Source: Chiloscyllium plagiosum
Lineage: Eukaryota
Reading direction: 5' to 3'
NCBI RefSeq assembly: GCF_004010195.1
Contig: NW_025214668.1
Span: forward strand, 6,652 to 48,435
Length of the DNA stretch: 41,784 nucleotides
The translations under genes and the position numbers were made by a program. The notes under the pieces were generated by a model. It was not told where the DNA came from, did not search any database, and was given only the letters and a program-made list of their open reading frames with translations. Below, in pieces: positions 1-41,784 of this stretch (its first letter is position 1; every line of letters begins with the position of its first letter).

Positions 1-3000
1 TGTAGATCAGCCTTGATCACAGTGAGTATGGGATCAGCCATAGTCTCAGTGAGTCGGAGATCAGCCATGTTCTCAGTGAGTAGGAGGTCAACCATGATAT
101 CAGTGACAAGGGGATGAGCCATGGTCTCAATGAATAGAAGGTCAACCATGATATCAGTGACTAGGGGATCAGCCATGGTCTCAGTAAATAGGGAATCGGC
201 CATGATCTCAGTGCGTAGGAGGTCAGCCATGGTCTCACTGAGTAGGGGAATCAGACATGGTCACAGTGAGTAGGGTATCAGCCATTACCTCAGTGAGTAG
301 GAAATCAGCCATGGTCTAAATACGTAGGGGATCAGCCATGATATCAGTGAGTAGGAAATCAGCCATGATATCAGTGAATAGGGAATCAGCCATGGTCTCA
401 GTGAGTAGGTGGCCAGCCATGGTCACAGTGAGTAGGGAATCAGCCACGGTCTCAGTGAGTAGAGGCTCTGCCATGGTCTCAGTGAGTAGGGAATCAGCCA
501 TGATCTCAGTGAGTAGAGGATCAGCCATGATCTCAGTGAGTAGGAGGTCAGCCATGATCTCAGTGAGTAGGAGGTCAGACATGATCTTCGTGAGAAGGGG
601 ATCAGCCATGGTCTCAGTGAGTAGGGGATCACCATGATCTTAGTGAGTAGGGAATTAGCCATTGTCTCAGTGAGTTGGGAATCAGTCATGTTCTCAGTGA
701 GTCGGGGATCATCCATGGTCGCAGTGAGTAGGGTATCAGCCATGATCTCAGTGAATAGGAAATCAGCCATTGTCTCAATGCATAGGGGATCAGCCATGAT
801 ATCCGTGAGTAGGAAATCAGCCATGATATCTGTGAATAGGGAATCAGCCATGGTCTCAGTGATTAGGTGGCCAGCCATGGTCTCAGTGAGTAGGGGATCA
901 GCCATGATCTCAGTGAGTCGGGGATCAGCCATGATCTCAGTGAGTCGGGGATCAGCCATGACCTCAGTGAGTAGGGGGTCAGCCATGATCTCAGTGAGTA
1001 GGGGATCAGGCATGATCTCAGTGAGTAGGGAATCAGCCATGATCTCAGTGAGTAGGGGATAAGCCATGATCTCAGTGAGTCGGGAATCAGCCATGATCTC
1101 AGTGAGTAGGAGGTCAGACATGATATCAGTGAGTAGGAGGTCAGCCGTGATATCAGTGAGTATGGAATCAGCCATGGTCTCGGTGAGTAGGAGGTCAACC
1201 GTGATATCAGTGACTCGGGGATCAGCCATGATCTTAGTGAGTAGGAGGTGAACCATGATATCAGTGACTAGGGGATCAGCCATGATGTCAGTGTGTAGGA
1301 AGTCAGCCATGATATCAGTGACTAGGGGATCAGCCATGGTCTCAGTGAGTAGGGGATCAGTCATGATCTCAGTGAGTAGGGATTCAGCCATGGTCTCAGT
1401 GAGTAGGGAATAGCGATGGTCTCAGTGTGTACGGGATCAGATATGATCTCCGTGAGTAGCAGATCAACCATAGTCTCCGTAAGTCGGAGTTCAGCCATGA
1501 TCTCAGTGAGTCGGTGATCAGCCATGGTCTCAGTGAGTAGGGGATCAGACATGATCTCAGTGAATCGGGGATCAGCCAGTGTCTCAGTGAATCGGGGATC
1601 AGCCATGACCTCAGTGAGTAGGGGGTCAGCCATGATCTCAGTGAGTAGGGAATCAGCCATGATCTCAGTGAGTAGGGGATCAGCCATGATCTCAGTGAGT
1701 AGGGGATCAGCCATTATCTCAGTGAGTAGGAGGTCAGCCATGATATCAGTGCGTAGGAGGTCAGCCATGTTCTCAGTGAGTAGGAGGTCAGCTGTAGGAA
1801 ATATCAGTGAGTAGGATATCAGTGAGTAGGAAATAAGCCATGATATCTGGAATAGGGAATCAGCCATGGTCTCAGTGAGTAGGTGGCTAGCCATGGTCAC
1901 AGTGACTAGGGATTCAGCCACGGTCTCAGTGAGTAGGGATTTAGCAAAGCTCTCTTTGCGTAGGGGATCAGCTGTGGTCTGAGTGAGTAGGGGATCAGCC
2001 ATGATCTCAGTGAGTAGGGGATCAGCCATTGTCTCAGTGAGTAGGGGATCAGCCATGATCTCAGTCAGTAGGAGGTCAGCCATGATATCAGTGACTAGGG
2101 GATCATGCATGATCTCAGTGAGTAGGGAATCAGCGATGGTCTCAGTGTGTACGGGATCAGATATGATCTCCGTGTGTATCAGATCAACCATAGTCTGCGT
2201 AAGTCGGAGTTCAGCCATGATCTCAGTGAGTCGGTGATCAGCCATGGTCTCAGTGAGTAGGGGATCAGCCATGATCTCAGTGAGACGGGGATCAGCATGA
2301 TCTCAGTGAGTCGGGGATCAGCCATTACCTCAGTGAGTAGGGGATCAGCCATGATCTCAGTGAGTAGGGAATCAGCCATGATCTCAGTGAGTAGGGGATC
2401 AGCCATGATCTCAGTGAGTAGGGGATCAGCCATGATCTCAGTGAGTCGGGATTCAGCCATGGTCTCAGTGAGTAGGCGTTCAGACATGGTCTCAGTGAGT
2501 AGGGGATCAGCCGTGATCTCAGTGACTAGGGGATCAGCCATGATCTCAATGAGTCGCAGATCAGACATGTTCTCAGTGAGTAGGAGTTCAACCATGATAT
2601 CAGTGACTTAGGGATCAGCCATGATCTCTGTGAGTAGGGGATCAGCCATGATCTTAGTGAGTAGGGGATTAGCCATTGTCTCAGTGTGTACGGGATCAGA
2701 TATGATCTCCGTGAGTAGCAGATCAACCATAGTCTGCGTAAGTCGGAGTTCAGCCATGATCTCATTGAGTCGGTGATCATCCAAGGTCTCAGTGAGAAGG
2801 GGAGCAGCCATGATCTCAGTGAGTAGGGAATCAGCGACGATCTCAGTGAGTAGGGAATCAGCGACGGTCTCAGTGTGTACGGGATCAGCCATGACCTCAG
2901 TGAATAGGGAATCAGACATGATCTCAGTGAGTAGGGGATCAGCCATGATCTCAGTGAGTAGGGAATCAGCCATGATCTCAGNNNNNNNNNNNNNNNNNNN

Positions 3001-6000
3001 NNNNNNNNNNNNNNNNNNNNNNNNNNNNNNNNNNNNNNNNNNNNNNNNNNNNNNNNNNNNNNNNNNNNNNNNNNNNNNNNNNNNNNNNNNNNNNNNNNNN
3101 NNNNNNNNNNNNNNNNNNNNNGTAGGGGATCAGCCATGATTTCCGTGAGTCGGGGATCAGCCATGGTCTCAGTGAGTAGGGGATCAGCCATGATTTCCGT
3201 GAGTAGGGGATCAGCCATGATCTCAGTGATTAGGGGATCAGCCATGATCTCAGTGAGTCGGGAATCAGCCATGATCTCAGTGAGTAGGAGTTCAGCCATG
3301 ATCTCAGTGAGTAGGGGGATCAGCCATGAGCTCAGTGAGTAGGAGGTCAGCCATGATCTCAGTGAGTAGGAGGTCAGACATGATCTTAGTGAGTAGGGGA
3401 TCAGCCATGGTCTCAGTGAGTAGGGGATCAGCCGTGATCTCAGTGAGTAGGGGATCAGCCATGATTTCAGTGAGTCGGAGATCAGCCATGTTCTCCGTGC
3501 GTAGGAGTTCAACCATGATATCAGTGACTAGGGATCAGCCATGGTCTCAGTGAGTAGGGGATCAGCCATGATCTTAGTGAGTAGGGGATTAGCCATTGTC
3601 TCAGTGAGTTGGGGTTCATCCATGGTCTCAGTGAGTAGGGGATCATCCATGGTCGCAGTGAGTAGGGGATCAGCCATGGTCTCAGTGAGTAGGAAATCAG
3701 CCATGATTTCAGTGAATAGGGAATCAGCCATGGTCTCAGTGAGTAGTTGGCCAGCCATGGTCACAGTGAGTAGCGAATCAGCCACGGTCTCAGTGAGTAG
3801 AGGATCTGCCATGGTCTCAGTGAGTAGGAGGTCAGCCATGAACTCACTGAGTAGGAGGTCAGACATGATCTTCGTGAGAAGTGGATCAGCCATGGTCTCA
3901 GTGAGTAGGGGATCAGCCATGACCTTAGTGAGTAGTGGATTAGCCATGGTCGCAGTGAGTCGGGGATCAGCAATGATCTCAGTGAGTCGGGGATCAGCCA
4001 TGGTCTCAGTGAGTCGGGGATCAGCCATGGTCTCAGGGAGTAGGGGATCAGCCATGATCTCCGTGAGTAAGGAATCAGCCATGATGTCAGTGAGTAGGGG
4101 ATCAGCCATGATCTCAGTGAGTAGGGAATCAGCCATGATCTCAGTGAGTAGGGGATCAGCCATGATCTCAGTGAGTCGGGAATCAGCCATGATCTCAATG
4201 AGTAGGAGGTCAGCCATGATCTCAGTGAGTAGGGGGATCAGCCATGATCTCAGTGAGTAGGAGGTCAGCCATGATCTCAGTGAGTTGTAGGTCAGACATG
4301 ATCTTAGTGAGTAGGGGATCAGCCATGGTCTCAGTGATTAGGGGATCAGCCGTGATCTCAGTGCGTAGGGGAGCAGCCATGATCTCAGTGAGTAGGGGAT
4401 CAGCCGTGATCTCAGTGAGTAGGGGATTAGCCATGATCTCAGTGAGTCGGAGATCAGCCATGTTCTCCGTGAGTAGGAGTTCAACCATGATATCAGTGAC
4501 TCGGGATCAGCCATGGTCTCAATGAGTAGGGGATCAGCCATGATCTTAGTGAGTAAGGGATTAGCCATTGTCTCAGTGAGTTGGGGATCATCCATGGTCT
4601 CAGTGAGTAGGGGATCATCCATGGCCGCAGTGAGTAGGGGATCAGCCATGATCTCAGTGAGTAGGGAATCATCATCGTCTCAGGGAGTAGGGGATTAGCA
4701 ATGCTCTCTTTGAGTTGGGGATCAGCCATCGTCTCAGGGTGTCGGGGATCAGGCATGATCTCAGTGAATTGTAGACCACGTTCTCAGTGAGTAGGAAGTC
4801 AACCATGATATCAGTGACGACGGGATCAGCCATGGTCTCAGTAAATAGGGGATCGGCCATGATCTCAGTGAGTACGAGGTCAACCATGATATCAGTGACT
4901 AGGGGATCAGCCATGGTCTCAGTGAGTAGGAGGTCAACCATGATATCAGTGACTAGGGGATCAGCCATGTTCTCAGCGAGTCAGAGATCAACCACGTTCT
5001 CAGTGAGTAGGAAGTCAACCATGATATCAGTGACGACGGGATCAGCCATGGTCTCAGTAAATAGGGGATCGGCCATGATCTCAGTGAGTACGAGGTCAAC
5101 CATGATATCAGTGACTAGGGGATCAGCCATGGTCTCAGTGATTAGGAGGTCAACCATGATATCAGTGACTCGGGGATCAGCCATGGTCTCAGTGAGTAGG
5201 AGGTCAACCATGATATCAGTGACTAGGGGATCAGCCATGGTCTCAGTGAGTAGGAGGTCAACCATGATATCAGTGACTNTAGGGAATCAGCCATGGTCTC
5301 AGTGAGTAGGTGGCCAGCCATGGTCACAGTGAGTAGGGAATCAGCCACGGTCTCAGTGCATAGGGGTTTAGCAATGTTCTCAGTGAGTAGGCGATCAGCC
5401 ATGATCTCAGTGAGTAGGGGATCTGCCATGGTCTCAGTGAGTAGGGGATCAGCCATAGTCTAAGTGAGTAGGGGATCAGCCATGAACTCAGTGAGTAGGA
5501 GGTCAGCCATGATATCAGTGACTAGGGGATCAGCCATGGTCACAGTAAGTAGGGGATTTGCAATGCTCTCAGTAAGTCGGAGGTCAGCCATGATCTCAAT
5601 GAGTCGGGGATCAGCCATGGTCTCAGTGAGTCGGAGATCAGCTATGATTTCAGTGAGTAGGGGATCAGCCATGATCTCAGTGAGTAGGTGATCAGCCATG
5701 ATATCAGTGAGTAGGGAATCAGCCATGGTCTCAGTGAGTAGGGGATTAGCAACGCTCTCAGTGAGGAGGGGATCAGCCATGGTTTCAGGGAGTAGGGGAT
5801 CAGCTAGGATCTCTGTGGATAGCAGATCAACAATAGTCTCAGTAAGTGGGAGGTCAGCCATGATCTCAGTGAGTCGGGGATCATGCATGGTCTCAGTGAG
5901 TAGGGGATCAGCCATGATCTCAGTGAGTAGGTCAGGCGTGATATCAGTGAGTAGGGGATCAGCCATGTTCTCAGTGAGTATGAGGTCAACCATGATATCA

Positions 6001-9000
6001 GTGAGTAGGGGATCAGCCATGATGTCAGTGAGTAGGAGATCAGACATGATCTCAGTGCGTAGGGCATCAGCCATGATCTCAGTGAGTTGGAGATCAGCCA
6101 TGGTGTCAGTGAGTAGGGAAACAGCGATGGTCTCAGTGTGTACGGGATCAGATATGATCTCCGTGGGTTGCAGATCAACCATAGTCTCCGCAAGCCGGAG
6201 TTTAGCCATAGTCTCAGTGAGTAGGGGATCAGCCATGGTCTCAGTGAGTAGGGGATCAGCCATGATCTCAGTGAGTAGGAGGTCAGGCGTGATATCAGTG
6301 AGTAGGGGATCAGCCATGATCTCAGTGAGTATGCGGTCAACCATGATATCAGTGACTAGGAGATCAGCCATGATGTCAGTGAGTAGGAATTCAGCCATGA
6401 TCTCAGTGAGTCGGGGATCAGCCATGATCTCAGTAAGTAGGGGATCAGCCATGATCTCAGTGAGTAGGGAATCAGCCACGATCTCAGTGTGTACGGGATC
6501 AGATATGATCTCTGCAGGTAGCAGATCAACCATAGTCTCTGTAAGTCGGAGGTCAGCCATGATCTCAGTGAGTAGGAGGTCAGCCATGATCCCAGTGAGT
6601 AGGAGGTCAGACATGATCCCAGTGAGTAGGAGGTCAGACATGATATCAGTGACTAGGGGATCAGCCATGGTCTCAGTGAGTCGGAGATCAGCCATGCTCT
6701 CAGTGAGTATGAGGTCAACCATGATATCAGTGACTAGGGTCGGCCGTGGTCTCAGTAAGTTTTAGATCAGCCATGATGTCTGTGATTTGGAGATCAGACA
6801 TGATCTCAGTGAGTAGGGGATCAGGCATGATCTCAGTGAGTTGGAGATCAGCCATGGTGTCAGTGAGTAGGGAATCAGCGATGGTCTCAGTGTGTATGGG
6901 ATCAGATAGGATATCCGTGGGTCGCAGATCAACCATAGTCTCCGTAAGTCGGAGTTCAGCCATGATGTCAGTGAGTCGAGGATCAGCCGTGGTCTCAGTG
7001 AGTAGGGGATCAGCCATGATCTCAGTGAGTAGGGGATCAGCCATGACCTCAGTGAGTGGGAATCAGCCATGATCTCAGTGTGTACGGGATCAGATATGAT
7101 CTCTGTGGGTAGCAGATCAACCATAGTCTATGTAAGTCAGAGGTCAGCCATAATCTCAGTGAGTCGGGGAACAGCCATGGTCTCAGTGAGTCGGGGATCA
7201 GCCATGGTCTCAGTGAGTAGGGTATCAGACATGATCTCAGTGAGTAGGAGGTCAGACATGATCTTAGTGAGTAGGGGATCAGCCATGGTCTCAGTGAGTA
7301 GGGGATCAGCCATGACCTCAGTGAGTCGGGAATCACCATGGTCTCAGTGAGTAGGAGGTCAGCCATGATCTCAGTGAGTAGGGGATCAGCCATGATCTCA
7401 GTGAGTCCGGGATCAGCCATGGTCTCAGTGAGTAGGAGGTCAGCCATGATCTCAGTGATTTGGAGATCCGCCATGATCTCAGTGAGTTGGAGATCAGCCA
7501 TAATCATAGTGAGTAGGGGATCAGCTGTGATCTCAGTGAGTTGGAGATCAGCCATTTTCTCAGTGTGTAGGAGGTCAACCACGATAGCAGTGAGTAGGGA
7601 ATCAGCCATGATTCCCGACTCACTGAATCCGCCATGATTTCAGCGAGTAGGGGATCAGCCATGATCTCACCGCGTACTGGATCAGCCATTATCTCAGTGA
7701 GGAGGAGATCAGCCTTGATCATAGTAAGTAGGAAATCAGCTATGATCTCAGTGATTGGTGATCAGCCATGGTCTCAGTGAGTAGGGGATTAGCCATGGTT
7801 TCAGTGAGTAAGAAATCAGCCATCATCGTAGTGAGTAGGGGATCAGCCATGGTATCAGTGAGTAGGGGGTCAGCCATGATCTCAGGGACTGAAGATCAGC
7901 CATGATGTCAGCGAGTAGGGGATCAGCCATAATCTCACCGAGTAGCGGGTCCGCCATGATCTCAGTGAGGAGGAGATCAGCCTTGATATCAGTGAGTAGG
8001 AGATCAGCCATGGTCTCAGTGAGTAGGGGATCAGCCATGATCTCAGTGAGCCGGGGATCACCATGGTCTCAGTGAGTAGGGGATCAACTATGATCTCAGT
8101 GAGTAGGAGGTCAGCCATGATCTCAGTGAGTAGGGGATCAGCCATGATCTCAGTGAGTCGGAGATCAGCCATGATCTCAGTGAGTAGGGGATCAGCCATG
8201 ATCTCAGTGAGTAGGAGGTCAGCCATGATCTCAGTGAGTAGGAGGCCAGGCATGATGTTAGTGAGTAGGAGGTCAGCCATGATCTCAGTGATTTGGAGAT
8301 CAGCCATGATCTCAGTGAGTTGGAGATCAGCCATAATCATAGTGAGTAGGGGATCAGCCGTGATCTCAGTGCGTAGGAGGTCAACCATGATCTTCGTGGG
8401 TAGCAAATCAACCATAGTCTCAGTAAGTCGGATGTCAGCCATGATCTCAATGAGTCGGGGATCAGCCATGGTCTCAGTGAGTTGGAGATCAGCGATTTTC
8501 TCAGTATGTAGGAGGTCAACCATGATCTCAGTGAGTAGGGAATCCGCCATGATCTCAGCGAGTAGGGGATCAGCCATGATCTCACCGCACACAGGATCAG
8601 CCATGATCAGCCATGGTCTCAGTGAGTAGGGGATTAGCAATGCTCTCAGTGAGTAGGAGATCAGCCATGATCTCAGTGAGTAGAGGTTCAGCTATGATCT
8701 TCGTGGGTAGCAGATCAACCATAGTCTCAGTAAGTCGGATGTCAGCCATGACCTCAATGAGTCGGGGATCAGCCATGGTCTCAGTGAGTGGAGATCAGCC
8801 ATTTTCTCAGTGTGTAGGAGGTCAACCATGATATCAGTGTGTAGGGGATCAGCCATTGTCTCAGTGAGTAGGGAATCCGCCATGATCTCAGCGAGTAGGG
8901 GATAAGCCATGATCTCCCCGCATAGTGGATCAGCCATGATCTCAGTGAGGAGGAGATCAGCCTTGATCTTAATGAGTAGGGGATCAGCCATGATCTCAGT

Positions 9001-12000
9001 GAGGAGGGAATCAACCATGATCACAGCGAGTACGAGTTCAGCCATGATATCAGTGAGTCGGATATCAGCCATTTTCTCAGTGAGTAGATGGTCAACCATG
9101 ATCTCAGTGACCTGGGATTCAGCCATGATCTCAATGAGTAGGAGATAAGCCATGATCTCAATGAGTAGGGCATCAGCCATGATCTCAGTGGGTTGGAGAT
9201 CAACTATGATCTCAGTGAGTACGGGATCAGCCATGACCTCAGTGAGTAGGGGATGAGCCATGATCTCAGTGAGTTGGTGAACAGCCATGACCGCATGAGG
9301 AGGACATCAACCATGATCACCGTGAGTACGAGTTCAGCCATGATATCAGTGAGTTGGATTTCAGCCATTTTCTCAGTGAGTCGGAGGTCAACCATGACCT
9401 TCGTAGCAGATCAAGCATAGTCTCAGTAAGTCGGGCGTCAGCCATGATCTCAATGAGTCGGGGATCAGCCATTCTCTCAGTGAGTCGGGCTTCAACAATG
9501 GCCTCATTGAGTCGGAGGTTAACCATGATCTGAGTGAGTTGCAGATCAGCCATGATCTCAGTAACTTGGGGACCTGCTATGATCTCAGTGAGTTGGTGAT
9601 CAGCCATGATCTCAGTGAGTAGGGGATCAGCAATGCTCTCAGTGAGTAGGAGATCAGCCATGGGATCAGCCATGGTCTCAGTGAGTTGGAGGTCAGCGAT
9701 TTTCTCAGTGTGTAGGAGGTCAACCATGATCACAGTGAGTAGGGAATCAGCCATGATCTCAGTGAGTAGGGAATCCGCCATGATCTCAGCGAGTAGGGGA
9801 TCAGCCATGATCTCACCGCATACAGGATCAGCCATGATCAGCCATGGTCTCCGTGAGTAGGGGATTAGCAATGCTCTCAGTGAGTAGGAGATCAGCCATG
9901 ATCTCAGTGAGTAGAGGTTCAGCTATGATCTTCGTGGGTAGCAGATCAACCATAGTCTCAGTACGTCGGAGATCAGCCATGATCCCAATGAGTCGGGGAT
10001 CAGCCATGGTCTCAGTGAGTTGGAGATTACCCATTTTCTCAGTGTGTAGGAGGTCAACCATGACATCAGTGACTAGGGAATCAACCATGATCTCAGGGTG
10101 TAGGGAATCCGCCATGATCTCAGCGAGTAGGAGATCAGACATGATCTCGCAGCATAGTGGATCAACCATGATCTCAGTGAGGTGGAGATCAGCCTTGATC
10201 TTAGTGAGTAGGAGATCAGCCATGATCTCAGTGATTAGGAGATCAGCCATGATTTCAGTGAGTAGGGGATTAGCCATCATCTCAGTGAGTAGGGGATCAG
10301 CCATGATCTCAGTGAGTAGGAGGTCAGCCGTGATATCAGTGAGTACGAGATCAGCCATGATCTCAGTGAGTCAAAGATCAGCCATGTTCTCAGTGAGTAG
10401 GAGGTCAACCATGATATCAGTGACTAGGGGATCTGCCATGGTCTCAGTAAGTTTTAGATCAGCCATGATGTCAGTGAGTAGGAGATCAGCCATGATCTCA
10501 GTGAGTAGGGGATCATTCATGATCTCAGTGAGTAGTGGATCAGCCATGGTCTCAGTGAGTAGGTTATCAGCCATGATCTCAGTGAGTAGGAGATAAGCCA
10601 AAATCTCAATGAATAGGGCATCAGCCATGATCTCAGTGAGTTGGAGATCAACTATGATCTCAGTGAGTACGGGATCAGCCATGACCTCAGTGAGTAGGGG
10701 ATGAGCCATGATCTCTGTGAGTTGGTGATCAGCCATGATCTCAGTGAGTTGGTGAACAGCCATGATCGCATGAGGAGGACATCAACCATGATCACAGTGA
10801 GTACGAGTTCAGTCATGATATCAGTGAGTCGGATTTCAGCCATTTTCTCAGTGAGTAGGAGGTCAACCATGATCTTCGTAGCAGATCAACCATAGTCTCA
10901 GTAAGTCGGATGTCAGCCATGATCTCAATGAGTCGGGGATCAGCCATGGTCTCAGTGAGTAGGGAATCAGCCATGGTCTCAGTGAGTAGGGGATTAGCAA
11001 TGCTCTCAGTGAGTAGGAGATCAGCCATGATTTCAGTGAGTAGGGGATCAGCCATGATCTCAGTGAGTAGGGGGTCAACCATGATCTTCGTGGGTAGCAG
11101 ATCAACCATAGTCTCAGTAAGTCGGATGTCTGAGTCGGGGATCAGCCATGGTCTCAGTGAGTTGGAGATCAGCCATTTTCTCAGTGTGTAGGAGGTCAAC
11201 CATGATATCAGTGAGCAGGGAATCAGCCATGATCTCAGTGAGTAGGGAATCCGCATGATCTCAGCGAGGAGGTGATCAGCCATGATCTCAGTGATTGGTG
11301 ATCAGCCATAATCTCAGTGATTAGGAGATCAGCCATGATTTCAGTGAGTATCTGATTAGCCATGATCTCAGTGAGTCGAGGATCACCATGGTCTGAGTGA
11401 GTAGGGGATCAGCCATGATCTCAGTGAGTAGGAGGTCAGCCATGATCTCAGTGAGTCGGGGATCAGCCATGGTCTCAGTGAGTAGGGGATCAGCCATGGT
11501 CTCAGTGAGTAGGGAATCAGCCATGGTCTCAGTGAGTAGGGATCAGCCATGATCTCAGTGAGTCGGGGATCAGCCATCGTCTCAGGCTGTCGGGGATCAG
11601 CCATGATCTCTGTAGGCAGCAGATCAACCATAGTCTCAGTACGTTGGAGGTCGGCCATGATTTTGGTGAGTTGCGGAGCCATGGTCTCAGTGAGTAGGGG
11701 ATCAGCCATGATCTCAGGGAGTAGGGAATCAGCCATGATCTCAGTCAGTCGGAGGTCAGCATGATCTCAGGGAGTAGGGAATCAGCCATGATCTCAGTGA
11801 GTAGGAGGTCAGCCGTGGTCTCAGTGATTCGGGAATCAGCCATGGTCTCAGTGAGTAGGGTATCAGCCATGATATCAGTGAGTAGGGAATCAGCCAATGT
11901 TCTCAATGCGTAGGGGATTTGCCATGATAACAGTGAGTAAGAATTCGGCCATGGTCTCAATGCATATGGGGATCAGCCATGATCTCATTGAGTAGGGAAT

Positions 12001-15000
12001 CAGCCATGGTCTCAGTGAGTAGGGGATCAGCCATGATATCAGTGAGTAGGGAATCAGCCATGGTCTCAGTGAGTAGGGGATCAGCCATGGTCTCAGTGAG
12101 TCGGGGTTCAGCCATGGTCTCAGTGAGATGGAGCTCAGCCATAATCTCAGTGAGTAGGGGATCAGCCATGATCACAGTGATTAGGGAATCAGCCATGATC
12201 ACAGTGAGTAGGGGATCAGCCATGGTCTCAGTGAGTAGGGCATCAGCCATGATCTCAGTGATTAGGAGATCAGCCATGATTTCAGTGAGTAGGGATCAGC
12301 CATGGTCACAGTGAGTAGGAGATCAGCCATGATTTCGGTGAGTAGGGAATTTGCCATGGTCTCAGTGAGTAAGGGAACAGCCATGATCTCAGTGAGTAGG
12401 GGATCAGCCAACATCTCATTGGGTTTGGTCCAGCCATGATCTCAGTGAGTAGGGAATCAGCCATGATCTCAGTGTGTAGGACATCAGACATGGTCTCAGT
12501 GAGTTGGAACTCAGCCATGATCTCAGTGAGTAGGGGTCATCCATGATCTCAGTGAGTAGGGCAACCGCCATGGTATCAGTGAGTAGGAGACCAGCCATGA
12601 TCTCAGTGAGTTAGTGATCAGCCATGATCTCAGTAAGTGGTGCATCAACAATGGTCTCAATGCGTAGGAGGTTATCCATGATCTGAGTGAGTAGGAGATC
12701 AGCCATGATCTCAGTGAGTTAGTGATCAGCCATCCTCTCAGTGAGTAGGGCATCAACAATGGTCTCAATGAGTAGGAGGTTATCCATGATCTGAGTGAGT
12801 AGGAGATCAGCCATGATCTTAGTAACTTGGGGACCAGCCATGATCTCAGTGAGTAGGGGATCAGCCATAGTCTCAGTGAGTTGGAGATCAGCCAGGATCT
12901 CAGTGAGTAAATCAGCCATGATCTCAATGAGTAGGGAATACACCATGATCTCAGTAACTTGGGGACCAGCCATGCTCTCAGTGAGTAGGGGATCAGCCAT
13001 GGCCACAGTGAGTAAGAGATCAGCCATGAACTCAGTGAGTAAGGGATCAGCCATGGTCTCAGTGAGTAGGGATCAGACATGATCTCAGTGAGTAGGGTAT
13101 CAGCCATGTTCTCAGTGAGTAGGGGATCAGCCATGACCTCAGTGAGTAGGGGATCAGCCATGGTCTCAGTGAGTAGGGAATCAGCCATGATCTCAGTGAG
13201 TAGGAGTTCAGCCATGATCTCAATGAGTAGGGGATCAGCTATAATCTCAATGAGTAGGGGATTAGCCATGATCTCAGTGAGTAGGAGCTCAGCCATGATC
13301 TCAGTGATCAGGAGATCAGCCATGATTTCAGTGTGTACGGGATCAGCCATGTTCTCAGTGAGTAGGGGATCAGCCATGACCTCAGTGAGTAAGGGATCAG
13401 GCATGGTCTCACTGAGTAGGGGATCAGCCATGATATCAGTGAGTAAGGATCAGCCATGGTCACAGTGAGTAGGAGATCATCCATGATTTCAGTGAGTAGG
13501 GAATCTGCCATGATCTCAGTGAGTAGGGGAACAGCCATGATCTCAATGAGTAGGGGATCAGCCAACATCTCAGTGAGTAGGGGTCCAGCCATGATCTCAG
13601 TGAGTAGGGAATCAGCCATGATCTCAGTGAGTAGGACATCAGACATGGTCTCAGTGAGTTGGAGCTCAGCCATAATCACAGTGAGTTAGTGATCGGCCAT
13701 CCTATCAGTGAGTAGGGCATCAACAATGGTCTCAATGAGTTGGAGGTTAACCATGATCTGAGTGAGTAGGAGATCAGCCATGATCTCAGTAACTAGTGGA
13801 CCAGCCATGATCTCAGTGAGTAGGGGATCAGCCATGGTCTCAGTGAGTACGAGATCAGTCATGATCTCAGTGAGTTGGAGATCAGCCATAATCTCAGTGT
13901 GTAGATCAGCCATGATCTCAATGAGTAGGGGATTAGCCATGATCTCAGTGAGTAGGAGATCAGCCTGGATCTCAGTGATTAGATCAGCCATGATCTCAAT
14001 GAGTAGGGAATCCACCATAATCACAGTATCATTTGGGACCAGCCATGCTCTCAGTGAGTAGGGGATCAGCCATGGGATCAGTGATTACGATCAGCCATGA
14101 ACTCAGTGAGTTGGAGATCAACCCTAATTTCAATGAGTAGGGGATCAGCCATGATCTCACTGATGAGGAGAACAGCCATGATCTCAGTGAGTAGGAGATC
14201 AGCCACGATCTCAGAGAGTAGGGGATCAGCCATGATCTCTGTGAGTAGGAAATCAGCCATGATCTCAGTGAGTAGGATAACAGCCAAGATCTCAGTGAGT
14301 CGAAGATCAGCCATGATCTCAGTGAATTGGGGATCACCCACGGTCTGAGTGAGGAGGGGATCAGCCATGATCACAGTGATTTGGGGATCAGACATGATCT
14401 CAGAGATTAGGGGATCCGCCATGGTCTCAGTGCGTAGGGTATCAGCCATGGTCTCAGTGAGTAGGGAATCAGCCATTGTCTCAGCGAGTAGGAGATCAGC
14501 CATGATCTCAGTGATTAGGAGATCAGCCATGATTTCAGTGAGTACGGGGTCAGCCTTGTTCTCAGTGAGTAGGGGATCAGCCATGACCTTTGTGAGTAAG
14601 AGATCTGACATGGTCTCACTTAGTAGGGGAGCAGCCATGGTCTCAGTGATTAGGAGTACGGCCATGATTTCAGTGAGTAGGAGATCAGCCATGATTTCAG
14701 TGAGTAGGGAATCTGCCATGATCTCAGTAAGTAGGGGAACAGCCATGATCTCAGTGTGTACCGGATCAGCCAACATCTCATTGAGTAGGGGTCCAGCCAT
14801 GATCTCAGTGAGTAGGGAATCAGCCATGATCTCAGTGAGTAGGACATCAGACATGGTCTCAGTGAGTTGGAGCTTAGGTATAATCTCAGTGAGTTAGTGA
14901 TCAGCCATCCTCTCAGTGAGTAGGGCATCAACAATGGTCTCAATGAGTAGGAGGTTTCCCAAGATCTGAGTGAGTAGGAGATCAGCCATGATCTCAGTAA

Positions 15001-18000
15001 CTTGTGGACCAGCCATGATCTCAGTGAGTAGGGTATCAGCCATGGTCTCAGTGAGTAGGGGATCAGCCATGATCTCAGTGAGTTGGAGATCAGCCATGAT
15101 TTCAGTGAGTAGGGGATTACTGCCTGTCGCAGTGACTAGGGGATCAGCCATAATCTCAGTGAGTAGTTAATCAGCCATGGTCTCAGTGAGTAGGGGATCA
15201 GCCATGATCTCAGTAATTTGGGGACCAGCCATGCTCTCAGTTAGTAGGGGATCAGCCATGGTCTCAGCGCGTACGGGATCAGCCATGGTCTCAGTGAGTT
15301 GGAGATCAGCCAGTATCTCAGTGAGTATATCAGCCATGATCTCAATGAGTAAGGGATCAGCCCTGATCTCAGTGAGTAGGAGATCAGCCACAATCTCAGT
15401 GAGTAGGGGATCAGCCACGATCCCGGTGAGTAGGGAATCAGGCATGATCTCAGTGAGTCGGGAATCAGCCATGACCTCAGTGAGTAGGAGATCAGACATG
15501 ATCCCGGTGAGTAGGGGATCAGCCATGATCTCAGTGAGGAGGGAATCAGCCATAATCTCAGTGAGTAGGGGAACAGCCATGATCTCAGTGTGTAGGGGAT
15601 CAGCCATCATCTCAGTGAGTAGGGGGATCAGCCATGATCTAAGTGATTAGCGGATCAGCCATGGTCTCAGTGTGTAGGGGATCTGCTCTGATTCCCGTGA
15701 GTAGGGGATCAGCCATGATCTTACTGAGTAGTTGATCAGACATGATCTCAGTGAGTTAGTGATCAGCCATCCTTTCAGTGTATATGGCATCCACAATGGT
15801 CTCAGTGAGTAGGACATCCGTCATGGTCTCTGTGAGTTGGAGCTCAGCCATGATCTCAGTGGGTACGGGCCACCTATGATCTCACTGAGTAGGGAAACAG
15901 CCATGATCTCAGTGAGTTGGGCATCCACCATGGTATCAGTGAGTAGGAGATCAGCCATGATCTCAGTGAGTTAGTGATCAGCCATCCTCTCAGTGAGTTG
16001 GGCATCAACAATGGTCTCAGTGAGTCGGAGGTTAACCATGATCTGAGTGAATAGGAGTTCAGCCATGATCTCAGTAACTTGGGGATCAGCCAAGGTCTCA
16101 GTGAGTATGTGATCAGCCATGATCTCAGTGAGTAGAGGCTCAGCCATGATCTCAGTGACTTGGGGATCAGACATGATCTCAGTGAGTATAAGATCAGCCA
16201 TGATCTCAGTGAGTTGGAGATCAGCCAGGATCACAGTGAGTAGATCAGCCATGATCTCAATGAGTAGGGGATAAGCCATGATCTCATTAACTTTGGGACC
16301 AGCCATGCTCTCAATGAGTAGGGGTTCAGCCATGGTATCAGTGAGTACGAGATCAGCCATGACCTCAGTGAGTTGGAGATCAGCCAAGATCTCAGTGAGT
16401 AGATCAGCCATGTTCTCAATGAGTAGGGGATAAGCCATGATCTCATTAACTTTGGGACCAGCCATGATCTCAGTGATTAGGGCATCCGCCATGGTATCAG
16501 TGAGTAGGAGATCAGACATGATCTCAGTGAGTTAGTGATCAGCCATCCTCTCACTGAGTAGTGCAGCAATGGTCTCTGTGAGTGGGAGGTTAGCCATGAT
16601 CTGAGTGAGTAGGAGATCAGCCATGATCTCAGTGAGTAGGGGAACTGCCACAATCTCAGTGAATCGGGGATCAGCCACGGTCTCAGTGAATAGGGGCTCA
16701 GCCATGATCTCAGTGAGTAGGGGCTCAGCCATGATCTCAGTGACTTGGGGATCAGACATGATCTCAGAGATTAGGGGATCAGCCATGGTCTCAGTGAGTA
16801 GAGGATCAGACATGATCTCAGTGAGTAGGGTATCAGCCATGATCTCAGTGAGTAGGGAATCAGCCATGGTCTCAGCCAGTAAGGGATCAGTCATGATCTC
16901 AGTGAGTAGGAGATCAGCTATGATCTCAGTTATGTAGGGGATCAGCCTTGATCTCAGTGATTAGGGGATCAGACTTGATCTCAGAGATTAGGGGATCAGA
17001 CATGATCTCAGAGATTAGGGGATCAGCCATGGTCGGTGAGTAGGGAATCAGCCATGATCTCAGTGAGTAGGGAATCAGCCATGGTCTCAGCCAGTAAGGG
17101 ATCAGTCATGATCTCAGTGAGTAGGAGATCAGCTATGATCTCAGTTATGTAGGGGATCAGCCTTGATCTCAGTGATTAGGGGATCAGACTTGATCTCAGA
17201 GATTAGGGGATCAGACATGATCTCAGAGATTAGGGGATCAGCCATGGTCGGTGAGTAGGGAATCAGCCATGATCTCAGTGAGTAGGGGAACTGCCACAAT
17301 CTCAGTGAATCGGGGATCAGCCACGGTCTCAGTGAATAGGGGCTCAGCCATGATCTCAGTGACTTGGGGATCAGACATGATCTCAGAGATTAGGGGATCA
17401 GCCATGGTCGGTGAGTAGGGAATCAGCCATGATCTCAGTGAGTAGGGAATCAGCCATGGTCTCAGCCAGTAAGGGATCAGTCATGATCTCAGTGAGTAGG
17501 AGATCAGCTATGATCTCAGTTATGTAGGGGATCAGCCTTGATCTCAGTGATTAGGGGATCAGACTTGATCTCAGAGATTAGGGGATCAGACATGATCTCA
17601 GAGATTAGGGGATCAGCCATGGTCTCAGTGAGTAGAGGATCAGACATGATCTCAGTGAGTAGGGTATCAGCCATGATCTCAGTGAGTAGGATATCCGCCA
17701 TGATCTCAGTGACTAGGGCATGAACAATGGTCTCAGTGAGTAGTGTATCAGCCATTGTCTCAGTGCGTAGGGAATCCGCCATGGTATCAGTGAGTAGGAG
17801 ATCAGACATGATCTCAGTGAGTTAGTGATCAGCCATCCTCTCACTGAGTAGTGCAGCAATGGTCTCTGTGAGTGGGAGGTTAGCCATGATCTGAGTGAGT
17901 AGGAGATCAGCCATGATCTCAGTGAGTAGGATATCCGCCATGATCTCAGTGACTAGGGCATGAACAATGGTCTCAGTGAGTAGTGTATCAGCCATTGTCT

Positions 18001-21000
18001 CAGTGCGTAGGGAATCCGCCATGGTATCAGTGAGTAGGAGATCAGCCATTCTCTCAGTGAGTCGGGCTTCAACAATGGCCTCATTGAGTCGGAGGTTAAC
18101 CATGATCTGAGTGAGTTGCAGATCAGCCATGATCTCAGTAACTTGGGGACCTGCTATGATCTCAGTGAGTTGGTGATCAGCCATGATCTCAGTGAGTAGG
18201 GGATCAGCAATGCTCTCAGTGAGTAGGAGATCAGCCATGATCTCAGTGAGTAGGGGATCAGCCATGATCTTCGTGGGTAGCAGATCAACCATAGTCTCAG
18301 TAAGTCAGCCATGATCTCAATGAGTCGTGGATCAGCCATGGTCTCAGTGAGTAGGAGGTCAACCATGATCTTTGTGGGTAGCAAATCAACCATAGTCTCA
18401 GTAAGTCAGATGTCAGCCATGATCTCAATGAGTCGGGGATCAGCCATGGTCTCAGTGAGTTGGAGATCAGCGATTTTCTCAGTGTGTAGGAGGTCAACCA
18501 TGATCACAGTGAGTAGGGAATCAGCCATGATCTCAGTGAGTAGGGAATCCGCCATGATCTCAGCGAGTAGGGGATCAGCCATGATCTCACCGCACACAGG
18601 ATCAGCCATGATCAGCCATGGTCTCAGTGAGTAGGGGATTAGCAATGCTCTCAGTGAGTAGGAGATCAGCCATGATCTCAGTGAGTAGAGGTTCAGCTAT
18701 GATCTTCGTGGGTAGCAGATCAACCATAGTCTCAGTAAGTCGGATGTCAGCCATGACCTCAATGAGTCGGGGATCAGCCATGGTCTCAGTGAGTTGGAGA
18801 TCAACCATTTTCTCAGTGTGTAGGAGGTCAACCATGATATCAGTGAGTAGGGAATCAGCCATGATCTCCCCGCATAGTGGATCAGCCATGATCTCAGTGA
18901 GGAGGAGATCGGCCTTGATCTTAGTGAGTAGGGGATCAGCCATGATCTCAGTGATTGGTGATCAGCCATGATCTCAGTGATTAGGAGATCAGCCATGATT
19001 TCAGTGAGTGGGGGCTTAGCCATCATTTCAGTGAGTAGGGAATCAGCCATAATCTCAGTGAGTAGGAGGTCAGCTGTGATATCAGTGAGTACGAGATCAG
19101 CCACGATCTCATTGAGTCGAAGATCAGCCATGTTCTCAGTGAGTAGGAGGTCAACCATGTTATCAGTGACAAGGGGATCTGTCATGATCTCAGTAAGTTT
19201 TAGATCAGAGATGATGTCAGTGAGTAGGAGATCAGCCATGATCTCAGTGAGTAGGGTACTAGCCATCATCTCAGTGAGTAGGGGATCAGCCATGATCTCA
19301 GTGAGTAGGAGGTCAGCCATGTTCTCAGTGAGTACGAGGTCAACCATGATATCAGTGACTAGGGGATTTGCCATGGTCTCAGTAAGTTTTAGATCAGCCA
19401 TGATGTCAGTGAGTAGGGGATCAGCCATGATCTCAGTGAGTTGGTGAACAGCCATGATCGCATGAGGAGGACATCAACCATGATCACAGTGAGTACGAGA
19501 TCAGCCATAATCTCAGTGAGTCCGAGATCAGCCATGTTCTCAGTGAGTAGGAGGTCAACCATGATCTCAGTGACTAGGGGATCAGCCATGGTCTCACTGA
19601 GTAGGGAAGCAGCCATGGTCTCAGTGAGTAGGGGATTAGCAATGCTCTCAGTGAGTAGGAGATCAGCCATGACCTCAGTGAGTAGGGGATCAGCCATGAT
19701 CTTCGTGGGTAGCAGATCAACCATAGTCTCAGTAAGTCGGATGTCAGCCATGATCTCAATGAGTCGGGGATCAGCCATGGTCTCAGTGAGTTGGAGATCA
19801 GCCATTTTCTCAGTGTGAAGGAGGTCAACCATGATATCAGTGAGTAGGGAATCAGCCATGATCTCAGTGAGTAGGGAATCCGCATGAGTTAAGCGAGGAG
19901 GAGATCAGCCATGATCTCAGTGATTGGTGATCAGCCATAATCTCAGTGATTAGGAGATCAGCCATGATTTCAGTGAGAAGCTGATTAGCCATGATCTCAG
20001 TGAGTCGGGGATCACCATGGTCTGAGTGAGTAGGGGATCAGCCATGATCTCAGTGAGTAGGAGGTCAGCCATGATCTCAGTGAATCGGGGATCAGCCATG
20101 GTCTCAGTGAGTAGGTGATCAGCCATAGTCTCAGTGAGTCGGGGATCAGCCATGGTCTCAGTGAGTAGGGGATCAGCCATTATCTCAGTGAGTAGGGAAT
20201 CAACCATGGTCTCAGTGAGTAGGGGATCAGCCATGATCTCAGTGAGTCGGGGATCAGCCATCGTCTCAGGCTGTCGGGGATCAGCCATGATCTCTGTAGG
20301 CAGCAGATCAACCATAGTCTCAGTAAGTCGGAGGTCAGCCATGATCTCGGTGAGTCGGGGATCAGCCATGGTCTCAGTGAGGAGGGGATCAGCCATGATC
20401 TCAGTGAGTAGGGAATCAGCCATGATCTCAGTGAGTAGGAGGTCAGCCGTGGTCTCAGTGAGTAGGGAATCAGCCATGATACCAGTGAGTAGGGAATCAG
20501 CCAATGTTCTCAATGCGTAGGGGATTAGCCATGATAACAGTGAGTAGAAATTCGTCCATGGTCTCAATGCATATGGGAATCAGCCATGATCTCATTGAGT
20601 AGGGAATCAGCCATGGTCTCAGTGAGTAGGGGATTAGCAATGCTCTCAGTATGTCGGAGGTCAGCCATTATCTCAATGAGTCGGTGATCAGCCATGGTCT
20701 CAGTGAGTCGGAGATCAGCCATAGTCTCAGTGAGTAGGGGATCAGCCATGTTCTCAGTGAGTAGGGGACCAGCCATGATATCAGTGAGTAGGGGATCAGC
20801 CATGGTCGCACTGAGTAGGGGATCAGCCAAGATCTCAGTGTGTAGGGAATCAACCTTTGGTCTCAGTGAGTAGGGGATCAGCCATGATCTCAGTGAGTCG
20901 GGGATCAGCATTGTGTCAGGGTGTCGGGGATCAGCCATGATCTCTGTAGGTGGCAGATCAACCATAGTCTCAGTAAGTCGGAGGTCAGCCATGATCTCAG

Positions 21001-24000
21001 TGAGTCGGGGATCAGCCATGGTCTCAGTGAGTAGGGGATCAGCCATGATCTCAGTGAGTAGGGAATCAGCCATGATCTCAGTGAGTCGGAGGTCAGCATG
21101 ATCTCAGTGAGTTGGAGGTCGTCCATGATCTCAGTGAGTAGGAGGTCAGCCATGGTCTCAGTGAGTAGGGAATCAGCCATGGTCTCAGTGAGTAGGGTAT
21201 CAGCCATGATATCAGTGAGTAGGGAATCAGCCAATGTCCTCAATGCGTAGGGGATTAGCCATGATAACAGTGAGTAAGAATTCGGCCACGGTCTCAATGC
21301 ATATGATAATCAGCCATGACCTCATTGAGTAGGGAATCAGCCATGGTCTCAGAGAGTAGGGGATTAGCAATGCTCTCAGTATGTCGGAGGTCAGCCATGA
21401 TCTCAATGAGTCGGTGATCAGCCATGGTCTCAGTGAGTCGGAGATCAGCTATGATTTCAGTGAGTAGGTGATCAGCCATAGTCTCAGTGAGTAGGGGATC
21501 AGCCATGTTCTCAGTGAGTAGGTGGTCAACCATGATATCTGTGACTAGGGAATCAGCCATGGTCTCAGTGAGTAGGGGATTAGCAATGCTCTCAGTGAGT
21601 AGGGGATCAGCCAAGATCTCTGTGGGTAGCAGATCAACCATAGTCTCATTAAGTCGGAGGTCAGCCATGATCTCAGTGAGTCAGGGATCAGCCATGGTCT
21701 CAGTGAGTAGGGGATCAGCCATGATATCAGTGAGTAGGAGGACAGCCATGGTCTCAGTGAGTAGGGGATCAGCCATGACCTCAGTGAGTTTTAGGTCAGC
21801 CATGATGTCAGTGAGTCAGTTAACAGCCATGATCGCAGTGTGAGTCGGATATAAGCCATGATCCCAATGAGTAGGGCACGGCCATGACCTCAGTGAGTTG
21901 GAGATTAGCCATGGTGTCAGTGAGTAGGGAATCAGCGATGGTCTCAGTTGGTACGGGATCAGATATGATCTCCGTGGGTAGCAGATCAGCCATAGTCTCA
22001 GTAAGTCGGAGTTCAGCCATGATTTCAGTGAGTAGGGGATCAGCCATGATGTCAGTGAATAGGGGATCAGCCATGGTCTCAGTGACTCGGGGATCAGCCA
22101 TGGTCTCAGTGAGTAGGAGGTCAGCCATGATTTCAGTGAGTAGGGGATCAGCCATGATGTCAGTGAATAGAGGATCAGCCATGGTCTCAGTGAGTAGGAG
22201 GTCAGCCATGATCTCAGTGATTTGGAGATCAGCCATGATCTCAGTGAGTTTGTGATCAGCCATGATATCAGTGAGTAGGGGATCATCCATGGTCTCACTG
22301 AGTCTGGGATCAGCCATGATCTCAGTGAATAGGGAATCAGCCATGGTCTCAGTGAGTCGGGGATCAGCCATGGTCTCAGTGAGTAGGGGATCAGCCATGG
22401 TCTCAGTGTGTAGGGGATCAGCTATAATGTCAGTGAGTCAGGGATCAGCCATGACCTCAGTGAGTCGGGGATCAGCCATGGTCTCAGTGAGTAGGGGATC
22501 ATCCATGGTCTCAGTGAGTAGGGGATCAGCCATGGTCTCAGTGATTAGGTGATCAGCCATGATCTCAGTGAGTCGGGGATCAGCCATGGTCTCAGTGAGT
22601 AGGGGATCATCCATGGTCTCAGTGAGTAGGGGATCAGCCATGGTCTCAGTGAGTAGGTGATCAGCCATGATCTCAGTGAGTCGGGGATCAGCCATGGTCT
22701 CAGTGAGTCGGCGATCAGCGATCGTCTCAGGGTGTGGGGATCAGCCATGATCTCTGTTGGCAGCAGATCAACCATAGTCTCAGTAAGTCGGAGGTCAGCC
22801 ATGATCTCAGTGAGTCGGGGATCAGCCATGGTCTCAGTGAGTAGGAGGTCAACCATGCTATCAGTGACTAGGGGATTAGCCATGGTCTCAGTGAGTAGGG
22901 GATCAGCCATGATCTCAGTGAGTCGGGGATCAGCCATCGTGTCAGTGAGTACAGGATCAGCCATGATATCTGTTGGCAGGAGATCAACCATAGTCTCAGT
23001 AAGTCGGAGGTCAGCCATGATCTCAGTGAGTCGGAGGTCAGACATCATCTTAGTGAGTAGGGGATCAGCCATGGTCTCAGTGAGTAGGGGATCAGCCATG
23101 GTCACAGTATAGGAGGGGATTTGCAATGCTCTCAGTAAGTTGGAGGTCAGCCATGATCTCAATGAGTCGGGGATCAGCCATGGTCTCAGTGAGTAGGGGA
23201 TCAGCCATGGTCACAGTAAGGAGGGGATTTGCAATGCTCTCAGTAAGTTGGAGGTCAGCCATGATCTCAATGAGTCGGGGATCAGCCATGGTCTCAGTGA
23301 GTAGGGGATTAGCAATGCTCTCAGTCAGTCAGAGGTCAGCCATGATCTCAATGAGTCGGGGATCAGCCATGGTCTCAGTGAGTAGGTGTCAACCATGATA
23401 TCAGTGACTAGGGGATCAGCCATGCTCTCAGTGAGTAGGGGATCAGTCATGATATCAGTGAGTTGGGAATCAGCCATGGTATCAGTGAGTAGGGGATCAG
23501 CCAAGATCTCTGTGGGTAGCAGATGAACCATAGTCTCAGGAAGTTGGAGGTCAGCCATGATCTCAGTGGGTCGGGAATCATCCATGGTCTCAGTGAGTAC
23601 GGGATCAGCCATGATCTCCGTGAGTAGGAGGTCAGCCATGATCTCAGTGAGTAGGAGGTCAGCCGTGATATCAGTGAGTAGGAGATCAGCTATGGTCTCA
23701 GTGAGTACGTGATCAGCCATAATCTCAGTGAGTAGGAGGTCAACTATGATATCAGTGACTAGGGGATTTGCCATGGTCTCAGTAAGTTTTAGATCAGCCA
23801 TGATGTCAGTGAGTAGGTTATCAGCCGTGATCTCAGTGTGAGTCGAAGATAAGCCATGATCTCAATGAGTTGGGGATCTCAGTGAGTAGGAGGTCAGCCG
23901 TGATATCAGTGAGTAGGAGATCAGCCATGGTCTCAGTGAGGACGCAATCAGCCATGGTGTCAGTGAGTAGGTAATCAGTGATGGTCTCAGCGGGTACGGG

Positions 24001-27000
24001 ATCAGATATGATCTCCGTGGGTAGCAGATCAACCATAGTCTCTGTAAGTCGGAGTTCAGCCATGATCTCAGTGAGTTGGGGATCAGCCATGGTCTCAGTG
24101 AGTAGGGGATCAGCCATGATCTCAGTGAGTCGGGGATCAGCCATGGTTTCAGTGAGTAGGGGATCAGCCATGGTCTCAGTGAGTAGGGGATCTACCATTA
24201 TCTCAGTCAGTCGGCGATCAGCCATGGTCTCAGTGAGTAGGGGATCAGCCATGGTCTCAGTGCTTAGGGAATCAGCCATGATCTCAGTGAGTCGTGGATC
24301 AGCCATGGTCTCAGTGAGTCGGGGTTCAGCCATGGTCTCAGTGAGTAGGGGATCAGCCATGATCTCAGTGAGTCGTGGATCAGCCATGGTCTCAGTGAGT
24401 AGGGGATCAGCCATGATCTCAGTGAGTAGGAGGTCAGCCATGATCTCAGTGATTTGGAGATCAGCCATGATCTCAGTGAGTTGGAGATCTGCCATGATCA
24501 CAGTGAGTAGGGGATCAGCCGTGATTTCAGTGCGTAGGGGAGCAGCCATGATCTCAGTGAGTCGGCGATCCTCCATCGTCTCAGGGTGTCGGGGATCAGC
24601 CATGATCTCTGTTGGCAGCAGATCAACCATAGTCTCAGTAAGTCGGAGGTTAGCCATGATCTCAGTGAGTCGGGGATCAGCCATGGTCTCAGTGAGTAGG
24701 AGGTGAACCATGCTATCAGTGACTAGGGGATTAGCCATGGTCTCAGTGAGTAGGGGATCAGCCATGATCTCAGTGAGTAGGGAATCAGCCATGGTCTCAG
24801 TGAGTAGGGGATCAGCCATGATCTCAGTGAGTCGGGGATCAGCCATGATATCTGTGGGCAGGAGATCAGCCATGATCTCAGTGAGTCGGAGGTCAGACAT
24901 GATCTTAGTGAGTAGGGGACCAGCCATGGTCTTAGTGAGTAAGGGATCAGCCATGGTCACAGTAAGTAGGGGATTTGCAATGCTCTCAGTAAGTTGGAGG
25001 TCAGCCATGATCTCAATGAGTCTGGGATCAGCCATGGTCTCAGTGAGTCAGAGATCAGCTATGATTCAGTGAGTACGGGATCAGCCAGAGTCTCAGTGAG
25101 TAGTGGATCAGCCATGATATCAGTGACTAGGGGATCAGCCATGATATCAGTGACTGGGAGGACAGCCATGGTCTCAGTGAGTAGGGAATCAGCCATGGTC
25201 TCAGTGAGTAGGGGATCAGCCAAGATCTCTGTGGGTAGCAGATCAACCATAGTCTCAGTAAGTTGGAGGTCAGCCATGATCTCAGTGAGTCGGGGATCAT
25301 GCATGGTCTCAGTGAGTAGGGGATCAGCCATGATCTCAGTGAGTAGGAGGTCAGCCAGGATCTCAGTGAGTAGGAGGTCAGCCATGATCTCAGTGAGTAG
25401 GGGATCTGCCATGGTCTCAGTAAGTTTTAGATCAGCCATGATGTCAGTGAGTAGGTTATCAGCCATGATCTCAGTGCGATTAGGAGATAAGCCATGATCT
25501 TAAGGAGTAGGGCATCAGCCATGATCTCAGTGAGTAGGAGGTCAGCCGTGATATCAGTGAGTAGGAGATCAGCCATGGTGTCAGTGAGTAGGTAATCAGC
25601 GATGGTCTCAGTGGGTACGGGATCAGATATGATCTCCGTGGGTCGCAGATCAACCATAGTCTGTGTAATTCCGAGTTCAGCCATGATTTCAGTGAGTTGG
25701 GGGTCAGCCAGGATCTCAGTGAGTAGTGGATCAGCCATGATCTCAGTGAGTCGGGGATCAGCCATGGTCTCAGTGAGTAGGGGATCAGCCATGATCTCAG
25801 TGAGTCGGGGATCAGCCATAGTCTCAGTGAGTAGGGGATCAGCCGTGGTCTCAGCGAGTAGGGGATCAGCCATGATCTCAGTGAGTCGGCGATCAGCCAT
25901 GGTCTCAGTGAGTCGGGGATCAGCCATGGTCTCAGTGCGTAGGGAATCAGCCATGATCTCAGTGAGTCGGGATCAGCCATGGTCTCAGTGAGTCGGGGAT
26001 CGGCCATGATCTCAGTGAGTCGGGATCAGCCATGATCTCAGTGAGTCGGGGTTCAGCCATGGTCTCAGTTAGTAGGGGATCAGCCATGATCTCAGTGAGT
26101 AGAGGTCAGCCATGATCTCAGTGATTTGGAGATCAGCCATGATCTCAGTGACTTGGAGATCTGCCATGATCACAGTGAGTAGGGGATCAGCCGTGATCTC
26201 AGTGCGTAGGGGAGCAGCCATGATCTCAGTGAGTAGGGGATCAGCTATGATCTCAGTGCGTAGGGGTTCAGCCATGATCTCAGTGAGTCGGAGATCAGCC
26301 ATGTTCTCAGTGAGTAGGAGGTCAACCATGATATCAGTGACTAGGGAACAGCCATGGTCTCAGTGAGTTGGGGATCAGCCATGATCTTAGTGAGTAGGGT
26401 ATTAGCCATTGTCTCAGTGAGTTGGGGATCATCCATGGTCGCAGTGAGTAGGGGATCGGCCATGATCTCAGTGAGTTGAAAATCAGTCATTGTCTCAGTG
26501 AGTAGGGGATTAGCAATGCTCTCTGTGAATCGGGGATCAGCCATCCTCTCAGGTTGTCGGGGATCAGCCATGATCTCTGTGGCAGCAGATCAACCATAGT
26601 CTCAGTAAGTCGGAGGTCAGCCATGATCTCAGTGAGTCGGGGATCAGCCATGGTCTCAGTGAGTAGGGGATCAGCCATGAACTCAGTGAGTACGGAATCA
26701 GCCATGATCTCAGTGAGTAGGAGGTCAGACATGATCTTAGTGAGTAGGGGATCAGCCATGATCTCAGTGATTTGGAGATCAGCCATGATGTCAGTGAGTC
26801 GGAGATCAGCATGATCTCAGTGAGTACAGAATCAGCCATGATCTCAGTGAGTAGGAGGTCAGCCATGATCTCAGTGAGTACAGCATCAGCCATGATATCA
26901 GTGAGTAGGGAATCAGCCATGGTCTCAGTGAGTAGGGAATCAGCCATGGTTTCAGTGAGTAGGGGATTAGCAATGCTCTCAGTAAGTCGGAGGTCAGCTA

Positions 27001-27543
27001 TGATATCAGTGACTAGGGGATCAGCCATGGTCTCAGTGAGTAGGGGATCAGCCATAACATCAGTGAGTAGGGAATCAGCCATGGTCTCAGTGAGTAGGGG
27101 ATTAGCAATGCTCTCAGTAAGTCGGAGGTCAGCCATGATCTCAGTGAGTCGGAGATCAGCCATGGTCCCAGTGAGTAGGGGATCAGCCATGATATCAGTG
27201 AGTAGGAGGTCAGCCATGATCTCAGTGAGTAGGAGGTCAGCCGTGATATCAGTGAGTAGGGGATCTGCCATGGTCTCAGTGAGTACGAGATCAGCCATGA
27301 TCTCAGTGAGTCGGAGATCAGCCATGTTCTCAGTGAGTAGGAGGTCAACAATGATATCAGTGAGTAGGGGATCTGCCATGGTCTCAGTAAGTTTTAGATC
27401 AGCCATGGTCTCAGTGAGTAGGGGAACAGCCATGATCTGAGTGAATTGGAGATCAGCATGATCTCAGTGAGTAGTGGATCAGCCATGGTCTCAGTGAGTA
27501 GGTTATTAGCCATGATCTCAGTGAGTAGGAGATATGCCATGAT
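1..27543. repeat. 27-bp tandem satellite array, left part (consensus ATCAGCCATGATCTCAGTGAGTAGGGG), about 1000 diverged copies
   Basis: Continuous head-to-tail 27-bp periodicity from base 1. It translates as 9-aa repeats (MADPLLTEI or SLRSWLIPY on -, SAMISVSRG on +). Frequent substitutions and 1-bp indels. Contains assembly Ns at 2982-3121 and 5279. Confidence 0.97.
2982..3121. other. Assembly gap (140 N)
   Basis: Run of N. Confidence 0.99.
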
Positions 27544-27579
27544 GTTGTGGTTCTGTTCGCCGAGCTGGAAGTTTTTGTT

Positions 27580-27619
27580 GCAAACGTTTCGTCCCCTGGC
27601 TAGGCGACATCATCAGTGC
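27580..27619 (-). ncRNA. Minimal type I hammerhead ribozyme in the PLE 3' end
   Basis: Minus strand reads GCA-CTGATGA-T-GTCGCC-TAGCCA-GGGGAC-GAAAC-GTT-TGC: core boxes CUGAUGA and GAAA, stem II (one mismatch), stem I GCA/TGC and a palindromic AACGTT in place of stem III. Confidence 0.78.
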
Positions 27620-28411
27620 TTGGGAGCCTCCTGCGAAGCGCTTCTTTGATGTTTCCTCCGGTGTTTATAGTGGTCTGTCCCTGCCGCTTCCGGTTGTCAG
27701 TTTCAGCTGTCTGCTGTAGTGGTTGGTATATTGGGTCCAGGTCGATGTGTTTGTTGATGGAGTTTGTGGATGAATGCCATGCCTCTAGGAATTCCCTGAC
27801 TGTTCTCTGTCTGGGTTGCCCTATGATAGTAGTGTTGTCCCAGTCGAATTCATGTTGCTTGTTGTCTGCGTGTGTGGCTACTAAGGATAGCTGGTCGTGT
27901 TGTTTCGTGGCTAGTTGATGTTCATGTATGCGGATTGTTAGCTGTCTTCCTGTTTGTCCTATATAGTGTTTAATGCAGTCCTTGCATGGTATTTTGTACA
28001 CTACATTCGTCTTGCTCATGTTGGGTATCAGGTCCTTCGTTCTGGTGAGTTGTTGTCTGAGCGTGGCTGTTGGTTTGTGTGCCGTTATGAGTCCTCGGGG
28101 TCGCAGTAGTCTGGCAGTCAGTTCCGAGATGCTCCTGATGTATGGTAGTGTGGCTAGTCCTTTTGGTTATGGTATGTCCTCGTTCTGTGGTCTTTCTCTT
28201 AGGCATCTGCTGATGAAGTTGCGCAGGTATCCGTTTTTGGCGAATACCTTGTATAGGTGTTCCTCTTCATCTTTTTGCAGTTCTGGTGTACTGCAGTGTG
28301 TTGTGGCCCTTTTGAATAGTGTCCTGATGCAAATTCGTTTGTGTGTGTTGGGGTGGTTACTTTCATAGTTTAGGACTTGGTCTGTGTGTGTGGCTTTCCT
28401 GTATACTCTTG
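27600..28411 (-). pseudogene. Truncated PLE ORF: RT C-terminus, linker and GIY-YIG endonuclease, with one in-frame stop
   Basis: ORF-track entries 28167..29066 (its C-terminal part) and 27600..28019 are in the same frame, separated by a TAA at 28167-28169. The linker reads ATLPYIRSISELTARLL. The RT catalytic core is absent. Confidence 0.88.
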
Positions 28412-30669
28412 TATGCCATGATCTCAGTGAGTACAGGATCAGCCATGACCTCAGTGAGTAGGGGATGAGCCATGATCTCAGTGAGTTGGTGATCAGCCAT
28501 GATCTCAGTGAGTTGGTGAACAGCCATGATTGCATGAGGAGGACATCAACCATGATCACAGTGAGTACGAGTTCAGCCATGATATCAGTGAGTCGGATAT
28601 CAGCCATTTTCTTAGTGACTAGGGTATCAGCCATGGTCTCAGTGAGTAGGGAATCAGCCATGGTCTCAGTGAGTAGGGGATTAGCAATGCTCTCATTGAG
28701 TAGGAGATCAGCCATGATCTCAGTGAGTAGGGGATCAGCCATGATCTTCGTGGGTAGCAGATCAACCATAGTCTCAGTAAGTCGGATGTCAGCCATGACC
28801 TCAATGAGTCGGGGATCAGACATGGTCTCAGTGAGTTGGAGATCAGCCATTTTCTCAGTGTGTAGGAGGTCAACCATGATCTCAGTGAGTAGGGAATCAG
28901 CCATGATCTCAGTGAATAGGGGATGAGCCATGATCTCAGCGAGTAGGGGATCAGCCATGATCTCACCACGTACTGGATCAGCCATGATCTCAGTGAGGAG
29001 GAGATCAGCCTTGATCTCAGTGATTAGGAGATCAGCCGTCATCTCAGTGAGTAGGGGATCAGCCATGATCTCAGAGACTGGAGGTCAGCCATGATTTCAG
29101 TGAGTAGGGAATCCGCCTTGGTCTCAGCGAGTAGCGGATCAGCCATGATCTCAGTGAGGAGATCAGCCTTGATCTCAGTGAGTAGGAGATCAGCCATGAT
29201 CTCAGTGAGTAGGGGAATCAGCCATGATCTCAGTGAGTAGGGAATCAGCCATGATCTCAGTGAGTAGGGAATCAGCCATAATCTCAATGAGGAGGTGATC
29301 AGTTATGGTCTCAGCGAGTAGGGGATCAGCCATGATCTTAGTGAGTAGGGGATCAGCCATGATCTCAGTGAGTGGGGAAATGCCATGATCTCAGCAAATA
29401 GGGGATCAGCCATGATCTCACCGAGTAGCTGATCAGCCATGATCTCAGTGAGGAGATCAGCCTTGATCTCAATGTGTAGGATATCAGCCATGATCTCAGT
29501 GATTGGGGATCAGCCATGATCTCAGTGAGTAGGGGATCAGCCATGGTCTCAGTGAGTAGGGGATCAGCCATGATCTCACCGAGTAGCGGATCAGACATGA
29601 TCTCAGTGATTAGAGGATCAGACATGATCTCAGTGAGTAGAGGATCAGCTCTGATTTCAATGTGTAGGGGGTCAGACATGATCTCAGAAAGTAGGGGATC
29701 AGCCATGATCTTACTGAGTAGGTGATCCGCCATGGTATCAGTGATTAGGTCATCAGCCATGATCTCAATGAGTTAGTGATCAGCCATTCTCTCAGCGAGT
29801 AGGTGATCAGCCATGATCTCAGTGAGTTAGTGATCAGCCATCCACTCAGTGAGTAGGGCATCAACAATGGTCTCAGTGAGTAGGAAGTTAACCATGATCT
29901 CAGTGAGTAGAAGATCAGCCATGATCTCAGTGAATCGGGGATCAGCCACAATCTCAGTGAATCGGGGATCAGCCGCGGTCTCAGTGTGTAGGGTATCAGC
30001 AATGGTCTCAGTGATTAGGGGACAGCCATAGTGTCAGTGAGTAGGGAATCAGACATGGTCTCAGGGAGTAGGGGATCAGCCCTGACCTCTGTGAGTAGGG
30101 GATCAGATATGGTCTCAGTGAGTCGGGTATCAGCCAGGGTCTCAGTGAGTAGGGGATCAGCCATGATCTCAGTGAGTAGGGAATCAGCCATGGTCTCAGC
30201 GAGTAGGGGATCAGCTATGATCTCAGTGATTGGGGATCAGCCGTGATCTCAGTGATTCGGGGATCAGCCATGATCTCAGTGAGTAGGATATGAGCCATGA
30301 TCTCAGAGAGTAGGGGATCAGCCATTGTCTCAGTGAGTAGTAGTTCATCCATGATCTCAGAGAGTAGGTGATCAGGCATGATCTCTCTGAGTAGGATATC
30401 AGCCATGATTTCAGTGAGTTAGTAATCAGCCATCCTCACAGTGAGTAGTACATCAGATATGGTCTCAGTGTGTTGGAATTCAGCCATAATCTCAGTGAGT
30501 AGGGGTCAGCCAAAGATCTCAGTGAGTAGGGAAACAGCCATGATCTCAGTGATTAGGGGATCAGCCATGGTCTCAGTGATTAAGGGATCAGACATGATCT
30601 CAGAGATTAGGGGATCAGCCATGGTCTCAGTGAGTAGGGTATCAGCCAATGTATCAGTGAGTAGGAGGT
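28412..30669. repeat. 27-bp tandem satellite array, right part
   Basis: The same unit resumes in register after the TSD and ends abruptly at about 30669. Confidence 0.96.
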
Positions 30670-31859
30670 TCATTGAATGAGGGAGTGAAACTCGTTGCAC
30701 TGAATCAATAAATGTAGTTTGATTCACTGAATCAGTGTGTGAAACTCGTTACACTGAATCATTGAATTAGTTTGTTTCATTTAATAAAAGAGTGAAGTCG
30801 ATTCTTTGAAGGGAGATTGTTTCACTGAATGAACAAGATCAGCTAAATTCATTGCATGCATGAGTGAGGTTTGTTTCTTCGAGTGAATGCGTGGTTACTT
30901 TCATTGAATGAATGAATGTAATTTGATTTATTGAATGGATGTGTGAAACTCATTTCACAGAATTAATGATCGTAGCTTAATTCATTGAACGAGTGAGTGA
31001 AACTCGTTTCAGTGAATCTCTGAATATAAGCTCGGCTCATTGCATGCAGGGATGAAGTCTGTTTCTTCTAATGAATGCTTGAAGTTAATTTCAGAGAATT
31101 ACAGAGAAAGTACTTTGATTCATTGAATGTGTGCGTGAATCTCATTTCGCTGTGTCAAGGAATGTTGCTTAATTCATTAATTGTGTGAGTGAAACTCGTT
31201 TCATTGAATCTATGAGTACACATTGAGTCACTGACTTGACTGAGTCGAGATGAGCATGAATGAATTCAGTTTGTTTCAACAAATGAATGTGTGAAATTAA
31301 TTTCAGTGAAAGAATTAATTTGGTTTGGTTCATTGAATGATTGAGTGATACTCATTTCACTGAGTAATTGAATGTCGTTTAATTCATTGAATGTTTGAAT
31401 GAAACTCTTTTCATTGAATCTGTGAATATAGAATGTCCGTGTCGATTCGGTCACCCGAGATAGAAATGGAAAGGTCTAGGAAGGGGAGGGAGGAGTCTGA
31501 GATGGTCCAGGTGAATTTGAGGTCGGGGTGGAAGGTGTTGGTGAAGTGGATGAACTGTTCAACCTCCTCGTGGGAGCATGAGGCAGCGCCAATACAGTCA
31601 TTGATGTAGCGGAGGCAAAGGTGGGGGTGGTGCCAGTGTAGCTGCGGAAGATGGACTGTTCCACATATCCTACGAAGAGGCAGGCATAGCTGGGGCCCAT
31701 GTGCGTGCCCATGGCTACTCCTTTGGTTTGTAGGAAGTGGGAGGATTGGAAAGAGAAGTTGTTCAGAGTGAGGACCAGTTCAGTCAGTCGAAGGAGGGTG
31801 TCAGTGGAAGGGTACTGGTTGGTACAGCGGGAAAGGAAGAAGCGGAGGGCTTTAAGTCC

Positions 31860-32174
31860 NNNNNNNNNNNNNNNNNNNNNNNNNNNNNNNNNNNNNNNNN
31901 NNNNNNNNNNNNNNNNNNNNNNNNNNNNNNNNNNNNNNNNNNNNNNNNNNNNNNNNNNNNNNNNNNNNNNNNNNNNNNNNNNNNNNNNNNNNNNNNNNNN
32001 NNNNNNNNNNNNNNNNNNNNNNNNNNNNNNNNNNNNNNNNNNNNNNNNNNNNNNNNNNNNNNNNNNNNNNNNNNNNNNNNNNNNNNNNNNNNNNNNNNNN
32101 NNNNNNNNNNNNNNNNNNNNNNNNNNNNNNNNNNNNNNNNNNNNNNNNNNNNNNNNNNNNNNNNNNNNNNNNNN
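31860..32174. other. Assembly gap (315 N)
   Basis: Run of N. Confidence 0.99.
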
Positions 32175-32479
32175 TTCCGAGGGTGAGAGGTTGGAGTGGG
32201 TGAGAGGGGTGGAGAGGTTGAGGCGGTTAATGTCACGGCAGCAGTTAGCTATGAAGAGATCGAGGGCGGGTAAGAGGTGGATGGGATGTGTTTGAGGTGG
32301 GAGAAGGGGTCGTCAGAGGGTGGGCGAGAGTCTTGGTTGAAGAAGTAGGCGCGGAGGCGAAGGCGGCGGAAGAATTGTTCAATGTCACGCCGCATGTTGA
32401 ACTCGTTAATCTGAGAGCATAGGGGACTGAAGGTGAGGCCTCTGCTGAGGACTGATCTTTCACCCTCAGAGAGGGGAAG

Positions 32480-32674
32480 TTCTGGAGGGATGGTGAAAAC
32501 ACGGCAGGGCTGGGAGCTAGGACCTGGTGTGGGGCTGGATCTGGGAGTGGGGGCGGGATTGGGCGTGGGGTCGGGAACGGATTTTCTGGAGGGATGGTGA
32601 AAACACGGCAGGGCTGGGAGCGAGGACGTGGTGTGGGGCTGGAGCTGGGAGTGGGGGCGCGGTTGGGCGTGGGG
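32480..32674. repeat. Internal direct duplication (period 104 bp) in the PLE N-terminal region
   Basis: TTCTGGAGGGATGGTGAAAACACGGCAGGGCTGGGAGC starts at both 32480 and 32584. Confidence 0.85.
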
Positions 32675-32690
32675 AGCTGGGAGTGGGATG

Positions 32691-33771
32691 ACCGACTCCC
32701 ACAGACTACACCTCCTCCCACCCTGCCCCCTGTAAAAACGCCATCCCATATTCTCAATTCCTTCGTCTCCGCCGCATCTGCTCCCAGGAGGACCAGTTCC
32801 AAAACCGTACAACCCAGATGGCCTCCTTCTTCAAGGACCGCAATTTCCTGCCAGACGTAGTCGACGATGCCCTCCACCGCATCATTTCCACTTCCCGCTC
32901 CTCCGCCCTTGAGCCCCGCCCCTCCAACTGCCTCCAGAACAGAACACCACTGGTCCTCACCTACCACCCCACCAACCTCCATGTACAACATATCACCCGC
33001 CGTCATTTCCGCCACCTCCAAACGGACCCCACCACCAGGGATATATTTCCCTCCCCTCCCCTATCAATGTTCTGAAAAGACCACTCCCTCCGTGACTCCC
33101 TCGTCAGGTCCACATCCACCACCAACCCAACCTCCACTTCCGGCACCTTCCCCTACAACCGCAAGAAATGCAAAACTTGCGCCCACAACTCACCCCTTAT
33201 GTCCCTCCAAAGCCCCAAGGGACACTTCCATATCCGCCACAAATTCACCTGCACCTCCACACACATCATCTATTGCATCTGCTGCACCCGATGTGGCCTC
33301 CTCTATATTGGGGAGACAGGCCACCTACTTGCGGAACGTTTCAGAGAACACCTCTGGGACACCCGGACCAACCAACCCAACCACCCCGTAGCCCAACACT
33401 TTAACTCCCCCTCCCACTCCACCAAGGACATGCAGGTCCTTGGATTCCTCCATTGCCAGACCATGACAACACGACGGTTGGAGGAAGAGCGCCTCATCTT
33501 CTGCCTGGGAACCCTCCAACCACAAGGGATGAACTCAGATTTCTCCAGTTTCCTCATTTCCCCTCCCCCCTACCTTGTCTCAGTGAAATCCCTCGAACTC
33601 AGCACCGCCTTCCTCACCTGCAATCTTCTTCCTGACCTCTCCGCCCCCACCCCACTCCGGCCTATCACCCTCACCTTGACCTCCCTCCACCTATCGCAAT
33701 TCCAACGCCCCTCCCCCAAGTCCTCCCTACCTTTTATCTTAGCCTGCTGGACACACTTTCCTCATTCCTGA
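32691..33771 (+). pseudogene. PLE RT thumb, Cys-rich linker and GIY-YIG endonuclease, with an in-frame stop at 33073-33075
   Basis: DYTSSHPAPCKNAIPYSQFLRLRRICS; F*KDHSLRDSLVRS; NRKKCKTC; IIYCICCTRCGLLYIGETG..LAERFREH...PVAQHF...GTLQPQGMN. ORFs 32818..33075 and 33199..33771 share a frame. Confidence 0.9.
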
Positions 33772-33799
33772 AGAAGGGTTTATGCCAGAAACGTCGATT
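33764..33799 (+). ncRNA. Minimal hammerhead ribozyme (partly degenerate) in the Neptune-type PLE 3' end
   Basis: ATTC-CTGAAGA-A-GGGT-TTAT-GCCA-GAAAC-GTC-GATT: CUGANGA at 33768-33774, GAAA at 33788-33791 and a GUC cleavage triplet at 33793-33795. Stem II is weakened by a mismatch. Confidence 0.72.
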
Positions 33800-36700
33800 C
33801 TCCTGTTCCTTGGATGCTGCCAGACCTGCTGCCCTTTTCAAGCAACACATTTTCAGCTCTGATCTCCAGCATCTGCAGTCCTCACTTTCTCCAAGAACAG
33901 CTAGAGTCATTGCATACATGCATGAAGTTCATTTGTTCGAATGAATGCGTGAGATGAGTTTCATTGAATGCATGAATGTAGTTTGATTTATTGAATGAGT
34001 GTCTGAAACTCATTTCACTGAATCAAAGAATGTAGCTTAATTCATTGTATATGTGCGTGAAACACATTTCCGTCAATCTACTGACTCAAATCACTCGAGT
34101 CATTGCATGCATTGAAGTCTGTTTCTCCGAATGATGGTGTGAAGTTGATTCCATTGAATGAATGAAAGTAATTTGGTTTCACTGAGTCAAGGAATGTTGC
34201 TTAATTCATTAATTGTGTGAGTGAAATTCGTTTCATTGAATCTATTAGTATAGATTGAACCACTGACTCAACAAGATGAGCTCGAGTAATTGCATGAATG
34301 AATTCAGTTTGTCCCTACAAATGAATGCTTGAAGATTATTTCACTGAATGAATTAATACAGTTTGAATCGTTGAATGATTGAGTGACTCTCATTTCACTG
34401 AGTAATTGAATGTCGTTTAATTGATTGAATGATTGAACGAAACTCTTTTAATCGAATCGGTGAATATAGAATAACAACAAGATAAGCTCGAGTCAAAGCT
34501 TGAATGAATGACGTTTGTTTCCACGAATGAATGACTCAAGTTAATTTCATGGAAAGAAGTCGTATGACTTCCGGAATGAGTGTTCGAAAGCCATTTCACT
34601 GAATTACGGAATGTAGCTTAGTTCACGAATGAGTGAAACTCGTTTCATTGAATCTGTGAGCATAGATTTATTCAGGGGATGAACGAGAAAAGCTCATGAA
34701 TGAATGCAGTTTGATTGTTCAAATGAACGCGTAATGTTTATTTCATTGAAAGAATGAACATAGTTCATTGAATGAGTGAGTGAAACACGTTGCACTGAAT
34801 GAATGCAGTTTGATTCACTGTATAAGTGAGTGAAAGTCCTTTCACTGAATCAAGGAATGTAGTTTGCTTCATTGAATCAGTGTGTAACTCGTTACACCGA
34901 ATCATTGAAAGTAGTTTGTTTCATTTAATGAAAGGGTGAAACTCGCTTCTTTCAAGGAAGATGTTTTCACTGAATGAACAAGATCAGCTAAGTTCATTGC
35001 ATGCATGAATGAAGTGTGTTTCTTCGAATGAATGCGTGAAGTTGGTTTCATTGAATGAATGAAAGCAGTTTGATTCATTGAATGAGTGAGTAAAAGTCGT
35101 TTCATTGAACCTATGAATATAGACTGATTCACTGAATGATAGAAAAAAGCTCCAGTCATTGCATGAATGAATGCAGTTTGTTTGTTCAAATGAATGCGTG
35201 ATGTTTATTTCATTGAAAGAATGAACGTAGTTTGATTGATTGAATGAGGGAGTGAAACTCCTTTCACTGAATCAAGGGATGTAGTTTAATTAATTGAATC
35301 AGTGTGTGAAACTCGTTTCACTGAATCAATGAAAGCAGCTTGATGCATTGAATGAAAGTTTCAAACCCGTTTCTTTGAATGTTGGTTGATTCACTGAATG
35401 AACAAGATCAGCTAAAGTCATTGCATGTATGAATGAAGTTTGTTTCTTCGAATGATTGCGTGAGGTGAGTTTCATTGAATGCATATATGTAATTTGATTT
35501 ATTGAATGGGTGTGTGAAACTCATTTCACTGAATCAATGATTGTAGCTTAATCCATTGAATGAGTGAGTGAAATGGATGTGTGAAGTAAGTTTCATTGAA
35601 TAAATGAAAGTAGTTTGACTCATTGAATGAGTGAGTGAAACTCGTTGCACTGAATCAATGGATGTAGTTTGATTCACTGAATAAGCGAGTGAAACTCCTG
35701 TCATTGAATCAAGGAATTTGGTTTAATTCATTGAATCAATGTGTGTGAAACTCGTTTCACAGAATCATTGATAGTAGTTTGATTTATAGAATAAGAGAGT
35801 GAAACCCGCTTCTTTGAAGGTATGTTGATTCACTATATGAACAAGAACAGCTTGTTCATATAGTGTGAAGTTTATTTCTTCGAATGAATGCGTGAGATTA
35901 GTTTCATTGAATGCATGAATGTAGTTTGATTTATTGAATGTGTGTGTGAAACTCATTTCACTGAATCAAAGAATGTAGCTTAATTCATTGTATAAGTGCG
36001 TGAAACACATTTCAGTGAATCTATGAATATAAGCTCGACTCATTGCACACAGTTATGAGGTCTGTTTCTTCTAATGAATGCGTGAATTTAATTTCAGAGA
36101 ATGAATGAAAGTACTTTGATTCATTGAATGTGTGCGTGAATCTCATTTCGCTGTGAATGTTGCTTAATTCATTAATTGTGTGAGTGAAACACGTTTCATT
36201 GAATCTATGAGTACACACTGATTCACTGACTTAATGAGATGAGCTCGACTCATTCAGTTTGTTTCTACAAATGATTGCGTGAAGTTAATTTCATTGAAAA
36301 ATTAATTTGGTTTGGTTCATTGAATGATTGAGTGATACTCATTTCACTGAGTAATTGAATGTCGTTTAATTCATTGAATGTTTGAATGAAACTCTTTTCA
36401 TTGAATCTGTGAATATAGAATGATTCAACCAATCACCGAGATACGCTCGAGTCAGAGCTTGAAAGAATGACATTTGTTTCTACCAATGAATGAGCCAAGT
36501 TAATTTCACGGAATGATTGTCTTTTGATTTATTGAATGAGTATTCATAACCAATTTCACTGAATCAACGATTGTAGCTTAGTTCATTAAATGATTGAGTG
36601 AAACTCGTTTCATTATATTTGTGAGCACAGATTAATTCACGCAATGAACGAGTTCAGCACGAGTGACTGCATGAATGATTGAAGTTTGCATCTTCGTATG

Positions 36701-37211
36701 GATGGGTGAAGTAAGTTTCATTGAATGAATGAAAGTAGTTTGTCTGATTGAATGAGTGAAACTTGTTGCACTGAATCAATGAATGTAGTTTGATTCACTG
36801 AATAGGTGAGTGAACCTCCTTTCACTAAATCAAGGAATTTAGCATAATTCATTGAATCAGTGTGTGAAACTCGTTTCACTGTATCATTGATAGTAGTTTG
36901 ATTTATAGAATAAGAGAGTGAAACCCGGTACTTTAAAGGTAGGTTGATTCACTAAATGAACAAGAACAGCTAGAATATTGCTGTTCTAGCAATGAACAAG
37001 AACATTGCATGCATGTATGAAGTGTATTTCTTCGAATGAATGCGTGAGATTAGTTTCATTGAATGCATGATTGTAGTTTCTACAAATGAATGCGTGAAGT
37101 TAATTTCTTTGAATGAATGCGTGATGTTTATTTCTTTGGAAGAGTGAGCGTAATTTGATGCATTCAATGACTGAGTGAAACTCATTGCACTGAATTAATG
37201 AATGTAGTTTG

Positions 37212-37528
37212 GGGAGGCATGGTGGCTCAGTGGTTAGCACTGCTGCCTCACAGCACCAGGGTCCCAGGTTCGATTCCAGCCTTGGGTGACTGTGTGGAGT
37301 TTGAACATTCTCCCCATGTCTGCTTGTGTTTCCTCCGGGTGCTCCGGTTTCTTCCCACAGTCCAAGGATGTGCAGGTCAGGTGAATTGGCCATGCTAAAT
37401 TGCCCATAGTGTTAGCTGCTTTAATCAGAGGGAAATGGGTCTGGGTGGGTTACTCTTGGGAGGGTCGGTGTGGACTTGTTGGGCCGAAGGGCCTGTTTCC
37501 ATGCTGTAAGGAATCTAATCTAAAACAA
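37212..37528 (+). mobile_element. tRNA-derived V-SINE (HE1-like, elasmobranch)
   Basis: tRNA-like head with Pol III boxes; central V-domain-like GTGTGGAGTTTG..CATTCTCCCC...TTTCCTCCGGGTGCTCCGGTTTC.TCCCACAGTCCAA; LINE-like tail GGGCCGAAGGGCCTGTTTCC..ATCTAATCTAA. Confidence 0.9.
37223..37277 (+). promoter_or_regulatory. RNA polymerase III internal promoter (A and B boxes) of the SINE
   Basis: A box TGGCTCAGTGG at 37223-37233; B box GGTTCGATTCC at 37267-37277. Confidence 0.85.
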
Positions 37529-39627
37529 ATTCACTGAATAATTGAGTGAAACTCCTTTCAATGATTCAAGGAATGTAGTTTAATTCATTGAATCAGTGAA
37601 ATCCGCTTCTTTGAATGTAGGCAGATTCACAGAATGAACAAGATCAGTTAAAGTCATTGCATGCATGAATGAAATTTGTTTCCTCGAACGAATGCGTGAA
37701 GTTAAGTTCATTGAAAGAATGAGTGTAGTTTGATTCACTGAATGCGTGTGGGAAACTATTTCACTTAAACAAGGAATGTAGTTTAATTCATTGAATGAGT
37801 GAGTGAAACTCAGTTCATTGATTCTATGAATATAGGTTGACGCAGTGAAACAACGAGATAAACTCCAGTTCTTGCATGAAGGAATGAAGTTTGTTTCTAC
37901 AAATGAATGCGGGATGTTTGTTTCATTGAATGAATGAATGTAGTTCGATTCATTGAATGTGTGTGCAACTGATTTCACTGAATCAAGGAATATAGTTTAA
38001 TTCATTGAATGAGTGAGTGAAACTCGTTTCAGTGAATCTATGACTATGCATTGACCCAATGCATAAAAGAGATAAGCTCGAATCATTTTATGAATGAATG
38101 AAGCTTGTTTCTACGAATGAATGCGCGAAGTTAATTTCATTTGAATGAATTAATGTAATTTGATTCGTTGAGTGAGTGTGTGAAACTCATTTCACTGAAT
38201 TATGGAATGTAGCTTATTTCATTAAATGAGTGAGTGAAACTCGTTTCTTTGAAGCTATGAGTGTAGATTAGTTCACTGAATGAACGAGATAAGCTTGACT
38301 CATTGAATAAATAAATGCAGTTTGTTTCTTAGAATGAATGCGTGATGTTTATTTCATTGAATGAATGAATGTAGTTTGATTCATTGAATGTTAGAGATAA
38401 GCTCGAATCATTGCATGAATGAATGAAATTTGTTTCTACGAATGAAAGCGTGAAGTTAATTTCATTGAATGAATGAATATAGCGTTATTCATTGAATCAG
38501 TGTGTGAAACGCATTTCACTGAATCTTTGAAAATAGTTTGATCCATTGAATGTGTGAGCGTTGAAATTATGAATGTAGATTGATTCACTGAATGAACAAG
38601 ATCAGCTAAATTCACTGCAAGAATGAACGAAAATTATTTGTTTGAATGAATGAGTGTAGTTTATTTCACTGATTGAATGAATGAAGTTTGTTTCTTCGAA
38701 CGAATGCGTGAAGTTAATTTCATTGAATGAATGAATGAATTTCATTGAATGAGTGTGTGAAACTCATTTCACTGAATCATGCAATGTAGCTTAATTCCTT
38801 AAATACGTGAGTTAAACTACTGTCATTGAATCTATGAGTATAGATTAAGATAAGCTCGAATGAATGAAGTTTGTTTCTACCATTAACTGAGTGCGTGAAA
38901 CTCCTATCATTGAATCTATGAGTATAGATGAATTCAATGAATGAATGAGATCAGCTCGAGTCATTGCATGAATGAATGCAGTTTGTTTCTTTGAATGAAT
39001 GCGTAATGTTTGTTTCATTGAATGAATGATTGTACTCATTGAATAAGTGTGTGGAACTCATTTCAACCAATCAAGGTATGTAGTTTAATTCATTGAATGA
39101 GTCTGTGAACCTCCTTTCATTCAATCATTGACTCACTGAAACAATGAGACAAGCTCGAGTCATTGAATGAATGAAATTTGTTTCTTCGAATGAATGCGTG
39201 AAGTTAATTTCATTGAATGTAGCTTGATTCATTGCATGAGTGAGTGAAACTCGTTTCATTGAATCTATGAATATAGGTTGACTCAGTGAAAAAAACGAGA
39301 TTATCTCAAGTCATTTATGAAGTTTGCTTGTTTGAATGAATACATGATGATTCTTTCCTTGAATGAATGAATGAAGTGTGTGGTATTCATTTCATTGGAT
39401 CAAGGAATGTAGTTTAATTCATTGAATGAGTAAGTGAAACTCAGTTCATTGAATCTATGGATATAGGTTGACTCACTGAAAAAGCGAGATAAGCTCGAGT
39501 CATTGCATGAATGAACGAAGTTTGTGTATTTGAATGAATGCGTGATGATTCTTTCATTGAATGAATGAATGAAGTATGATTCATTGAATGAGTGTGTGGT
39601 ATTCATTTCACTGGATCAAGGAATGAA

Positions 39628-39784
39628 TAGTGCTGGAGGCAGCAGGGGCGGCCACTTGTCGACATCAGCGAAAAGGATTTAGAGTGACATACACGCTGGC
39701 TGCCAGCAGCGTGGTGAAACAGTTGTCGGCCAGCGAGTGGAGGCATGCACGCTGGTGCAGCCTCACCATCCTTTTACTCTGCAT
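39628..39784 (+). other. Probable decayed ITS2 3' end
   Basis: GC-richer non-satellite sequence immediately upstream of the 28S 5' end. Assigned by position only. Confidence 0.5.
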
Positions 39785-41678
39785 GCAACCTCAGACCAGA
39801 CACAACAACCCACTGAATTAAAGCATATTACTAAGCGGTGGACAAGACATTAACCTGGATTCCCCTAGTAACTGCGAGTGAACAGGGAAGAGCCCAGCAA
39901 TTAATCATCACTCACATGACGGCTACAGGAAATCATCCGTTCTCCAATGATGCCAAGTCGCCCAAGTCCTCCTGATTGAGGACTAGACTGGAGACGCTGT
40001 GAGGCCAGTGGTGCTGCATGGCTCATTAGGATTGCATCTTCTTGGAGTCAGATTGCTTGTGAATGCAGCCCAGAGCAGATGGGAAACTCCATCTAAGGCT
40101 AAATACTGTCACAAGGGAGAAAGTGAGGTCTGCAGATGCTGGAGATCAGAGATGGAAATGTGTTGCTGGAAAAGCGCAGCAGGTCAGGCAGCATCTAGGG
40201 AACAGGAGAATCGACGAAGAAGGGCTAATGTCCGAAACGTCGATTCTCCTGTTCCCTAGATGCTGCCTGACCTGCTGCGCTTTTCCAGCAACACATTTCC
40301 ATCTCAAAATACTGTCACAAGACTGATAGTCAACAAGTACTGTAAGAAAGGTGGAAAGAACTTTGCAGAGACAGTTCAGGAGGTGCTCGTTCCACACGCA
40401 GTTTTATCCGGTAAAGTGAATGTTTAGAAGTCTTGGGGCCAAAGAAATCTCAACCTATTCTCAAACTTTGGATGGGTAAGATACCCGACTCGCTGGCATG
40501 GAGCTGGGCGTAGAATATGTGAGGGACAGTAGCCCATTTTTAATAAGTAGATTTGGTATTTCGGGATGAACTGAACTCTGGGTAAAGACACCCAATGCCG
40601 ACACTTATCAGACCGCACAAAAGGTGTTGGTTAATATCGACAGTGGCCATAGAATTTGGAATCCATTCAGCCGTGTGTAACAACTCATCTGCGGAAGGAA
40701 CCCGTCCTGAAAATTGATGGAGCGTCGGGTAACCCTGCCACAACTGGTAATGCAGAGCCTGCGGGGTATATGCAGCAATGAGTAGGAGGGCCGTTGTGGT
40801 GAGCATGGAAGGTGAGGCCGTGGGCCCTGGTGGAGTCGTCACCGGTGCAGATCTTGGTGGTAACAGCAAATATTCAAATAAGAACATTGAAGGCCGAAGT
40901 GGAGAAGGGTTCAATGTGACAGCAGTTGAATGTTGATCATTTGGTCCTCAGAGATAGACGACTGCCATTCCGAAGGGACAGGCGATGTCCAGAGTGGCAG
41001 AGATGAGCGCCTCACAGTGTCCAGTGTGGTAATGCAAACAATCCTGGAGAAGCCAGCAGGAGCCCCAGGGACAGTTCATTTTTCTTTGTGAAGGGCACTC
41101 TGGAATGGGTTAGACCCAAGAGAGGTCTAGACCCATGTGTTGAAAAGCATTGCGGTTCTGGTGGCATCCAGTGAGGTCTTGCTGCCCCTTGAAAATTTGG
41201 GGGACATGGTGTAAATCTCACACCAAGCTGTACCCATATCCACAGCAGGTCTCGAAGGTGAACAACCTCTGGCAAGTCAAAATGTTGTAAGTAAGGAAAG
41301 TTGGCAAGTCAAACCTGTAACTTCAGGAAAAGGATTGGCTCTAAGGACTAGGCCAGTCGGGGTGGGATGCAAAGTGGGGTTGGGCATGTGACCCTGGATG
41401 ACCTTCTCCCGGGGGCTTGGTAGTGACTCTGGACTCACACCGGGCCCTTCCTGTGGATCACCCCAGCTGCGGTGTGCCTCGTCCTTCCATGGCAGGTGGA
41501 TGGCCTTGTCTGGCCATCTGGTGAAGACATGGGGAATCCCACCATTTAATTAAAACAAAGCATCATAAAGGCCTCAGGTTGGAATTGACACAACATGATT
41601 ACTGCCCGCTCTGAATGTCAAGGTGAAGAAATTCAATGAAGCATGGGTAAATTGCAGGAGTAGTTATGACTCTCTTAA
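39785..41678 (+). pseudogene. Degenerate 28S rRNA pseudogene with internal deletions and an insertion
   Basis: Recognisable LSU motifs in the correct order: ACCTCAGA..ACCC.CTGAATT.AAGCATAT; AAACTCCATCTAAGGCTAAATAC; CAGTTTTATCCGGTAAAG; GGTGCAGATCTTGGTGGTA..AGCAAATATTCAAA; GTACCCATATCC.CAGCAGGTCTC.AAGGTGAACA; TTTAATTAAAACAAAGCATC; CTCTGAATGTCAA.GTGAAGAAATTCAATGAAGC; ATGACTCTCTTAA. Many CpG to TpG/CpA changes. Confidence 0.95.
40116..40306 (-). mobile_element. 191-bp palindromic insertion made of two inverted copies of a Neptune-type PLE 3' end
   Basis: 15-bp TSD AAATACTGTCACAAG (40101-40115 and 40307-40321); perfect 68-bp inverted arms at 40149-40216 and 40238-40305; sequence closely similar to 33770-33892. 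Confidence 0.92.
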
Positions 41679-41784
41679 TAACTATGGAGGAGGTAGATCA
41701 AGGACACTCGATCCAAAGTGAGACTTGGCGGCAAGAATGTTACAGGAATTATTCCTGATTGTGACAAAACCTGCGTCCTTAATG
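41679..41784 (+). mobile_element. Candidate 5'-truncated R2 non-LTR retrotransposon at the 28S target site (runs off the window)
   Basis: 28S similarity ends at GACTCTCTTAA and the expected GGTAGCCAAATG is absent. The following sequence is not rRNA and reads ITMEEV in one frame, reminiscent of the motif preceding non-LTR RT domains. Only 106 bp are visible. Confidence 0.55.

Follow-up and report, generated by a model that had tools for sequence, protein, structure and literature searches.

A decayed shark 28S rRNA copy breaks off at the R2 target site, probably followed by the eroded stump of an R2 retrotransposon

The 28S rRNA copy and its satellite setting

The window (the whole stretch of DNA analysed, 41,784 nucleotides) is occupied for about 39 kb by 27-bp and related satellites, at the end of which lies a copy of the 28S rRNA gene (Table 1). 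The Rfam model LSU_rRNA_eukarya (RF02543) matches from position 39786 on with 644 bits (E = 6e-173), and about 600 model positions near 40380 are absent from the alignment. The copy is 66–85% identical to the invertebrate 28S of the loci fetched for comparison and has a CpG observed/expected ratio of 0.40. Its aligned blocks contain 0–24 gap openings each, which indicates that deletion has been common at this locus. Combining 28S homology with decay, the stretch is a 28S rRNA pseudogene, and it is old. The satellite surroundings are of shark type, and by eye the 28S expansion segment is nearest to the carpet-shark 28S rows in the accessible part of Table S2 of PMC13188248.

Directly upstream of the copy, the GC content rises to 0.57, against 0.32–0.40 in the preceding satellite. 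This flank contains no 5.8S or other Rfam match at E < 0.16; its position suggests that it is likely the decayed end of ITS2, which would fit an rDNA unit copied at the DNA level and equally a pre-rRNA template. Within the copy, a palindromic insertion has 68-nt arms that are 100% complementary, and comparison with one fetched locus (L078) shows the 28S sequence to be uninterrupted on either side of it. The insertion, with its 15-nt target duplication, is young and postdates the 28S copy. One of its arms resembles the end of an element at approximately 33760–33890.

Table 1 Positions of the 28S copy, its break and the pieces of the adjoining tail
Feature	Position in window	Strand	Remarks
Non-satellite flank of higher GC content, immediately 5′ of the 28S copy	39625..39785	+	161 nt
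Decayed 28S rRNA copy	39786..41678	+	Model positions 1–2277; CpG-depleted
Palindromic insertion within the 28S copy	40101..40321	.	Between 15-nt direct repeats 40101–40115 and 40307–40321
28S end at R2 target	41670..41678	+	Last 28S base at −2 of the nick
First 8 nt of the tail	41679..41686	+	Short upstream-28S duplication, or I-T-M codons of the R2 piece
R2-like piece 1, ITMEEV	41678..41695	+	Profile nodes 462–467
R2-like piece 2, TLDPK*DLAARM	41704..41739	+	Profile nodes 492–503; stop at the conserved G of DPxG
R2-like piece 3, VTGIIPDCDKTC then VL	41739..41780	+	Profile nodes 509–520, 523–524

Other repeats accompany the satellites. The unit of the 27-bp satellite (positions 5–30665) starts with a 14-mer present in 153 exact copies, and the same 14-mer occurs in the non-coding 5′ part of a fetched locus, L093. 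This part of L093 resembles a CR1 3′ tail, and the 30-kb satellite may derive from such a LINE tail. Positions 1–621 of L093 hold a vertebrate CR1-type reverse transcriptase (RT) fragment in an assembly of Aeromonas cavernicola, where it is likely contamination; a fish-type R2 protein labelled as belonging to an Aeromonas veronii metagenome-assembled genome (P0133) is likely contamination as well. The non-satellite inserts at 27540–28420, 31426–31859 and 32176–33890 are presumably pieces of Penelope-type retroelements, one such candidate being arranged head-to-head around an N gap. An AT-rich satellite contains, at 37212–37524, what we assume to be a tRNA-type SINE of an elasmobranch family.

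The break and the first bases beyond it

The Rfam alignment tracks the consensus to ...CTCTCTTAA / ...UAUGACUCUCUUAA, corresponding to position 41678 (model position 2277), and leaves the remainder unaligned. The last 28S base lies 2 nt before the nick made by R2 retrotransposons. For comparison with real insertions, metagenome contigs were scanned for R2-type 3′ junctions, yielding 93 stretches, many with long RT open reading frames. Both junctions were present in 29 of the 93; one stretch without an insert was dropped, leaving 28 insertions, three rows of which represent the same element. The last 28S base fell between −12 and 0 of the nick in all 28, −12 being the reach of the search, and between −4 and 0 in 17. 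In two it fell at −2, as in the window, one of the two being a truncated 2.5-kb R2 element (locus L029). By our own estimate, a 1.9-kb copy broken off at a random point would end within such a 5-nt interval with a probability well under 1%. The pseudogene thus ends at the conserved 28S site at which R2 5′ junctions lie, and the original prediction that it stops there is borne out. In the same survey, three loci (L010, L021 and L070) carry, at the R2 site, a common insert of 1379 nt. It begins with a short 28S copy, has a longest open reading frame of 216 amino acids and is possibly a non-autonomous R2 derivative.

The first eight bases beyond the break are identical to intact 28S 20–13 nt upstream of it in the fetched loci, a match that, for a fixed start, has a chance probability of about 5.5e-4. 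Read across the junction, the frame gives LLITMEEV, where the amniote R2 consensus has alitakeve. These bases may therefore be either a 28S duplication ahead of an R2 piece or part of an R2 sequence joined through TTAA microhomology. A duplication had originally been put forward as an alternative origin of these bases; the match it rested on is there and a duplication is possible, yet it is compatible with an R2 insertion. According to the accessible parts of PMC2718515 and PMC3774820, R2 5′ junctions commonly show microhomologies of 1–5 nt, small deletions of 28S sequence or 28S duplications. As far as those parts go, the shark copy shares with 5′-truncated Drosophila R2 (PMC2718515), and with the 28S duplications at R2 5′ junctions (PMC3774820), a junction that precedes the nick by a few bases and microhomology or duplicated 28S, whereas those copies are young and inside the rDNA array, and the shark copy is old and in satellite DNA.

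R2-like pieces in the 106-nt tail

The tail extends for 106 nt from the break to the end of the window at 41784. It has no Rfam match at E ≤ 10, no second copy within the window and no match among phages and viral contigs. Individual reading frames of the tail retrieved no R2 from PDB at E ≤ 10, gave HMMER E values of 0.24–1.2 against a hidden Markov model of vertebrate R2s, and in a tblastn comparison with 54 invertebrate open reading frames reached a best E of 0.001, on the reverse strand and away from the relevant region. A first frameshift aligner was non-discriminating, with top scores of 42–45 against a reverse-strand maximum of 41.

A set of 316 R2-type proteins was collected, starting from the invertebrate lineage-A open reading frame of locus L039; it includes R2s with solved structures or their close relatives (PDB 9nl3, 9dou and 9nl2), and it contains no named shark R2. 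A profile of 1209 nodes was built from 48 vertebrate R2s, with the GPDG motif at node 481 and the catalytic ADD at node 706. The tail was compared with it by a custom chained alignment that allows deletions and frameshifts at varied jump costs, with dinucleotide shuffles as the null. The alignment consists of three pieces in three frames, colinear and on the sense strand, spanning nodes 462–524 immediately ahead of the RT in vertebrate R2 proteins of lineage A, and the first piece starts at the junction. The second piece matches the DPKGD of an alligator R2 (P0143, ADPKGDALVE), with a stop at the G. The third, VTGIIPDCDKTC, is identical at 9 of 12 residues to VTGIIPDGIKEC of a turtle R2 (P0058) and fits the profile better than either ITMEEV or DPK*DLAARM. 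The frames ITMEEV and DPK*DLAARMLQELFLIVTKPASL, originally said to resemble loosely the region upstream of the RT core, are present as written, and ITMEEV and DPK*DLAARM do fall on pre-RT nodes; the continuation LQELFLIVTKPASL is in the wrong frame, and the best-fitting piece had been overlooked. All pieces lie on the plus strand, in the sense orientation relative to 28S, and the reverse strand of the tail gives background scores against the 316 proteins.

Shuffle P values for this homology are mostly 0.01–0.05 (range 0.007–0.16), and single frames are not significant. The score against the vertebrate profile was reached by 6 of 400 shuffles at a jump cost of 6 and by 3 of 400 at a cost of 8 or 10. 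With the alignment anchored at the junction, 7–8 of 1000 shuffles reached the score at a cost of 6, 12–29 at 8 and 73–74 at 4. Under a codon-decay model, 10–96 of 1000 shuffles and 2–27 of 378 real tiles of the window did so. Against the 316 individual proteins, 4 of 189 shuffles reached the best score and none of the 189 reached the mean of the top 10 or of the top 30; 18 of the 25 top proteins end at or beside the GxIP...K.C motif before the RT. The best of eight sub-profiles was reached, after correction, by 17 of 1000 shuffles. The amniote sub-profile scored best in this register (2/1000), a termite-type R2 profile scored equally in another register (4/1000), and against other R2 groups comparable scores arise in further registers of this RT-proximal region. 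With the Squalus-like and ghost-shark-like profiles there was no signal (414/1000 and 314/1000). When the first eight bases were removed, the score against the broad profile was reached by 11–159 of 1000 shuffles. The R2 reading requires that approximately 85 of 189 nt have been lost from the tail, the APGPDG motif included, and this is its weak point. The R2 search proposed with the original prediction thus returned a chained, colinear pre-RT match rather than a significant single frame, and the direct support that the sequence lends to an R2 open reading frame is modest.

On the R2 reading, the tail would carry IT.EEV, DP.GD and VTGIIPD..K.C in the order and spacing seen before the RT of vertebrate lineage-A R2s from turtles (PDB 9nl2, P0053 and P0058), a crocodilian (P0143) and zebra finch (R2Tg; PDB 9dou and 9nl3), which also share the 28S site and orientation. 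Unlike those elements, the tail is an eroded sequence of 106 nt, interrupted by frameshifts and a stop, and the 5′ UTR, ribozyme, zinc fingers, Myb domain, RT core and endonuclease are not visible in it. The absence of the 5′ features of a full-length R2 (a 5′ UTR with an HDV-like ribozyme, zinc fingers and a Myb domain) is expected for a 5′-truncated copy. Chondrichthyan R2s (R2Sqj, PMC5035012; R2-1_CPl, CPu, STig, SAc, CMi and others, Table S2 of PMC13188248, both sources in part) share the host group and target. In the accessible part of PMC13188248, the ghost-shark R2 open reading frame has ISVEEV, DPEG and VTGVIP in the same order as the tail. By eye, the tail shows no likeness to those 5′ ends of R2s from sharks, rays and chimaeras that are visible (15 table entries, 13 elements), a comparison that for carpet sharks concerns 5′ ends and not the RT-proximal region. 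An unscored by-eye comparison with Squalus R2 DNA showed identity at 9 and at 8 bases on the two sides of an 8-nt gap, at EEV...IKE; it was not counted, as the same IKD aligns equally well to LKD in turtle and alligator R2s.

Origin of the locus

Several other origins were weighed. The break might be an R2 footprint, and the tail mostly an 8-nt 28S duplicate followed by DNA of other origin that a later deletion or rearrangement placed there; the likeness to R2 peptides would then be due to chance. The improbability of the eight-base match, the failure of the peptide comparison at some settings and the further large deletions at the locus speak for this, but the pieces are colinear and on the sense strand from the junction on. 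Without the first eight bases, moreover, the score against the amniote profile, a profile picked post hoc, was still reached by none of 1000 shuffles at costs of 6 and 8 (23/1000 at 4). We regard this explanation as unlikely. Slightly less probable still is a fragment of a non-R2 LINE, of the CR1, L2, Tx1 or L1 type, with R2-like RT-proximal motifs and joined at TTAA by chance. Such LINEs are plentiful in sharks, and the second register of the tail (WRQ-NVT, NLRP) resembles general LINE motifs found also in the CR1-type open reading frame of L093. Two non-R2 sequences were scored, and neither matches the tail: the score of L093 was reached by 207 and 98 of 1000 shuffles as DNA and by 115 and 237 of 1000 as protein, and the protein P0269 gave no match. 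A CR1-type tail was rejected on the single control L093. By eye, DPxG and K.C are missing from the corresponding places of human L1, and a join made by chance in a 1.9-kb copy would hardly be expected to land within a few bases of the R2 nick.

That the tail is 28S resuming past a deletion, or reflects a chance break or an assembly join at the contig end, appears very unlikely. The window does end 106 nt past the break. Against 46 pieces of downstream 28S, however, the tail gave a best E of 0.53, with a lenient score reached by 15 of 200 shuffles, whereas two control pieces of the same copy were matched at E = 1e-11 and 4e-6, and resumed 28S was rejected accordingly. One study besides the possible source contains 0.42–0.65 of the words of 41000–41784, which indicates that the locus exists without thereby showing the junction itself. 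A DNA transposon of the piggyBac or Pokey type that targets this TTAA is in our judgement extremely unlikely. Pokey inserts at one 28S TTAA in Daphnia, and the flanking bases given in the accessible part of PMC3849761 appear to fit this site; the same part reports Pokey-like open reading frames from Daphnia, silkmoth, tunicate and rotifer only. The tail, one end of which lies within the window, resembles an RT-proximal region and not a transposon end.

In our view the tail is, with good probability, the eroded 5′ stump of a 5′-truncated, sense-oriented lineage-A R2, in an rDNA unit that was later stranded and eroded. The fossil rDNA unit with a 5′-truncated R2 that had been proposed thus remains the best reading, with the break at −2 and the modest pre-RT match behind it. 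In such a sequence of events, R2 protein would have nicked an rDNA unit, and target-primed reverse transcription would have halted just before the RT-coding region. The cDNA would then have been joined to the top strand after TTAA, through microhomology or an 8-nt slip copy of upstream 28S. Without the R2 ribozyme the unit would have been dead; it may subsequently have been moved or stranded at the DNA level into satellite DNA and methylated there. Erosion would have followed by point changes, small deletions (net losses of approximately 64, 16 and 6 nt in the tail) and the later palindromic insertion. If nothing more has been lost, 28S would be met again at TAGCC about 2.7 kb downstream, after 748 codons and about 0.5 kb of 3′ UTR; a 3′ UTR of 478 nt is given for R2-1_CPu in the accessible part of PMC13188248. 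Among the runs listed as containing words of 41000–41784, none is an RNA run. The locus has no present function in our assessment.

A different route to the same junction seems to us quite improbable: the whole unit would be a retrocopy of a ribozyme-less pre-rRNA co-transcript (ITS2 end, 28S and truncated R2), reverse transcribed from the R2 3′ UTR by R2 protein in trans and pasted into the satellite, and the R2 would belong to an extinct amniote-like lineage outside the catalogued shark R2s. If this were true, R2 itself would scatter 28S pseudogenes, and the copy would end at the R2 3′ UTR, followed by little downstream 28S, if any.

On the preferred reading of a stranded rDNA unit, the locus is an ordinary fossil: both the element and its presence in this host group are known already. 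The suggestion that it records an elasmobranch R2 lineage adds little, because shark and ray R2s were already published in 2016 and 2026 (PMC5035012 and PMC13188248, as far as the accessible text of each goes): R2Sqj is a shark R2 (PMC5035012), and R2s of lineages A and D are known from sharks, rays and chimaeras, lineage A being carried by sharks (PMC13188248). The literature found on dispersed R2-bearing rDNA pseudogenes consists of insect papers only, and no claim is made that such a case is unpublished. At most, the locus would indicate that a lineage-A R2 once inserted, long ago, into the rDNA of this shark lineage. Given an extended flank, stranded units of this kind could serve to date old R2 families.
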